A DNA stretch of 64,000 nt from an uncultured delta proteobacterium (GTDB taxonomy: Bacteria > Desulfobacterota > Desulfobacteria > Desulfobacterales > B30-G6), in NCBI GenBank assembly GCA_963823335.1, contig CAWGLD010000004.1:4382-68381 (forward strand), read 5' to 3'. This document shows positions 1 through 64,000 of this stretch, one piece after another. The first letter of the stretch is position 1. Each line of letters begins with the position of its first letter. The notes under the pieces are model-generated. The model saw only the letters and a list, made by a program, of their open reading frames with translations. It had not been told where the DNA came from and made no database searches. The translations under genes were made by a program, and so were the position numbers.

Positions 1-732
1 CCCCATGGTGCCGGCCAGGGCCGTTATCGATATAATGGCAGGCGCCACGTCAATCGCCATCGGGGCAAAGGCATTCACAAAACACCAGGTGGACATACCG
101 GCGCAGATGCACTGTCCCAGTACAACACCAATGCCGCCCATGGCCTGTTTAACGCTAAAACCTGTTTCGATGGGTGTATATCCCATCTTGTTCAACAAAT
201 AATTGCCCGGTTTGATAAATAGATGGGGTCGAACCGCCATGGCACTTGTCAGGATAAAGAAGACGACCATAACTTTGGCAAAAACGGCCATCTCATCGGC
301 CAACGATGAAAACAAAAGCGGCATTGAAAGCAAAAGCGCTACCGCAATCGTCATGATGGTGGCCATGACAGGCACAACAGCGGTGATACTGCGCTGCACA
401 TTGTAACGGGACAGCAGATAAACGGCACTGCCCAAGACAGCGACCTTACCCGGAACGTATTTACCCAAAAAAGATATCCAGCTGATTGCTATCGCCACAA
501 TCATATCAAGCGGTTCATTAAAATATCTTAACAGCAGGCCATAAAGCAGCCCGACAAACAATCTGGTCGCGATCTCAAAAAGCGCGCTCAACCCCAGAAA
601 GCGCACGTCAACATCAAGCTCGTTAAAGCTTACATTTACAATGGCGCCTAAAATCGCCTTGCCGACGAAATAAAGCACGACGGCCAGTAAAAGTACTTTT
701 AAAAGCCGGACCCACAATAGCCTTTTGCCCAT
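1..732 (-). CDS. Polytopic membrane protein, C-terminus cut by window edge (flippase-like / lysyl-PG-synthase TM-region-like family is a guess)
   Basis: Absent from the ORF track because there is no stop in the window. The reverse strand is open from ATG 732..730 to position 1 (244 codons, MGKRLLWVRLLKVLLLAVVLYFVGK...). Very hydrophobic. Co-directional with the two glycosyltransferases. Confidence 0.55.
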   Translation of the reverse strand, partial: MGKRLLWVRLLKVLLLAVVLYFVGKAILGAIVNVSFNELDVDVRFLGLSALFEIATRLFVGLLYGLLLRYFNEPLDMIVAIAISWISFLGKYVPGKVAVLGSAVYLLSRYNVQRSITAVVPVMATIMTIAVALLLSMPLLFSSLADEMAVFAKVMVVFFILTSAMAVRPHLFIKPGNYLLNKMGYTPIETGFSVKQAMGGIGVVLGQCICAGMSTWCFVNAFAPMAIDVAPAIISITALAGTMG

Positions 733-781
733 TTGTATAAGAATTTTTTTACCTTTATTTTTTTAAAACGCCTAAACCTTT

Positions 782-1915
782 TCAAACGGCTATCGCTTTA
801 AAAATAATTTTTTCAATTTGAGCTTTGATAATTTGATTGGACAATCGGCGATGATACAATTTATTTCCTTTTTTCCCGATATCAGCGGCCATCTCCGGGT
901 TCTGCGCCAGTTTTAAAACGGCTTTTGACAAATCGAGCGGGTCGTCTAAATTGACCAGCAGTGCATCGTCGCCATCGGTAAACACTTTTTCACATGCGCG
1001 CGTGCGAGCCGTGATCAGAGGCTTGGCAGAGGCCAAGGACTGATAAGCCTTGTATGGAATAACCCGTTGGGCCTTTTCGGTATTGCCGAACACGCCTAAA
1101 CAACAGCCTGCAGTTTCAACATGTTTGCTGATCTCCGGCAATGGAATAAATCTGTTAATCCACGTTAGGTTTTTCAATTTCAGCTTTTCCAATAACATAG
1201 CGAAGTCTTGTCCGAGTTGTCCGTTGCCGATGACCAGAAACTTTATGTCCGTATGTTTTTCTTCAAGCAGCTTGGCCGCATGTGCCACAACTTCGGCACC
1301 ATGTAATGGGATAAACGTGCTCCAGAAAACCACCTGAAACAGTTTGCCCGAAGGGAAGCTAACAGGTGTCCAGAGTGATTCATCGACACCCACCGGGACC
1401 ACAGTTATCCGTTCGGAATCAATGTTGAAATCGTTTATGAACATTGCCGCGTTATCATCGGTATCCACCAAAACAGAATCAGCCGCCCGCAGCAAGCATT
1501 TTTCATAGTGCCAGATCAATCTGGCCGGCAGACTCGTTTTTTTAATTGTCTTGCGGTCTCGCACAGCCGTATCATAGATGCCGTAAAAAGCATCCAGCAC
1601 CACCGGTTTTTTTCTTAAACCGGCTAACATCAGCACCAGCCAGGCATCGGTGTGGGAGGGGTACGGTACAAAAACCAGATCGTGGGGGGGAAGGGTCAGG
1701 TATTTCAAGCCAAGCCACAGCCATCGCAAAGGTGCATGGACCAAGGCATGGACAATTTTGTTAAGCGGCTTGGCATCGGGGCGGGCAAATCCAAAATTGA
1801 TCGTGCAATAGGAGGTGCGCGAACAAATTTGCGAAAAAGCCCGGCATAAAACCGAATTACGCGCCGCCTCCGGTCCATTGTTGGACAGTCCGAATATCAC
1901 AACATGTTTCATCAC
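782..1915 (-). CDS. Glycosyltransferase, GT1/GT4 (GT-B) family
   Basis: 377-aa ORF. The C-terminal half has the GT-B donor-binding pattern (GVFGNTEKAQRVIPYKAYQSLASAKPLI...DGDDALLV). Confidence 0.8.
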   Translation of the reverse strand: MMKHVVIFGLSNNGPEAARNSVLCRAFSQICSRTSYCTINFGFARPDAKPLNKIVHALVHAPLRWLWLGLKYLTLPPHDLVFVPYPSHTDAWLVLMLAGLRKKPVVLDAFYGIYDTAVRDRKTIKKTSLPARLIWHYEKCLLRAADSVLVDTDDNAAMFINDFNIDSERITVVPVGVDESLWTPVSFPSGKLFQVVFWSTFIPLHGAEVVAHAAKLLEEKHTDIKFLVIGNGQLGQDFAMLLEKLKLKNLTWINRFIPLPEISKHVETAGCCLGVFGNTEKAQRVIPYKAYQSLASAKPLITARTRACEKVFTDGDDALLVNLDDPLDLSKAVLKLAQNPEMAADIGKKGNKLYHRRLSNQIIKAQIEKIIFKAIAV

Positions 1916-2042
1916 AAATCGCTTTCACTACCAGACCCCAAATAGCTGAGGTACGGAATTTTTATTGCTGGCATCACCACATGCTAACGTTCATGCTTAT
2001 TGAGATGTTGCATTGTCATGACATATTTCCCTGTGTTTATTA

Positions 2043-2891
2043 CTATTTATCAAATCGCATCTGGCAGATCTGCTCCGAAATAAGCCCCAGCATAAAAATT
2101 AGAATAGAGGTGGTAAATAAAAGCATGCTCATGTTGGTAAAACGGCCCTGTGTAAAAAAAGTATAGCCATAATAGCATAACCCCATCAAAAACATGACAA
2201 AACTGGCCGGAAGAAAAATCCGAAGGGGGGAGTAGAGTGTGCAGATTTTGACAATCACCATAATGAAATTGACACCATCCTTCAAGATATTGATATTGCT
2301 CCTTCCTTTATTTCGTTGGTGAACGGGTACAGGTAGGTATTTCACGCTTCTTCCCGTTCTGAGAACACCCAATGTCAAGGTGGTGGGATAGGAATAAGTG
2401 TTTGGCAGCAAATATAAAAATTCTCTCGCGACATCTGCCTTTAGGGCCCTGAACCCAGATGTCAGATCTTTAATTTTAAATTTTGCAACATAAGAGGCCA
2501 GTTTGTTGTACAGTGAGTTACCAAAAGCCCGCAGCCATGAGGCATGGCTCTTCAGTGTCCTTTCACCGACGACCATGTCAAATTCCGAAAGAAATTTCAC
2601 CATTGGTTCAATATCCCGGGGGTCGTGCTGGCCATCCCCATCCATAAAGACAAGATATTGAGCTCGGGATATCCGGATACCGGTTTTTACTGCTGCGCCA
2701 TTCCCTATATTGTACGGATGGGAATGCACCTGGGCACCGGCGTTTTTTGCAAGGTCAGCAGTCTTATCCGTGGAACCATCATCCACCACAATTATGTGGT
2801 AGTCGGGGTAGATGTCACGTATTTTTCTTACGATATTGCCAATAGAGTGTTCTTCATTGTACGCTGGAATAATAATAGAAACTGGGTGCAT
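2043..2891 (-). CDS. Glycosyltransferase family 2 (polyprenol-phosphate sugar transferase-like) with C-terminal TM helices
   Basis: IIIPAYNEE, VVDDGSTDKT and DGDGQHDP (DXD) motifs. Two C-terminal hydrophobic helices. Confidence 0.85.
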   Translation of the reverse strand: MHPVSIIIPAYNEEHSIGNIVRKIRDIYPDYHIIVVDDGSTDKTADLAKNAGAQVHSHPYNIGNGAAVKTGIRISRAQYLVFMDGDGQHDPRDIEPMVKFLSEFDMVVGERTLKSHASWLRAFGNSLYNKLASYVAKFKIKDLTSGFRALKADVAREFLYLLPNTYSYPTTLTLGVLRTGRSVKYLPVPVHQRNKGRSNINILKDGVNFIMVIVKICTLYSPLRIFLPASFVMFLMGLCYYGYTFFTQGRFTNMSMLLFTTSILIFMLGLISEQICQMRFDK

Positions 2892-3269
2892 AGTGTTATT
2901 TTAACCTGTTGGGGAAGATGATTTATGTTGATTTGTGACAGCTTCTTGCGTCACGGCTTTTGATTCGATGAATAGTAGCATTAATAGGCAATACATGCAA
3001 GCTGCACAAAGCTACGGGAACGACCATCCTCGAAGCGGGTTGCGAGGTTCTTCAATTCTCCGATGGTAATGAGTTAAAAAAACTATTTGTGCATTCAGCA
3101 GGTCTCTGCCTTAAAAAATGAATCCTGGTATTGATAATGGGTATCAGGTTATGATAGCATAGTGAATTCAGCGTGATCGACTCAGATAATAAGCTGGGAA
3201 ATGTAAATTCTTCAATAATTTCCGGGAAGGACAAGGCGGTACTTTCAAGGGGTTGAACAATGTCGAAGG

Positions 3270-3346
<77 letters not shown>

Positions 3347-3453
3347 ACAAGGGGTGGATTGAAAGCTCGACCGGTGCATAACATATGTTGAAATTCATGT
3401 CCATATAAATCCGTGCCAAAAGGAACCGGGCCGGAGTTACAAACAAATCACAG

Positions 3454-4461
3454 GTGATTGCCGACGTGACAAAAAAAAATAAATCTTCGAAAAAACCGCC
3501 AAAAAGGGCTACCCCTGATAAAAGGACTGCCAAAGAGTCTAAATCAACAATGAATACAAACGCAAAAAAGGATGCATCCGCTGAAAAATCGGTGGTCAAG
3601 TATGATCCGCTCCAGCGCTATCTGAATGAAATCAGTCAATATAATTTATTGACACGGGATGAAGAAAGAGAACTCGGCGCCCTGGTTCAGGAACACGGTG
3701 ACTCAAAAGCTGCTTACAGACTGGTAACTTCGAACCTCCGTCTGGTGGTTAAAATTGCATTGGAATTCCAAAGGGTCTGGATGCAGAATCTTCTGGACCT
3801 GATTCAGGAAGGCAACATCGGGCTCATGCAGGCAGTTAAAAAATTCGACCCTTATAAAAATGTAAAGTTTTCCTATTATGCGTCGTTCTGGATCAAAGCC
3901 TATATTTTAAAGTTCATCATGGACAACTGGCGCCTTGTTAAAATCGGAACGACCCAGGGACAACGAAAACTTTTTTTCAAACTGAAAAAAGAGAAGCAGC
4001 GGCTGATAGATGAAGGTTTCGATCCCAAACCGAAACTGCTTTCAGAGAAACTGGGTGTGTCTGAACGTGAAATCGTCGACATGGATCAACGTCTGAACGG
4101 TTGGGATGTGTCGCTGGATGCACCCCTGAAAGACGATTCCGATACCGAACGGATCGAGTTTCTGAGTACGGAAACAGCTTCCATCGAAGACAACGTAGCC
4201 AAAAAGGAGATGGAATTTCTGTTGCATGCCAAAATCGCGGAATTCAGGAAAAAAATGACCAAGCGTGAACTCGAAATATTCGATCAGCGCATTTTTTCTG
4301 ATAGCCCGGTAACGTTACAGGAAATCGGGGATCGATACGGCATATCCAGAGAAAGGGTTCGCCAGGTCGAAAAAAGTGTTGTCAAAAAAATGAGAGAGTT
4401 TTTCAAAAAAGAAATACCTGATTTCGACGTATACGCATATACGAACAGTCCTGAGACATGA
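3454..4461 (+). CDS. rpoH: RNA polymerase sigma-32-type factor (RpoH-like) with lysine-rich N-terminal extension
   Basis: RpoH-box-like QRKLFFKLKKEKQRL. Region 2 is LIQEGNIGLMQAVKKFDP...FWIKAYI; region 4.2 is LQEIGDRYGISRERVRQVE. The annotated start is GTG, and an internal ATG at 3550 is also possible. Confidence 0.85.
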   Translation: MIADVTKKNKSSKKPPKRATPDKRTAKESKSTMNTNAKKDASAEKSVVKYDPLQRYLNEISQYNLLTRDEERELGALVQEHGDSKAAYRLVTSNLRLVVKIALEFQRVWMQNLLDLIQEGNIGLMQAVKKFDPYKNVKFSYYASFWIKAYILKFIMDNWRLVKIGTTQGQRKLFFKLKKEKQRLIDEGFDPKPKLLSEKLGVSEREIVDMDQRLNGWDVSLDAPLKDDSDTERIEFLSTETASIEDNVAKKEMEFLLHAKIAEFRKKMTKRELEIFDQRIFSDSPVTLQEIGDRYGISRERVRQVEKSVVKKMREFFKKEIPDFDVYAYTNSPET

Positions 4462-6173
4462 TGAAGCTATATTTCCCCCGCCAATTGACGGCCGCAATAC
4501 TGACAATGTCCATTCTTGCCTGCGTACCAGCTGTTTCCAATGCACCACATGGAGGACTTGCGCCCGAAGACGTCTCCTTACGGATGGATAACAGTTATTA
4601 TTATTTTACCGAGGCACAACTGGCACTCAAGAAGGGCCAGGTGGATCACGCCATTCAGCTTCTTCAGAAAGCCACCGAGATCGACCCCGGATCGGTTTTT
4701 CTTTATCAGGAGCTCGCTTCTCTCTATCTGAGTCAAAAAAAGACCACGGAAGCCTTGCTCGCCCTTGAAAAAGGGCTTGCCATGAACCCGGATCATGTGG
4801 AAGCGCTTATACTTTACGGCAATATCAACCACACCCTCAAGCAGTTGGACAAAGCAAAGCAGGCCTATAAGAGGGCCATCGAATTAGCCCCGCAAAAGGA
4901 AGAACGGGTATATTTACTCCTGGGAGGTATCCTGATGGAGGAGGGTGAGCTCGACGACGCCTTTGATCTCTACCAGCAGTTAGTGGAATTATTTCCAGCA
5001 TCGTTTGCCGGCCATTTCTTTTTAGGAAAAATCCATGCTGAACAGGGTCGTTCCGATGAAGCGGAGGCCGCCTTCACCAGAGCGCTTGAACTGGAACCGG
5101 ATCTTGAAGAAGGCCGTTTCGAACTGCTCAAAATCTACCAGGCCGAAGGCGACAACGAAAAGGTACGTACCCTTTATCTGGAACTGCTCGATAATAATCC
5201 GAACAATACACACGCTGCCATGGAACTGGGTCTTTTCTATCAGAACAACGGGTTCATGGAAGAGGGTGAAATTCTGTTGAAAGATCTTGGTCTAAGAAGT
5301 GAACAGGATCCGGAGATCATCAGAAAGATTGTTCAGCTCTATATCGACCCCAAACAATACGACGATGCCATTGTCATACTCGAAGGCATGCTGAAGGGCA
5401 TGCCGGGCAACTCGGATTTACAATACCTGGCAGGGGTTTCCTACGATGGAAAAGGGGATGACGACAAAGCCATGGCGTATTTTAAGATGGTCACACCCGG
5501 CAACCGGTTCTATGAGAATGCCGTTGTGCACATCTCGATCCTTTATCAGGAGCAAGAAAAAATAACGGAGGCTATCGCCTACCTCAAGACAGCCATCGAG
5601 CATTACCCCGACAGCCCTGAATTCCTGCTTTATTTAGGATCTTTTTATGAAGAGATCGAGGCTTACGGTGACGCGGAAACGGCATTGAAAAAAGGTCTGG
5701 AGATCGACCCTGGTCATGCCCGGATTCAATTCCGACTGGGTGTCGTATATGACAAGTGGGGCAAGAAATCAGATTCCATCACTCATATGCGAAAGGTTAT
5801 CGCCCTGGAGCCTGAAAACGCCAATGCCTTGAATTACCTGGGATACACCTATGCCGATATGGGTGAAAATCTGGATGAAGCAGAATCCCTGATCCGCGAA
5901 GCATTGAAATTTAAACCCGATGACGGTTATATCACCGACAGTCTGGGCTGGGTTCTCTACAAAAAAGGTCTTTTTCAGGAAGCATTGATATATCTCGAAA
6001 AAGCTGTGAAACTGACCTCGGATGACCCCATTATCCTGGAGCATCTGGGTGACGTCTATTTACAAATCCATGACAAGGAAAATGCTTTAAAATATTACCA
6101 AGAGTCACTGCAAAAGAAAACCGAGGACACTGAAATTCTCGAGAATAAAATCAGTGATCTCCTGGAGCCGTGA
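4458..6173 (+). CDS. TPR-repeat protein with N-terminal signal/anchor
   Basis: 571 aa with many 34-aa TPR-like repeats (A..Y..AL...P....A...LG). ATGA overlap with the rpoH stop. Confidence 0.8.
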   Translation: MMKLYFPRQLTAAILTMSILACVPAVSNAPHGGLAPEDVSLRMDNSYYYFTEAQLALKKGQVDHAIQLLQKATEIDPGSVFLYQELASLYLSQKKTTEALLALEKGLAMNPDHVEALILYGNINHTLKQLDKAKQAYKRAIELAPQKEERVYLLLGGILMEEGELDDAFDLYQQLVELFPASFAGHFFLGKIHAEQGRSDEAEAAFTRALELEPDLEEGRFELLKIYQAEGDNEKVRTLYLELLDNNPNNTHAAMELGLFYQNNGFMEEGEILLKDLGLRSEQDPEIIRKIVQLYIDPKQYDDAIVILEGMLKGMPGNSDLQYLAGVSYDGKGDDDKAMAYFKMVTPGNRFYENAVVHISILYQEQEKITEAIAYLKTAIEHYPDSPEFLLYLGSFYEEIEAYGDAETALKKGLEIDPGHARIQFRLGVVYDKWGKKSDSITHMRKVIALEPENANALNYLGYTYADMGENLDEAESLIREALKFKPDDGYITDSLGWVLYKKGLFQEALIYLEKAVKLTSDDPIILEHLGDVYLQIHDKENALKYYQESLQKKTEDTEILENKISDLLEP

Positions 6174-6234
6174 TCTGCGCCGTGCAGAAAAGGTGCCTTC
6201 GGAAATTCGATTGTCTTTCGAATGAAATCCCCTC

Positions 6235-7026
6235 ATGATGAAACAATTCTTAGCCACATGCAGTGCCGTTCTTTTTATTCTCTCAGGATGTGCAGGACTA
6301 AAGGACCCGGGTGCGATAAAACCGATACAACCGGAATCGATACCGGGTCAAGAAATTGATCCGGCATCCGTTTTTGCCGATCTTGAGCAGACCAATTCCC
6401 GACTCGTCTCTTTTAAAGGTATTGGAAGGATCAAACTATGGAAACCTGATGGCCTGCAGAGCACACGGGTCGTATGGGCCGGATATCAATCGGAAAAGCT
6501 GCGACTGGAAATACTGGGTGTCGGCGGAAGGCCTTTTTCGAGTATTGTCTATGACGGCAGCCGACTTTATCTATCTCTCCATTCAGAACGCCGTTTCTAT
6601 CAAAAAATGACACGTCAGGCAGACCTCAGCCGTCTCATATCACTGCCGGTAACGGTCCATGATGTTCTTTGCATACTTGCCGGTCGTGTGCCACTCCTGA
6701 AGAATGCCACCCTGACCCTTGAAAGTGAATCCATCGGAAACCGCTATGTCCTTATTTTAAGAAAAGGATGGTTAAAAAAACGAACAGGAAAAATTTACCT
6801 GCTCGAAGACATGAAAACAGTCTGGAAATACGAGCTGTTTCAGGGAACGGATACACTTCTGTATCGGGTTGAATTTTTACGTCGCAAGCCATACGGTGAA
6901 TATCAACTCCCGGATATCCTGTTGTTTTCCAATGACCTGCAGACCAAAATCCGCATCGACGTCGACAACATATGGCCTGATGCAAATTTGCCATCCTCTG
7001 TTTTTGTACTCAAACCGCCGGAATAA
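6235..7026 (+). CDS. Lipoprotein, LolB-like/DUF4292-like
   Basis: Lipobox LSGCAG. Size and beta-rich composition fit. The family assignment is from memory of neighbours of TPR genes, not verified. Confidence 0.5.
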   Translation: MMKQFLATCSAVLFILSGCAGLKDPGAIKPIQPESIPGQEIDPASVFADLEQTNSRLVSFKGIGRIKLWKPDGLQSTRVVWAGYQSEKLRLEILGVGGRPFSSIVYDGSRLYLSLHSERRFYQKMTRQADLSRLISLPVTVHDVLCILAGRVPLLKNATLTLESESIGNRYVLILRKGWLKKRTGKIYLLEDMKTVWKYELFQGTDTLLYRVEFLRRKPYGEYQLPDILLFSNDLQTKIRIDVDNIWPDANLPSSVFVLKPPE

Positions 7027-7029
7027 TCG

Positions 7030-7812
7030 ATGAATGAAGCCAGGCACATAGCTTTAGAATCACGTCTCTCTCACTGTGAAAATGTTATCACCCTCGGTGT
7101 TAAACCTAACCTGGAGGATTATTCCAGCGAGGCTATGGCGCTGATTCGAAATGCAAATAAAATATATTATCCGTCCTCCTTTCATGCGGAACTGTTCCAC
7201 GCCATGGGTAAGGAAACATTTCCCAGTCCTCATAACTATTCGTTTGCACAAGATAAAATAAAACAGACCGCGCTGTTCAAACTACTGAATATTCCCCACC
7301 CCCGTACCAGGGTTTTTTATGGAAAACATCAAAAAACCTCGATTTTAAAACACTTTCAATTTCCTTTCATCGCAAAAATCCCGCGGGGATCTGCCATGGG
7401 GCGCGGTGTTTTTCTGATACAGAACCAGACTGACTGCCATCGCTATCTGTCCCTGGACACCCCCGCCTATATCCAGGAATATCTGTCCCTGGACCGCGAT
7501 ATACGGGTTGTGGTAATCGGCAAGGAAGTTGCACACGCTTACTGGCGGATCGCTGCCAAAGGTGAGTTTAGAAGCAACGTTGCCGCAGGCGCCAGCATCA
7601 GCCTTGAGCCCGTTCCCAGAGAAGCACACGCCCTGGCACTGCAGACTGCTCAAGCATGTCGCTGGAATGACGTGGGTATCGATATCTGCTCCCACAACGG
7701 GAAATTATTTGTCCTGGAAGCCAATATGAAGTATGGAAAAGAAGGATTTAGAGCCGCAGGCATGGATTATGTGAACATGATGGCACACAAGATCGCTAAC
7801 GGCGCCATATAG
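7030..7812 (+). CDS. ATP-grasp ligase (RimK-like)
   Basis: 260 aa. Pattern FPFIAKIPRGSAMGRGVFL...IQEYL...DIRVVVIG...WRI...FRSNVA.G is typical of the ATP-grasp fold. Confidence 0.75.
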   Translation: MNEARHIALESRLSHCENVITLGVKPNLEDYSSEAMALIRNANKIYYPSSFHAELFHAMGKETFPSPHNYSFAQDKIKQTALFKLLNIPHPRTRVFYGKHQKTSILKHFQFPFIAKIPRGSAMGRGVFLIQNQTDCHRYLSLDTPAYIQEYLSLDRDIRVVVIGKEVAHAYWRIAAKGEFRSNVAAGASISLEPVPREAHALALQTAQACRWNDVGIDICSHNGKLFVLEANMKYGKEGFRAAGMDYVNMMAHKIANGAI

Positions 7813-7816
7813 AGAA

Positions 7817-7860
7817 GGGTTCAAGGGTCCCGGGGGAGGGTGATACAAGGGTTCGAGGGT
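7817..7860 (+). repeat. G-tract module, family A copy 1 (GGGTTCAAGGGTCC..AGGGTGATACAAGGGTTCGAGGGT)
   Basis: Starts 5 nt after the stop at 7812. Near-identical copies at 20002-20040 and 37097-37135. Confidence 0.85.
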
Positions 7861-7905
7861 AGCTGACAGCTATCAGCGGCTTATCCGAACTGGGAGGAAA
7901 AATAT

Positions 7906-9087
7906 TTGAAGAAAATCAGAAATATGATGCGTGCCTTGAATGAAACCGAAACCGAAAGGTTTTCATCCACGGCAACAAAAAGCGGTCAGGGAATCAGACG
8001 CCGCCATGAGGCGCGGCTTGATTCTGACTACCGGCAACCCTTTTCTCTGGACGTGGATAGAATCCTGCACTCCCGGGCGTATGCCCGCTATATTGACAAA
8101 ACCCAGGTTTTCTACCTGATACAGAATGACCACATCACCCACCGTGTTCTGCACGTTCAGCTGGTATCCAAAATTGCCCGTACTGTTGGCCGGTTTTTAA
8201 GATTAAACGAAGACCTTATTGAAGCCATCGCCCTGGGTCACGATATTGGCCATACACCCTTTGGTCATGATGGCGAACGGTTCCTTTCGGATATCTGTCA
8301 TGCCAACGGCATTGGCCATTTTTTGCACAACATTCAGAGCGTCCAGTTTCTTGACCGGGTGGAACGATCTGGAAAAGGGTGGAATCTGTGTCTGCAAACC
8401 TTGGATGGGATCCTCTGCCACGATGGCGAAATACATAATATGTTACTTGAACCTATAGTAGATAAGACATTTGAATTACATGATATAGAAATATCAAACA
8501 AAAAGAAAGATCCCGACTATTCCCTAACGCCCATGACCATGGAGGGATGTGTGGTCAGGATGGCTGACACCATCAGCTATATCGGCCGGGATATTGAAGA
8601 TGCAATTCGTCTGGGGGTTATCCGACGGACTGATCTGCCGCATAATTGTGTTCAGCGCTTAGGAGACACCAACGGAACGATTGTTTACAGCCTCGTCACC
8701 GATGTCATTGAAAACAGCTTCCATCAACCGCACATAAGCTTCAGCAGACCCGTTTCCGAGGCCTTGAAAGAACTCAAACAATTCAACCTCGAAAGAATCT
8801 ATCTCAGCCCTCTGGTTAAAAAACATTATGAAGATATCAAATCCTTGTTCCATCTTCTGTTTGAACGGTTTTTATATGATGTAAAGAATGACAACAAGAA
8901 TTCAATCATTTTTTCAGCGTTCCTGGAAAATAAATCAGATGTCTACGTGGCTTCCCATCGATCCGAAGAGGTCGTAAGAGATTTCATTTCCGGCATGACG
9001 GATCGTTTTTTTCTCCGTCTGTGCCCTGACAAGATAAAACCCCTCATGAAAACCAATATCTTGGAATCTTATTGGGAAAACGGTTAG
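7906..9087 (+). CDS. HD-domain dGTP triphosphohydrolase-like protein
   Basis: HD motif region THRVLHVQLV...LGHDIGHTPFGHDGE. TTG start with GGGAGG 8 nt upstream. Confidence 0.8.
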   Translation: MKKIRNMMRALNETETERFSSTATKSGQGIRRRHEARLDSDYRQPFSLDVDRILHSRAYARYIDKTQVFYLIQNDHITHRVLHVQLVSKIARTVGRFLRLNEDLIEAIALGHDIGHTPFGHDGERFLSDICHANGIGHFLHNIQSVQFLDRVERSGKGWNLCLQTLDGILCHDGEIHNMLLEPIVDKTFELHDIEISNKKKDPDYSLTPMTMEGCVVRMADTISYIGRDIEDAIRLGVIRRTDLPHNCVQRLGDTNGTIVYSLVTDVIENSFHQPHISFSRPVSEALKELKQFNLERIYLSPLVKKHYEDIKSLFHLLFERFLYDVKNDNKNSIIFSAFLENKSDVYVASHRSEEVVRDFISGMTDRFFLRLCPDKIKPLMKTNILESYWENG

Positions 9088-9098
9088 CTATCTATTCC

Positions 9099-9836
9099 AT
9101 GCACCAGGAACGCACATATCGTAATCAACTATACCATGAGCGCTTGTGTTCTTTTCGAACCATCGTGAAAGAAACAGACCTGTTTATTCAGACCTGCATG
9201 AACCTGGATTCCGAGGCAAAAGAATCCATACTGTCGCACAGGGGCTGTATTGAATCTTTTGTCCAACAGCGTCCTGATTTCCTGACATCCCTGGTGCCCC
9301 TGCAAATCTCCAGTCCGGTTCCGGACATCATCGCGGACATGATGAACGCCGCCAACCGGTCCGGGGTCGGCCCCATGGCAGCCGTTGCCGGTGCTATCGC
9401 GGAACGTGTCGGTCATGACCTGCTGAAATTTTCAGGGGAAGTGATCATAGAAAACGGTGGAGATATCTTCATTCGAACCAACAAGCCTGTGACCATCGGG
9501 ATCTTTGCCAACCGCTCGCCATTGAGTATGCGCATCGGTCTTAAAATCGATAGCCATGATCGCCCCATGGCCGTTTGCACCTCTTCTGGAACCGTAGGTC
9601 ACTCCCTCAGCTTTGGTACAGCCGATGCCGTGACCGTGGTTTCGCGATCATGCTCGCTGGCCGACGCAGCCGCTACCGCTATCGCAAACCGGGTGAAACA
9701 AAAAGCAGATCTGAAGGATGCTATATCTTTTGCTAAAAATATCAAAGGGGTAAAAGGATTGATTGTCATTAAAAATGATAACGCAGGCATGTGGGGCGAT
9801 CTGGATGTTGTACAGCTTAAACAAAATAATGGTTGA
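9099..9836 (+). CDS. UPF0280/ApbE-like family protein
   Basis: The track ORF starts at TTG 9072 inside the upstream gene. ATG 9099 lies just after that gene's stop. Family assigned by overall resemblance only. Confidence 0.55.
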   Translation: MHQERTYRNQLYHERLCSFRTIVKETDLFIQTCMNLDSEAKESILSHRGCIESFVQQRPDFLTSLVPLQISSPVPDIIADMMNAANRSGVGPMAAVAGAIAERVGHDLLKFSGEVIIENGGDIFIRTNKPVTIGIFANRSPLSMRIGLKIDSHDRPMAVCTSSGTVGHSLSFGTADAVTVVSRSCSLADAAATAIANRVKQKADLKDAISFAKNIKGVKGLIVIKNDNAGMWGDLDVVQLKQNNG

Positions 9837-9886
9837 GTTTTAACCGTTTAAAAGGTAATAAACACACATGATAACATCCAATATAA

Positions 9887-10396
9887 ATGGCAACGGACGA
9901 TAAATTGAAGACGATGTGGGCACCTTGGCGCATGGAATACATCCTTGGAGACAAGGAGAAATCCTGTATCTTCTGCGATGCTCTGGATAAAAAAGATGAC
10001 TTGACGCTCTATAAAGGATCGACAACCCTGGTTGTTATGAACAAATTTCCATACATCAATGGTCATCTTCTGGTTGCGCCCGTAAGACATCTCGCATCCC
10101 TGGATCAGCTGAATCACATGGAGATGAGGGATCTGCTGCTCACCGTGGAGCGAGCCATTGATAATCTCAAGCAGCAGATGGCACCGGATGGATTCAATGT
10201 GGGCCTGAATCTGGGGCGGGTGGCAGGTGCCGGCGTGGAAGAGCATCTTCACTTTCATATTGTACCAAGGTGGTTCGGCGACGTGAACGCCCTGGCCGTT
10301 TTTGCTGATGTGCGTGTGATACCCGAACATTTGCAGGCCACCTACCAGAGCTTGAAGCCGCTCTTTAAAAGGCTTCCCGAAAACATCTGTCAATGA
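9887..10396 (+). CDS. HIT-family nucleotide hydrolase/transferase
   Basis: Histidine-triad motif EHLHFHIVPR. Also NKFPYINGHLLV. Confidence 0.85.
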   Translation: MATDDKLKTMWAPWRMEYILGDKEKSCIFCDALDKKDDLTLYKGSTTLVVMNKFPYINGHLLVAPVRHLASLDQLNHMEMRDLLLTVERAIDNLKQQMAPDGFNVGLNLGRVAGAGVEEHLHFHIVPRWFGDVNALAVFADVRVIPEHLQATYQSLKPLFKRLPENICQ

Positions 10397-10422
10397 ATTA
10401 TCTTCAAACAGGGAGATTAGAA

Positions 10423-10812
10423 ATGAAAAAAGCAAAGATCGCTTTCTGGTTGATCCTTTTAGGTTTTATTGCTTTGCTGTCCTATCAAAACTGGGATTTT
10501 TTCATGTCCGAGCATCGCCTTAGATTAGACCTGTTTGTGACGGACGAGTTCAGCACTCCGAACTTGCAAAACGCCATTCTCTTTCTAATTTTTTTCTTCC
10601 TTGGTCTTCTTGTCTCTTATTTCATCACCCTGGTTGAGCGCTTCAAATCAAGAAAAACCATCAAAATGTTAAATACCGCCCTGGAAATGAATCAGAAACA
10701 AATGGATGAATTAAAGAAAGAAATCCTGCTGTTTAAGGGTGAAACACCTCCCATTGCCAACCCCGATGTCACCACAGACCAAACTGAAGTCAAGGATTCT
10801 GATGTTTCATGA
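10423..10812 (+). CDS. Small two-TM membrane protein (LapA/DUF1049-like)
   Basis: ATG 10423 is preceded by GGGAGA. Two hydrophobic helices followed by a coiled, charged tail. Confidence 0.5.
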   Translation: MKKAKIAFWLILLGFIALLSYQNWDFFMSEHRLRLDLFVTDEFSTPNLQNAILFLIFFFLGLLVSYFITLVERFKSRKTIKMLNTALEMNQKQMDELKKEILLFKGETPPIANPDVTTDQTEVKDSDVS

Positions 10813-13469
10813 ACCCTTCTAGCGCTACCCCGATGATACAACAGTATCTGGCGGTCAAAGAAGAATACCCGGATGCCATCCTTTTATATCGAATGGGTGA
10901 TTTTTTCGAAATGTTCTTCGAGGATGCTGAAAAAGCATCCAGACTTCTGGATATCACTCTGACTTCGCGAAACAAGAAAGCAGACACCCCCATACCCATG
11001 TGTGGCGTACCACACCGCGCGGTTCAAGGCTACATCGCACGATTAATTGAAAAGGGCTACAAAGTCGCCATATGTGACCAGGTGGAGGATCCAAGTACGG
11101 CCAAAGGACTCGTGAAACGTGAAGTTGTTCGTGTCGTCACACCGGGGATGATTCTTGAAAATGAATTGTTAGACGAAAAATCAAACAATTATGTTCTTTC
11201 CGCAATATTCGAAAACAATCGGATCGGTTTATCTTATCTCGACATTTCCACGGGTACTTTTCGCATGATGGAAACCGGTGACATAGGGGCTGTCATCGAA
11301 GAAACCTTTCGTGTTTCACCCAGTGAAGTCATTCTTCCACCGCAGGAAGCTGTCGATCCTGATCTTGCTCGCTACCTCGAGGCCGTAAAAGAATTCCACC
11401 CCACCATTCTTGAAGCAAAAGCTTTTGAATACAGACCAGCCAGGGACCGTCTGCTCAAATCATTCGGAACTGTTTCTCTCGAAGGCTTTGGCTGTGAGAA
11501 GCTGCGGCAGGGCGTTCGTGCCGCCGGTGCACTGGTATTTTATGTTCAGCAGACCCAGAAACAGAAACTTGAACACATACGTCACATCGAGGTCTACAGT
11601 CTTGACAGTTACCTGTTCATGGATGACCAGTCTTATCAGAATCTAGAGGTTGAAAAGAACCTGCATTCCAGGACCCGTAAGGGCTCTTTGCTCAATACCA
11701 TGGACATGACCATGACCGCCATGGGCAGCCGTATGCTGAAACAGTGGCTGCGTTACCCCCTGACGGATCCAACACAGATCATATCTCGGTTTGACGCGCT
11801 TGACGAGTCCAGAAACCAGTATCAATCCACACGTGAGATACGTGATCACCTGCACAGGATTTACGATATTGAACGCCTGAGGAGTAAAATTTCCATGGGG
11901 CACGCCAATGCCCGGGATCTCCTGTCTTTGAAACAGTCGTTGCAAAATCTGCCGACCATCAGCGGCCTTCTCGCTACATTCCAGTCACCGCTGTTTGAGC
12001 TGTCTTTCGACCTGCAATCTTTAGAATCGATTGCCCGGCATATTGAACAGGCCATCCGGGAAGATGCGCCGCCCACACTCCATGAGGGTGGTATTGTCAG
12101 GGAAGGTTTCGACCCGGCTTTGGACGAACTCATACAGATCACCCGCGAAGGAAAAAGCTGGTTGGTAAACCTGGAAAAACAGGAAAGGGAGCGCACAGGC
12201 ATCACGGCCTTGAAAGTGCGTTACAACAAGGTCTTTGGCTATTATCTTGAAATTCCAAAAACACGTTTGAATGCCGTTCCAGCCCACTACATTCGAAAAC
12301 AGACTCTTGTAAACGCCGAGCGTTTCATTACCGAAGAGCTGAAAACATTTGAAGATAAAGTGATTGGTGCCGAAGACAAACGTGCTGAAATGGAGTTCGA
12401 AATATTGAACACCATCAAAGCACTGGTCATCGGAAAAAATGACGACCTGGAGACAGCGGGAGCTTTTCTGGCGCGTCTTGACTGTCTTCTTACCCTAGCT
12501 GTTCTTTCCCTGGAAAACAATTACACAAGACCCGATATCAACACAGAAGGTCTCTTGCATATCCAAGATGGCCGGCATCCTGTCATAGAAAAAATGATCG
12601 CAGGGGAAAGATTCGTTCCCAATACCCTGTCCATGGATAATCACCAAAACCAGGTTCTCATTATCACGGGACCCAATATGGCAGGCAAATCGACAATTCT
12701 ACGCCAAGTGGCTCTGACGGTCCTGATGGCACAGATGGGTTCTTTTGTCCCGGCAAAAAAAGCTTCCATCAGTGTGACGGATCGCATTTTTACGCGGGTT
12801 GGTGCGCTGGACAACCTGGCACAGGGTCAGAGTACCTTTTTGGTTGAAATGCAGGAAACAGCCAACATTCTCAACAATGCGTCGAGTGCGAGTCTGGTGA
12901 TCATGGACGAAATAGGACGCGGCACAAGTACATTCGATGGGTTAAGTATTGCATGGGCGGTAGCGGAGTTTCTGCACGACATCCACGGAACCGGAGTTAA
13001 AACACTTTTTGCCACTCACTACCACGAACTGACAGAGTTGGCCAAGGATAAGGAACGGGTAAAAAATTTCAATATCACCGTTAAAGAGTGGAATGATGAG
13101 ATTATTTTTCTGCGGAAGCTGGTGGAAGGTGGAACCAACCGCAGTTATGGCATTCAAGTTGCGAGACTCGCCGGAATACCCAGGACAGTGATTCAGCGCG
13201 CAACACGAATCCTTGCCGATATTGAAAGCAATAGCCCCACACTTCCACGTATGCGGGACCGGCGCAGGCCGACTGGAGGAGAACAGCCATCTCAGGTTCA
13301 ACTGGAGCTATTTAAAGGATATGACGATATTGTCATCAAGGAGATTCAAGCGTTGGATACGGCCCGTATGACACCGCTGGATGCACTCAATTTTCTCCAT
13401 TCGATACAGGATAAAATAAAGCCGAGACCGTTCGGGCATGACAGCGAAGCTCTACCTAAAAGGAATTGA
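10809..13469 (+). CDS. mutS: DNA mismatch repair protein MutS
   Basis: N-terminal TPMIQQYL..K......LLYRMGDFFEMF. Walker A GPNMAGKST. DEIGRGTSTFDG. 886 aa. Confidence 0.97.
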   Translation: MNPSSATPMIQQYLAVKEEYPDAILLYRMGDFFEMFFEDAEKASRLLDITLTSRNKKADTPIPMCGVPHRAVQGYIARLIEKGYKVAICDQVEDPSTAKGLVKREVVRVVTPGMILENELLDEKSNNYVLSAIFENNRIGLSYLDISTGTFRMMETGDIGAVIEETFRVSPSEVILPPQEAVDPDLARYLEAVKEFHPTILEAKAFEYRPARDRLLKSFGTVSLEGFGCEKLRQGVRAAGALVFYVQQTQKQKLEHIRHIEVYSLDSYLFMDDQSYQNLEVEKNLHSRTRKGSLLNTMDMTMTAMGSRMLKQWLRYPLTDPTQIISRFDALDESRNQYQSTREIRDHLHRIYDIERLRSKISMGHANARDLLSLKQSLQNLPTISGLLATFQSPLFELSFDLQSLESIARHIEQAIREDAPPTLHEGGIVREGFDPALDELIQITREGKSWLVNLEKQERERTGITALKVRYNKVFGYYLEIPKTRLNAVPAHYIRKQTLVNAERFITEELKTFEDKVIGAEDKRAEMEFEILNTIKALVIGKNDDLETAGAFLARLDCLLTLAVLSLENNYTRPDINTEGLLHIQDGRHPVIEKMIAGERFVPNTLSMDNHQNQVLIITGPNMAGKSTILRQVALTVLMAQMGSFVPAKKASISVTDRIFTRVGALDNLAQGQSTFLVEMQETANILNNASSASLVIMDEIGRGTSTFDGLSIAWAVAEFLHDIHGTGVKTLFATHYHELTELAKDKERVKNFNITVKEWNDEIIFLRKLVEGGTNRSYGIQVARLAGIPRTVIQRATRILADIESNSPTLPRMRDRRRPTGGEQPSQVQLELFKGYDDIVIKEIQALDTARMTPLDALNFLHSIQDKIKPRPFGHDSEALPKRN

Positions 13470-13472
13470 ACC

Positions 13473-15512
13473 TTGCAGTATTTTTTGCAGAAACATCTGA
13501 GTCCTAAAACAAGCCACCTGTATCTGATCGTGGTCCTGTTGCTCATCAGCCTTGCAATCGGACTCTGCTCATCCGATATCGCCTTGGCCAAAACAGCCAA
13601 ACACACATATATTGAAGCAAACAAGAAATATGCTTACCTGAAAAAAAACCCGAGGCTTCAGAAGTATCGGGATAAATGGTTTGCATGCATTGATCTGTTC
13701 AAGGACGTCTACCGAAAAGATCCTGATGGCCCCTGGGCAGCCGCCGGTATGTACAAGACCGGAGAACTCTATTACGAACTATACAAAATATCTTACAAGC
13801 CCTCCGATAAAACAGAGGCACTCGACACATTTCAACGCATCGTGAAACGATACCCGAACAGCCGATACAACCCAAAAGCCAAGGCCTTCATTGCCGCCGT
13901 CAATGGCAAGGTCGAACCGCCTCCGCAAAACAACTCCACTAACCAGGCCCAGCTCTTGAAGGATGCGGAAAATTGCTATCAGCATCTTCTCCGCAACACC
14001 TCATTGCAAAAATACCGAGACCGATGGCTCTCTTGTATCGACAAATACAAGGCAGCTCACTCCGCCGATCCCAATGGCCCCCATGCAGCGGAAGCCATGT
14101 ATCATTCCGGTGTATTGACTCACGAGCTCTACAAGCGATCTTTTGCATCTTTTGACAAGGCCAACACCCTGACACTGTTCAACAAAACGCTCCAGTCCTA
14201 TCCTGACAGTTCGTATGCTCGTGAAGCTGAAAAATATATTGCAGCCATTACAGGAAAGCCCGCAGAAACCGACCCCGCCGATGCCATCCAGCAGGTCATC
14301 GCTGAATCAGAGGCATCACCACCAGAGGACTTGCAAACCGTCACATTGGATAGCGGGTCTCACACCCTGATTCAGGGGCTGCGTCATTGGTCCAATCCGA
14401 GTTACACACGAATCGTCATCGATGCAAACAGGGAGACATCCTACCAGCATAGGCTTTTGAATCAAGACCCTTCCATCAACAAACCCAAACGACTCTATGT
14501 GGATCTCGATCAAAGCCGCCTCGGTGAAGACTTTGAAAAAGTTGTGCCCATCAACGACGACCTGCTCAGCAATGTGCGCGCAGGTCAATACACCAGCGAG
14601 TCCGTCAGGGTTGTCGTCGATATCAAGTCATTCAAGACATATAAGATTTTTTCATTACGCAACCCGTTCAGAATCGTCATCGATGTTTGGGGAATTGCCA
14701 CCGCTTCCAGCCCGCCGGCGGCAACCACCAAGGATATTTATCAGGATACGGCTAAAATTTCACCAAGCGCTCTGGCCAAGCAACTGGCGCTCGGTGTCAG
14801 CAATATTGTCATCGATCCTGGACATGGTGGACGGGATTATGGTGCCCCTGGATATTACAAGGGCGTCCACGAAAAAAAGATAGCCCTTGAACTCGCAAAA
14901 AAATTAGCCCAAAAAATTCGAACTGAACTTGCCTGTAACGTCTTCCTGACAAGGGAAACAGACAAGTACCTCACCCTGGAAGAAAGAACCGCAATCGCCA
15001 ACACGAAGAATGCGGACCTATTTATCTCCATTCATACAAATTCGGCTAAAGATCGAAGAGCCTTTGGCCTCGAAACGTATTTCCTGAATCTGGCAACGGA
15101 TAATGAGGCCATTCGTGTGGCAGCATTTGAGAATGCGACTTCGGAAAAAAACATCAGTGACCTTCAGACCATTCTGACAGACCTCATGCAGAATGCAAAG
15201 ATTAACGAGTCGAGTCGTCTGGCCGCACATGTGCAAAGCGAGTTGTCCCAACACCTGAAAAAATCATATAGCAAGATAAAAAGCAAAGGTATCAAGCAGG
15301 CACCCTTTTATGTATTACTCGGTGCCCAGATGCCGGCCATATTGATTGAAACGTCCTTTATCAGCAATCCACGCGAATGCAAGCGTTTATCGGACAGCCA
15401 CTACCAGACCAAGTTATGCGAGGGCATCGTCAACGGCATACGGGAGTATATCAAAGAAACCAACCCAACTGCATTGTTGAAAATCTCCCCCAAAACAAAA
15501 GTGAAAGGTTGA
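13473..15512 (+). CDS. N-acetylmuramoyl-L-alanine amidase (AmiC-like) with YbgF/TPR-like repeats and AMIN domain
   Basis: Amidase_3 motifs VIDPGHGGRDYGA and ISIHTNS. An AMIN-like segment (TRIVIDA...VVVDI) and a duplicated N-terminal repeat (LQKYRD.W..CID). Confidence 0.85.
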   Translation: MQYFLQKHLSPKTSHLYLIVVLLLISLAIGLCSSDIALAKTAKHTYIEANKKYAYLKKNPRLQKYRDKWFACIDLFKDVYRKDPDGPWAAAGMYKTGELYYELYKISYKPSDKTEALDTFQRIVKRYPNSRYNPKAKAFIAAVNGKVEPPPQNNSTNQAQLLKDAENCYQHLLRNTSLQKYRDRWLSCIDKYKAAHSADPNGPHAAEAMYHSGVLTHELYKRSFASFDKANTLTLFNKTLQSYPDSSYAREAEKYIAAITGKPAETDPADAIQQVIAESEASPPEDLQTVTLDSGSHTLIQGLRHWSNPSYTRIVIDANRETSYQHRLLNQDPSINKPKRLYVDLDQSRLGEDFEKVVPINDDLLSNVRAGQYTSESVRVVVDIKSFKTYKIFSLRNPFRIVIDVWGIATASSPPAATTKDIYQDTAKISPSALAKQLALGVSNIVIDPGHGGRDYGAPGYYKGVHEKKIALELAKKLAQKIRTELACNVFLTRETDKYLTLEERTAIANTKNADLFISIHTNSAKDRRAFGLETYFLNLATDNEAIRVAAFENATSEKNISDLQTILTDLMQNAKINESSRLAAHVQSELSQHLKKSYSKIKSKGIKQAPFYVLLGAQMPAILIETSFISNPRECKRLSDSHYQTKLCEGIVNGIREYIKETNPTALLKISPKTKVKG

Positions 15513-15522
15513 TGGGTTCCCC

Positions 15523-16422
15523 ATGATCTCCCTCATCCATAACGATGCAGCCAGGATACATCCTTATTTCATATTGATCAGTGGCATACTGGCGATTTCC
15601 ACAGGGGCCGTCTTTGTGCGCATGGCCGATGCACCCTCCCTGGTAATTGCCGCCTATCGCGTCGGGCTTGCTTCACTGCTGCTTGTGCCAATAGCATGCT
15701 GGAAAACCCGCAACGAGTTACGCGGTCTTTCTTCGAAAGACCTTAAAACGGCTTTCCTGGCCGGTGCTTTTCTGGCCCTGCATTTTGCTACATGGATTTC
15801 CTCTCTAGAGTTTACAGCCATCTCCAACAGCGTTGTTCTCGTCAGCACAAGCCCTCTATGGGTGGGGATCCTTGCGCCGCTCTTCATCAAGGAAAAAATA
15901 AAGCCCATGACCCTGTTAGGCATCCTTTTGAGCATTATCGGTTGTGTTATCATCGGGTCCGGGGATTTTGCCACTGGAGGAAGGGCACTCTGGGGAGACT
16001 TTTTGGCACTGATGGGCGGTCTTTGCGCTGCCGGGTATCTCATCCTGGGTAAAGCACTCCGCCAAAAACTTTCCCTGCTCGTTTATGTCTCTCTATGCTA
16101 CGGCAGTGCCGCCATTATTCTCTGGGCCGTGGTTCTGGTGATGGGCTTTCGGGTTTCAGGATTCAGCAACCAGACGATTGGGGCCATCTGGGCCATGGCA
16201 TTGATTTCACAAATTATCGGGCACAGCTGTTATAACTGGGCCTTACGATATTGCCGCACCACCTTGGTTGCCTTGAGCTTTCTGGGTGAACCGGTTGGCA
16301 GCACAATCCTGGCATATTTTATTTTCCGTGAAGAACTGACACTCACAAAAGCCGTCGGTGGACTCATTATTTTAGGTGCCATCTACCTGGCAGCCAGAAG
16401 TGAATCTGTTGCGGGAGAATAG
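15523..16422 (+). CDS. EamA/DMT-family transporter
   Basis: 299 aa with about 10 hydrophobic helices arranged as two EamA-like halves. Confidence 0.85.
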   Translation: MISLIHNDAARIHPYFILISGILAISTGAVFVRMADAPSLVIAAYRVGLASLLLVPIACWKTRNELRGLSSKDLKTAFLAGAFLALHFATWISSLEFTAISNSVVLVSTSPLWVGILAPLFIKEKIKPMTLLGILLSIIGCVIIGSGDFATGGRALWGDFLALMGGLCAAGYLILGKALRQKLSLLVYVSLCYGSAAIILWAVVLVMGFRVSGFSNQTIGAIWAMALISQIIGHSCYNWALRYCRTTLVALSFLGEPVGSTILAYFIFREELTLTKAVGGLIILGAIYLAARSESVAGE

Positions 16423-16458
16423 AAATTGACAAAAACTATATGTACGGAGGAACAAACT

Positions 16459-17250
16459 ATGGCATATGAGCACATTATTTTTGAAATCGAATCAGTATTG
16501 GCCACCATAACCTTTAACAGACCCAGGGCAATGAATGCGTTAAACAATGCCCTCATCGAAGAATTTTCCATGGCCCTCGACACGATCGCTTCCAATGAGG
16601 ATATCCGGGTGCTGATACTCACTGGGGCAGGTGATAAATCCTTCGTAGCCGGAGCTGACATCAATGAACTGGCCACATTTAACCCGCTTGAAGCAAAATT
16701 GTTCAGCAAGAATGGCCACCAGGCCATTCACAAACTCCAGACCCTGCCAATCCCGGTCATTGCCGCAGTTAATGGCTTTGCACTGGGGGGCGGAAGCGAG
16801 ATCGCGCTGGCTTGTGACTTTATTTATGCGTCCAAGAATGCAAAATTCGGTCTACCCGAAATTACGCTCGGTATCATACCTGGTTTCGGCGGGACCCAGC
16901 GACTTCCGAGGCTTATCGGTAAAAACTTGGCCAAAGAGCTTATTTTCAGCGGAAAGATGATCAATGCCGAGGAAGCCAAGCAGATGGGTATCGTTAACCA
17001 GGTCCACGAAGCAGAATCCCTGATGGAAGCAGTTCATACAACAGCCAACATGATTGCAACCAAAGGAAAGACGTCTCTTCGTGCAGCAAAGGAAGCCATA
17101 AACAGAGGCATGGACGTCGATCTTCATACAGGTTGCCAAATGGAAATCGATGCGTTTGCTCTGTGTATGGCAAGTGCGGATGCAAAAGAGGGTACCCATG
17201 CGTTTCTTGAAAAGCGTAAAGCACTTTTCAAGGGGTCCTTGACCGGATAA
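16459..17250 (+). CDS. Enoyl-CoA hydratase (crotonase family)
   Basis: AAVNGFALGGGSEIALACDFIYAS and LPEITLGIIPGFGGTQRL. ATG 16459 is preceded by GGAGG. Confidence 0.9.
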   Translation: MAYEHIIFEIESVLATITFNRPRAMNALNNALIEEFSMALDTIASNEDIRVLILTGAGDKSFVAGADINELATFNPLEAKLFSKNGHQAIHKLQTLPIPVIAAVNGFALGGGSEIALACDFIYASKNAKFGLPEITLGIIPGFGGTQRLPRLIGKNLAKELIFSGKMINAEEAKQMGIVNQVHEAESLMEAVHTTANMIATKGKTSLRAAKEAINRGMDVDLHTGCQMEIDAFALCMASADAKEGTHAFLEKRKALFKGSLTG

Positions 17251-17326
17251 TTATTTGACACAACACGCAATTTTGCGCTACAGTGGCCCTGTTTCCAACA
17301 ATGTCACGCACCATTGAAAGTTTTTT

Positions 17327-17398
17327 TCGCAACAATTTGCGAGGAATGTTCTGCCGTCCGGCAGTGCTTCGCAGCGACCGCAAGGAATTCTGTCTAAC
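17327..17398 (+). repeat. Palindromic module family E, copy E1 (partial)
   Basis: GAGGAATGTTCTGCCGTCCGGCAGTGCTTCGCAGCGACCGCAAGGAATTCTGTCTAA matches 27935-27990 and 41381-41436, with a compensatory hairpin change. Confidence 0.85.
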
Positions 17399-17402
17399 TC
17401 AG

Positions 17403-17654
17403 ATGCCAAAAAGAAACTCGCCACTACAGTTGAGGTGGGGAATATTGCTGCTTCTTGCAGGTCTGGGTGTTTTTTTTATGACACCCCAGAAAATGCAAGA
17501 GATTGAAAAGATAGAGCACTTTTCTTCATATATTCCTTTTATCTGGTTCTGTTTTTACTTTATGAGCATTCTGCTCATCGGCGGCGGGGTCAAAAAAATC
17601 TATCATAATTGTCGGCGCTCTGAGAATTCGAATGAAGCCGAAAACCAAAAATGA
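17403..17654 (+). CDS. Small membrane protein (hypothetical)
   Basis: The track ORF (17283) begins inside repeat E1. ATG 17403 yields an 83-aa protein with two TM helices. Confidence 0.35.
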   Translation: MPKRNSPLQLRWGILLLLAGLGVFFMTPQKMQEIEKIEHFSSYIPFIWFCFYFMSILLIGGGVKKIYHNCRRSENSNEAENQK

Positions 17655-17699
17655 AATCGTAACATGATTTTATGAAACAAAAGGGTAACGGGTAACCCC

Positions 17700-19997
17700 A
17701 TGGCAAATAGTGTAGATGCATCAACACAGGATGTCCAGAATCTCAAGACCGAAGTGGAATATCGCACCAAACTTCAGGAGATCGGGAACAAGCTGAACTC
17801 AGCCATAAATCTGGATGAAATCTTCATTGATCTTCAGGACGATGTAACATCACTTTTTGAGGCAAAGCGAATGACGGTGTATGTCGTCGATGGTGTCAAA
17901 AGGGAACTTGTATCACGCTTTAAAACTGGCGATGAGATTTCAGAAATACGTATCCCTGTCTCGAAAAGCAGTATCGCCGGTTACGCTGCTTTTAAACAAA
18001 AGGCCGTCAATATTACAAACGTCTACGACAACGAGGAAATTGCATCCATTGATCCCGATCTGCAGTTCGACAGCAGCTGGGATCAAAAAACCGGCTTTGT
18101 CACCAAGCAGGTCATCGCCCACCCGATCATTTTTCAAAAATACCTTCTGGGAGCGCTCCAGCTCGTAAACAACAAACAAGACCGCCCCTTTACCACCATC
18201 GATGATAAATATCTCGATGAACTGGCCAAGATTTTTGGTATCGCCCTGTACAACCAGAAACGTATCGCCAAAGGCAAAAACACAAAGTTTGACTATCTGT
18301 TGGAAAATCATCTGATCACCCAGAAAGAACTCAACAACGCCATTGCGGATTCTCGTAAAGGAAAACGATCCGTCTCCGATGTCCTGATGAAAGACCTCAA
18401 GATCAAAAAGGGGGAAATCGGAAAATCCCTGAGTCGCTATTACAAGACCCCGTTCATCGAGTACAACGCCAGGATTCCTATCCCGGGCGAACTGCTTTCG
18501 GGGATCAAAATTCCTTTTATGAGAAACAATCATTTCGTTCCAATCCGAATTGAAGAAGGAAAGCTGCTGATAGCCGTCGACAATCCCAATGACCTGCAGA
18601 AAATGGATCAAATAAAGGTCCTGTTTCCCGGGAAACAGATAAAATTCTGCGTTTCCCTCGAGGAAGACATCCTCAGTTTCATCAAGCTCTTTACACAAGA
18701 TGATAAACAGATGGCCGAGATCGATGATATTCTCAGCCAGCTACAGAATGAAGCCGAGGAAATCGAAGAAGCGGAATCCGCCGTTGGAGATGAAGACAGT
18801 GCTGTGGTTCAGGTTGTCAACAAGATTATTATTGACGCCTACAATCGCGGGGCTTCTGATATTCACATTGAACCGTATCCGGGAAAACAGAATACAGAAG
18901 TCCGGATTCGAATCGATGGCGCCTGCACGCTGTATCAAACGATTCCTTTCAGTTACAAGGCCGCAGTGGTTTCACGTATCAAAATCATGTCCGACCTCGA
19001 TATTGCTGAACGAAGAAAACCCCAGGACGGCAAGATAAAATTCAAGAAATATGGCGGCAAGGATATCGAGCTCCGGGTGGCGACCGTTCCCACCCAGGGT
19101 GGTCTCGAAGATATCGTCATGCGTATTCTCGCAGCGGGGGAACCGCTCCCATTGAACAAAATGGGGTTTTCAGAAAGCAACTACGATAACTTTATCAGCA
19201 TCGTGACACAACCGTATGGCATTATCTTTGTCTGCGGGCCAACTGGTTCCGGAAAGACCACCACGCTGCATTCCGCCCTGGGCTACATCAATAAAACTGA
19301 AACCAAAATATGGACAGCCGAAGACCCGGTGGAAATCACACAGCGCGGTCTTCGACAGGTTCAGGTCAAACCCAAGATCGGTTTCGATTTTGCGGCTGCC
19401 ATGCGCGCTTTTTTGAGGGCGGATCCCGATGTCATCATGGTGGGTGAAATGCGGGACAAGGAAACAACCTCCATCGGTATCGAAGCTTCCCTGACAGGCC
19501 ATCTGGTTTTTTCGACCCTGCATACCAACAGCGCGCCGGAAAGCATTACAAGATTACTGGATATGGGCATGGATCCCTTTAATTTTGCCGACGCCATTCT
19601 CGGCATCATGGCCCAGCGTCTGGTTCGAACTCTTTGTAAAGAATGCAAAAAGGCTTACAATCCCTCCAAAGAGGAATATGACGAACTGCTTAGGGAATAC
19701 GGCGAAGAAGAGTTCAACAAAAACGTCAAGATTCCCTTCTCGGACGATCTTACCCTGTACAAAGTAGAAGGGTGCGAAGCCTGTCACAGTACCGGGTATC
19801 GCGGTCGGATGGCACTCCATGAGCTGCTCATGGGTACGGATGAAATGAAGAAATTGATTCAATCAAAAGCACAAATGGAAACTATCCGCAAACAAGCGCT
19901 TTTAGATGGCATGACCACATTGAAACAGGACGGTATTCAAAAAGTGTTTGGCGGGAATGTTGACTTGATGCAAGTAAGAAAGGTTTGTATCAATTAA
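17700..19997 (+). CDS. GspE/PilB-family secretion ATPase with N-terminal GAF and T2SSE_N (MshEN-like) domains
   Basis: Walker A VCGPTGSGKTTTL. MVGEMRD. GHLVFSTLHTN. Tetracysteine CKECKK...CEACHSTGYRGR. The N-terminal roughly 180 aa is GAF-like. Confidence 0.9.
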   Translation: MANSVDASTQDVQNLKTEVEYRTKLQEIGNKLNSAINLDEIFIDLQDDVTSLFEAKRMTVYVVDGVKRELVSRFKTGDEISEIRIPVSKSSIAGYAAFKQKAVNITNVYDNEEIASIDPDLQFDSSWDQKTGFVTKQVIAHPIIFQKYLLGALQLVNNKQDRPFTTIDDKYLDELAKIFGIALYNQKRIAKGKNTKFDYLLENHLITQKELNNAIADSRKGKRSVSDVLMKDLKIKKGEIGKSLSRYYKTPFIEYNARIPIPGELLSGIKIPFMRNNHFVPIRIEEGKLLIAVDNPNDLQKMDQIKVLFPGKQIKFCVSLEEDILSFIKLFTQDDKQMAEIDDILSQLQNEAEEIEEAESAVGDEDSAVVQVVNKIIIDAYNRGASDIHIEPYPGKQNTEVRIRIDGACTLYQTIPFSYKAAVVSRIKIMSDLDIAERRKPQDGKIKFKKYGGKDIELRVATVPTQGGLEDIVMRILAAGEPLPLNKMGFSESNYDNFISIVTQPYGIIFVCGPTGSGKTTTLHSALGYINKTETKIWTAEDPVEITQRGLRQVQVKPKIGFDFAAAMRAFLRADPDVIMVGEMRDKETTSIGIEASLTGHLVFSTLHTNSAPESITRLLDMGMDPFNFADAILGIMAQRLVRTLCKECKKAYNPSKEEYDELLREYGEEEFNKNVKIPFSDDLTLYKVEGCEACHSTGYRGRMALHELLMGTDEMKKLIQSKAQMETIRKQALLDGMTTLKQDGIQKVFGGNVDLMQVRKVCIN

Positions 19998-20001
19998 TAC
20001 A

Positions 20002-20040
20002 GGGTTCAAGGGTCCGAGGGTGATACAAGGGTTCGAGGGT
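20002..20040 (+). repeat. G-tract module, family A copy 2
   Basis: Begins 5 nt after the stop at 19997. Five GGG runs. Confidence 0.85.
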
Positions 20041-20060
20041 GTGTTCTGGGGGAGGGTGAT

Positions 20061-20084
20061 GTAGCGCGGCGCTTTAGCGCTGCA
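20061..20084. repeat. GTAGCGC...GCGCTGCA hairpin module (family F)
   Basis: GTAGCGCGGCGCTTTAGCGCTGCA. A related module, GTAGCGCAGGTCTTCAGACCTGC...CTGCGCTAG, lies at 49340-49380. Confidence 0.6.
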
Positions 20085-20095
20085 TTACTCGTTTT

Positions 20096-20140
20096 CATTC
20101 GATGTTGGATGTTCAGCGTTCGATGTTGGACGTTCATCTT
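20096..20140 (+). repeat. Solo arm of palindrome family D (TCGATGTTGGACGT words)
   Basis: CATTCGATGTTGGATGTTCAGCGTTCGATGTTGGACGTTCATCTT matches the right arm of the complete palindrome at 63474-63513. Confidence 0.8.
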
Positions 20141-20197
20141 CATGATATCATGACAGAAGGCCCTGTCTTCTTTCTCGGACTGATTCCGCCAGAAAAA

Positions 20198-22039
20198 TTA
20201 TCTCTGCCCATCCCCAACCGCCAGCGCCTCCTCGAATCTCGCTATCTGCTCCTGGTAATAGACCCGGTCCTTTTTTGCAATCGCCAGGGCTTCCTTCTCT
20301 ATTGCCAGGGCGGCCTCAGTCTCACCATTGATAAAATAGCTTTCGGCAAGTGTGTCCAGAACATGGGCTTCCCTTTCAAGGCCAACGGCTCTTTTGGCCA
20401 GGGTAAGTGCTCTTTCCGGATTGCGAAAGTTTTTATCTTCACATGTGGCGTAAAGCCATGCCAGATTATTGAGTGCTCTTGAATGCTGCCCGGCCAGTTC
20501 AATGGCTTTTTCGTATTGGAATGCCGCATCACCATAGTTGTTTCTGCTGAAATAAAGATCTCCCATCAGGGTATACAGATCCGCATTGTCAGGCGTTTTT
20601 GCAAGCTCCTTTCCAATAACCTTTTCAAAATAATGGGTATTGAGTACCGCTCCGGCTTCACCGTAATTGAGTTGATACCCAACACCGCCTATCAGAACGA
20701 GCCCCACCAGATATACCCCGATGAACTTGCGCACTTTGCTGTCATGCCTGCCGACATGGGTTCGATTTTTCTCACATTTTTGTAAAAACTCGATCCGTTC
20801 GGCAATGCTGAAATGATGCCAATTGGGTTTGTCGGGTGATTGCCTGCCGGCTATGGATATCTTTTTCAGGGTACTGATAAGGGGTACGGCGGTGTCGAAT
20901 ATCGTGTACACATACGCATCGGCCTGGCGTTCAAAATTGCGCATGAAAAAACCAAAAATAAAACGAAAATAAGTTAGAAAGGTCGCAATAATGACCAGAC
21001 TGAAGAGAATAGATGTGACCGTGACCGGGTTGAAACCCATGCGGTTAAAAGCCCTGACAAGAGGGTCGACGTAAATCATGGCATAGACAATCAAATCCAG
21101 AAACGAGAATGAAATGATCATGTAGCCCACGAAAAAGAAGAGGTAAAACAACAGATGGCGCTTTTTTACGTGTCCTATTTCATGGGCGATAACGGCGTCC
21201 ACTTCCTGTGGATCCAGGAAATTCAGCAGAGCACGCGTCACCAGAATATAGCGGAACCTCTTTAACAGTCCCATGACACCGGCCGTGATGATCCTGCCTT
21301 CAAAAATCGGCCAGTTGAGTATATCCCGGTATCCCAGATTAACAGATTGGCAGAGTTTTTCGATGCGGGTGCGGTGCTCCCCCTGTGCCAGGGGCCCGCA
21401 ACCCCAGAACTTTTGGATCAACAGGGGACCCATCATGGCAACGATGACCAGAAAGACCATAAAATATAAGATTTCACCCTCCGGGGTGGAGAGAAAACGT
21501 GTGAAAACTCCCATGGGCAGGATATGAATAATATCGGAGAAGCCTGAAATAAAGACCCAGGGGAGTAGTACCGGCATGGAAAAAGAAATATTGGATGTCA
21601 CATAAGCCCGCCTGCCGATCCTGGCATGATACAGCATTTGATAGGATCGGTGAGCACATGCCCAGAGAACGGACAGGTAGGCAATAAACAGCAGTATGAA
21701 CAGGATTGCCTGCAATGTTGGAAAAAGAACAAAAAGACGGAAGTTCGATACAAAGGATGAGATATTCAGCCCGTATATATCCACGGCAAAGATGAGAATG
21801 GCCAAAATTGAGTGCCGGGTGAGCAGCGATGTGAACCGGGAGTCAATCTCCGCATCACCACGGGGTGTTATCCTTCGGTTCAAACGCTGGAATTGTCGCC
21901 ATGTATATACCGTGTAGACAAACAGCAAAAATAGAAATAAAAAAAGACTCTGGAGTGCCGTAAAGTTGGTTGTGTCGGATGGCTGATAGGTGGAGTAGAC
22001 CAGCAGGGCGATAATAAAATAGAAAAAATTAGCAAACAT
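20198..22039 (-). CDS. M48-family zinc metalloprotease, polytopic, with C-terminal TPR domain
   Basis: HEIGHVKKRH (HExxH). Multiple N-terminal TM helices. C-terminal TPR repeats. Confidence 0.85.
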   Translation of the reverse strand: MFANFFYFIIALLVYSTYQPSDTTNFTALQSLFLFLFLLFVYTVYTWRQFQRLNRRITPRGDAEIDSRFTSLLTRHSILAILIFAVDIYGLNISSFVSNFRLFVLFPTLQAILFILLFIAYLSVLWACAHRSYQMLYHARIGRRAYVTSNISFSMPVLLPWVFISGFSDIIHILPMGVFTRFLSTPEGEILYFMVFLVIVAMMGPLLIQKFWGCGPLAQGEHRTRIEKLCQSVNLGYRDILNWPIFEGRIITAGVMGLLKRFRYILVTRALLNFLDPQEVDAVIAHEIGHVKKRHLLFYLFFFVGYMIISFSFLDLIVYAMIYVDPLVRAFNRMGFNPVTVTSILFSLVIIATFLTYFRFIFGFFMRNFERQADAYVYTIFDTAVPLISTLKKISIAGRQSPDKPNWHHFSIAERIEFLQKCEKNRTHVGRHDSKVRKFIGVYLVGLVLIGGVGYQLNYGEAGAVLNTHYFEKVIGKELAKTPDNADLYTLMGDLYFSRNNYGDAAFQYEKAIELAGQHSRALNNLAWLYATCEDKNFRNPERALTLAKRAVGLEREAHVLDTLAESYFINGETEAALAIEKEALAIAKKDRVYYQEQIARFEEALAVGDGQR

Positions 22040-22267
22040 GGGAGCCTTTGGTTTAACCCGAACATTTCATGAAACTTGACGATGAATTCTAAATTTGAAT
22101 TTGCATCATTAGGTTTCATTATGCAAGAAGCCATTTCAAAAATAGGATTTTGGTTTTAGATCAAGGCGAGATTGAGTTTCAACCCGGAGGAATACTATAG
22201 TATTTCGAGGAGTTGGAAGTTAATCTCAACGCAGAGATTGGGCCAAAAGACAGTTTTGAAAAGGCTT

Positions 22268-22795
22268 CTATTTGTAGTATCTCTCTTTCTCACTATATAT
22301 ACACCCGCAGTAAGACTGTCGATACATCTTGAGCGCTTTTGAAGTTTCAATACCTTCTTTCCAGCCGGTCCGGAAGTCCTGATAGTAAAACGGTATGCCC
22401 ATGGCTTTGCCCACGGATTCACCGATGGATTTGATCTCCTCGTGTTTCTGGTATTTACTGTACAACAGGCTGCTGGTAAAATAGTCGAATTTGCCGTGTA
22501 TTGCCATACGGGCCGTGGAACTGAGGCGATCATGGTAGCAGTAGGTACAGCGGTCTTTCTCCCTAAAGGCAACATTTCGAAGAAATTTTTCCATCTCGTA
22601 TCCTTCCGAATAGATAACACGCAGCCCAATGGAATCCGCGTATGTCTCAAGGGTCTTTCTTCGTTTCAAACACTCCGTATAGGGATGGATATTGTGGCCG
22701 TAAAAATATCCCATCACGTCAAAATCTGCCTGTTGTAACAGCCCGATGGGGACAATGGCACAGGGTGCGCAGCAGGTGTGCAATAATATTTTCAT
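22268..22795 (-). CDS. queH: Epoxyqueuosine reductase QueH (DUF208)
   Basis: LLHTCCAPC at the N-terminus and YCGCIYS near the C-terminus. Confidence 0.85.
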   Translation of the reverse strand: MKILLHTCCAPCAIVPIGLLQQADFDVMGYFYGHNIHPYTECLKRRKTLETYADSIGLRVIYSEGYEMEKFLRNVAFREKDRCTYCYHDRLSSTARMAIHGKFDYFTSSLLYSKYQKHEEIKSIGESVGKAMGIPFYYQDFRTGWKEGIETSKALKMYRQSYCGCIYSEKERYYK

Positions 22796-23475
22796 GCGCG
22801 TTCTCCAAAAATGGCTGTCCCGATACGAACAAAGGTGGCACCTTCCTGAATGGCCACCTCAAAATCGCCGGTCATTCCCATGGAAAGCTCGTCCATTGCA
22901 ACACCTGGGATCTTCATGGCACGAAGTTGATCCCCTAGTTGTCTCAAGGTCTTGAAATAGGGTCGCGCCTTTTCCGGAGCGTTAAAATAGGGCGGCATGG
23001 TCATGAGGCCCTTGACTTGAAGATGGGGTAGTTGACTCATCTCGGTCACGAGCCGGGCCGTGTCCTCCAAGAGAACACCGGACTTGCTGGTTTCTTCTGC
23101 GATGTTGACCTGAACCAGCACGTTCTGTATTTTGCCGATCTTCCCGGCCTGTTTGTCTATTTCTATTGAAAGTTTCAGGGAATCGACGGAATGGATCAGA
23201 TCGAATATTTTTACCACGTATCTGGCTTTGTTTGACTGAAGGTGCCCGATAAAATGCCAGGAAAGAGGATGCGCATAGAGGGCATTGAATTTATCCCGGG
23301 CTTCTTGAACATAGCTTTCACCCAACACAGTTAGGCCCAGTTCGATGGCTGTCAGAAGCCTTTCAACGGGTACGGTTTTAGTCACGGCAACCAGTTGGAC
23401 ATCCTCGGGCCGTCGCCCGGAATCTGCAGCTGCTGTCGCGATTCTACGCCTTACCATTGATAATCGGTCTTTCAA
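22792..23475 (-). CDS. yggS: YggS-family PLP-binding protein
   Basis: LVAVTKT (PLP Lys), HFIGHLQSNK, LSMGMTGDFEVAI. ATGA overlap with queH. Confidence 0.9.
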   Translation of the reverse strand: MKDRLSMVRRRIATAAADSGRRPEDVQLVAVTKTVPVERLLTAIELGLTVLGESYVQEARDKFNALYAHPLSWHFIGHLQSNKARYVVKIFDLIHSVDSLKLSIEIDKQAGKIGKIQNVLVQVNIAEETSKSGVLLEDTARLVTEMSQLPHLQVKGLMTMPPYFNAPEKARPYFKTLRQLGDQLRAMKIPGVAMDELSMGMTGDFEVAIQEGATFVRIGTAIFGERA

Positions 23476-24068
23476 TATATCTCCCTTTCTATGATGCCGT
23501 TTTTCAAAAGATGCTCAAGCACCTCACAGACCGGCAGCCCAACGACATTGGTATACGACCCGCAAATCCGCTTGACCAGAAACGAACCCAGCCCCTGAAT
23601 GGCATATGCGCCGGCTTTGTCATAGGGCTCTTGGGTCTGAATGTACCATTCGATGTCCGCTTGACTGAGATTCCTGAAATGAACATCTGTTTTTTCAACA
23701 CCGGAGATACAGGTTTGCGTGGCTTCACAAAAAATGGCATACCCGCTAAAAACTTCATGGATCTGTCCATTCAATTGCTGAATCATCCGCCGGGCTGTTT
23801 CAATGGAATCCGGTTTACCTAGAATCTCGCCCTGAATGAGAACAATGGTGTCGGCACCGATGACCCAGCTTTCAGGGTAAGCAGCGGCAACGTCCCTGGC
23901 CTTGGCCTCCGCCAGAGTCTTAACAAGCTTTTCAGGTGTCCTGATATCGATACCGTTCTCATCCACGCAACTTGGAATGACCGCAAAAGTGAGACCCGCC
24001 TGCTCCAGAAGATCTTTGCGCCTGGGAGATTTGGATGCCAGAATGAGAGGAGGGGATTTCGTTTTCAT
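23472..24068 (-). CDS. maf: Maf-like nucleoside-triphosphate pyrophosphatase
   Basis: LILASKSPRRKDLL, GADTIV, AGAYAIQG. An internal ATG at 24068 is preferred over the track start at 24101. Confidence 0.9.
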   Translation of the reverse strand: MKTKSPPLILASKSPRRKDLLEQAGLTFAVIPSCVDENGIDIRTPEKLVKTLAEAKARDVAAAYPESWVIGADTIVLIQGEILGKPDSIETARRMIQQLNGQIHEVFSGYAIFCEATQTCISGVEKTDVHFRNLSQADIEWYIQTQEPYDKAGAYAIQGLGSFLVKRICGSYTNVVGLPVCEVLEHLLKNGIIEREIY

Positions 24069-24298
24069 ATGGGTTGATGCCCTTGATCCCAAAAACGACA
24101 ACGTCGCGTCATATAAATTTATAAAACAAATTTATTATCAGATGCTCTTCCGCTTAGCAAGCATCGATACATGGTTCTGGCCGGCAATACAAACCGGTAT
24201 AAAAATCTGATTGACTTTGTGCTGACCTTCAGAAAACCCAAACATCTTGGCTTGACAATGGTTTCGTTAATCGATACATCTCAATCCATCCAAAATAC

Positions 24299-24387
24299 GC
24301 CTGGGTGGCGGAATAGGTAGACGCAAGGGACTTAAAATCCCTCGGCCCTTAGTGGCTGTACGAGTTCAATTCTCGTCCCGGGCACCA
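24299..24387 (+). tRNA. tRNA-Leu (anticodon UAA), long variable arm, CCA encoded
   Basis: GCCTGGGTGGCGGAATAGGTAGACGCAAGGGACTTAAAATCCCTCGGCCCTTAGTGGCTGTACGAGTTCAATTCTCGTCCCGGGCACCA. Cloverleaf drawn by hand. TTGACA lies about 45 nt upstream. Confidence 0.9.
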
Positions 24388-24636
24388 TGATATCAAGGGG
24401 TTAGCCGACATGCTGGCCCTTTTTTCTTTAGGTGTTGACTTGAATTTACACAATCGTATTTGTCCAGATTGTCCCACCGATGAACAGTTGTATCACCCAA
24501 AAGTGTTTGCACTGACATAATTCAAACCGTAGGTTTAATGATAAAAACTGACCTTGCGCGGCAAGCTTCAAATCTTTAGTTTGCCACAATTCTTTAGCGA
24601 TAACGTAATATTACTCTGGCCTGATTATGCTTTCCA

Positions 24637-24735
24637 TAAATATTCCGGTAGCCGGTGTGCGAAAATAATCACAACTGGTCAAAGCTTGTATTCATAGGCC
24701 CCTCCGTGGTACGCTGGGCATGACCAGATGGTATC
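24637..24735 (+). repeat. Direct repeat R1 (partner R2 at 27610-27701)
   Basis: Two identical 20-mers (CCGGTGTGCGAAAATAATCA and GGGCATGACCAGATGGTATC) bracket a 49-nt core. The core has the same length as in R2 but is diverged. Confidence 0.8.
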
Positions 24736-24840
24736 AGCTTGATAAATGGGCATCTCCATTTATCACCACTTGGCATAATCTTGTAATACTGGCAAGTAAT
24801 CTCAGGTTTGATAATCTATTTTGTATCGTAGGATCTGTTT

Positions 24841-25278
24841 ATGAAAATTACCTATATATTTTTTGGATCTGTTTATGGGATTTTTATCTTATTTGTCAGT
24901 ATTGGCAGTGCAGCCAATTACACATTTACCTGTGACAAACCCCATCGAAATGACAATGTAATTGGATACAAGGTCTATTACAGGTTGAATTCCGGTACAT
25001 ACGATGGAGAATTTGAGCGGTGTCAAACTACCGATCCGAAATTTGATCGTGTTAAACATACTGGAAAATCGATTTGCCGGATGTTGCTGAAGAATACTGT
25101 TTTGCCGCTACAGCTTGGGAGCTGATGATTTCGAAAGCAATCCTTCCTAATGAAATTGGCTACGGTACGACCTGCGGTCAAATAAATTACGTAACAATCG
25201 GTGGAGCATGGTGGTGGCGATGGAGGCGGCGGCGGTGGTGGTGGTGGATGTTTTATTGGGGCGATGGAAGTGGAATGA
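24841..25278 (+). pseudogene. FN3-like secreted protein, multiply frameshifted paralogue of 25291-25731
   Basis: The signal peptide and Y.F.CD..H.ND.V.GY.VYYR align to the downstream copy. The LPDV.EEYCF..TA, NEIG.GTTCGQI and Gly-run+CFI segments are found in three different frames. Confidence 0.7.
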
Positions 25279-25290
25279 TAAAGGACGATT

Positions 25291-25731
25291 ATGAAAATTG
25301 CCTTTATGTTTATTGTATCCGTTCTGGGATTATGTATCTTTTCCGTCAATGTAGGTCGTACAGGCGAATACCACTTTGTCTGGGATCCACACCCCAATGA
25401 CCAGGTTGTTGAATTTAGGATCTATTACAGGATTAATTCCAGTCTTTACAATAAGACAGATTTTGAACCGGTGCAAATTAGCAATCCGAAATATAATCCA
25501 ACCAAGCCAGACTGGATATTAGTATTGCCGGATGTTACTGAAGAATACTGTTTTACCGTTACAGCGGTCGACGATAATGGTTATGAAAGTCATCATTCCA
25601 ATGAAATAGGCATGGGCACGACATGCGGTCAAATAGTTAATGATGGCAGTGTAAATGATGGTAGGAGCGGAGGTGGCAGATGTTTTATTTTACAGGGCAT
25701 TCTACATGACAAACGATGGGATTCTTATTAA
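25291..25731 (+). CDS. FN3-like secreted protein, C-terminally truncated right after a GGG(R)CFI motif
   Basis: Signal peptide. An FN3-like EYCFTVTAVDDNGYESHHSNE strand pattern. A Gly-rich linker followed by CFI, then unrelated sequence. Confidence 0.6.
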   Translation: MKIAFMFIVSVLGLCIFSVNVGRTGEYHFVWDPHPNDQVVEFRIYYRINSSLYNKTDFEPVQISNPKYNPTKPDWILVLPDVTEEYCFTVTAVDDNGYESHHSNEIGMGTTCGQIVNDGSVNDGRSGGGRCFILQGILHDKRWDSY

Positions 25732-26197
25732 ATCTTTTGTTTTCGGTCCTGCCTTGGAATCCGATTACGGGTCAAGTTTAGAAATACTCTACAAAATACT
25801 TAAGGGAAAATACCCGATGGTGCCAAAACTTGGTTTCGAGATTGTAGACGTCAGGGATGTTGCCGCTCTACACCGCTTGGCATACGAATCTCCCGATGCT
25901 ATAGGAAGACGCTTTCTCTGTTCAAGTGGGTTTCGGTGGTTGAAGGACATGTCTATATTTATTCGTGAAAAATTTCCTGAACATCGGGAAAAGATATCTG
26001 TCAGGGAAATGCCGAATTTACTTTTCAAAATCATTTCATTTTTCGATGGTAGTGCTGCCAGGTTTGTACCCTATTTGGAAATTAAAAGAGAGATGGATAT
26101 CAGCCCTGCACGGGAGGTGCTTGGATGGAATCCCAGGTCGCCAGAAGAATCTATTAAATCAGGTGCTCGTAGCCTTATTGATTTTGGGATTGTATAG
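25720..26197 (+). pseudogene. 5'-truncated NAD-dependent epimerase/dehydratase (extended SDR, aldehyde/flavonol-reductase-like) fragment
   Basis: Only the C-terminal roughly 160 aa is present (FVFGPALE...VDVRDVAALH...LGWNPRSPEESI). No Rossmann GxxGxxG N-terminus. Confidence 0.7.
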
Positions 26198-26273
26198 GCA
26201 AAATATAATTTAGATTTCCAAAATGGGAAGGATCCAAAACAATACTATCTATAGCTTTAACCGGGAGGAAAGT

Positions 26274-26810
26274 ATGACATCACTCACAGACCGAATGATT
26301 CGGGCAGCAAAACTGGATACAAGCCTTTATGAAGAGGTCGAAGCGGATAAAGAGGCCATGGGACAAGCCATGACAGTTGTTATTCTTTCCAGTGCTGCAG
26401 CAGGAATCGGAACTATCGGTGCAGCAGGGCTGAAGGGTCTTATTTTCGGAACCATAGCTGCTCTTGCAGGCTGGTTTATCTGGGCGTATTTGACATATGC
26501 TATTGGGACAAAGTTATTAGCTGAGCCACAAACAAAAGCAGACTATGGGGAATTACTGCGTACTATCGGTTTCTCCAGCTCTCCTGGAGTGCTTCGTATT
26601 TTTAGTATCATTCCCATGCTTGGGAACATCCTAAATTTGATTTGCGGTATCTGGATGCTGGTAGCGATGGTCATTGCCGTAAGACAAGCACTTGACTATA
26701 AAAGTACTTGGCGGTCAGTTGCTGTTTGCCTTATTGGTTTTATTGTTCAACTAATTGTTTTTGGTTTGTTTTTTCGGTTGGTAGGGGGATTCGGACCTTC
26801 ACAACCATAG
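26274..26810 (+). CDS. Yip1-domain membrane protein
   Basis: ATG 26274 follows GGGAGGA. The N-terminal MIRAAKLD..LYEEVE is followed by 4-5 TM helices, typical of bacterial Yip1-like proteins. Confidence 0.7.
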   Translation: MTSLTDRMIRAAKLDTSLYEEVEADKEAMGQAMTVVILSSAAAGIGTIGAAGLKGLIFGTIAALAGWFIWAYLTYAIGTKLLAEPQTKADYGELLRTIGFSSSPGVLRIFSIIPMLGNILNLICGIWMLVAMVIAVRQALDYKSTWRSVAVCLIGFIVQLIVFGLFFRLVGGFGPSQP

Positions 26811-26903
26811 TTTATATTTTAGGCTTTTCTCCCGATTTGTTGTAGAAATGCTGTTGGTGGAAGCCTTGTCGAAATCGGGATCGCTATCGGGATCGGGATC
26901 GAG

Positions 26904-27299
26904 ATGGTATTAGGTCATGAAAAATTAGACGTTTACCGCCTTTCAATCGGCTATGTCGCATGGGTTTATGAAAAGTGTGCCAGGCTGAGAGGCGTCCATC
27001 GTTCAGCAAGAGACCAGTGGCTTCGAGCCAGCCAGTCGATTGCGCTTAATATTGCAGAAGGCAACGGTAAGACAGCGAAGGCTGATCGGCGGCGATATTT
27101 CGAAATAGCGCGTGGGTCGGCATTGGAGTGTGCCGCAATCCAAGATGTCTTGGTAGTCGGAAAAGGTTTGGATAAAGTAGAAAGCCGGCAGCGCAAAGGT
27201 GAATTGGACCGCATTGCTGCAATGCTTAGTCGATTGGGCGGCAGGGGTTATAGCGTAAAGGAAGGGTTCGGGGAATACGGCTATACTGAACGGCAATAG
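26904..27299 (+). CDS. Four-helix-bundle protein (23S rRNA intervening-sequence protein / Avd-like family)
   Basis: KLDVYRLS...QWLRASQSIALNIAEGNGK...RRYFEIARGSALECAA, the family signature recalled for PF05635/TIGR02436-type proteins. Confidence 0.9.
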   Translation: MVLGHEKLDVYRLSIGYVAWVYEKCARLRGVHRSARDQWLRASQSIALNIAEGNGKTAKADRRRYFEIARGSALECAAIQDVLVVGKGLDKVESRQRKGELDRIAAMLSRLGGRGYSVKEGFGEYGYTERQ

Positions 27300-27403
27300 C
27301 GAGCGCATTCCCCGTAGCTTGCTGCGGGGTTAGCGAGCGAATCAAATAGATAAAATCCTTACCGCGAAGATTCCCTGCAGCTTGCTGCAGGGTACTCTTC
27401 AAT
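27298..27403 (-). repeat. Palindromic module family E, copy E2 (inverted relative to E3/E4)
   Basis: The reverse complement reads ATTGAAGAGTACCCTGCAGCAAGCTGCAGGGAAT...TTCGCTCGCTAACCCCGCAGCAAGCTACGGGGAATGCGCTCGCT. Confidence 0.8.
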
Positions 27404-27609
27404 TCGATCCCGATCCCGATCCCGATAGCGATTTCGATAAGATATAGCCCGAGCTGTATTTCTCTTGACCCGAATTTTGGAGCCCTTTCCTCCAACTAAA
27501 TTGGGAGAAGATCCATATTTTATTCCCGCATTATAATAGATATCTCCTAATTTCCGAGATCTCAATAGAATGCGATACAGCTCCAACAAAACAAGGTTAA
27601 CAGACCCCT

Positions 27610-27701
27610 AAATATTTCCGGTGTGCGAAAATAATCATCACCGACCACTTTTTGTATTGATGGGGATCTTCGCTATACGTTGGGCATGACCAGATGGTAT
27701 C
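27610..27701 (+). repeat. Direct repeat R2 (partner of R1)
   Basis: See R1. It has the same two 20-mers in the same orientation, 2.97 kb downstream. Confidence 0.8.
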
Positions 27702-27910
27702 GGTAATAATTTTCTTGACATTGCCCGGAGCCCATAATATTTAAATTTTAATGTCGTGCTCATCTGAAGCTCAATCTCACCTCCAATGCGACCTACATCT
27801 TCTAGCTCTAATTTCGCTAATTTAATTCTGCATCGTACCGCACTTTCTGAACCTCTCCGCTAAAGTAGATAACGGTTTCTCGCATTTTTTTACCTAATAA
27901 TCAGGTGAGG

Positions 27911-28055
27911 ATTGAAGAACCTCGCAGCAAGCTACGAGGAATGTTCTGCTGTGCGACAGTGCTTCGCAGCGACCGTAAGGAATTCTGTCTAATTTAGATT
28001 CGCTCGCTAACCCCGCAGTAGGCTACGGGGAATGCGCTCGCTGTTGCGGTTCAAT
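27911..28055 (+). repeat. Palindromic module family E, copy E3 (full length)
   Basis: Three hairpins: CCTCG-CAGCAAGCTA-CGAGG, CTGCTG-TG-CGACAG and CCCCG-CAGTAGGCTA-CGGGG. Nearly identical to 41357-41525. Confidence 0.85.
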
Positions 28056-28084
28056 AAACCGTAAACGAGAGGTGAATAGACAAT

Positions 28085-28342
28085 ATGAAGACATTAGACG
28101 AACGCAAAAAAGAGTTTGCTATCACTTCTGATAATCTGACAGCGTATTGGAGAGAAGGTAAAAGAGATCTAAAACGATTCAATAAACTTGTGAAGCTGTA
28201 TAAGATTGCCGGTGATAATTTAACCAACCACCCAGACTATGAAGAGCCTATGCTCCGGCTGGCAAGCGAGCATTATTATAGGCGATACTACTGGCTGGCG
28301 GGTATTTACCGGCACAATCATACCGAGAAGCATGTCAGATGA
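28085..28342 (+). CDS. Hypothetical 85-aa protein
   Basis: GAGAGG RBS 8 nt upstream. No recognisable motif. Confidence 0.35.
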   Translation: MKTLDERKKEFAITSDNLTAYWREGKRDLKRFNKLVKLYKIAGDNLTNHPDYEEPMLRLASEHYYRRYYWLAGIYRHNHTEKHVR

Positions 28343-28430
28343 TTCTTTAGGTACTACGACCGCCGTGTATCTATAAAGACCATACACGCATCACACCACG
28401 CTTTAGCCTGCGTATGAATTTAATTATAAT

Positions 28431-28762
28431 GGATCATCTCCCAAAGAGTTGATCCAAATTAAGGATTCAAGGATTCCAGGGGCCCAGGGGTCGAGTGAGA
28501 TGAAGTGAGGTGCCAGCTAAATGCTTAAGAATTATAAAGAGTTAAATGTCTGGAAAAAAGCGTATAAACTTTGTTTGGATAAACGATGATATCCGGTGAT
28601 TTGGATTATATGAACAAGGAAAAGCTTCAGGGTTTAAGAGAGGCGCTTGGGAATGTAGAGAGAATGCTAAAAGCCATGATCACATCCCTGGAAAACAAAC
28701 ACTTGAATCCTTGAATCCTGGATTCCTTGAACCCTTTCTCCCAACTTATTGGGAGAAGATCC
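28431..28762 (+). mobile_element. Cassette copy C1: 4HB pseudogene with internal deletion, full termini
   Basis: GGATCATCTCCCAAAGAGTTGATCC...TCTCCCAACTTATTGGGAGAAGATCC. Remnants MLKNYKELNVWKKAYKLCLDKR* and, out of frame, GDLDYMNKEKLQGLREALGNVERMLKAMITSLENKHLNP*. Confidence 0.75.
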
Positions 28763-28785
28763 ATATATTTTAACGAGGTGAGTTA

Positions 28786-29019
28786 ATGGATGCCTTGGCA
28801 ATTGCAATTGTCTTATCATTAGTGGGTCTGCTGCTTCTTCTGTTTTTAGATATGCGAAATGTACTCTTCCGTAGAATAAATATAAAGCGTTCAAGAAGAG
28901 AACGACGTAAAAGTTTTATTGCTTCAAAAAACCGCATGAGGAGATCTGGTAATGATCGCAGACAGTCAGCGCAAAGCCTAAGTTATAGTAACGAAAAATT
29001 GAAATTCAGAGGTCTATAG
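28786..29019 (+). CDS. Hypothetical membrane-anchored, arginine-rich protein
   Basis: GAGGTGA RBS. One N-terminal TM helix, then RSRRERRK...RRSGNDRRQ. Confidence 0.35.
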   Translation: MDALAIAIVLSLVGLLLLLFLDMRNVLFRRINIKRSRRERRKSFIASKNRMRRSGNDRRQSAQSLSYSNEKLKFRGL

Positions 29020-29448
29020 TGGTTGAAATGCGGAACGGCAAAGAGCGCAGGCTCATAAAGAAAAGAGATGTGGCCGTACTTCTTCATACAGTGGCCCAGA
29101 AAGAAGGGCTATCAAGTACCGCAGAAGTGACAAAGACAGGAGGTTAAAAGATTAGGATTTCACATCATCATAGGGGTGCTTATTGTTGGGACATAAGAGG
29201 TACCCGTGATAGGATGATCTCTCTAAATATTTTAGTTTTGCCCATGGGCTGTGCTTGTCGCAGCCCTATTTATTTTGTTCATAAATTGACATGCCCAGCA
29301 GAATATGATCATTTAAAATAAATACCCCACAAGTATTAACCTGATTCTATTCAGAAATATTATTACATAAAATTCTTGTTTCAGCCGACACTACTATATC
29401 TGATTATCAAGTGCCATGGATAAAACACCTCAAAAGGAAGGCGATGAT

Positions 29449-30409
29449 ATGAGTAGGACAACGAAAAAACTTCTTGTAATAGTTCCTGTAATCATTCTTT
29501 TGGTCTTAATTTCCTGTTATTTTTTATTCCCAGGAGCTATCTTTAAAACTCTGGTAAAAATGGAAAGAAATGCGGCTGGTCTTGAACAAAGAAGCATAGA
29601 AGTGGGCAATCTGCACATCGAATATTTAGAAGGTGGCAAAGGGGAAGTGTTGGTATTACTGCACGGATTTGGTGGAAATAAAGACAATTGGACACGAGTG
29701 GCAAAGTATCTCACACCTCATTTTAGGGTAATTGCCCCTGATCTTCCAGGTTTTGGAGAAAGTTCAAGTGATATGGGGGCTTCATACACCTATGCCGCAC
29801 AAGTTGACCGACTGCATGAATTTATTAGGGCGTTAGAGTTGGGTGTATTCCATCTTGCAGGCAATTCGATGGGAGGTAATATTGCTGGCAATTATACAGC
29901 AAAATTTAATGATGAAATTAGTAGCTTGTGGCTTATTGCTACAGGTGGGATTATTTCATCACAACCAAGTGAACTGAGCCAAAGATTAAAATCAGGCGCC
30001 CGGAATCCTTTTGGTCGTGGAAAATACGGAAGAATACGATCAGCTATTAGATTTCATTTTTGTTAATATACCTCCTATTCCTGGCGCAATAAAACGGTAC
30101 CTCACTCAGGAAGCCATAGATCATCGTCCGCTTAATGAAATAATCTTTAAGCAAATTACATCTACTGATACTGATAATTTTGTTCCTCTCGAAGTGCTGC
30201 TTAAGAATGCGCAAACCAAAACCTTAATTTTATGGGGGGATAATGATAGAGTACTACATATGTCTGGAGCTAAAATTCTCGAATCAGTCATGCCAAATGC
30301 AAAAAGTGTTATCATGAAAAATATTGGTCATGTTCCTATGGTGGAAAAACCTCAAGAATCTGCGAATATTTTTTTGAACTTTATCGGGAAAAAGGACTCG
30401 CAAGTCTAA
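29449..30409 (+). pseudogene. Alpha/beta-fold hydrolase, frameshifted near 30005-30013 (or a sequencing error)
   Basis: HGFGGNKDNW and nucleophile elbow GNSMGG lie in ORF 29416-30066. The C-terminal WGDNDRV...GHVPMVEKP (catalytic His) lies in ORF 30011-30409, in another frame. Confidence 0.75.
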
Positions 30410-30921
30410 GTTGTCTTGAATTGAACTTGTGATGTGGATAGTTGGTACGATCCTACAGATGTATCAGTACTTTTGCTATACCCACCAAGATAGGGCGTTT
30501 GTCATAATAACCTTCCGATAGCGGCGGTTTTTTGAGCCCGCAAGGGAGTATATATGACATCTAATATGGCATATGGTTCCGTAAACGTCTAGTTTTTTTG
30601 TTGATGAAATCAACACCTAGCGGTTGTCACCATCTGAATAATTTCACCTGCACGTGCCCAAAACCTGCCTGATCGTAAATTAGACCAAACGGAATATATT
30701 TTAATGACAACCGCTATAAACTCATCCATATTTCCATACAATGTGACCTTTTATACATAAACCATTAACAATGGAAATGAATATCATTCCATGAAACTTA
30801 CTATTATAACTATAAATAATTGTATTTAAAAATGTCATTTATGATGGCATTATTATTGCTTATTAATAGGATAACTCACAATTGATGTGCTTAACATATT
30901 TAGGATAGGAGAGTGCATAAA

Positions 30922-31200
30922 ATGGAAGCAGCATATGACTTTGATGGATATAGAAGAATAAATGAAAGGAAAAACTACCATAAGGAAGTATCATTTTCCA
31001 CAGAATCGATGATTTTTCCTGCAACGATAAAAAATCTTAGCATGGGGGGCGCGCTTGTTGGCACCACAAGTATACCTAAAATAAAAACAGGGATAAAAAT
31101 AATTATTACTATTCCTTTTGCAAACAAACCAGGCTGTATGAAAAGAAAAGCAATAGTCTTGTGGGCCGAAAATGATCAATTTGGCATTCAGTTTATTTGA
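30922..31200 (+). CDS. PilZ-domain protein
   Basis: RRINERK (RxxxR-like) and NLSMGGAL (D/NxSxxG). GGAG lies 9-10 nt before ATG 30922. Confidence 0.75.
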   Translation: MEAAYDFDGYRRINERKNYHKEVSFSTESMIFPATIKNLSMGGALVGTTSIPKIKTGIKIIITIPFANKPGCMKRKAIVLWAENDQFGIQFI

Positions 31201-31367
31201 AAAATGCAAGAAAATATTCTGATTCTATTGTTACCAATGTATAACCAACCGGGGTGTCACTCATGAGATTGGCAGGCATAGATTGGCTGATTTTATCCAA
31301 GAAATAACCCGGCATGTGCGATTTAATGGTTAGATGGAACTTATCAGACCAATAGGAGAATAATTAA

Positions 31368-31518
31368 ATGTATTTTTACGATTTTCAATGTCAAGGATGT
31401 GGTTGGGACATGGAGAGATTGGTATCTCGCTATGTGATCGAGATTAAATGCCCGATGTGCGGCTACATGTCACAGAAACAGATGGCAGCACCCAAAAAGG
31501 AAAATTAAAAGGCCAATA
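31368..31518 (+). pseudogene. FmdB-type zinc-ribbon small protein, apparent 1-nt frameshift
   Basis: MYFYDFQCQGCG... stops after 25 codons. The second knuckle, IKCPMCGY...KGQ*, continues in the +1 frame from 31441. GGAG RBS upstream. Below the track's length cutoff. Confidence 0.4.
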
Positions 31519-31910
31519 ACGTAAGATTGTATTTACAATTCTCAAATCTGCGATACCTCCAAAACCTGTGATATTTATTATTCACATATCATGAAACGCC
31601 ATTTTCCGGTTAGGCTTCCTACGCCCCGTGAGGCGATGTCTCCCCGGCATCATGGCCGGGTGCCCACACTTATGAACGCTTCGGGCCGTTCATTATTCAC
31701 CACGGATTTCAATTTCAAAGAGCACAATGTTAATGAATCGCTTATCCCAAAAACAAAAATCATCAAAAAAATCGGAGCCAGATTATATATGTTACCAATG
31801 GGGGGTAGGCATTTGGCCCCCGGTAGTGGGCTATCAAAATATTTTTTTTATTGTTCTCTTGTCTTAACAGCATTGGTGATATCGGACGATATAAATAACG
31901 ATTGGAGAAA

Positions 31911-32834
31911 CTAAAAACGTGAGATGTGAGACGTAAGACGTGAGACGGGGAGCAGAGGGTATGTCGTCAAAACATCAATTTGATGAATCAGGTAATCAGA
32001 AAAAAAAGCGTCAGACCAAAGACTCAACTTATCTTGATGCGCTACATTCCTCAAGAATGGCTCAACGTCTTTTTTGGCCAGATCGAAATCAATCTCCTTG
32101 ATCTTGGCAGACAGCAGTTCAAGCAGTTTTTCTCTGGTCAACGCCTCGGAGGTATCAATATGACCTGTTTGCACCATCTTGTTTTTAAGAAATCCCAGAT
32201 CACATGGGGTATTGTTTTTCACAAACCAAACTAAATCATACCAATCCCGGCCCTTGATGTTGGTTCTCACGGTTCGGCACAATAGTGCATGCATTTTGCC
32301 GGCAAGCAGACAGGGCAGTGTCATGGTTTTAATGGTAAACGGAATCGGATTCAGATGATATTTGGTGTCACTGGCAAACCCTGTGACCGGATCTTGATCA
32401 ATTTCCAATTTGATCTTCATCACGGCATTTTTATGGGTTTTCAGATTTGAATCAATTTTTAATAAATGGATCAGTGTATTGGCTTTTATAAAAGCCGAGT
32501 CTACCGTGCTTTTATTCTTTTTGTTGATTTCTTCTGTGGAAACCTCAAAACCCCACAACGCCAGCTCTGATTTTACCGCTTCAAGATACTTTTTAAGGTT
32601 GAAGTCCTTTTCCGGCTGAATTAGAGAAAAATCTACATCCTCGGAGAAACGATCCAACTTGTGAAGAATTCGTAATGCGCTTCCCCCGTAAAAAACAGCT
32701 TTTTCATAAAATTTTGAACGCCATAAACCAAGCAGAATGATCTCCTGTATGATCTCTTTCAACGCATTTTCATGATCATGAATTGTGTGCAATTCATACC
32801 TGCGGAGCATTTGATCAACCTTATCATCAAACAT
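31911..32834 (-). CDS. AbiEii/AbiGii-family nucleotidyltransferase toxin (type IV TA / abortive infection)
   Basis: FYGGSALRILHKLDRFSEDVDFSL (the NTase motif of DUF1814). 8-nt overlap with the upstream antitoxin. The last roughly 12 codons run into a CGTGAGA word repeat. Confidence 0.85.
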   Translation of the reverse strand: MFDDKVDQMLRRYELHTIHDHENALKEIIQEIILLGLWRSKFYEKAVFYGGSALRILHKLDRFSEDVDFSLIQPEKDFNLKKYLEAVKSELALWGFEVSTEEINKKNKSTVDSAFIKANTLIHLLKIDSNLKTHKNAVMKIKLEIDQDPVTGFASDTKYHLNPIPFTIKTMTLPCLLAGKMHALLCRTVRTNIKGRDWYDLVWFVKNNTPCDLGFLKNKMVQTGHIDTSEALTREKLLELLSAKIKEIDFDLAKKDVEPFLRNVAHQDKLSLWSDAFFSDYLIHQIDVLTTYPLLPVSRLTSHISRF

Positions 32835-33444
32835 GGCCTTCCTTTACGCAGTTGACCAGCAGCTTTATGCCCTGCCTGCCATATACGGCTGAGATTTCTT
32901 CCAACAATGATATTTCAAGATTCCTGCCGCCACTGTAATCCAATCGCATCAATTCCAGGTATTCCTTCATTTCATTTTTTGTTGAAATATGAGGCTGTGC
33001 CGCTGTGATATCGCATAACGCTTTTTCAGGGGAAGCAATCAGGATATTTTTATGATCCCCTGCATCCTCAAGCCGAATACCAATATTGAACGCTGCCTTT
33101 GGACAATACAAATAAGAAAATCGGCCCACCTGAGTCTCAAACTGCTTTTTTCTTTTTGCCGTCATGCTGATGATGAGCTCAACACGCTCTGGTATCATGT
33201 CCCAGAATGCCAATGCAGTTTGACCCGTGATGTAAGACGGTCCATAAATCAGATTTGCCAAGACAAACTTGTTGTATGGCTTGTTATACACCTTGCCCAG
33301 TACGTAAAGCCCTTTTTTAACCCTTAAAATATCTTTATTCTGGATGAGACTTCGGATCTTGTCTCTGGGTTTTTTGTAATCCCTTAACGCGTGCAGCAGC
33401 AAATTGTAATCAAATTCCGCAGGTAGTTGTATTAAGTTATTCAT
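32827..33444 (-). CDS. AbiEi-family antitoxin (transcriptional regulator-like)
   Basis: 205 aa. N-terminal wHTH-like segment (IRSLIQNKDILRVKKGLYVL). GPSYITGQTALAFW is typical of AbiEi. Position is immediately 5' of AbiEii. Confidence 0.8.
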   Translation of the reverse strand: MNNLIQLPAEFDYNLLLHALRDYKKPRDKIRSLIQNKDILRVKKGLYVLGKVYNKPYNKFVLANLIYGPSYITGQTALAFWDMIPERVELIISMTAKRKKQFETQVGRFSYLYCPKAAFNIGIRLEDAGDHKNILIASPEKALCDITAAQPHISTKNEMKEYLELMRLDYSGGRNLEISLLEEISAVYGRQGIKLLVNCVKEGHV

Positions 33445-33700
33445 AGTTTTGCAACCAGTATGTCTAATTTTTTGGACATATTGGTTGACTATAAGGTAAT
33501 ATGAGTGAATTTGTCAATGAAAAAGTTCAGGTCGTCTATGCCCGGTGGTGTGAGAGAGGGGGGTCGTGAGGCCTCCCCTACTCGATACTGGATTGTGCAG
33601 CTTGATATATGGATGGTAACCTGTTTTTTTCATCTTGATCATCTCCAACAACCATGGCAGTATCTCAACAGCACCAATCCTCTTCCAAGGAGGTCCCACC

Positions 33701-33934
33701 ATGTCCAGCCACGCATCCAATGCTAAGCTACTCTTCACCAATTGTATCAATCTCAACTCAAGAAGCTGCCGGTATACAAAGAAACCTGAAACTATCCTGT
33801 CCCTGTTCAGCGATCCAGAAAATTTCGCGGTCAGTGATCAGAAGATTCACGAACTGAACGACATATGTTCCCAATGTGATTCATACCATATGCCTGACAA
33901 ATTAAAAGATTTGGATCATCTCCCAAAGAGTTGA
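33701..33934 (+). CDS. Small Cys-rich protein (CX8C...CX2C), 3' end replaced by insertion of cassette C2
   Basis: Strong AAGGAGG lies 8 nt before ATG 33701. The reading frame enters the element at 33913, and removing the element restores ...PDKLKDLQ*. Confidence 0.45.
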   Translation: MSSHASNAKLLFTNCINLNSRSCRYTKKPETILSLFSDPENFAVSDQKIHELNDICSQCDSYHMPDKLKDLDHLPKS

Positions 33935-34174
33935 TCCAAATTAAGGATTCTAGGATTCCAGGAGTCCAGGGTTCGAGTGAGATGAAGTGAGGCATCAGCT
34001 AAATGCTTAAGAAGTATAAAGAGCTAAAAGTCTGGAAAACAAACACTTGAATCCTTGAATCCTGGACTCCTTGTACCCTTTCTCCCAACTAACCCTCATG
34101 TCCGGGGCGGTCACAACGAAGGATGAAAATATTGATGAGAATGATGGCTATTTTCATATAAATTGGGAGAAGAT
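33913..34174 (+). mobile_element. Miniature cassette copy C2 (ORF deleted) with a nested 72-nt insert in the terminal hairpin loop
   Basis: Flanked by ATTAAAAGATTT on both sides (33901-33912 and 34173-34184, with the rightmost AT shared with the element end). Confidence 0.8.
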
Positions 34175-34259
34175 TAAAAGATTTGCAGTGACCGTTGCGA
34201 TTCGTGCTATTTATACTTGCCTTATCTGCTTCCTGTAACTATATTGGATGATTAATTTT

Positions 34260-34454
34260 GGATCATCTCCCAAGGAGTTGATCCAAATTAAGGATTCAAG
34301 GATTCCAGGGGTCCAGGGCTCGAGTGAGATGAAGTGAGGCATCAGCTAAATGCTTAAGAATTATAAAGAGTTAAAAGTCTGGAAAACAAACACTTGAATC
34401 CTTGAATCCTTGACTCCTTGAACCCTTTCTCCCAATCTAATTGGGAGAAGATCC
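34260..34454 (+). mobile_element. Miniature cassette copy C3 (same deletion junction as C2)
   Basis: GGATCATCTCCCAAGGAG...ATGCTTAAGAATTATAAAGAGTTAAAAGTCTGG|AAAACAAACACTTGAATCC...TTGGGAGAAGATCC. Flanks are TTAATTTT / ATAACTTTTT. Confidence 0.8.
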
Positions 34455-34481
34455 ATAACTTTTTACAGAGGAGGATAGACA

Positions 34482-34838
34482 ATGAAGGAGTTTGATGTAG
34501 CGCTGAAAGCAGTAGCAGAAGGTCTGAAAACCATAGCGCAGGGCATGGAGAAGATAGCTGAGAAATTGGAGGAAAGTGTTCCCGATAAACAGGCCAAGGC
34601 TCAGCCTGCGCGTAAACCTGCCAAAAAACCAAAGAAAGTACCGGCAAAGAAAGCTGTGAAAAAAACTGCGGCAGATGCAGTGTTGGCGATAGTCAACAGA
34701 TCAAAAAAGGGTGTCAATGGTGCGACTCTTGCGGAAAAGACAGGCTACGACAGCAAAAAAGTTGCCAATATTGTTTTCAAATTGAGGAAGCAGGGCAAGA
34801 TTAAGAGCGTTGGTCGGGGTGTTTACGCGAAGGCGTAA
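34482..34838 (+). CDS. Histone-H1-like lysine/alanine-rich DNA-binding protein with C-terminal winged-helix-like segment
   Basis: GGAGGA RBS. The central segment is KQAKAQPARKPAKKPKKVPAKKAVKK. Confidence 0.6.
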   Translation: MKEFDVALKAVAEGLKTIAQGMEKIAEKLEESVPDKQAKAQPARKPAKKPKKVPAKKAVKKTAADAVLAIVNRSKKGVNGATLAEKTGYDSKKVANIVFKLRKQGKIKSVGRGVYAKA

Positions 34839-35055
34839 ATAGTGGAAAATTCCGACGCTTTCTCTAACCATTCGCACGGATGGCAGTTGCTTGACAAAAA
34901 GGTCATTTTTATGTAGCATAAATGTTCCACTGTCTGGAATAATGCTTTTTAGGACACAAGGTAACTTGTTGCGGTTTTCATTAGAAGTTATCTCAAAAGA
35001 GTTTTTTGGCCCAGTTGATGACTTCTAATAAGATGCCTTATAGCCCGGTGAAACG

Positions 35056-35442
35056 ATGATTATCCATTTTTTAAAAAGACTTCTCACCCTTAGATTCCGT
35101 AAACGGCCGCGATTCAACGCACGGGACGGTGTGTATGTCATCATGGAAAACTCGGCCAGATCAAACCAGATCCACAACATCAGTATGGGAGGGCTGGCTT
35201 TTGATTATGAAGATACCGGTTATCTCATCGGACAAAGAGCCTATGAATTAAAAGTTATGAGTGACCAGAATCTAAAACTCGATCGCATACCCTTCAAGAG
35301 GGTTTCTGATTTTTCGGTGGGCGAAGTGTTGTATCCCTACCGGAAAATAAAGCGACAGTCTGTACAGTTTGGAGGATTGACGAGCTCCCAGAAAGTGCAA
35401 CTCAAGCATTTCATCAAAAACAACACCATCGGCAGGGCCTGA
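35056..35442 (+). CDS. PilZ-domain protein
   Basis: RFRKRPRF (RxxxR) and NISMGGLAF (NxSxxG). Confidence 0.75.
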   Translation: MIIHFLKRLLTLRFRKRPRFNARDGVYVIMENSARSNQIHNISMGGLAFDYEDTGYLIGQRAYELKVMSDQNLKLDRIPFKRVSDFSVGEVLYPYRKIKRQSVQFGGLTSSQKVQLKHFIKNNTIGRA

Positions 35443-35529
35443 ACACGACAGGGTGCCCTTAAATAATTGTATTTGTTAAGCAGGGCTGTTTGCGCTGCTT
35501 TTTTTTTGTAACGTTCCTCATGGTCCTAC

Positions 35530-35730
35530 ATGGAAAATATCGTTAATATTATCAAAACTATCCCCATCCTGATAGCCGCCATCCTGCTCGGCAACTGGTT
35601 TCTGTCTGAACTCAAACGTGCCAATGCAACCGGCAAACCCTGGTACACGGCCTATATTTCGATACCGGGATTGTTGATACTGCTGGCCATACTCGTAACC
35701 CCCCTAGTCCTATGGCTGATGTCACATTGA
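35530..35730 (+). CDS. Small two-TM membrane protein
   Basis: 66 aa with two hydrophobic helices. Overlaps the helicase start by 19 nt. Confidence 0.4.
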   Translation: MENIVNIIKTIPILIAAILLGNWFLSELKRANATGKPWYTAYISIPGLLILLAILVTPLVLWLMSH

Positions 35731-37085
35731 AAATCGTGCTGTCCAAAGACCTGAAGCTTTCCGATCTTCCCAAAGCACTCAAGACAGAACTCATCGGCAA
35801 ACTGACCATTCCCAATCCCAAATGGCTCGAAAACGCCAGAATGGGAAGATGGAACCGGAATGTTCCCAAACTGCTTCGCTTTTTCCACCGTTACAAAGAA
35901 ACTCTTTGGATTCCCAGGGGATACCTGCGACAGTTAATTATGATGTGCCGGCATTACAATATTTCATACCAGATGGAGGATCTCAGACGAAACCTGCCAT
36001 CAGCAAATTTTTCGTTTCAGGGTGAATTAAAACCTTTTCAGAAAAAGGCTGTCGACAAAATGCTCAGCAGAGATTTTGGGACGCTGAATTCACCTACAGG
36101 CAGCGGCAAGACCGTCATGGGTCTCTTTATGATCGCCCACAGACAGCAACCTGCACTGGTGGTCGTTCACACAAAAGATCTGGCCTATCAGTGGATTGAA
36201 CAAATTATACGCTTTTTGGGAATCCCGGAATCGCAAATCGGAATGATTGGATCCGGAAAAAAACAGATTGGGGATGCGATTACCGTCGCACTCGTCCAGT
36301 CCCTTTATCGTTGTGCAGATGTCGTATCAAAGAGGGTGGGGCACATCATCGTTGACGAGTGCCATCGGACTCCGAGCCGGACCTTCACGGACGCTGTGAC
36401 CGAATTTGATGCGAGATACATGCTTGGCCTGTCAGCCACCCCTTTTCGCAGGGACAACCTTTCAAATTTGATATTCTGGCATCTGGGTGATGTGCACCAT
36501 TCTGTGGACAAAGCCCATCTGATCGAGGAAGGGCATATTCTCGAAGCTGAAATTATCCTTCGTGAAACTGATTTCGAACCATACCACGACCCTGTGAACA
36601 GCTACAGCAAAATGCTGTTGGAATTGACCATGAACGATGAGCGAAACCATCTCATTGCATCGGACGTGGTCAAAGAGATTCAAAAGGGTGATGGCATCTG
36701 CCTCGTGCTTTCAGACAGAAAGAGACATTGTGAAACACTGCTGTCGCTTCTGCGGTATAAACATCGTGTGGAGGCCGATCTCTTGACGGGTGATCTGTCC
36801 AACGAGCAGCGGCAACACGTGCTTCAGCGGATCAAGGCCGGCCTGGTCCCGGTTGTAATTGCCACCGGCCAGTTGGTGGGGGAGGGGTTTGACTGCCCCA
36901 ATCTGACAACTCTTTTCCTGGCCACACCGATCCGTTTCAGCGGGAGGGTCCTTCAATATCTTGGAAGGGTTCTCAGGCCAGCGACCGACAAAAGAAGCGC
37001 CAGGGTCTACGATTATGTCGACGTCAAAGTCGGTGTACTCCAGTCCGCCGCAAAGCATCGGCAAAAAGTCTATGCAGGCATGTGA
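35712..37085 (+). CDS. SF2 DEAD/DEAH-box helicase (XPB/ERCC3- or type III res-subunit-like)
   Basis: Motif I SPTGSGKT, motif II VDECH, motif III LSATP, motif VI QYLGRVLR. Confidence 0.85.
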   Translation: MADVTLKIVLSKDLKLSDLPKALKTELIGKLTIPNPKWLENARMGRWNRNVPKLLRFFHRYKETLWIPRGYLRQLIMMCRHYNISYQMEDLRRNLPSANFSFQGELKPFQKKAVDKMLSRDFGTLNSPTGSGKTVMGLFMIAHRQQPALVVVHTKDLAYQWIEQIIRFLGIPESQIGMIGSGKKQIGDAITVALVQSLYRCADVVSKRVGHIIVDECHRTPSRTFTDAVTEFDARYMLGLSATPFRRDNLSNLIFWHLGDVHHSVDKAHLIEEGHILEAEIILRETDFEPYHDPVNSYSKMLLELTMNDERNHLIASDVVKEIQKGDGICLVLSDRKRHCETLLSLLRYKHRVEADLLTGDLSNEQRQHVLQRIKAGLVPVVIATGQLVGEGFDCPNLTTLFLATPIRFSGRVLQYLGRVLRPATDKRSARVYDYVDVKVGVLQSAAKHRQKVYAGM

Positions 37086-37096
37086 GTGGCAAATAA

Positions 37097-37135
37097 GGGT
37101 TAAAGGGTCCGAGGGTGATACAAGGGTTAGAGGGT
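37097..37135 (+). repeat. G-tract module, family A copy 3
   Basis: Begins 12 nt after the stop at 37085: GGGTTAAAGGGTCCGAGGGTGATACAAGGGTTAGAGGGT. Confidence 0.85.
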
Positions 37136-37140
37136 GGCTG

Positions 37141-37405
37141 ACGGCGATGAACCTCCACCCGAGGATCGGGTGGGCTCAAGAAGCCCCCTCGAAGGGGGCT
37201 GGAATATCCAATATCGAATATCGAATACATGAATTTCGAAGTGATGCTTCCCGGTTTTTAGAATAAAGGAAGATAGAGCGCAGCGATACAACACTTCAAT
37301 ATTGAACATTCCTTGTTCGACATTCGATATTTTCCTTTTTAATTTTCACCGTATCGGTAGAACCTTTCCGGGTTCTCCACCATGGTTGGAAGTTTTTAGA
37401 TCAGA
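37141..37405 (+). repeat. Mosaic element family B, copy B1 (complete: hairpins, ATATCGAA-word arms, short ORF remnant, tail hairpins)
   Basis: Arms at 37203-37227 and 37315-37333 are inverted. GCCCCCTCGAAGGGGGC hairpin. The tail GAACCTTTCCGGGTTCTCCACC...TTTTAGATCAGAA is shared with B2 and B4. Confidence 0.8.
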
Positions 37406-37463
37406 ACAAGCGGACAGCAGCATCCCAGCTTCCCAGCAGTCTAGCTTCCCAGCATAAAAAGGC

Positions 37464-38435
37464 TTAGTCGAGTCGGGTGATACCCTCGGTTTTTGCAGCA
37501 GTCAGGGCATCCATAAACTCGTTTCTGGACACGGCTCTTTGAAGCGCTTTGGCACCCATGGCACTTCCACAAGGCCGGTACTGTGACATGATGTTGACAT
37601 AGGTGTTGGTGGATATTTCCCGGGCGATAAATCGCATGATTTCACGTGTACCAGCCTTTCCTTCGGGCAATACAAGATGGCGAACCAGCAAGCCCCTCCG
37701 AGCGTTACCCTGTTTGTCGAGAACCAGATCCCCAACCTGGCGGTACATCTCCCGTATAGCTTTCCTGGCGACTTCTGCATAGTCCGGCGCCTGACAGGTC
37801 ATTTCAGCGATATCTGAATCCCAGAACTTGAAATCCGGCATGTAGATGTCAAAGACACCGTCCAGCAGCCTCAGTGTTTCGACCCGGTCATACCCCCCTG
37901 AATTGTAAACCAGTGGTATGGTCAGCCCCTGGTTACATGCCATTTCCACCGCGGACAATATCGACGGCACGACATGAGACGGTGTCACGAAGTTGATATT
38001 CCGGCAGCCTTCATTCTGCAGTGAGAGCATCATGGATGCCAGTTGCGCGTCGGTTACCTCATGGCCGAAGCCCTGGTGACTGATATCAAAATTCTGGCAG
38101 AAGTCGCACAGCAAGTTGCAATGAGTAAAGAATACGGTTCCGGAACCATGCAATCCAACAAGAGGTGTTTCTTCTCCAAAATGAGGGTGAAAACTGGAAA
38201 CCCACGCCTTTTCGAATGTTTTGCAGACACCTGTTTTCCGGCGGTCTGTACGGTCCACATTACACTGGCGGGGACACAAACAGCAGGAGCGCAACCGGCG
38301 TCTGGCCTCCTTTACCCGCTGTCTGAGCTGGCCCGAGCGATGACTTCTCATATAGGCAGGTTCAAAATCGGTCACAAACAAACCCCTTTGGATATACTGT
38401 CCGTACCGGCTTTCGTTCTTCTGACCTAAAACCAC
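37464..38435 (-). CDS. Radical SAM protein (PflX-like activating-enzyme family)
   Basis: CNLLCDFCQN (CxxxCxxC). Upstream Cys cluster CCLCPRQCNVDR. The track start is a GTG inside repeat B4, so the true start is probably ATG 38351. Confidence 0.8.
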   Translation of the reverse strand: MVLGQKNESRYGQYIQRGLFVTDFEPAYMRSHRSGQLRQRVKEARRRLRSCCLCPRQCNVDRTDRRKTGVCKTFEKAWVSSFHPHFGEETPLVGLHGSGTVFFTHCNLLCDFCQNFDISHQGFGHEVTDAQLASMMLSLQNEGCRNINFVTPSHVVPSILSAVEMACNQGLTIPLVYNSGGYDRVETLRLLDGVFDIYMPDFKFWDSDIAEMTCQAPDYAEVARKAIREMYRQVGDLVLDKQGNARRGLLVRHLVLPEGKAGTREIMRFIAREISTNTYVNIMSQYRPCGSAMGAKALQRAVSRNEFMDALTAAKTEGITRLD

Positions 38436-38525
38436 AACCTATGGTGGAGGATCGAAAAGGTTCAAGCGATCCGGTGTAAATTGAAAGATAACTATCGAAT
38501 GTCGAACAAGAAATGTTCAATTATG
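38427..38525 (-). repeat. Family B copy B4 (right half only, inverted)
   Basis: Aligns by eye, with many matches, to the reverse complement of 37295-37400. Confidence 0.8.
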
Positions 38526-38590
38526 ATTTTTCTTAAATATTCCATAGGCCACCCTACGGCGGACACGCTTTTGGATATTTTTTAAGGCTT

Positions 38591-39001
38591 CTACCTGGAG
38601 AACAGCGTCTTAAGATAAGAACTGTCTGACGCTTTTTCATAGACCATATCCTGCAGAATGCCCTGGGGGCTGAACCAAAAGATCAGCGTATCGTAGCGTG
38701 CCAACGCACCTGTTGCTGAAAATTCAACAGTTCCGCCTGTGGCCACATCGAGCACCGGAAGCCCCAGGGAAAGACCGCTCTCCTGAAACAGGGAGCGCCG
38801 GTAGACGAGCAGATCCGTGTTGTCGAGAGAATGGATCTCATCGGGTGCCCCCAGACTGATCAATACATCGCCGATGGTTGTCTTGTCTAAAGGGTAAGCA
38901 TCACCCGGATCTTCGATCTCCAGGCCCTCAACCCTGCGTTCGTAACGGTAGGAAAGGCATCCCGTGAGACCCAGCAGAAGACTGCCGATCAAGACCGTCA
39001 T
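38591..39001 (-). CDS. Lipoprotein (hypothetical), paralogue of the upstream gene
   Basis: Lipobox LLGLTGC. Shares the LG.P......SN....Y.YRRS pattern with 39015-39395. Confidence 0.6.
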   Translation of the reverse strand: MTVLIGSLLLGLTGCLSYRYERRVEGLEIEDPGDAYPLDKTTIGDVLISLGAPDEIHSLDNTDLLVYRRSLFQESGLSLGLPVLDVATGGTVEFSATGALARYDTLIFWFSPQGILQDMVYEKASDSSYLKTLFSR

Positions 39002-39014
39002 TATGAAAGAATGA

Positions 39015-39395
39015 TTAAAACGGCAAGCCATATCCAGCCTTATCTGCATTCAAACTCGCACCATAGTGCGTCAAGAGATCGTTCTGGTCAAAGAAAAAAA
39101 CAATCTGATCGACCTGGGTGTCGTAATTTGCAAAACTGAGGAGCACCAGCCATATCAGTGTCGCTTTGGCAACTGAGCGACGATAAATATATGCGTTCCC
39201 ATTGGACAACTCCACCACACGCGTGGGCGCGCCGAACAGTCCAGAGATATCTGCAGCCGTTGTTGTACCCGGCTCAATCGACTCGATAACATCGGGATCG
39301 AATGAATGGTAATCCTTATTGGTGCCAAAGACAAAACACCCTGTACAAAGAAGTATGAATCCTATGGCCAATGGAAATAAGAATCTGTGGATCAT
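39015..39395 (-). CDS. Lipoprotein (hypothetical)
   Basis: Lipobox ILLCTGC. The track N-terminus (to 39458) lies in repeat B2, so ATG 39395 is preferred. Confidence 0.6.
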   Translation of the reverse strand: MIHRFLFPLAIGFILLCTGCFVFGTNKDYHSFDPDVIESIEPGTTTAADISGLFGAPTRVVELSNGNAYIYRRSVAKATLIWLVLLSFANYDTQVDQIVFFFDQNDLLTHYGASLNADKAGYGLPF

Positions 39396-39402
39396 GTGCT
39401 TA

Positions 39403-39565
39403 GTTCTCCTCAGCTTATGGAACAAAAGAAGATAGAGCGCAGCGATACAACACGTCAATATTCTACATTCCTTGTTCGATATTCATTATTCTCTTTTGTT
39501 TTCACCGGATCGGTAGAACCTTTCCGGGTCCTCCACCGGAGGTGGAGCTTTTAGATCAGAAATAA
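39403..39565 (+). repeat. Family B copy B2 (right half)
   Basis: CAGCTTATGGAACAAAAGAAGATAGAGCGCAGCGATACAACACGTCAATATTCTACATTCCTTGTTCGATATTC...CTCCACCGGAGGTGGAGCTTTTAGATCAGAA. Confidence 0.85.
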
Positions 39566-39832
39566 AGTACCAGCCCCACCGATAAATGCAACCGAAATAT
39601 GTTTACAATATATGGCAAAATTGCCAAATCTGTGTTAATGCAGGACGAGACTATCAACTAAATCGTTACACAACTTTACCAAAGGCGACGTTCTCGCTTC
39701 TATGGGAGTCAAAGGAGACGGCATGTCTCCGTAAGTTCAGGTTCGGAACCGCGTGCCAAGCACGCGGTTTGTAGAACAATAAATTCTTGATTAATTTATA
39801 ACCAACGCAACATACTGTTCAAGGAGAAAAAA

Positions 39833-40225
39833 ATGAAAATTATGGTTTGCTTTGATGGTTCCAATTCATCCAAAGAGGCAGTTCGTCTGGCCACTGAGCA
39901 TGCGCGGGCCTTTGGTGCATCAATCGATATTGTCACATCGATGGTGAAAGGGACCGAGTCTGAAAGAGAAGATATCGGTAAGGCGGAGCTCGATCTTGAA
40001 TATGAAAAAAACATCATCGTCAATGAAGGTGTTCCATGTGAATACCACCTGTTGATCCGGGGTCTTTCCGCTGGAGAAGATCTCCTTCGCTATGCTGAAG
40101 AACAGAAAATCGACGAGATCATCATCGGCATCAAACGCCGCTCCAAGGTTGAAAAAATTGTATTTGGCTCGACGGCTCAATATATCATTCTAAAGGCGCT
40201 TTGCCCGGTAGTCACGGTTAAATAA
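39833..40225 (+). CDS. Universal stress protein (UspA family)
   Basis: MKIMVCFDGS...IIIGIKRRSKVEKIVFGSTAQYIILKALCPVVTV. Confidence 0.85.
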   Translation: MKIMVCFDGSNSSKEAVRLATEHARAFGASIDIVTSMVKGTESEREDIGKAELDLEYEKNIIVNEGVPCEYHLLIRGLSAGEDLLRYAEEQKIDEIIIGIKRRSKVEKIVFGSTAQYIILKALCPVVTVK

Positions 40226-40350
40226 CACCTAAGAGAAGCGACTGCCGATCTTACCGTATCTACGGCGTCAGATGCCATACCGCATAGTTCACTATAGCGG
40301 AACAACATCTTCCTTGTAACTACGGCAACCTCGACAATCGCTCAATCTTG
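40226..40350 (-). repeat. Diverged repeat Y (partner X at 59478-59600)
   Basis: A perfect 22-mer, ACGGCAACCTCGACAATCGCTC (40322-40343), is the reverse complement of 59485-59506. The flanks align with substitutions. Confidence 0.7.
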
Positions 40351-40391
40351 GTGACAGTAAAATTGTTACACGATTTTATAGGGGATCACGA

Positions 40392-41273
40392 ATGAATGGA
40401 AATTTGTTTCTGAAACTGGTGAATGACAGAATCGTTTTCTTTGACGGTGCCATGGGAACCATGCTGATGGAAGCCGGCCTTCAACCCGGCGGTGTCCCGG
40501 AAATGTGGAATCTCGAGAAACCCGAGCTTGTCATGGGTGTTTACCAGCAATATTACACTGCCGGTGCCGACGTTGTTCACACCAACACTTTTGGTGGGTC
40601 AGCACTCAAGCTCAGCATCAAGGGTCACGCCGATCAAATGGAAGCGATCAACCTGGCAGCGGTCCGACTTGCCAGACGCGTATGCCCGGAAAACGCCTTT
40701 GTGGCAGGTGACATCGGGCCAAGCGGAAAGATGCTAAAACCCATGGGGGAGGCGACATTCGAATCATTGGAAGATGCTTTCTTTTTCCAGGCCTCGGCAC
40801 TCATCAAAGGTGGCGTTGACATCATCAGCATCGAAACCATGTTTTCCCTTGATGAAGCGACCGCTGCACTCAAAGGCGCCAAACGCGCAGGTGATATCCC
40901 TGTCATTGCCGGTATTACCTACAACAGGACACCCAATGGTTTCTTCACCATGATGGGCGAAACCATTGAGCAATGTGCCACAAGACTGGCGGAGAATGGC
41001 GCGGATGCCGTGGCCTGCAATTGTACACTCGGCAGCAGCGAGATCATTGAACTCACACGGGAACTGCGCAAAGCCACCACCAAGCCCATTTTGATTCAAC
41101 CCAACGCCGGGAAACCAGTCCCAAAAGACGACATCATCATTTATGAACAGACACCATCGGAGTTTGCCGCTGATATAAAACGGATCATCGATGAAGGCGC
41201 TGACATGGTGGGAGGCTGTTGTGGTACCAATGCCGCATTTGTCAAAGAAATGGTCAGGACCCTCGGCAAATAA
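40392..41273 (+). CDS. Homocysteine S-methyltransferase-domain protein (MetH N-terminal-module-like)
   Basis: FFDGAMGTML, TNTFG, C-terminal GGCCGT zinc-ligand motif. Confidence 0.85.
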   Translation: MNGNLFLKLVNDRIVFFDGAMGTMLMEAGLQPGGVPEMWNLEKPELVMGVYQQYYTAGADVVHTNTFGGSALKLSIKGHADQMEAINLAAVRLARRVCPENAFVAGDIGPSGKMLKPMGEATFESLEDAFFFQASALIKGGVDIISIETMFSLDEATAALKGAKRAGDIPVIAGITYNRTPNGFFTMMGETIEQCATRLAENGADAVACNCTLGSSEIIELTRELRKATTKPILIQPNAGKPVPKDDIIIYEQTPSEFAADIKRIIDEGADMVGGCCGTNAAFVKEMVRTLGK

Positions 41274-41356
41274 ATTCGCTTTGCAAATTTATTAAATGCG
41301 ACTTCGTCGCTTCTATCGACGAAAGGTAGATAACGGATCCAAAAGGCCCGGCACTG

Positions 41357-41525
41357 ATTGAAGAACCTCGCAGCAAGCTACGAGGAATGTTCTGTCGTGC
41401 GACAGTGCTTCGCAGCGACCGTAAGGAATTCTGTCTAATTTAGATTCGCTCGCTAACCCCGCAGCATGCGAAGCACTGCCGGACGGCAGAACCTACGGGG
41501 AATGCGCTCGCTGTTGCGGTTCAAC
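41357..41525 (+). repeat. Family E copy E4, with a 28-nt nested insert in the third hairpin loop
   Basis: Identical to E3 except for a CT/TC swap and the insert CATGCGAAGCACTGCCGGACGGCAGAAC (41465-41492). Confidence 0.85.
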
Positions 41526-41676
41526 ACTACATTCGAATTTGGATCATTAGGTATTGTTCAGGACTTCGAATTTTGTGCTTCGGATTTAAGTATATAGCGA
41601 TATCGGCACAGCCAAACATCTCTGGCATGACCCAAAGAGCCAGGTTTTAAATGATAGAACAAAGGGAGGTAGAAAA

Positions 41677-42669
41677 ATGAAAAGAATGACATTTTTATGG
41701 ACTGCCATCACAATCCTCGGTCTGGTCTTGCCGATGACTGTGTCCGCCGAAATGATTCGCATCGGGGAAGCACAGATTGTTTCGCACCCGGCCCTGGATA
41801 ACGATTCCAAGGGTTTCAAAATCGCCCTGGAAGAAGAAGGCTTCATCGAGGGTCAGAACATCATTATCGATCGTCAGAATGCCCAGGGCGAACAACCGAA
41901 TTGTGCCATCATTGCAAGGAAATTCGAAGATGACAGGGTTCACTTGATTCACGCCATCAGCACACCCAATGCCCAGGCTTCGGTGAAAGTATCAAAAACC
42001 ATCCCGATCGTTTTTTCATCTGTGACGGATCCTGTCGCCACCGGCATCGTACCAAAACTCGGTCCCACTGGGACCCATGTTACGGGCGTAAGCGACCGCT
42101 GGCCCATCGAGCTGCAGTGCAGAATGTACCAGGATCTGGTCCCTTACGCTAAACGGTGGGGAACCATCTACAACCCTGGTGACGTCAACGTGACGTTTCA
42201 TATCCAGGAAATGAAATCCGCCGTCGAGAAAATGGGTGCAAAACTGGTGGAGGCCCATATATCCAACAGTTCAGAGGTATTGCAGGCCGCACAAAGTCTG
42301 GTGGGTCGTGTAGATGCCATCCATATAACATCGGACAACACAGCAGTTTCGGCCTTCGAGTCCATTACCAAGGTTTGCAATGACAACAATATTCCTCTCT
42401 TTGCCGGTGACCGTGACAGCACAGCCAGAGGTGCCGTGGCAGCCTATGGGCTCGACTATTTCATGATCGGCTACACGGCCGGGAAAAAAGCTGCCCAAAT
42501 ACTCAAAGGTGAAGATCCCGCCCAGATACCTGCGGGTCTGGCCTCGGGGTACAGTTTGTGGGTCAGTCTGAAACACGCCCAGGAACAAGACCTGAAACTA
42601 CCGCGCACATTGATCGAAAAAGCATCCGACAAACTCTGGGACGAGCAGGGACAGGTTATTAAACAATAG
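41677..42669 (+). CDS. ABC transporter substrate-binding protein (PF04392-like, COG2984 group)
   Basis: Signal peptide. Periplasmic-binding fold pattern. Followed by a cognate permease and ATPase. Confidence 0.8.
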   Translation: MKRMTFLWTAITILGLVLPMTVSAEMIRIGEAQIVSHPALDNDSKGFKIALEEEGFIEGQNIIIDRQNAQGEQPNCAIIARKFEDDRVHLIHAISTPNAQASVKVSKTIPIVFSSVTDPVATGIVPKLGPTGTHVTGVSDRWPIELQCRMYQDLVPYAKRWGTIYNPGDVNVTFHIQEMKSAVEKMGAKLVEAHISNSSEVLQAAQSLVGRVDAIHITSDNTAVSAFESITKVCNDNNIPLFAGDRDSTARGAVAAYGLDYFMIGYTAGKKAAQILKGEDPAQIPAGLASGYSLWVSLKHAQEQDLKLPRTLIEKASDKLWDEQGQVIKQ

Positions 42670-42687
42670 GATGAGTGTTTCAAATTT

Positions 42688-42930
42688 TGGATCATCTCCA
42701 GAAGAGTTAATCCAAACTGAGTCTCCACCCGCGGAGCGGGCGGGCTCAGGATGCCCCCTCGAAGGGGGCTATAATATCCAATATCGACTATCGATTACAT
42801 GAATTTCGAAGTGATGGTTCTCAGCTTATGGTACAAAAGAAGATAGAGCGCAGCGATACCACACGTCAATATTCTACATTCCTTGTTCGATATTCATTAT
42901 TCTCTTTTATTTTCACCCGATCGGTATTCG
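42688..42930 (+). repeat. Family B copy B3, with a cassette-type left terminus GGATCATCTCCAGAAGAGTTAATCC
   Basis: It combines the C-family terminus with B-family internal modules. The right tail is truncated before the ABC permease start. Confidence 0.8.
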
Positions 42931-42948
42931 TAATTATTTGGTGGCAGG

Positions 42949-43851
42949 ATGTTTTTCGAAGGTATATTGAGAGTTGTGCCGGTTTCTCTTGAGTTGGGTC
43001 TCGCCTATGCGCTGGTTGCGTTGGGCATCGTCATCAGCTTTCGAATTCTTGCATTTCCGGACCTGACGGTAGACGGAAGTTTTGCATTGGGGGGCGCCGT
43101 TACCGCCCGTCTGATCATAGAGGGCGTCTCCCCCCTTTACAGTATTCTTGTTGCCGTTGTCTGTGGATTTGTTGCCGGCTGTTGTACGGGTTTTCTCAAT
43201 ACCCGTTTAAAAATCAACAGCCTCCTGGCCGGTATTCTGATGATGACCATGCTCTATTCCATCAATCTGCGCATCATGGGCCGGTCCAACATTCAATTAT
43301 TGACAGTCGATACCATCCTGACCCCCCTTGAAAATCTGGATATCAATCGCTTTATCCCCATCATTCTCTTTTTTCTCTTTGTTACCATCGTGATGAAGAT
43401 ACTCCTGGATCTCTTTCTGCACACCCAGATTGGTTTCGCCATGCGGGCCACAGGTGACAACGAACAGATGATACGCACACTAGGCGTAAATACGGACCAC
43501 ATGACCATTCTCGGGTTGGGTATTTCCAACGCTTTCGTGGCATTGTCCGGCGCCCTGGTATCGCAGGATCAAGGCTTTGCAGATATCGGTATGGGGATCG
43601 GCATGATCGTATCCGTGCTGGCGGCCATCATTATCGGGGAGACCCTCATCAAGGCAAAATCCGTACAGCGCATGACACTGGCGGCCATTATCGGATCGAT
43701 TATTTACAAGCTGATTATTTCCATCGGCTTACGGCTTGGCCTGGCCCCCACCGATTTGAAAATGGCCACTGGCATCATGGTCATTTTGGCTCTCGGTATA
43801 CCTGCCCTGAAAAAAGGGAAGGAAGAAAAGATACATCTGAGAGGCATATGA
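42949..43851 (+). CDS. ABC transporter permease (COG4120-like)
   Basis: 300 aa with about 8 TM helices, between the SBP and ATPase genes. Confidence 0.8.
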   Translation: MFFEGILRVVPVSLELGLAYALVALGIVISFRILAFPDLTVDGSFALGGAVTARLIIEGVSPLYSILVAVVCGFVAGCCTGFLNTRLKINSLLAGILMMTMLYSINLRIMGRSNIQLLTVDTILTPLENLDINRFIPIILFFLFVTIVMKILLDLFLHTQIGFAMRATGDNEQMIRTLGVNTDHMTILGLGISNAFVALSGALVSQDQGFADIGMGIGMIVSVLAAIIIGETLIKAKSVQRMTLAAIIGSIIYKLIISIGLRLGLAPTDLKMATGIMVILALGIPALKKGKEEKIHLRGI

Positions 43852-44633
43852 TGCTGCAACTGAAAGCTATCAGGAAAGTGTTCAATGCCGGGACCCCGGA
43901 TGAGAAAGTTGCCATTGACGATATCCATCTTTCATTGAAGAATGGTGATTTTGTCACCATTATCGGCAGCAACGGGGCCGGAAAAACCACCTTGTTGAAC
44001 CTAATCACCGGAACCTGCCTGGCGGACGATGGCAGTGTTTTCATCGATGGACTGAATGTCACCCACCTCCCGGAACACAAACGCGCAGCCTACATGGGGC
44101 GTATTTTTCAAAATCCTCTCATGGGAACGGCTTCCTCCATGACCATCGAGGAAAACCTCGGCATGGCTGATCTGAGGGGCAGAACCCGAACCTTGCGATG
44201 GGGTGTTTCCCGGGCCCGGCGTGCGCACTACATCCAGTTGTTGAAAAAAATGAAATTAGGCCTGGAAGACCGCTTGAAACAGTCGGTAAACCTCCTTTCC
44301 GGTGGTCAGCGCCAGTCTTTGACACTCCTGATGGCAACCTTGTCGCTTCCCAAGCTGTTGCTCATGGATGAACATACCGCTGCGCTCGATCCCAAGACCG
44401 CCGTGCGGGTGATGAAACTGACGGCGGAAATCGTTCACCAGCATCAACTCACCGCCATCATGGTGACGCACAACATGGAACAGGCCATCAAATACGGTAA
44501 TCGCCTGATCATGCTGCATGAAGGCAGGGTGAAGATGGACATCCATGGCAAAGAAAAGGAATCCTTTACGGTGGAAGAGGCGGTCAAACGATTTGGTTCA
44601 ACCCTCAAAGACGAGACCCTGCTGTCCTGCTGA
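43848..44633 (+). CDS. ABC transporter ATP-binding protein
   Basis: Walker A GSNGAGKTT, signature LSGGQRQ, Walker B LLLMDEHTAALD. Confidence 0.92.
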   Translation: MMLQLKAIRKVFNAGTPDEKVAIDDIHLSLKNGDFVTIIGSNGAGKTTLLNLITGTCLADDGSVFIDGLNVTHLPEHKRAAYMGRIFQNPLMGTASSMTIEENLGMADLRGRTRTLRWGVSRARRAHYIQLLKKMKLGLEDRLKQSVNLLSGGQRQSLTLLMATLSLPKLLLMDEHTAALDPKTAVRVMKLTAEIVHQHQLTAIMVTHNMEQAIKYGNRLIMLHEGRVKMDIHGKEKESFTVEEAVKRFGSTLKDETLLSC

Positions 44634-44719
44634 CATGGCCAGAGGACCAGGTTTTTTCAATGATAAAGTAAAAGAATTGATCCGGATCTCAAAAACCAGG
44701 CAAAAAAAGAATTGCAACC

Positions 44720-46003
44720 ATGAGAATCATCACCACCCATCGAAATTCAGATTTTGACGCGCTGGCGTCTGTAATGGCTGTCAGAATTCTCTTTCCCGAC
44801 GCAATTCCCGTTCTTCCTAAACAGATCAATCCCAATGTAAAGGCATTTTTGTCGATCCACAAGGATGTTTTCGATACCCATACCGTCAATGAGGTGGATC
44901 TGGCCCTGGTGGGGCACCTGATGGTCGTTGATACCAACAAATGGGAGCGCCTGGAGGGGATGGAGAGCCTCAAGACAAGAAACGATCTCGATATCCAGCT
45001 CTGGGATCATCACCCCATACGTGGCAATATCGACACCCCCTGGATGGTCAGTGAGCTTACCGGAGCCACCATTACCCTGCTGCTCCGCAGAATCAAACAG
45101 GAGCGAAAGATTCTAAGCCCCATTCAGGCAACCCTTTTTCTCCTGGGGATCTACGAAGACACGGGCAATCTGACCTTCCCATCAACCACGGCGGAAGATG
45201 CATATGCTGCGGCCTATTTGTTGGAGCGAAAAGCCGATTTGATGGTGGCCACATCCTTTTTACGGCCGGCTTATGGTGAAAAACAGAAAGAGATTCTTTT
45301 CAACATGCTTCAGGATGCCGAACGTATTCATGTAAAGGGCCACACCATCAGTGTCTGTCACATAGATATCGACGGTCATGTAGAAAGCCTGGCGGTGGTC
45401 ATGCGCATGTATCGCGAGATATTGAATGTCGATGCCGCCGTCGGAATCTTCGCCAACAAGCAGCGAAATACCTGCATGGTCATCGGCCGGAGCCATGCTG
45501 ATGAAATCGACATCGGTCTTGTCATGCGGGGTCTTGGCGGTGGTGGGCACCCTGGGGCCGGCTCTGCCATGTTGAAAGACAGTCATCCGGACACTGTTCG
45601 TGAAAAGATCATGGCCCTGATTCAGGGAAATCAGCCGGCATCGGTTCAAATAAGCGACATCATGTCTTTTCCGGTGGTAACGGCGCGCTCCAGCGACAGT
45701 ATGGAAGAAGTGGCTTTTCTGTTGCGTAATAAAGGATGTACGGGCGTACCGATACTGGAAAACGATGAACTTGTGGGGATTATCTCCAGACGGGATTTTA
45801 GAAAAATAAAAAAAGCGACCCAGCTGAAATCGCCGGTAAAGGCGTATATGAGCAGAAATATCGTCACCATTTCTCCGGGCACGAGCCCGACCCAGGCAGC
45901 AAACCTGATGGTGAAATACGATGTTGGGCGGCTTCCTGTGGTGCAAAACAACCGGGTTATCGGAATTGTGACCCGCTCTGATACGATGCTTTACTTTTAC
46001 TGA
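44720..46003 (+). CDS. DHH/DHHA1 phosphoesterase with C-terminal CBS pair
   Basis: HRNSDFDALAS, LWDHH, GGGGHPGAGSA (DHHA1). Two CBS repeats follow (MSFPVVTA...; MSRNIVTI...). Confidence 0.8.
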   Translation: MRIITTHRNSDFDALASVMAVRILFPDAIPVLPKQINPNVKAFLSIHKDVFDTHTVNEVDLALVGHLMVVDTNKWERLEGMESLKTRNDLDIQLWDHHPIRGNIDTPWMVSELTGATITLLLRRIKQERKILSPIQATLFLLGIYEDTGNLTFPSTTAEDAYAAAYLLERKADLMVATSFLRPAYGEKQKEILFNMLQDAERIHVKGHTISVCHIDIDGHVESLAVVMRMYREILNVDAAVGIFANKQRNTCMVIGRSHADEIDIGLVMRGLGGGGHPGAGSAMLKDSHPDTVREKIMALIQGNQPASVQISDIMSFPVVTARSSDSMEEVAFLLRNKGCTGVPILENDELVGIISRRDFRKIKKATQLKSPVKAYMSRNIVTISPGTSPTQAANLMVKYDVGRLPVVQNNRVIGIVTRSDTMLYFY

Positions 46004-46081
46004 TCAATTACCAGGGGTTTTCGTCAGCCCACGCCTTGTTCTTGGGTGCGATCTGGCATTTAAACCACTTAGGCTAATCAT

Positions 46082-46594
46082 TCAGCGTTTGGTCTCATGT
46101 TGCTGAATTATATGCTGTATTTTTTCTTCAACATAGGCGCTAAGATCCGCAATGGTTTCAGAGGATATGTACCCTATATCCCGGGCCAGGCTTTCCACTT
46201 TTTCTTCATCGATGCCTGTGACCTTGTTGACCAGAAAAGCGTCAACTTCTCCTTCTTCCAGGCATTTTCCACAGGCCCCTACAGCACCGATAAAATTATC
46301 CTCCACAAAAACCGGCACCACAATCTTGACAATACCGGCATCGCACTCCTCAACAACCGTCTGCCGGCTGTTGCGAGCCATGACAGCCAGGTTCATGTGC
46401 GCCACTGCACAAATAAAGCTTTGGCCCTTGTCAGTCGCTTTGATCTCCGGACACAAGCGGTTCACCCAGGATTTATAAGGTGTAATCCGAATGCCTTCCG
46501 TGTTGAAGACATTGGTATCCAGCCCATATCGTTCATGAATCTCTTTCTCCAAATTCATCCATTCTTCCACCGACAAAAGATCATTCAATTCCAT
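46082..46594 (-). CDS. Stand-alone PocR-type sensory domain protein
   Basis: 170 aa. The pattern ...LCPEIKATDKGQSFICAVAH...ECDAGIVKIVVPVFVEDNFIGAVGACG matches the recalled PocR ligand-binding domain layout. 14-nt overlap with oleD. Confidence 0.65.
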   Translation of the reverse strand: MELNDLLSVEEWMNLEKEIHERYGLDTNVFNTEGIRITPYKSWVNRLCPEIKATDKGQSFICAVAHMNLAVMARNSRQTVVEECDAGIVKIVVPVFVEDNFIGAVGACGKCLEEGEVDAFLVNKVTGIDEEKVESLARDIGYISSETIADLSAYVEEKIQHIIQQHETKR

Positions 46595-47645
46595 GTTCCA
46601 TCCAATCCTTTAGTTTCTTCAATCCCTCCGTTAGCGAGACTTCCGGTACATAACCCAGATCCCTTTTAGCGGCCCCGATGTCGAACCAGTGACTTTTGGA
46701 GAGCTCGTTGGCAAGAAAGCGGGTCATTCGGGGTTCAGAAGCGATTCCAAGACTTTTATAAACACATTCCAGAACCCAGCCGATGGCGTACGCCAGACCT
46801 TTGGGAATCGATTTCCTTACCGGAGGCTGACCGGCTGCAGCCAACAGGTGGTTCACCATGTCCCACAGATAAACAGGCTCTCCCTGGCTGATAAAATAGA
46901 TACGGCCTGAAAGCTGCGGGTTTGTCATCAGCTTTTCGGCAGCCAGGATATGGGCCTGGGCCGCATTATCGATATAGGTTGTGTCGATACGGTTTTTTCC
47001 GTCACCAACCCGCCTGAGAGTCTTGGCCTGTTTGATAATTCTAGGCACAAACTGGGTGTCTCCCGGTCCCCATATCAAATGGGGTCGCAGTATGATTGCC
47101 CGCACGACATCTTTCTCACATGCCTGGACAACAAGCTGTTCAGCCTTGGCTTTTGTTTTCTGGTAGGAGGTCTGATAGCGACCGGGGTAGGGGGCCGACT
47201 CATCCACACCCATCACGTCGGCATCCCCGTCATAAACCACACTGGGCGAACTGGTATGAATCAGATAGCCAATCTCTTGCCGTTCGCAGGCTTCTACAAT
47301 GTGGTGGGTACCAACGACATTGGTCTCATGATATCCTTGATAGGGACCCCACATCCCGCCGGTTTTGGCCGCCACATGAAACACAAGATCCCTTTCCTGA
47401 CAAGCCCGTTCCACGGCGACCGGATCACTGATATCTCCCTGAATCTGTTCTATTCTGAGTAGATCGAGTTCCGGATATAGCTTGCGGCTCATGGATCTGA
47501 CATTTGGCGTATATCCCAAAAGGCGTTTGACAATCGCTTTTCCAAGAAACCCACCGCCGCCCGTCACAAGTACCCGTGCGTCTTTAAGAGGGGTGATCCC
47601 TGCACTTGTTCCATCGGTTTTCACCGCACTCTGGCCTCCGCCCAA
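46581..47645 (-). CDS. oleD: OleD, NAD(P)-dependent 3-beta-HSD/extended-SDR reductase of the olefin pathway
   Basis: VLVTGGGGFLG, YQKTK (YxxxK). Last gene of a FabH-like / hydrolase / AMP-ligase / SDR series. Confidence 0.85.
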   Translation of the reverse strand: MGGGQSAVKTDGTSAGITPLKDARVLVTGGGGFLGKAIVKRLLGYTPNVRSMSRKLYPELDLLRIEQIQGDISDPVAVERACQERDLVFHVAAKTGGMWGPYQGYHETNVVGTHHIVEACERQEIGYLIHTSSPSVVYDGDADVMGVDESAPYPGRYQTSYQKTKAKAEQLVVQACEKDVVRAIILRPHLIWGPGDTQFVPRIIKQAKTLRRVGDGKNRIDTTYIDNAAQAHILAAEKLMTNPQLSGRIYFISQGEPVYLWDMVNHLLAAAGQPPVRKSIPKGLAYAIGWVLECVYKSLGIASEPRMTRFLANELSKSHWFDIGAAKRDLGYVPEVSLTEGLKKLKDWMEHGIE

Positions 47646-49285
47646 ACTGTCAGCTTCTCACGAAATATCTTTGAATTGTGCCGTATATCCACTGGAAATG
47701 CCTTGTGAAACAAGAAGGTGTCGATTTCCTGGGTAAGGACAGACTCTTTGGCGAGTTCCAACAGCTCTTCGATTATCTTGCGCTTGTTTTTCTTCTGACG
47801 GTTTTTTTCCAGTTCAATGCATATAACCGGTTTTTGGTTAGGGCGCGGCCTCACCCCCACCAGGGCACTTCTGAAAACCTGGGGATGACGATTGAATATC
47901 GCCTCACAGGGAATGGTAAACAGGGTCTGGGTCTTTGTTATGATACGGTGGCTTTTTCTTCCGCAAAACCAGAGTCGTTTTTCCCTATCGATCCACCCAA
48001 GATCTCCCATGCGGTGCCACAGACTGGTGCTCTCTTCTATTTTGGAAAGCAAGTCATCCCGTTTTCTTTCAAAATACTGGTGGGTTACCAGATCACCTTT
48101 GACCGTAATCTCGCCGATTTCACCGTCCGGAACAACCAGATCATTGGACCATTGGGGAATCATGTCGTCACTTATGCGGATGATACGTACCTTCAATCCC
48201 GGCAAAACCCGACCGACGCAGATTCCATAACCCTGTTCGCTCAACTGGCGTGTCTTTTCCAGGATCTCATGGCTCCCCATGACCGATACCGGCATGGCTT
48301 CGGTGGCCCCGTATCCGGGAAAAATTTCGGTTTCCGGTTCCAGAAGGTGACTGAAACGCTCAAGGTTGTCGGGTAATGCCGGCGCACCAGCCGAAATCAC
48401 CCTTTTCAGTGATGGAAGCTTGATGTTCAGAGCCTGACCGTATCGTCCCACCCGGTTGAGCAGTGCCGGAGACGCAAACATATTTGTCACACCATGATTC
48501 AGAATCAGCTCGATAATACGTTCAGGGTTCACCTGTGCCGGTTTGGTGGGATCCATGTCCGGTATCACGGCAGTCATACCGAGCGCTGGATCGAACAGTG
48601 CAAACAGCGGAAATGTCGGCAAATCGATTTCACCGGGCGCAATCTCAAATCGCTCCCTGATATGTCGTACCTGGGCATCGAAGATGCCGTGGGTATAGAC
48701 AACACCCTTTGCCGGTCCTGTACTGCCGGTGGTAAAGAGAATTGCCGCTGTTTCGTCCTTGTGGGTTTTTGCCATTGGAAATGGTTTCCAGGGTGTTCTG
48801 CGAATATCTGAAAGCCTGGGGCCGCCCCAAAACCATCGCTTACCGACCGTTATGGACATATTCAATGATTTAAAATAACTGGGCGTGCACATACGCAATG
48901 CATGGGCCAGGGGTATACCGATAAAAGCGGTTGCTTTGCTCTCTGACAGACAGTTGAGCATTCTCTTGATTCCCATTCCCGGATCCACCACCACGGGTAC
49001 CGCGCCGGTCTTAAAAAGAGCAAACGTCAGGGCAAAGAATTCAAGACCCGGTTTTAGCATCAGAATAGTCCGGGTACCCTGTTTGATACCATGTCGAATG
49101 AGGCCGTGTGCCAGGCAATCGGACTCCCTGTCCAACTGTCGGAAGGTGAGATGAGCGTAGGCGATTCCCCTGTCCCGGTTCTGCGGCAACGGGCAAACCA
49201 CAGCCCGGGTGTAGGGTTGCTTGCGTGCCATTTCCCGAAGCAGGGAGGCCACATTCACCATTCTATCTTCTGGTATTTCATTCAT
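47621..49285 (-). CDS. oleC: OleC, AMP-dependent synthetase family (beta-lactone synthetase)
   Basis: AMP-binding motifs FTTGSTGPAKGV and GYGATE. 25-nt overlap with oleD. Confidence 0.85.
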   Translation of the reverse strand: MNEIPEDRMVNVASLLREMARKQPYTRAVVCPLPQNRDRGIAYAHLTFRQLDRESDCLAHGLIRHGIKQGTRTILMLKPGLEFFALTFALFKTGAVPVVVDPGMGIKRMLNCLSESKATAFIGIPLAHALRMCTPSYFKSLNMSITVGKRWFWGGPRLSDIRRTPWKPFPMAKTHKDETAAILFTTGSTGPAKGVVYTHGIFDAQVRHIRERFEIAPGEIDLPTFPLFALFDPALGMTAVIPDMDPTKPAQVNPERIIELILNHGVTNMFASPALLNRVGRYGQALNIKLPSLKRVISAGAPALPDNLERFSHLLEPETEIFPGYGATEAMPVSVMGSHEILEKTRQLSEQGYGICVGRVLPGLKVRIIRISDDMIPQWSNDLVVPDGEIGEITVKGDLVTHQYFERKRDDLLSKIEESTSLWHRMGDLGWIDREKRLWFCGRKSHRIITKTQTLFTIPCEAIFNRHPQVFRSALVGVRPRPNQKPVICIELEKNRQKKNKRKIIEELLELAKESVLTQEIDTFLFHKAFPVDIRHNSKIFREKLTVWAEARVR

Positions 49286-49531
49286 AGGCAGTAAGCAGTC
49301 AATGTCATTGATGTAAGGTGATTCCCGGTACCGTGTAATGTAGCGCAGGTCTTCAGACCTGCAAAAAAGCTCTGCGCTAGATCATTAAGTTAACGGCATT
49401 GAGCAAGCAGCAAGTTGCAAGCAGCGTATCGCTTGAGGCTTAGAGCTTCAAGCCTCAACTTTCGGTTTTATCATCGATAGCTTAACGCTTATTGTTAACT
49501 GCTAACAGTTTTAATTACAACAAGTTATAGA
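49286..49531. repeat. Mosaic of palindromic modules filling the oleB-oleC spacer
   Basis: F-type hairpin 49340-49380. GCAAGCA words 49401-49425. Hairpin TTGAGGCTT-N8-AAGCCTCAA 49433-49458. TAAC/TAAG words at both ends. Confidence 0.7.
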
Positions 49532-50452
49532 TCAATCTCTTAAACTGTCTTCTAACATGAAGTTACGGATGCGGTCAATGACTGTCTCTGCGGCATCCTC
49601 CAGGATATAATGACCGGCATCCGCAAAGGTATGCACACGGGCGTCGGGAAACCGATGACGCCACTCATGGAGATATGCCTTCGTAAAAACAAAATCCTTC
49701 ATGCCCCAGCAGATAAGCATGGGCAAATTTCTCAGACGGTGCAATTCGTTCTGTACCGCTTTCACCGTTTTAAAACTTGGATCGCCTGGTTTGATAGGGA
49801 TGTCTTCCACAAACTTGAGGGTTGCAATCCGGTTCTGCCAGCAGTTGTATGGCGCCAGTAGCCCCGATCTCACATCACCGGGCAGACCCTTGGTCGTTGC
49901 CATGAAAAGGGCGCTGCGTGCAAAAGCGTTGAATCCTAAAACCGCCAGTTTTGCAAAGGGCTTGACATGGCGGATCAATCGCAGCCTGAAGGGCAGGGAA
50001 CGGCCCTGGGGGGGGAAGAACGCTGCGGTGTTGAGCAGGATAATTTTATCTATGCGCTCCAAATGCCTGAGAGCATAAGCGATACCGATCATACCGCCCC
50101 AATCGTGGAGTACTAAGGTTATTTTCTCTTTTATTTCCAAGTGATGGATGAAGCTTTCCAGATCGTCGACCCGGCAGTCAAGCGTATAACCATAGTGCTC
50201 CAGGCCTGGTTTCTCTGATAACCCACAGCCGATATGATCCACTGCGATCGCCCTGAAGTCCGGAGAGAGATCCTGAATGAGTCTGCGGTAATAAAACGAC
50301 CAGGTCGGGTTGCCATGCACCATGATGACCGGCGGTCCTGCCCCTTGGTCCACATAGTGATACTTGAACCCATTCACGTCCATAAAACGGGATTCGAATG
50401 GATACAGGTGCCGGCATTTCGATAAATCAATGGGCTTTGGTTTTATTTTCAT
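49532..50452 (-). CDS. oleB: OleB, alpha/beta hydrolase (haloalkane-dehalogenase-like; beta-lactone decarboxylase)
   Basis: HGNPTWSFYYR, LHDWGG. C-terminal catalytic His context GHYILED. Confidence 0.85.
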   Translation of the reverse strand: MKIKPKPIDLSKCRHLYPFESRFMDVNGFKYHYVDQGAGPPVIMVHGNPTWSFYYRRLIQDLSPDFRAIAVDHIGCGLSEKPGLEHYGYTLDCRVDDLESFIHHLEIKEKITLVLHDWGGMIGIAYALRHLERIDKIILLNTAAFFPPQGRSLPFRLRLIRHVKPFAKLAVLGFNAFARSALFMATTKGLPGDVRSGLLAPYNCWQNRIATLKFVEDIPIKPGDPSFKTVKAVQNELHRLRNLPMLICWGMKDFVFTKAYLHEWRHRFPDARVHTFADAGHYILEDAAETVIDRIRNFMLEDSLRD

Positions 50453-50495
50453 CAGCTACCCTCCAAACCTCAGACCCTCCAACCCTCTGTTTCTA

Positions 50496-51536
50496 TCACC
50501 ACTTTATTCCCAGCATCAAACAATTCAACCCGCTACCGATACCCAGCATCCCCACCAGATCACCTGCCTTGAAAAAATCACGCTCGGCGGCGATGGCGGC
50601 TGTAATGGGCAGGGATACGGTCCCGATATTGCCCAGGTACTGAAAGGTTGCAAAATCGCGTTGTCTGGGAATACCGATGGCTCTCAGGATCGTGTCCTGG
50701 TGGGTCGAACCGACCTGGTGGCAGACAGTTCTGTCTGGTTGTTCTGCGGTAAGTGAGAGCGTCTGGCGAAATTCCCGGTATGTCTCTATACCCAGTGCGA
50801 CGCCATGCTTCAAAACCCCCACAGAGTCCGTGTTCATGACCTGTTTTCCCACAGCAGATATCCCGCTGTCAGGTCCCCAGGTGCAGAGATTGTGGTGTTC
50901 GGTGGCGCATCGACAGGCCCCCCCCAGGAGTCGGTGATCTTGATCAGACAGGGACGCATCCGTCAGGAGTACGGCAACAGCCCCTGACCCGCCCGTCAGG
51001 GTGGCGACTGTCTGCTTGAACACATCCATGTTTCCGGCGCTCAGCATTCTTTGGATGGTGCTGTCGACAATCTCACGGGCGGATTCACAGGACACCACAA
51101 GCCCGGCAGATACCTGGCCGAGTTCGATGGCATTGGCCACCTGAACCAAACCATTCAGGATTCCGAGACATGCATTGGAAACATCGTAAACCACTGTGTC
51201 CGGTCCGAGACCCAGACCGTTGGATACAGCACACGCTGTAGCCGGTTCCAGGTTATCGCGACACACACCGCCGTACACCAGCATCTGGATTGATCGGGGG
51301 TCTATGCCAGCCGCGGCAATGGATTTTTCCCCCGCAAGAATCGCTCCCTGTGCCATCCGGAACCCCGGATCCCAGAATCTTCTTTCGCGAATACCCGTGA
51401 GGGACTCCAACTGCCCTTTCTGAAAGTGAAGCACATCGTACAGCGGCGCCAGACGCTTTTCCAGATCCGCTGACGTCACGACATTCGGCGGAAGTTCATA
51501 TCCAAAGGAGGCAATACTGACTTTTGAGTATTTCAT
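50496..51536 (-). CDS. oleA: OleA, FabH-like thiolase performing head-to-head Claisen condensation
   Basis: DVSNACLG (Cys), EPATA, HQVG (His), GNIGTVSLP (Asn). Start moved to ATG 51536 because the track N-terminus (KHQTPNTKHQT...) is a translated GGTGTTT repeat. Confidence 0.85.
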   Translation of the reverse strand: MKYSKVSIASFGYELPPNVVTSADLEKRLAPLYDVLHFQKGQLESLTGIRERRFWDPGFRMAQGAILAGEKSIAAAGIDPRSIQMLVYGGVCRDNLEPATACAVSNGLGLGPDTVVYDVSNACLGILNGLVQVANAIELGQVSAGLVVSCESAREIVDSTIQRMLSAGNMDVFKQTVATLTGGSGAVAVLLTDASLSDQDHRLLGGACRCATEHHNLCTWGPDSGISAVGKQVMNTDSVGVLKHGVALGIETYREFRQTLSLTAEQPDRTVCHQVGSTHQDTILRAIGIPRQRDFATFQYLGNIGTVSLPITAAIAAERDFFKAGDLVGMLGIGSGLNCLMLGIKW

Positions 51537-51596
51537 GTTTTTTGGTGTTTGGTGTTTGGTGTTTTGTGTCTGGTGTTTTGTGTTTGGTGTTTGTTT
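51537..51596. repeat. GGTGTTT/GTGTTTT word array in the spacer between the megasynthase and oleA
   Basis: TTTGGTGTTTGGTGTTTGGTGTTTTGTGTCTGGTGTTTTGTGTTTGGTGTTTG. Followed at 51635-51655 by CAGCATCCCGGCTTCCCGGCC, a near copy of 37418-37438. Confidence 0.8.
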
Positions 51597-51677
51597 TAGG
51601 GCTAAACGCATCAATGATGACATCGAGCTGTAATCAGCATCCCGGCTTCCCGGCCTTATAGCCTCATGGCCTCCCAG

Positions 51678-54600
51678 CTATCTGTCAAGCGGGACCAGCC
51701 CGATGGAAAATTGTTCCATATGATAGATGGGCAGCCCGTCGACTGTCAACAGGCCATCGGCGGTGAGCACGGGAAATGGCTCTTCCACCACGTTTGTCAC
51801 CAGGGCAAGAAGCTCGATATGCCTGTTTTCTGGTGTGATTTGTCCACGATAGGTCCATCGATGACGGATATCCGATTTCAAGGTAAAGCAGTGATCGTCC
51901 CCCAGATGCGGCCATCGATCCAGGGCCATGAATTTCAGCACTTGTATCAGAGACTCCAGACCCAGCGACCCCGGGCAGACCGGATCACCCAGAAAATGAG
52001 CCTTGAAAAACCATTCCTTGGGCAGAACTTTTTTGGAGGCCCGGATGATACCGTATCCATGGGGTCCGCCTTCCGGGAAATAGGCCTCGATGTTATCGAT
52101 CATGCGTATGGCCCGTCCCGGCAACACCGCATTTTCATGGACATGACCGGATAAATCGTCCGGTGCCGTGGGTGTATGATCCACCATCGCTGTCTGCCTG
52201 TTGGTCACCGAATCCTCAGGCAGGGTATAGCGAGACATATCGATCTGATGCAATCCTACCTGCGCTGCGAGAGCTTCCTGGGTAAAAAAACCGAAATGTG
52301 TCTGCCCCTGATAAATCTTCTGCCCGGATTGTAATATCTGGAAATCAAAGTGCTCGATAATCATGTCACCGGCTTCAGACACCTGGGTCAGACGCGCTCG
52401 CGTGGTCAGGGGTCCTTTTTTTGCAGGCACATCCCTGCATAGTTCAGCAATACCACCCAGATTTCTGAATCTGAGATCTTTTTCACTTTGTAAGGCCGAA
52501 CCCAGGTATGCCGCCAGCCAGCCGCAGGGCTGAAGCGCAATTTCATTCAAAACGCAAAATGGCATAACAGGTGTACGGTTGGCCCTGAAAAACCAGTCAC
52601 CCGGGTCGATATCCACCTCGGACTCGATCCAATCACCGGGTTTTAATACCCAGGGCTCCGGTGCAACGTCAACCACCCGGTCCATGAAAAGATAGGGCGG
52701 TCTGGGCAACCTGGCAATGAAGCGCTGTTTGTCAAATACCTGATAGGGTTTTCCAAATGCTATAGAGGGTCTGCCGAACGAGAATTCCTCCAGCAGTTTC
52801 CGACTGAATGTTCTTGTACCGTTCTCTTTTTTTTCGGAAGGGTAGCGTTTTTCTGTGGTGATCTGCTGTGGGCCGATTTTCCAAATGCGTTCGATCTCTT
52901 CACGCGTGCCCTGGGTCAGTTTCATGGAAATACTGTCAAAATAAACAATGTACGACCCATCGGCGGTCATGTGGGCATCGGCAATCGCATATGGCTCCGG
53001 GTCATAGCCCATCTCTTTGATGTCGATTTCATATACAACATGTCGGGTGTTCGGTGTTACCGGTCCACGGCATTTCAGCACACTTTCAACCCCCACAACC
53101 GGTTCATAGCAGGCGCTTTCATTTTCACTGATCCATCCGATACGTTGCAGAAATATCCGCAATGTGTGTGCACAGCATTCGTACATGAGCGTGCCCGGCA
53201 TGACCATGTCATCGACGAAATGACAGGTCAGGTACCAATCGTCCGGATGAATATCCGCTTCGGCACGTATCAAGCCCTTACCAAAGGTCCCTCCATAGGG
53301 GTCGAATGTGAGAACACGATCGATGAGGTGCATGCGCCCGCCCGGCAGCCACAGAGAAGAAGCGATGCTTTTACCCTGAAACGCAGTACCAAATGCGTCC
53401 CCGAGTCGGCCTGACCTCAGGGCATCCAGGGCGGCCTCGGAAAATGTTTCAATTGTTACCGGGGCCGGATGCCGCCACTCAGCACCAAAATCTTCTTGCC
53501 TGCGAGTTCCATCCATCTTTTTAGCGACAATACCCCCGGAATTCCGCACCTCCTCCTCGGTAAAGAAGCCTGCACAGCCGTTTTTCATCTGAATGAACAG
53601 GTTGTCTTCGATAAACCCTTTGAATTTAAAGAAGAAAAGGTGCGTGTCTCCCTGACGGATAAATTTTTCGATCTCGATGTCGTAGCGAATCGTCTCGCCC
53701 GGCTGTGGCAGTCCCCTGAAAAACGTCACACAGGCATCCAGCAACCGATAGGTTCTGCGGCCCTTGACCACATGATCGATCCCCAGATACGAACTGAGGA
53801 ACAAATCTGCCTGACCAGCCTCCACCGAGATACAGGCAGGCGCGCGGTTACCATCCAGATACCAGGCCTCTGGAAGAACATCGTGTTCGGTCACAATCCG
53901 GCCAGTGCCCAGAGAACACTTTTCACCCACAAGGGAAACAACCCGATCCACGAGCATGAGGGGTTCGTCCGGAAGCCGCACCCGGGCCTGGTAGGTGTCG
54001 ACCACCTGGAATTCAGGACCGAATACCTCGGCCACAGATCCTGTAGCAAAAGTCAGACAGTCTTTCCTGGAATAAAGCGGGGTAACCCCTGATGAGGTCT
54101 GGTGCGTCCCGGGGCCTTTGGCAATGACCCCGGTTTTACGGATCTGCTTCATATGACCGGACAGGAGCTGGGCCTGCAGTGCCATGGCCTCCTGGTAGCC
54201 CTTTGTCATCTGGCTGGAAAATTCCAGGAACTGCTTGTGTGTTTCGGTGGTTGTCTGGGCATTTTCCTGAACAGACCGCATGAGGTCCCGGACTATCTGG
54301 CTGGAGACACTTTCGTGCAGCGGCCCTGAAATGGAATCCCTCCCCAACGGACGCTCGTTGGGTTCATGGATTTTCGATTTTTCCCCAGCTGAAATGCGTG
54401 AATCAATATGGCCCGGCAGTAAAGGTGGCGGCCCGGGGAAGGGCAGGGGAGCACCGACACGCAGATGGATTTGACGCGATGATTCTTTTTTGGATCCGGT
54501 TGCCGGTCCTGACAATGTATCATCATATACCTGATTCATTTCAGGAGGATACGAAAGACCTCCATATAATTTGTCGAGATGGACACCCACTTTTGCTGCG

Positions 54601-57600
54601 CTGAGCGCGCCCAACAGCTTCAATATTGAAAGGTATTCGTTGTCTTGGCTTGAACTGACAGCCAAAGCAAGATGGGGGCGACCTTCGAGCGTCTGCCCTA
54701 TCATTCGTGTGCAGGATGCCCGGGGTCCCATTTCGACAAAAACACGGATACCATCGTCATAGGCCTGTTCAATGGTGCGGGTAAAGTCGAACCCGTTGCG
54801 TGCCTGATCCAGTATGGATGCAGCAGCGTTTTCACTGGTCAGGTCATATGTATGGCCCCATGCACAACTGTAAAAACGCATAGTTGCGGATATGTCAGTG
54901 GGGTACAGATGAAGTTGGCGGTAAGCCTCCTCCACAGGTCTGAGCGCATCACAGTGAACCGTCACGACACCGTCAAGGGGAACGGCGTTACACCCCAGCA
55001 TTTTGACGACCTTCCAGATTGATTCTTTCTCGCCGCCTAACACCGATTCCCTGGGTGAATTAATGATCAGCAGACGGGTCATGGGAAATTGTTTAACAAC
55101 AGACATGACCTCGTCTGCCGCCCGATCAACCGCAACCACCTGCCATTCAAATCGTTTTTCAGGTTCGATGTTCCACGCCTTCCGGAGGGATAGACAGGGC
55201 CCGGTCAAGTCTGTCTTGAACAATGGTGATTCGAGCATCCGTTTCAAAAGCCGGTCTTGACCTTTCCAGACACCCATGGCAACCAAGCCAGCGGTTTCCC
55301 CGAGGCTGTACCCGATGACCGCCCTGGGTGGCGCCATGAACTGCTGCATCAGTCTGGCCGTGACAACCCCGTGCATTACCTGCCCGAAAATCGCCAACAG
55401 CGGATCGGCATGGATCCGATGCAAGGCCTGTATTTCCCATTGGTTTTCCCAGGACATCCGATAAGGCACAAAGCATTCGGGAATCATTTGCCTTTTCAAT
55501 TGCCCGGTTTCTGCATCCACCTGACCTATAAGCAATGGCCATTGGACCCCCATGTCCCGTCCCATACCAAGATAATGGTTTCCGGAGCCAGGAAAAACAA
55601 AGGCAATGCCGGCCGACTCCCCCAGGGGCTCGGGTGTGTAAAAGATGTTTGCATGCCCCGGAGAAGCGTCTGTCTTCCCTGAAGAAACGAGCTGTTTGGC
55701 TCTAAGAATCATGTTTTCGGCATCGTGAATATCTTTGACCACCAGGCTGAGCGCTCTTTTCTTACCCGGGGGTCTAGGTCTCTTATTTTCGTACCAGACC
55801 CGCGCGAGCCACTCCAGGGGTACGTCCATGGAATCCCATTTCCGGATCTGTTTCCAAAGGGTTTCCAGACCATCTAAAATCTCCTGGTCATGATCGCCTT
55901 CCACGACAAAAAGACCGCTGGACTGGTATCCCAGAGGGCGAAGTTTTTCCTGAACGAATCCAGGGGGCGATACCATCCCGGGGTCTTCATACCCTTCCAG
56001 AAGGACATGCATGCAGTTTCCATCGGACGTCATGGCACCCACACAGGCCCGGCGAGGATTGGTTTCCCGATCCCGATACCAGTACTGAGGTTTGATGGGA
56101 ACATGAAAACGTTCTTCCCATGCGATATCTCCGGGCCGTCGATAATCCGGCATGGGTGGTAAAAGGGCATGGTAAAGACACAGGCTTGTTTTCACAAGGG
56201 AAGACAAGCCTGATGCGGCACCCATGTGTCCCACAATCGCTTTGGTGCTGCTGACGGCGCAATGCAAGCCCTTTTCGGTCAAAACGGTATTCAATACCTT
56301 TGATTCCACGACATCTTCGGTAGGAATACCGCTTCCGTGTGCCTCATAGAGGCTGATATCCGACGACCCCACACGAGCATCCTGAATGGCACGCTCCAGG
56401 GAAACTTGGTATGCTTCCTGTGTTACGCCCCCACCTTCCGTCGCCATCCCACTGGCAGCGCCGAAGCCATTGACAATCGCATAAATACGATCTTTTTCCG
56501 CAATGGCGTCTTCCAGGCGTTTGAGCACCAGTGCCAGGCCGCCTTCTCCGGGAAGCGTCCCCTTAGCAGATGAATCAAAGGGCAATACAGGCGCTGTCTC
56601 GGAACAGGGTCGGGTCTGATGGTGTGTGGCCAGATATCTGATATCTCCGGTAAAATCCACAGCACCCACCAGCATCATGTCTGTGTCATTGTCCTGCAAG
56701 GCCCGGACACCTATTTCGAGGGCTTTGATACCGGAAGCTTCTTCGCAGGAGACAACAAAACTGGGCCCACCCAACAGAAATTCCTTGGCAATCCGGCTTG
56801 CAATGACACTGGTCAATGCACCCAGAGTCCGGTTGGATGTCAACGGTCGGCTTATAGAAGCTTTCAGGGAACGGACCCACTGGGCGGCATGGGGGTCCTG
56901 AAGGTTCAAGCCATATTTTTTTTCCCATCGGCGGATGCTTTCATTCACGATCCATCTTAAATGAAAATTGGTGGCCTCAAAGTCAAAATCCGCTCCCACC
57001 ATCACGCCCATGCGTGTCCGTTTCTCCCTGAGGGCAACACCGGCATCGATGAGAGCGTTTCGACAGAGCTTCATCATGAGCAGATGCTGCGGCAGAATAT
57101 CCGGTATTTCATTGGGGGGAACGTGAAACAGACCCATATCCAGGGCAACATCTTCCATGAACGCACCGTGTTCCGGAACCACCTGCCGGAAATAGGTATC
57201 CGGTCCGATTTGTGTGCCCCGAAGACGAGAGTGATGTTCGATGATGGATTGCCCCTTGAAAACAGCCTCCTGAAAAGCCCTCAGGGTCGACAGTTTCCCC
57301 ATGGCAGCGCTCATTCCGATAATCGCCACCAGGGGTTTTTCACTTGTCGATGTTTTAGAATAACCGTCTTCATCACCGTTCCCGGGGACAGCGTGATGTT
57401 GCAGATTTATGGTACCTCCAGCTCGCCTATTGGGACGGGTCCATTCTTCCAGAAGCATGTGGGCATTGATACCGCCGAATCCAAATGCGCTCACAGCGGC
57501 ACGACGGGGGGTGTCGGCATCTCGTAGACCCCAGTCGGTCACTTCGGTCTGGACCCTAAAAGGACTGTCGATCAAAGGACTGTTATCTGTCGGCTCCGAA

Positions 57601-58817
57601 TAGTTGTTTGATGGCGGTATGTTTTTATGTTTTAATGCAAGTAATACTTTAAGTGTTCCGGCTGCCCCGGCACCTGTTAGCAGATGCCCGATAGTAGCTT
57701 TGACCGAGCCGATGGGACAGACACCGGCATGGGTTGCAATGCCCTGCCACAGGGTTGCGAGACTGCTCAGTTCGGTATGATCCCCAAGGGGTGTGCCTGC
57801 CCCGTGGCATTCAATCAGGTCGACCTGATCCGGTGTCCACCCGGTGGTGTCATAGGCCATGCGCATGGCCCTTACCTGGCCTTCGCTCTTGGGCGCCAGG
57901 AGACTACCCCCCATATCGTTGGAAAGCCCGATGCTTTTGATGACCGCCAGTATATTGTCCTGGTCCCTTACAGCATCCTTCACCCGTTTCAGCACAAACA
58001 TGCCGGCACCTTCCCCGACAACCAAACCATCCGCAGATTTGTCAAAAGGTGCGCAACGACCCGACGGTGACAACGCGCGAAGCTGGGAGAACCCAACCTG
58101 CGTGTAAAGGCAGTCAGGCCGGGAGACCCCCCCCACCAACATGGCATCTGCCCTGTGTTGTGCCAGGGCATCGCAGGCAAGTTTGAATGCCACCAGCGAT
58201 GATGCACAGGCCGCATCCAGGGTATATGTACCGTTTCCGAGACCAAGGCCTTTGGCCAGCAACGCTGCTGGAAAACCGGTCATTTTGCCGGCCAGGCACT
58301 GGTTTCTGGTCAAAACCGACGCAATATCCCGGATCATGGGATCAAATAATCGTTTTTCGAGATAAGCCCCCAGAATTTTCTCCGCAACCAAAGAGGAAGC
58401 CTGCGTAGGAAGGGCGATGGCGGCCAGAATCACACCGGTTCGTTTCCGGTCGATGAATTCATGCCTGGCAGTGTAAAAAGCCTCTCTACCTGCGTGCAGC
58501 ACGATTCGGTGAAGTGGGTCAAGATCACGAACCAGGTCCTGGTCAAGATCCATATTGTCAAAACAGTAGTCGATATCCCGGTTCAGAAGGCAGGCTATCC
58601 TGGATATGGCTTTGTCGGGCCGCAGTTTATCTGCGGTCATCACAGCAGGGCCAACCCGCCAACGATCTTTTCCAACCACCTGGCAGGCATCTCTTTTATG
58701 AAGCAGATTATCCCAGAAGACATCCAGGGTGGTCGCGCCGGGTAAGAGTCCGGCCATACTGACAATGGCGATATTGTATGGCCGGGATGTTTGCATATAT
58801 TTGGTATCTTTCTGCAT
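51678..58817 (-). CDS. PUFA-synthase-type megasynthase, PfaC/Pfa3-like: KS - CLF(KS-like, Cys replaced) - AT - 2x FabA-like DH; no ACP, KR or ER recognised
   Basis: KS motifs DAACASS, ECHGAGT, KATIGHLLTGAG. Second KS-like domain has VSCEEASG at the active-site position. AT has GYSLGE. DH motifs are HFVDDMVMPGTLMYE and HFLGDPVCPGSLGLE. 2379 aa. Confidence 0.85.
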   Translation of the reverse strand: MQKDTKYMQTSRPYNIAIVSMAGLLPGATTLDVFWDNLLHKRDACQVVGKDRWRVGPAVMTADKLRPDKAISRIACLLNRDIDYCFDNMDLDQDLVRDLDPLHRIVLHAGREAFYTARHEFIDRKRTGVILAAIALPTQASSLVAEKILGAYLEKRLFDPMIRDIASVLTRNQCLAGKMTGFPAALLAKGLGLGNGTYTLDAACASSLVAFKLACDALAQHRADAMLVGGVSRPDCLYTQVGFSQLRALSPSGRCAPFDKSADGLVVGEGAGMFVLKRVKDAVRDQDNILAVIKSIGLSNDMGGSLLAPKSEGQVRAMRMAYDTTGWTPDQVDLIECHGAGTPLGDHTELSSLATLWQGIATHAGVCPIGSVKATIGHLLTGAGAAGTLKVLLALKHKNIPPSNNYSEPTDNSPLIDSPFRVQTEVTDWGLRDADTPRRAAVSAFGFGGINAHMLLEEWTRPNRRAGGTINLQHHAVPGNGDEDGYSKTSTSEKPLVAIIGMSAAMGKLSTLRAFQEAVFKGQSIIEHHSRLRGTQIGPDTYFRQVVPEHGAFMEDVALDMGLFHVPPNEIPDILPQHLLMMKLCRNALIDAGVALREKRTRMGVMVGADFDFEATNFHLRWIVNESIRRWEKKYGLNLQDPHAAQWVRSLKASISRPLTSNRTLGALTSVIASRIAKEFLLGGPSFVVSCEEASGIKALEIGVRALQDNDTDMMLVGAVDFTGDIRYLATHHQTRPCSETAPVLPFDSSAKGTLPGEGGLALVLKRLEDAIAEKDRIYAIVNGFGAASGMATEGGGVTQEAYQVSLERAIQDARVGSSDISLYEAHGSGIPTEDVVESKVLNTVLTEKGLHCAVSSTKAIVGHMGAASGLSSLVKTSLCLYHALLPPMPDYRRPGDIAWEERFHVPIKPQYWYRDRETNPRRACVGAMTSDGNCMHVLLEGYEDPGMVSPPGFVQEKLRPLGYQSSGLFVVEGDHDQEILDGLETLWKQIRKWDSMDVPLEWLARVWYENKRPRPPGKKRALSLVVKDIHDAENMILRAKQLVSSGKTDASPGHANIFYTPEPLGESAGIAFVFPGSGNHYLGMGRDMGVQWPLLIGQVDAETGQLKRQMIPECFVPYRMSWENQWEIQALHRIHADPLLAIFGQVMHGVVTARLMQQFMAPPRAVIGYSLGETAGLVAMGVWKGQDRLLKRMLESPLFKTDLTGPCLSLRKAWNIEPEKRFEWQVVAVDRAADEVMSVVKQFPMTRLLIINSPRESVLGGEKESIWKVVKMLGCNAVPLDGVVTVHCDALRPVEEAYRQLHLYPTDISATMRFYSCAWGHTYDLTSENAAASILDQARNGFDFTRTIEQAYDDGIRVFVEMGPRASCTRMIGQTLEGRPHLALAVSSSQDNEYLSILKLLGALSAAKVGVHLDKLYGGLSYPPEMNQVYDDTLSGPATGSKKESSRQIHLRVGAPLPFPGPPPLLPGHIDSRISAGEKSKIHEPNERPLGRDSISGPLHESVSSQIVRDLMRSVQENAQTTTETHKQFLEFSSQMTKGYQEAMALQAQLLSGHMKQIRKTGVIAKGPGTHQTSSGVTPLYSRKDCLTFATGSVAEVFGPEFQVVDTYQARVRLPDEPLMLVDRVVSLVGEKCSLGTGRIVTEHDVLPEAWYLDGNRAPACISVEAGQADLFLSSYLGIDHVVKGRRTYRLLDACVTFFRGLPQPGETIRYDIEIEKFIRQGDTHLFFFKFKGFIEDNLFIQMKNGCAGFFTEEEVRNSGGIVAKKMDGTRRQEDFGAEWRHPAPVTIETFSEAALDALRSGRLGDAFGTAFQGKSIASSLWLPGGRMHLIDRVLTFDPYGGTFGKGLIRAEADIHPDDWYLTCHFVDDMVMPGTLMYECCAHTLRIFLQRIGWISENESACYEPVVGVESVLKCRGPVTPNTRHVVYEIDIKEMGYDPEPYAIADAHMTADGSYIVYFDSISMKLTQGTREEIERIWKIGPQQITTEKRYPSEKKENGTRTFSRKLLEEFSFGRPSIAFGKPYQVFDKQRFIARLPRPPYLFMDRVVDVAPEPWVLKPGDWIESEVDIDPGDWFFRANRTPVMPFCVLNEIALQPCGWLAAYLGSALQSEKDLRFRNLGGIAELCRDVPAKKGPLTTRARLTQVSEAGDMIIEHFDFQILQSGQKIYQGQTHFGFFTQEALAAQVGLHQIDMSRYTLPEDSVTNRQTAMVDHTPTAPDDLSGHVHENAVLPGRAIRMIDNIEAYFPEGGPHGYGIIRASKKVLPKEWFFKAHFLGDPVCPGSLGLESLIQVLKFMALDRWPHLGDDHCFTLKSDIRHRWTYRGQITPENRHIELLALVTNVVEEPFPVLTADGLLTVDGLPIYHMEQFSIGLVPLDR

Positions 58818-59047
58818 TATTGGGCTCTACATACCCGAGTCATACCCATATTTCAACTACGAATAAATTCGCTTCACGAATTTATAATACTGGTTTTAAA
58901 TACGTACTATATGCGAATTTTTGCAGGATTGCATTTTGATTTGGTTATGGGAAACTGACCATACTACGCCTGCCGGCAGAACAGATGGGCCTGACATGCT
59001 GATGCCTTGTCAGGCAAAATACGAATCTCTAATAGGAGGAAAACGCC

Positions 59048-59329
59048 ATGATGAGAACACAGAAATGGATCACGATTTTTATGCTGATAACCCTGGTCAT
59101 GCTTACGGGCAGTTATGCACTGGCCGAGGAACAGGGAAAAATCAACATCAATACAGCCACGGTGGAAGAACTGGTACAACTGGAGCGTGTCGGTCCCAGA
59201 TACGCAGAAAAAATAGTTGCCTTTCGTCAGGAGAACGGTCCCTTTAAGGCGCCTGAGGAGATCATGCTGGTAGCGGGCATCGGTGAGAAGACCTTCGAAA
59301 TCAATAAAGACCGGATCGTCATTAAATAA
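59048..59329 (+). CDS. ComEA-like helix-hairpin-helix DNA-binding protein with signal peptide
   Basis: ININTATVEELVQLERVGPRYAEKIVAFRQENGPF...LVAGIGEKTFE. AGGAGGA RBS. Confidence 0.85.
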   Translation: MMRTQKWITIFMLITLVMLTGSYALAEEQGKININTATVEELVQLERVGPRYAEKIVAFRQENGPFKAPEEIMLVAGIGEKTFEINKDRIVIK

Positions 59330-59477
59330 TAATGCCTGGACTGTAGACAACTGATAGTGTGCGACCCCGCGGGCTCCCGTCCTATCATCTCAAAGGAGTC
59401 ATTTCATTCGATCAAGGCAATGCGTTAGCCTTTCCCGCTATTTCATCCCGCGGGGTCAGCCGTTCAGGTCAGGAACA

Positions 59478-59600
59478 CCGAATCGAGCGATTGTCGAGGT
59501 TGCCGTTCGGCAAGGCAGCTGCGGGTTCCGCGAATGTAAACTAGCGGGATCGTACGGACGCTGCAGACTGCGGTACGTCAGCAGTCCCAGCGGGTTGCAG
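59478..59600 (+). repeat. Diverged repeat X (partner Y at 40226-40350) within the long leader of the 4HB-ERCC4 operon
   Basis: Contains the perfect 22-mer GAGCGATTGTCGAGGTTGCCGT (59485-59506), followed by hairpins with substitutions relative to Y. Confidence 0.7.
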
Positions 59601-59695
59601 ATTTTGAATTAAATGAATCAAATCCTTTGAAAGATGGGTTGCCGAACCCCAAGGAAGATCTGAACCGCCATTTAGGTAAAAGAAAGGAGAGAGCC

Positions 59696-60106
59696 ATGGA
59701 CTACGCCTACCAACGACTGGACATCTGGAAAAAGGCGGTCGATCTTTCCATCAAGGTCATTCAATGTATCGCCGAAGTGGCCAATGAGGTTGAAACACAG
59801 CGCCTTACCGAGGAAATCGAAATGAGTGCCGTCAATATTGCCACAAACATCGCCAAGGGAAAAGCCTGTTTGTCGGAGGAGGATTTCATTTATTATCTGT
59901 TTTTGTCAAAAAGATCACTGTATGAAACCATGACACTGCTGGAAATTCTCAAAGCCAAACAGTTGATTACCGACGAGTGCTACATGGAAATCGAAACAAA
60001 AGGAAAAAACATCACTGGAATGCTGATTGAATTTATCCGCTCAGTCAAAGAAACCGGCAGCCCCTATCAGGCAGAAAACTACCAGGCTGCTTACAGAAAC
60101 CGATAG
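59696..60106 (+). CDS. Four-helix-bundle protein (divergent 23S-IVS-protein/Avd-like), copy a
   Basis: RLDIWKKAVDLSIKV...SAVNIATNIAKGK...FLSKRSLYETMTLLEIL. AAGGAGAG RBS before ATG 59696 (the track start at 59627 is less likely). Confidence 0.8.
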   Translation: MDYAYQRLDIWKKAVDLSIKVIQCIAEVANEVETQRLTEEIEMSAVNIATNIAKGKACLSEEDFIYYLFLSKRSLYETMTLLEILKAKQLITDECYMEIETKGKNITGMLIEFIRSVKETGSPYQAENYQAAYRNR

Positions 60107-60121
60107 AACAAAAGGAGATAA

Positions 60122-60514
60122 ATGATGACCTATATCTATGAAAAGCTCGACGTCTGGCAAAAAGCCATGCAGTTTGCCGGGGATGTCATTGATTCCATGT
60201 CGATGATGAACAGCAAAGACTACCATCAAGAGATTTTAGAGAAAACAGAAGGGAGTGCAGCCGGTATCGCCGGCGCCATTGCCATGGGAAAATCCTACAG
60301 TTCAAAACACGATTTCGCCAGACATCTGTATCATTCCAGGGGCGCCTTGTACGAAACCATGACTCTGTTGGAGTTGTTGAAACGTAAACGCCTCGTTGCC
60401 GAAGATAAATTTGCTGATTTCGACACCAGGGCAAACCAACTGACCGCCATGCTGACCGCCCTGATTAAATCGATTTACACACCCAAATCGGACAATGGCA
60501 AACAATCATCATAA
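60122..60514 (+). CDS. Four-helix-bundle protein, copy b (paralogue of copy a)
   Basis: KLDVWQKAMQFAGDV...GAIAMGKSYSSKHDFARHLYHSRGALYETMTLLELL. AAGGAGA RBS. Confidence 0.8.
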   Translation: MMTYIYEKLDVWQKAMQFAGDVIDSMSMMNSKDYHQEILEKTEGSAAGIAGAIAMGKSYSSKHDFARHLYHSRGALYETMTLLELLKRKRLVAEDKFADFDTRANQLTAMLTALIKSIYTPKSDNGKQSS

Positions 60515-61157
60515 GCGTCAACCTCCTGAGATGAGGCTGATAATTTCAGTCGATTACAGAGAAAGGCCTTCCGGACTTCCCGATCTTCTGGTTGATGCAG
60601 GATTTGAGGTGGCTATAGTCAAGCTCCCTTATTGTGACTACATAATTAACCATGGAATATCCATCGAAAGAAAAACCGGCAGGGATTTCGCTATCTCAAT
60701 CATCGACGGCAGACTATTTAAACAGGCCAGTTGGATGCGAAAGCGAACCAATCGGCCTGTTTTTCTCCTGGAAGGAAGTCCGTTTCATGTCGATGTGGAC
60801 ATACATAAGAAGGCGATTAAGGGCGCAATGCTTTCTATACAAGTCGCATGGAGCATCCCCATCATTTATTCTCGATCTATGGAGGAAACATGCAATATTT
60901 TCAGAACACTGGCAACCCAGCAGGAAAACCAGACCGAACGCCTGGAACTCAGGCACGGTTTTCGATCCAAACGGATGATCTCAAAACGGTTGTATCTTCT
61001 ACAAGGGCTTCCAAATATTGGTCCGGTTATGGCTCTGAGATTGATCAGACATTTTAAAACAGTCCACCGTGTTATGAACGCCAGTATCGATGAATTAACG
61101 GAAGTGGATGGCATTGGGGAAGATACTGCTGATAAGATCCAGGAAATTCTCCGGTAA
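60495..61157 (+). CDS. ERCC4-domain (XPF/Mus81/Hef-type) nuclease with C-terminal (HhH)2
   Basis: VDYRE...CDYII...ISIERKTGRDFAISIIDGRLFKQ...PVFLLEG. The HhH segment is LQGLPNIGPVMALRL...EVDGIGEDTADKI. Overlaps 4HB-b by 20 nt (alternative ATG at 60531). Confidence 0.9.
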   Translation: MANNHHKRQPPEMRLIISVDYRERPSGLPDLLVDAGFEVAIVKLPYCDYIINHGISIERKTGRDFAISIIDGRLFKQASWMRKRTNRPVFLLEGSPFHVDVDIHKKAIKGAMLSIQVAWSIPIIYSRSMEETCNIFRTLATQQENQTERLELRHGFRSKRMISKRLYLLQGLPNIGPVMALRLIRHFKTVHRVMNASIDELTEVDGIGEDTADKIQEILR

Positions 61158-61213
61158 ATTCGTTTAAGCAACATGGTATAGAATATAGATAAGCCACGCA
61201 AGTGGCGTCAAAT

Positions 61214-61248
61214 AAAATCGGATAGTTTAACTATCCGATTTTATTTTT
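61214..61248 (+). terminator. Rho-independent terminator of the 4HB-4HB-ERCC4 operon
   Basis: AAAATCGGATAG-TTTAA-CTATCCGATTTT followed by ATTTTT. A perfect 12-bp stem. Confidence 0.8.
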
Positions 61249-61477
61249 GGATTGACAATCCCCGTCAAAGATGTTCATATCCTGAACGCATATTTTTACT
61301 CTATCCAGACAATCCAATCAGCAGCATCAAAAAGGTTATTTTTGTTGCCCGTGTAACCCACCCGGCGGAGCTATGAGAAAGCCCAGTATCACGCGTCCTA
61401 TTTTCCGAACATTATTATGACAAGCGGTATAAAGCGGCCAAGCCGCGCAGAATAAATTTGCGGAGCATAATTTATCG

Positions 61478-62059
61478 ATGAATCACCAAGATATCCGAAC
61501 CCTGAAAATTCTTGAAGAAATCGAGAAGGGCTCCCGATTGAGCCAGCGCTCCCTGGCAAAGCATCTCAATGTTTCTCTGGGCTTGGTAAACTCACAATTA
61601 AAACGCCTGGCTGACAGAAGCTTTTACACGGTTGGCAGCATACCGAAAAACCGGATCACGTATATTCTAACGCCGAAAGGTATTGAAGAAAAAAACCGGC
61701 TCACCTATGAGTATATTCAGTTCTCTTTGCAATATTATATAGATATACGTCATAAAATAAAGCGTACCCTCAACAAATTGGTAGATGACGGCACGCACAG
61801 TATCATATTTTACGGCACCAGCGACCTGGCAGAAATTACCTATGTCTCACTCCAGCAAACACCGCTGAAATTCAAAGCACTGGTGGATCATGATCATAAA
61901 GGCAACCTGTTTTTTGGTCATCGCATCCAATCATTTGATGCGCTCGACATTATAAACTTCGATAAAATCCTGATCACCGCCTTTTCCACCACGGAAAATC
62001 CCGTGGATGTATTGATGAAAAAGAATGTTCACAAGGATAAGATCATTTTGATCACATAA
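61478..62059 (+). CDS. Winged-helix (MarR/Rrf2-like) regulator with C-terminal alpha/beta domain
   Basis: N-terminal LKILEEIEKGSRLSQRSLAKHLNVSLGLVNSQLKRL. The C-terminal half is unassigned. Confidence 0.55.
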   Translation: MNHQDIRTLKILEEIEKGSRLSQRSLAKHLNVSLGLVNSQLKRLADRSFYTVGSIPKNRITYILTPKGIEEKNRLTYEYIQFSLQYYIDIRHKIKRTLNKLVDDGTHSIIFYGTSDLAEITYVSLQQTPLKFKALVDHDHKGNLFFGHRIQSFDALDIINFDKILITAFSTTENPVDVLMKKNVHKDKIILIT

Positions 62060-62068
62060 TGAGGGCCT

Positions 62069-63316
62069 ATGAATTCAGATAGAGAGAAACTCAATCAGCT
62101 GATACAAAAAGGCGTTGCTATTCCCAACCCTGATAGCGTCGAAATCGGTGAGGATGTCAAGGTCGAAAACATATCCGGTGACGGCGTCACGATTCATTCA
62201 GGGTGTCGCCTGTTTGGAAAATCGACCCTTATCATGGGTCAGACCCAGATCGGATATGAAGCCCCTGTTACCATCCAGGACTGCCAGCTCGGTCCTCGCG
62301 TCACCCTCAAAGGGGGGTTTTTCAAAGAATCTGTTTTCCTGGAAAAGACCAGTGCCGGAAGTGGCTCGCATGTCAGGGAAGGGTGTGTTTTTGAAGAAGA
62401 GGCCAGTATTGCCCATACCGTAGGTCTCAAACAAACCATTCTGTTTCCTTTCGTTACCCTTGGCAGCCTGATAAATTTCTGTGACTGCCTCATGGCAGGG
62501 GGCACCAGTAGAATAGATCACAGTGAGGTTGGCAGTGCCTACATTCATTTCAATTTTACCCCCAACCAGGACAAGGCAACAGCCTCTCTTGTGGGTGATG
62601 TGCCGAGAGGGGTCATGCTTGATCAACCGCCGATTTTTCTGGGAGGGCAGGGGGGTCTGGTAGGACCCAGCCGCCTGTCCTTCGGGACAGTCATTGTAGC
62701 CGGCACCATATTTCGCAAAGATGTAACCAGGCCCGGGAGAATGATCTTCGAAGGTGCCGGAAAAGGAGGCGATGTCCCTTTTGTTCCCGGACTCTACCGA
62801 GGCATCAAGCGCATCGTGGTGAACAACATCCTTTATATCGGAAACCTCATCTCTCTCCTGCATTGGTATCAACACGTGCGATCTCTTTTTATTTCAGATA
62901 ATTTCCCGCATACACTCCAGGCAGCCGCCATGGAAAAATTGAAGTTTATCATCCAGGAACGCATCCAGCGATTACGTCAGCTGATAGAAAAAATGCCCTT
63001 ATCCATTCAAAAATACAAGGATATGTATCGCATGGATGCCGGTGCAAAAATCGTGATTCAGCAAAAAGAACTGCTTGCAAAACGGAGCGCCATCATCGAC
63101 TGCCTGCTTTCCATGGAGGCGTATCCGGGAGACACCGCCCTGCGCGATCAATTTTTGGGCCGCGCGGTAAACACTTCGCAGGACAATGGCAAAAATTACA
63201 TCAAGACGGTCCAGGCCCTTGATCCCAAAGTAAAACAGACGGGAAGCGACTGGCTCCAGGGAATTGTGGATAAGACCCTTTCCGAGGTGTTGGAGATTCT
63301 GCCGTGTTTTCGTTAG
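62069..63316 (+). CDS. Left-handed beta-helix (hexapeptide-repeat) protein, GlmU-C-terminal-like, with helical C-terminal extension
   Basis: Repeating [LIV]-G-x4 pattern between about aa 20 and 240. Located just upstream of glmM. Confidence 0.55.
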   Translation: MNSDREKLNQLIQKGVAIPNPDSVEIGEDVKVENISGDGVTIHSGCRLFGKSTLIMGQTQIGYEAPVTIQDCQLGPRVTLKGGFFKESVFLEKTSAGSGSHVREGCVFEEEASIAHTVGLKQTILFPFVTLGSLINFCDCLMAGGTSRIDHSEVGSAYIHFNFTPNQDKATASLVGDVPRGVMLDQPPIFLGGQGGLVGPSRLSFGTVIVAGTIFRKDVTRPGRMIFEGAGKGGDVPFVPGLYRGIKRIVVNNILYIGNLISLLHWYQHVRSLFISDNFPHTLQAAAMEKLKFIIQERIQRLRQLIEKMPLSIQKYKDMYRMDAGAKIVIQQKELLAKRSAIIDCLLSMEAYPGDTALRDQFLGRAVNTSQDNGKNYIKTVQALDPKVKQTGSDWLQGIVDKTLSEVLEILPCFR

Positions 63317-63381
63317 ACGATGTTTTGAAACCACATGCAGAATTTCTTACAGCGCTAAATTGTTTTAATGCTGGGAACCAA

Positions 63382-63513
63382 ATGAACATCGAACATCGAA
63401 CGTCCAACATTGAATTTTGAATTTAAAAAGATGAAGAAACAGAAATATTTCGATATTGGTTTTTTTGTTTCCATTCGACATTGGACGTTCGATGTTCGAT
63501 GTTGGACGTTCAT
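63382..63513. repeat. Complete palindrome of family D (arms of TCGATGT/TGGACGT words, about 59-nt loop)
   Basis: The left arm ATGAACATCGAACATCGAACGTCCAACATTGAA and the right arm TTCGACATTGGACGTTCGATGTTCGATGTTGGACGTTCAT share a 23-nt perfect complementary core. Confidence 0.85.
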
Positions 63514-63549
63514 CTTTATAAAATCATCGTTGTCCGGAGGATTTTATTT

Positions 63550-64000
63550 ATGACAAAACTTTTCGGCACCGACGGTATCCGGGGAAGGGTCAACCAGTCT
63601 CCCATGACCCCTGAGATGGCATTGAGGGTGGGGAAAGCCGCTGCTGTCTTCTTCCACAGCGATACCTCCCACAAACGTCCCAAAATAGTCATTGGAAGAG
63701 ATACCCGTCTTTCGGGCGCTATGATCGAATCCGCACTGGTATCCGGGTTGTGCGCCCTGGGAGCGGATACATATCTGGCTGGCGTTCTGCCCACTCCGGG
63801 TGTGGCCTGTCTCACCACTCATTTGGGGGCGGATGCCGGTATCGTTGTCTCGGCTTCTCACAACCCCTTTTATGACAACGGGATCAAATTTTTCAACCAC
63901 AGAGGATTCAAACTCAGCGATGCCATGGAAAACGACATGGAACAGTGGATCCTCGATACGCATAGAGAACAACCCTTTATCGCAGATAACGCCATCGGAA
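63550..64000 (+). CDS. glmM: Phosphoglucosamine mutase GlmM, N-terminal 150 codons (runs off window)
   Basis: Absent from the ORF track because there is no stop. MTKLFGTDGIRGRVN...VVSASHNPFYDNGIKFF (active-site Ser). GGAGG lies 9 nt upstream. Confidence 0.93.
   Translation, partial: MTKLFGTDGIRGRVNQSPMTPEMALRVGKAAAVFFHSDTSHKRPKIVIGRDTRLSGAMIESALVSGLCALGADTYLAGVLPTPGVACLTTHLGADAGIVVSASHNPFYDNGIKFFNHRGFKLSDAMENDMEQWILDTHREQPFIADNAIG

Follow-up and report, generated by a model that had tools for sequence, protein, structure and literature searches.

A conserved pair of PF05635 genes of apparent cassette descent precedes a short XPF-type nuclease gene in uncultured Desulfobacterales

In the window (the whole 64,000-nt stretch of DNA analysed here), two paralogous PF05635 genes, 4HB-a and 4HB-b, are followed on the same strand by a gene for a nuclease with an ERCC4 domain and a C-terminal (HhH)2 domain, and a terminator ends the unit (Table 1). 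The original prediction had described this three-gene unit; its coordinates, ribosome-binding sites, 20-nt overlap (60495-60514, exactly) and protein families were all confirmed, as were the intact ERKxxxD region and the C-terminal (HhH)2 of the nuclease (by motif alignment and HHH profiles) and the perfect terminator that closes the unit (arms 61210-61227 and 61229-61246, 100% complementary). The terminator folds into a 17-bp stem followed by a U-run (-22 kcal/mol, z = -5.7); a terminator scan did not pick it up, probably because its A/U-rich stem takes up the T-run. A promoter scan gave 7 sites with 5.2 expected, no excess to build on, and Rfam, applied to the full window at the gathering threshold, returned two tRNAs only, none at the 4HB/ERCC4 locus. 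The window genes near the unit encode a PUFA synthase, the comEA-like protein, a MarR-type protein and an LbH protein. The hairpin in the spacer between comEA and 4HB-a is also found in L082, L085 and L002, and the RNA fold of the whole spacer was no better than that of shuffled sequence (z = -0.76). The purine-rich Shine-Dalgarno sequence before 4HB-a was kept in all 15 aligned loci. For 4HB-b, the second methionine (60125) is the start in orthologs and in the public annotation; it is likely the true start and would give a protein of 129 aa.

Table 1. Position of the features discussed in the text (window coordinates).
Feature	Position	Strand	Description
Third PF05635 gene of the window	26904-27299		canonical NIAEG; 38-nt inverted word arms at 26865-26902 / 27404-27441
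comEA-like gene	59048-59329	+	secreted helix-hairpin-helix DNA-binding protein, 93 aa; PF12836 HHH_3 E 1.3e-21; TIGR00426 ComEA HhH region E 2.6e-20
Hairpin in comEA/4HB-a spacer	59363-59457	+	GACCCCGCGGG ... CCCGCGGGGTC; read from sequence
Shine-Dalgarno sequence of 4HB-a	59684-59689	+	AAGGAG, 6 nt 5' of ATG
4HB-a	59696-60106	+	136 aa; PF05635 E 8.8e-20; TIGR02436 E 9.8e-19
Shine-Dalgarno sequence of 4HB-b	60112-60117	+	AAGGAG; read from sequence
4HB-b	60122-60514	+	130 aa; PF05635 E 3.6e-18; last 20 nt hold the ERCC4 start codon
Short XPF/Hef-type nuclease gene	60495-61157	+	220 aa; ERCC4 domain residues 19-136, (HhH)2 residues 168-220
Divergent mosaic segment	60740-61220	+	ERCC4 residues ~82-220 and 3' UTR
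Intrinsic terminator	61210-61246	+	perfect 17-18 bp stem, A-run 5', U-run 3', bidirectional type

No strong Shine-Dalgarno sequence precedes the nuclease gene, which starts within 4HB-b, and we infer from this that synthesis of the nuclease is translationally coupled to that of 4HB-b and probably low. Of the 12 aligned junctions, all of them free of indels, 11 have kept the ATG that lies 20 nt before the 4HB-b stop codon, and in four loci, including the one that misses this upstream ATG, an ATG or GTG was found no more than 2 nt after the 4HB-b stop. The ERCC4 orthologs have no methionine at position 13, and their N-terminal extension is not conserved at residues 8-13. 4HB-a, 4HB-b and ERCC4 are probably co-transcribed as a clade-specific transcription unit.

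Both 4HB proteins scored well above the HMM thresholds of the PF05635/TIGR02436 23S rRNA IVS protein family, to which the structures 2GSC and 2RLD belong (71.4 and 67.6 bits for 4HB-a, 66.2 and 64.2 bits for 4HB-b, with cutoffs of 33.8 and 24, respectively), and they are 38% identical to each other across 117 aa (E 3e-20). The AF2 model of 4HB-a (pLDDT 86) has helices at residues 8-25, 32-56, 61-87 and 93-117 and a low-confidence tail helix; in Foldseek searches this predicted fold superposed on 2GSC and 2RLD (TM ~0.9, rmsd 1.6 A) and, at TM 0.75-0.78, on Avd of diversity-generating retroelements (4DWL, 8UB7), with which it would share the fold class. The sequence identity to Avd is only 12%, Avd is basic whereas 4HB-a is acidic (pI 5.0), neither 4HB protein matched the bAvd model PF22296 at E<=0.01, and no reverse transcriptase or template/variable repeat was found near the 4HB genes. 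4HB-a further carries a conserved C-terminal tail (SPYQAENYQ), and 4HB-b is neutral to basic. In place of the NIAEG motif that is typical of the family, 4HB-a has NIAKG, invariant in its orthogroup (NIAKGK in the window), and 4HB-b has AIAMG, AIAAG or AIAEG (AIAMGK in the window). These replacements are as the original prediction had described them, but the term drift, which it used, does not apply, because each variant is conserved within its orthogroup.

The closest relatives of a and b are arm-flanked PF05635 cassettes (IVS-like elements), with which they have the hallmark ...SRGSLYETMTLLEIL... in common. Their nearest non-syntenic relatives, at 43-48% identity, are single genes with NIAEG. 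Inverted word arms of 12-39 nt were present around 20 of the 25 metagenome singletons examined, and the 48 singleton cassette loci lie in unrelated contexts that contain neither ERCC4 nor comEA. The third PF05635 gene of the window, its cassette copy, encodes a basic protein (pI 9.7; the only cassette copy for which the pI was computed). Word-arm hairpins are abundant within the window, and word arms lie, for example, at 26865-27441 and 63382-63513. Unlike the cassettes, which are scattered single genes with word repeats and a retained NIAEG in changing contexts, a and b are diverged paralogs that occur as a pair in fixed synteny, and no inverted word arms bracket either gene, as had been noted originally. 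The subfamily of a and b is tiny (only ~5 clusters at 50% identity with E<1e-20), and the 4HB-b orthogroup is sharply bounded (58-100% identity, one outlier at 50%, next relatives at no more than 36%). The missing arms, the altered NIAEG, the fixed synteny, the strong purifying selection and the arm-flanked nearest relatives support the view, already taken in the original prediction, that the pair was domesticated from the cassette family.

Its motifs and domains place the nuclease, as an unremarkable bacterial representative, in the archaeal short XPF/Hef-nuclease family (PF02732, E 1.9e-25; Hef nuclease C-terminal region, E 2.7e-56), with the same ERCC4 and (HhH)2 layout and length (~220 aa) as the short XPF of Aeropyrum pernix (2BGW/2BHN) and the Pyrococcus Hef nuclease domain (1J22). 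Residues 12-219 align with 2BGW (E 2e-28 with the single sequence, 3e-41 with a profile), and residues 168-220 match HHH_5 (E 6e-13) and HHH_2 (E 2.8e-11) and align to the Hef HhH domain 1X2I. The motifs VDYRE...CDY...ERKTGRD...DGRLF are intact and align with those of 2BGW, all catalytic motif residues of the archaeal proteins being conserved; residues D20, R22, E23, D48, Y49, E58, R59, K60 and D64 are invariant among 27 ERCC4 homologs, and the signature GDXnERKX3D is present, with G replaced by C (CDY) in the clade of linked nucleases. The protein would presumably act as a homodimeric endonuclease on 3' flaps and forks. It differs from the archaeal short XPF/Hef proteins in being bacterial, in the absence of a helicase domain, in reading CDY for GDY, in the translational nesting of its gene in a PF05635 gene and in its C-terminus, which stops with the final HhH helix (...KIQEILR*) and has no clamp (PCNA)-interaction tail; in crenarchaeal short XPF, PCNA binds this tail. 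A C-terminal tail is absent in all 19 tightly coupled ERCC4s with a readable 3' end, and uncoupled Desulfobacterales orthologs mostly end in a tail of 4-8 aa (D-x-E-[VIW]-x). A switch to another partner once the genes had become coupled would agree with this difference. To our knowledge, no bacterial member of the short-XPF family has been characterised biochemically.

The arrangement of PUFA synthase, comEA-like gene, a, b and ERCC4 recurs in at least 22 loci of uncultured Desulfobacterales (13 from genomes or long contigs, 9 more from metagenomes), always in the same order, with an extra cassette occasionally between a and b. The three genes are a real conserved unit, and the possibility raised in the original prediction that their association is conserved in no other genome therefore falls away. 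A comEA-like gene lies 5' of 4HB-a in every related locus with visible upstream sequence, including loci that lack ERCC4, and in relatives without 4HB genes it lies directly 5' of ERCC4; judged from this distribution, comEA adjoining ERCC4 is the ancestral state. All linked ERCC4s fall into one clade in neighbor-joining trees (calculated without bootstrap), which points to one origin rather than to repeated independent association, and no gene of the a/b type adjoins ERCC4 in 76 of 80 species-level loci. In the search for PF05635 neighbors, a narrow HMM of three sequences missed cassette-type copies and was rebuilt from more diverse sequences. One PF05635 gene near an ERCC4 outside the clade (L024) proved to be a cassette-type copy on the opposite strand and not of the a/b type. 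The ERCC4 of L092 looks frameshifted, but we treated this as an assembly error rather than a pseudogene, because the PUFA synthase on the same contig is also fragmented.

The 4HB proteins are the most conserved of the neighborhood (overall dN/dS 0.02-0.23): across the clade, 4HB-a is 77-92% identical to the window copy (dN/dS 0.02-0.12) and 4HB-b 58-90% (dN/dS 0.07-0.23), with values of 64-83% for the KS domain of the PUFA synthase, 62-83% for comEA and 48-54% for ERCC4 of the linked clade (79% in L082). Relative to comEA, ERCC4 evolved faster inside the linked clade than outside. Accelerated evolution, our first reading of this divergence, was given up as its sole cause, since a nucleotide profile traced a large part of the effect seen in the window to one divergent segment with sharp bounds. 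With L085, L002 and L084, nucleotide identity is mostly ~65-90% over alignable sequence 5' of this segment, drops to ~50% within it and is back at 88-91% at the terminator, and the sharp bounds suggest that recombination accounts for much of the apparent speed-up in the window. The HhH2 part of the window nuclease is 58-65% identical to ERCC4s unlinked to 4HB genes vs. 43-54% to linked ones.

The pair also occurs where the nuclease is absent or defective. In L093 and L094, comEA, a and b are followed by a terminator homologous to that of the window, directly 3' of 4HB-b, and by a dTDP-sugar isomerase gene; ERCC4 is absent, and dN/dS is 0.07 for a and 0.18 for b. In L096, ERCC4 has lost the CDY...ERK...DGRLF core, a homologous terminator follows the remnant, and a and b are intact. 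Toxin-antitoxin genes lie between 4HB-b and ERCC4 in seven loci, such modules having been inserted there in a sister lineage.

The original prediction proposed that the two 4HB proteins may target or regulate the nuclease as its subunits, with hairpins or cruciforms of the cassette family as a candidate substrate. As dedicated subunits they might also replace a partner that binds the C-terminal tail of the nuclease and direct the enzyme to such word-arm structures. Several observations would agree with this: the overlap or abutting stop and start codons in ~22 loci, which could reflect selection for a fixed ratio of a/b to nuclease and so imply a functional link; the missing tail of the coupled ERCC4s, given that the PCNA clamp is an essential cofactor of crenarchaeal short XPF (PMC2836553); the abundance of word-arm hairpins in the window; and the precedent of Avd, a PF05635-like protein and structural relative of 4HB-a that serves as an adaptor binding both an enzyme and nucleic acid (PMC10053308). 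However, purifying selection maintains the pair without ERCC4 and beside an ERCC4 that lacks its catalytic core (although loss or decay, seen in only three loci, could be recent), toxin-antitoxin modules part b from ERCC4, nearly all species-level ERCC4 loci do without an a/b neighbor, and the association had a single origin. Furthermore, residues 82-220 of the window-type nuclease share only 29-54% identity with those of related genomes, against 87-92% for a and b, which show no change correlated to the mosaic segment; the N-terminal extension, as described above, lacks conservation at residues 8-13; 4HB-a is acidic, in contrast to the nucleic-acid-binding Avd and the basic cassette copy; and tail-less ERCC4s were also found in Brocadiales without any 4HB gene. 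This suggests that the pair works on its own and not as dedicated nuclease subunits, a role that we now regard as unlikely. A narrower version, in which a hetero-oligomer of 4HB-a and 4HB-b is the cofactor of the short XPF in the core clade, replaces the tail partner and steers the enzyme to word-arm stems or cruciforms, seems to us quite unlikely.

The constant presence of the comEA-like gene immediately 5' of the pair, also in loci without ERCC4 and with a spacer as short as 40 nt, could mean that a and b are tied to this gene (in DNA uptake or periplasmic DNA binding) and that ERCC4 is merely next in the block. One insertion event with conserved synteny predicts the same pattern, the spacer varies in length and is long in many loci (366 nt in the window, of which 180 nt are a window-specific insertion), and a signal peptide marks the ComEA-like protein as extracytoplasmic, but none was seen on reading the sequences of 4HB-a and 4HB-b; we thus consider such a tie very unlikely. 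For a toxin-antitoxin or anti-phage module, with the nuclease as effector and the 4HB proteins as inhibitor or sensor, it could be said that HEPN+MNT pairs (L030, L015) or PemK modules occupy the same slot in other genomes and that ERCC4 is the fastest-evolving gene of the block and mosaic, as is often the case for defence genes. But a PADLOC scan matched no defence family to 4HB-a, 4HB-b or ERCC4, viral contigs yielded no ERCC4 relatives, and the position of the unit is stable and vertically inherited without signs of mobility. The nuclease is not toxic in itself, since ERCC4 orthologs are widespread alone, and the would-be antitoxins are still under selection after its loss, which leaves this explanation highly improbable.

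With some reserve, we favor as somewhat probable a history in which the pair arose by insertion of a cassette between comEA and ERCC4, duplication and domestication, and has a function independent of a housekeeping XPF that became coupled to it. The cassette, a PF05635 "23S-rRNA-IVS protein" element of the YETMTLLE subtype, would have inserted between the comEA-like gene and the housekeeping short-XPF gene already present there and then duplicated, both copies losing their inverted word arms, before they were fixed as a domesticated pair of an acidic 4HB-a with its SPYQAENYQ tail and a neutral to basic 4HB-b. The five-chain crystal structures of the PF05635 family, which we take to be pentameric, make it probable by analogy that the two proteins form an Avd-like oligomer, and the pair may have a cellular role of its own for which the nuclease is not required. 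In the core subclade, which includes the window, the nuclease gene would have been joined secondarily onto 4HB-b, its start codon coming to lie 20 nt inside that gene.

PF05635 is a very large family in which most copies resemble small selfish cassettes and only Avd is understood; our search of the functional literature on PF05635, the IVS protein and bacterial XPF found nothing beyond Avd and the archaeal and eukaryotic XPF proteins. A rare fixed and strongly selected pair of apparent cassette descent may offer a tractable entry to the function of PF05635 proteins, and the locus also draws attention to a bacterial branch of the archaeal-type short XPF that has been little studied, here without a clamp-binding tail and encoded by a mosaic gene. 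Should the two 4HB proteins prove to act on the nuclease, they would represent a novel kind of XPF cofactor; were they also to steer the enzyme to word arms, proteins domesticated from a mobile element would be guiding a structure-specific nuclease of the host towards that element's relatives, either to keep these in check or to mobilise them. Even without any such effect on the nuclease, the locus would be a clean example of an insertion that captured the translation start of a neighboring housekeeping gene. In L086 and L089, arm-flanked cassettes have themselves inserted between a and b.

The two PF05635 four-helix-bundle genes, 4HB-a and 4HB-b (a and b below; 38% identity to each other), and the ERCC4 nuclease gene lie on one strand, and no inverted repeats bracketing a or b were found in the window, nor any Rfam element within the locus. 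An AAGGAG motif stands a few bases 5' of both 4HB start codons (the public start of b is the second Met, at 60125, as in its orthologs), and the ERCC4 ATG lies 20 nt within b, without a strong SD. The layout read from the sequence in the original prediction (a, b, an overlapping ERCC4 gene and a terminator, no arms) was confirmed in full.

Features of the unit, its neighbors and repeats elsewhere in the window (identity: range across the a/b/ERCC4 clade, window as reference)
Feature	Position	Strand	Description	Identity
PfaA-like synthase	51678-58817	-	polyunsaturated-fatty-acid (PUFA)/polyketide synthase, 2379 aa	64-83% (KS region)
comEA-like	59048-59329	+		62-83%
4HB-a	59696-60106	+	136 aa; PF05635 E 8.8e-20; TIGR02436 "four helix bundle protein"	77-92%
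4HB-b	60122-60514	+	130 aa; PF05635 E 3.6e-18; TIGR02436 "four helix bundle protein"	58-90%
ERCC4	60495-61157	+	220 aa; ERCC4 E 1.9e-25; C-terminal (HhH)2	48-54% (79% in L082)
Terminator hairpin	61210-61246		perfect 17-18 bp stem, then U-run; z = -5.7; closes the unit
MarR/EPS-type regulator	61478-62059			72-78%
PF05635 cassette, complete	26865-27441		38-nt inverted arms, ATCGGG/ATCGCT words, 87% complementary; ORF 26904-27299
Hairpins in cassette	27307-27330, 27370-27393		two, near-identical, downstream part
63-nt inverted repeat	27284-27346 / 27994-28056		90% complementary; spans 27284-28056
Intergenic word hairpins	28457-28724, 33909-34288, 33952-34079, 34290-34419, 63382-63513		words AAGGATTC..., GAACATCGAAC...
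Upstream hairpin	59363-59373 / 59447-59457		GACCCCGCGGG...CCCGCGGGGTC
Spacer insertion	59480-59660		180 nt; imperfect inverted repeat 59500-59520 / 59632-59652
Divergent segment	60740-61220		ERCC4 residues ~82-220 and 3' UTR

With dN/dS of 0.02-0.12 (a) and 0.07-0.23 (b), the pair is under strong selection. The 4HB-b orthogroup is sharply bounded (58-100% identity, one outlier at 50%, beyond that 36% or less), with about five clusters at 50% identity and E<1e-20 among 1.8 billion representatives. 4HB-a is acidic (pI 4.8-5.1) with a conserved C-terminal tail, SPYQAENYQ; the charge of 4HB-b ranges from neutral to basic. AF2 models 4HB-a with confidence as a four-helix bundle (pLDDT 86), nearest to 2GSC and 2RLD (TM ~0.9) and next to Avd (4DWL/8UB7, TM 0.75-0.78); since each of the two crystal entries has five chains, a pentamer-like assembly can reasonably be inferred.

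The closest a/b relatives outside the syntenic clade share 43-48% identity and the hallmark SRGSLYETMTLLEIL, and are single genes with the canonical cassette motif NIAEG in unrelated contexts; inverted word arms (short repeated words, 12-39 nt) surrounded 20 of the 25 examined, and neither ERCC4 nor comEA was found near 48 such single-gene loci. Since these relatives are mostly arm-flanked, a and b are best explained as descendants of a mobile cassette subtype that lost its arms, NIAEG having become NIAKG in a and AIA[MAE]G in b. The proposed domestication of a cassette-derived pair is thus supported by the missing arms, the altered motif, the arm-flanked nearest relatives and the strong selection. 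Arm-flanked cassettes are also inserted between a and b in some related loci from other genomes or metagenome contigs (L086, L089/L090; a fragment in L003).

The nuclease is best regarded as a housekeeping bacterial short XPF older than the pair. It can be aligned over its whole length with Aeropyrum pernix XPF (2BGW), its VD.RE, [GC]DY, ERKxxxD and DGRLF motifs are intact, and Desulfobacterales metagenomes contain many homologs of similar size (154 matches). The 582 relatives in species-representative genomes include Brocadiales, Omnitrophota, Spirochaetes, Pseudoalteromonas rubra and archaeal full-length Hef; no viral relatives were found. The public annotation (P0001) gives 208 aa starting at Met13 (60531); as orthologs lack this Met and conserve the ATG inside b, the 220-aa form from 60495 is more likely. 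The N-terminal extension shows no conservation at residues 8-13 and seems to be a side effect of start-codon relocation.

In Desulfobacterales without the pair, ERCC4 lies directly downstream of the comEA-like gene, with either no gene in the slot between the two or different small modules (HEPN+MNT in L030 and L015, a 130-aa ORF in L005). This slot is a hotspot where small selfish modules settle (L005, L015, L030, L092, L106, L109, L116, L147, L157, L171), the occupants varying by genome (HEPN+MNT pairs, antitoxin+PemK, Xre/HigA-like genes, further PF05635 cassettes). Same-strand adjacency of comEA-like and ERCC4 is kept across the order (L008, L010-L012, L014, L022, L032-L034), and the MarR/EPS-type regulator recurs beside them in varying order; these neighbors hint at a DNA-uptake or polysaccharide-locus setting for the nuclease.

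Among the best 80 of the 582 species-level relatives, the PF05635 pair occurs at four loci only (L002, L003, L007, L009). A broader PF05635 HMM added one match in the same 80, L024, which was rejected as an unrelated cassette on the opposite strand. A metagenome scan added nine loci, and every look-up of ERCC4 and 4HB-b homologs returned the same order: PUFA synthase (minus strand; KS-KS-AT-FabA in related loci, a conserved divergent neighbor), comEA-like, a, sometimes a third PF05635 gene, b, ERCC4. The ATG 20 nt 5' of the b stop is kept in 11 of 12 aligned junctions, which contain no indels; four loci, including the one junction without the overlapping ATG, have an ATG or GTG no more than 2 nt beyond the stop. 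In NJ trees (no bootstrap) the 4HB-linked ERCC4s all group in a single clade, which argues for a single origin and inheritance within the syntenic block. The association exists in other genomes, but in one clade only, and its conserved synteny is not replicated evidence for a functional link. The component families are known; their arrangement, a fixed, strongly selected pair with a nested short-XPF gene, was not described in the literature searched.

The original prediction had suggested that the pair may act as targeting or regulatory subunits of the nuclease, with cassette hairpins as a candidate substrate. An obligate partnership is unlikely: L093 (GCA_964435695.1) and L094 retain comEA, a, b and a terminator homologous to the window's, followed by a dTDP-sugar isomerase, yet lack ERCC4, and dN/dS between them is still 0.07 for a and 0.18 for b. 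In L096, a close relative (few positions differ between its 4HB-a and the window's), a, b and terminator are intact although ERCC4 is a ~135-aa remnant (3341-3775) without the CDY...ERK...DGRLF core, a state that may reflect genuine decay or faulty assembly. At seven loci (L092, L106, L109, L116, L147, L157, L171) antitoxin+PemK, Xre-like or additional cassette genes part b from an ERCC4 that has its own start and C-terminal tail and no N-terminal extension. The unconserved residues 8-13 and an apparent replacement within the window's ERCC4 (residues ~82-220), despite which a and b remain 87-92% identical, also speak against it.

A facultative link is possible. Stop/start coupling is maintained across the core clade, and ERCC4 diverges faster relative to comEA within the linked clade than outside. 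Most uncoupled Desulfobacterales orthologs end in a tail of 4-8 aa, D-x-E-[VIW]-x (DAEVY, DTEVL, DAEIS and others; L001-L034), which may be a partner-binding motif and is missing in 19/19 coupled ERCC4s with a readable 3' end, but tail-less ERCC4s also exist in Brocadiales without 4HB genes. The clamp PCNA is an essential cofactor of crenarchaeal short XPF (PMC2836553), which makes a switch to another cofactor conceivable. We consider it improbable that the pair serves, in the manner of Avd, as a cofactor guiding XPF to cassette structures. PADLOC found no defense-system signature in the three proteins. We favor a course in which a cassette-derived pair with its own function would have been domesticated downstream of the comEA-like gene, beside an already present housekeeping short XPF, whose translation start 4HB-b would have captured in the core subclade.

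The apparent replacement was recognized in nucleotide profiles against L085, L002 and L084 over alignable sequence from comEA onward: identity is mostly ~65-90% up to 60740, ~50% across 60740-61220 and 88-91% in the terminator. A drop with such sharp bounds points to allelic replacement within the nuclease gene. The segment shares at most 43% (middle) and 43-54% (HhH2) identity with other linked ERCC4s, except the same-type L082 (~80%), and its HhH2 shares 58-65% with unlinked ones. A 15-nt inverted repeat (60720-60734 / 60748-60762) lies at the 5' breakpoint.

Elsewhere in the window, the single other PF05635 gene is that of the complete cassette (canonical NIAEG, pI 9.7). The intergenic word hairpins, one of them 2.2 kb downstream of ERCC4, resemble cassette arms in the manner of MITE-type derivatives and enclose no PF05635 gene; the same word type surrounds the cassette in L024. 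The spacer insertion between comEA and a is missing from L085, L002 and L084, and the hairpin upstream of it is common to L082, L085 and L002.
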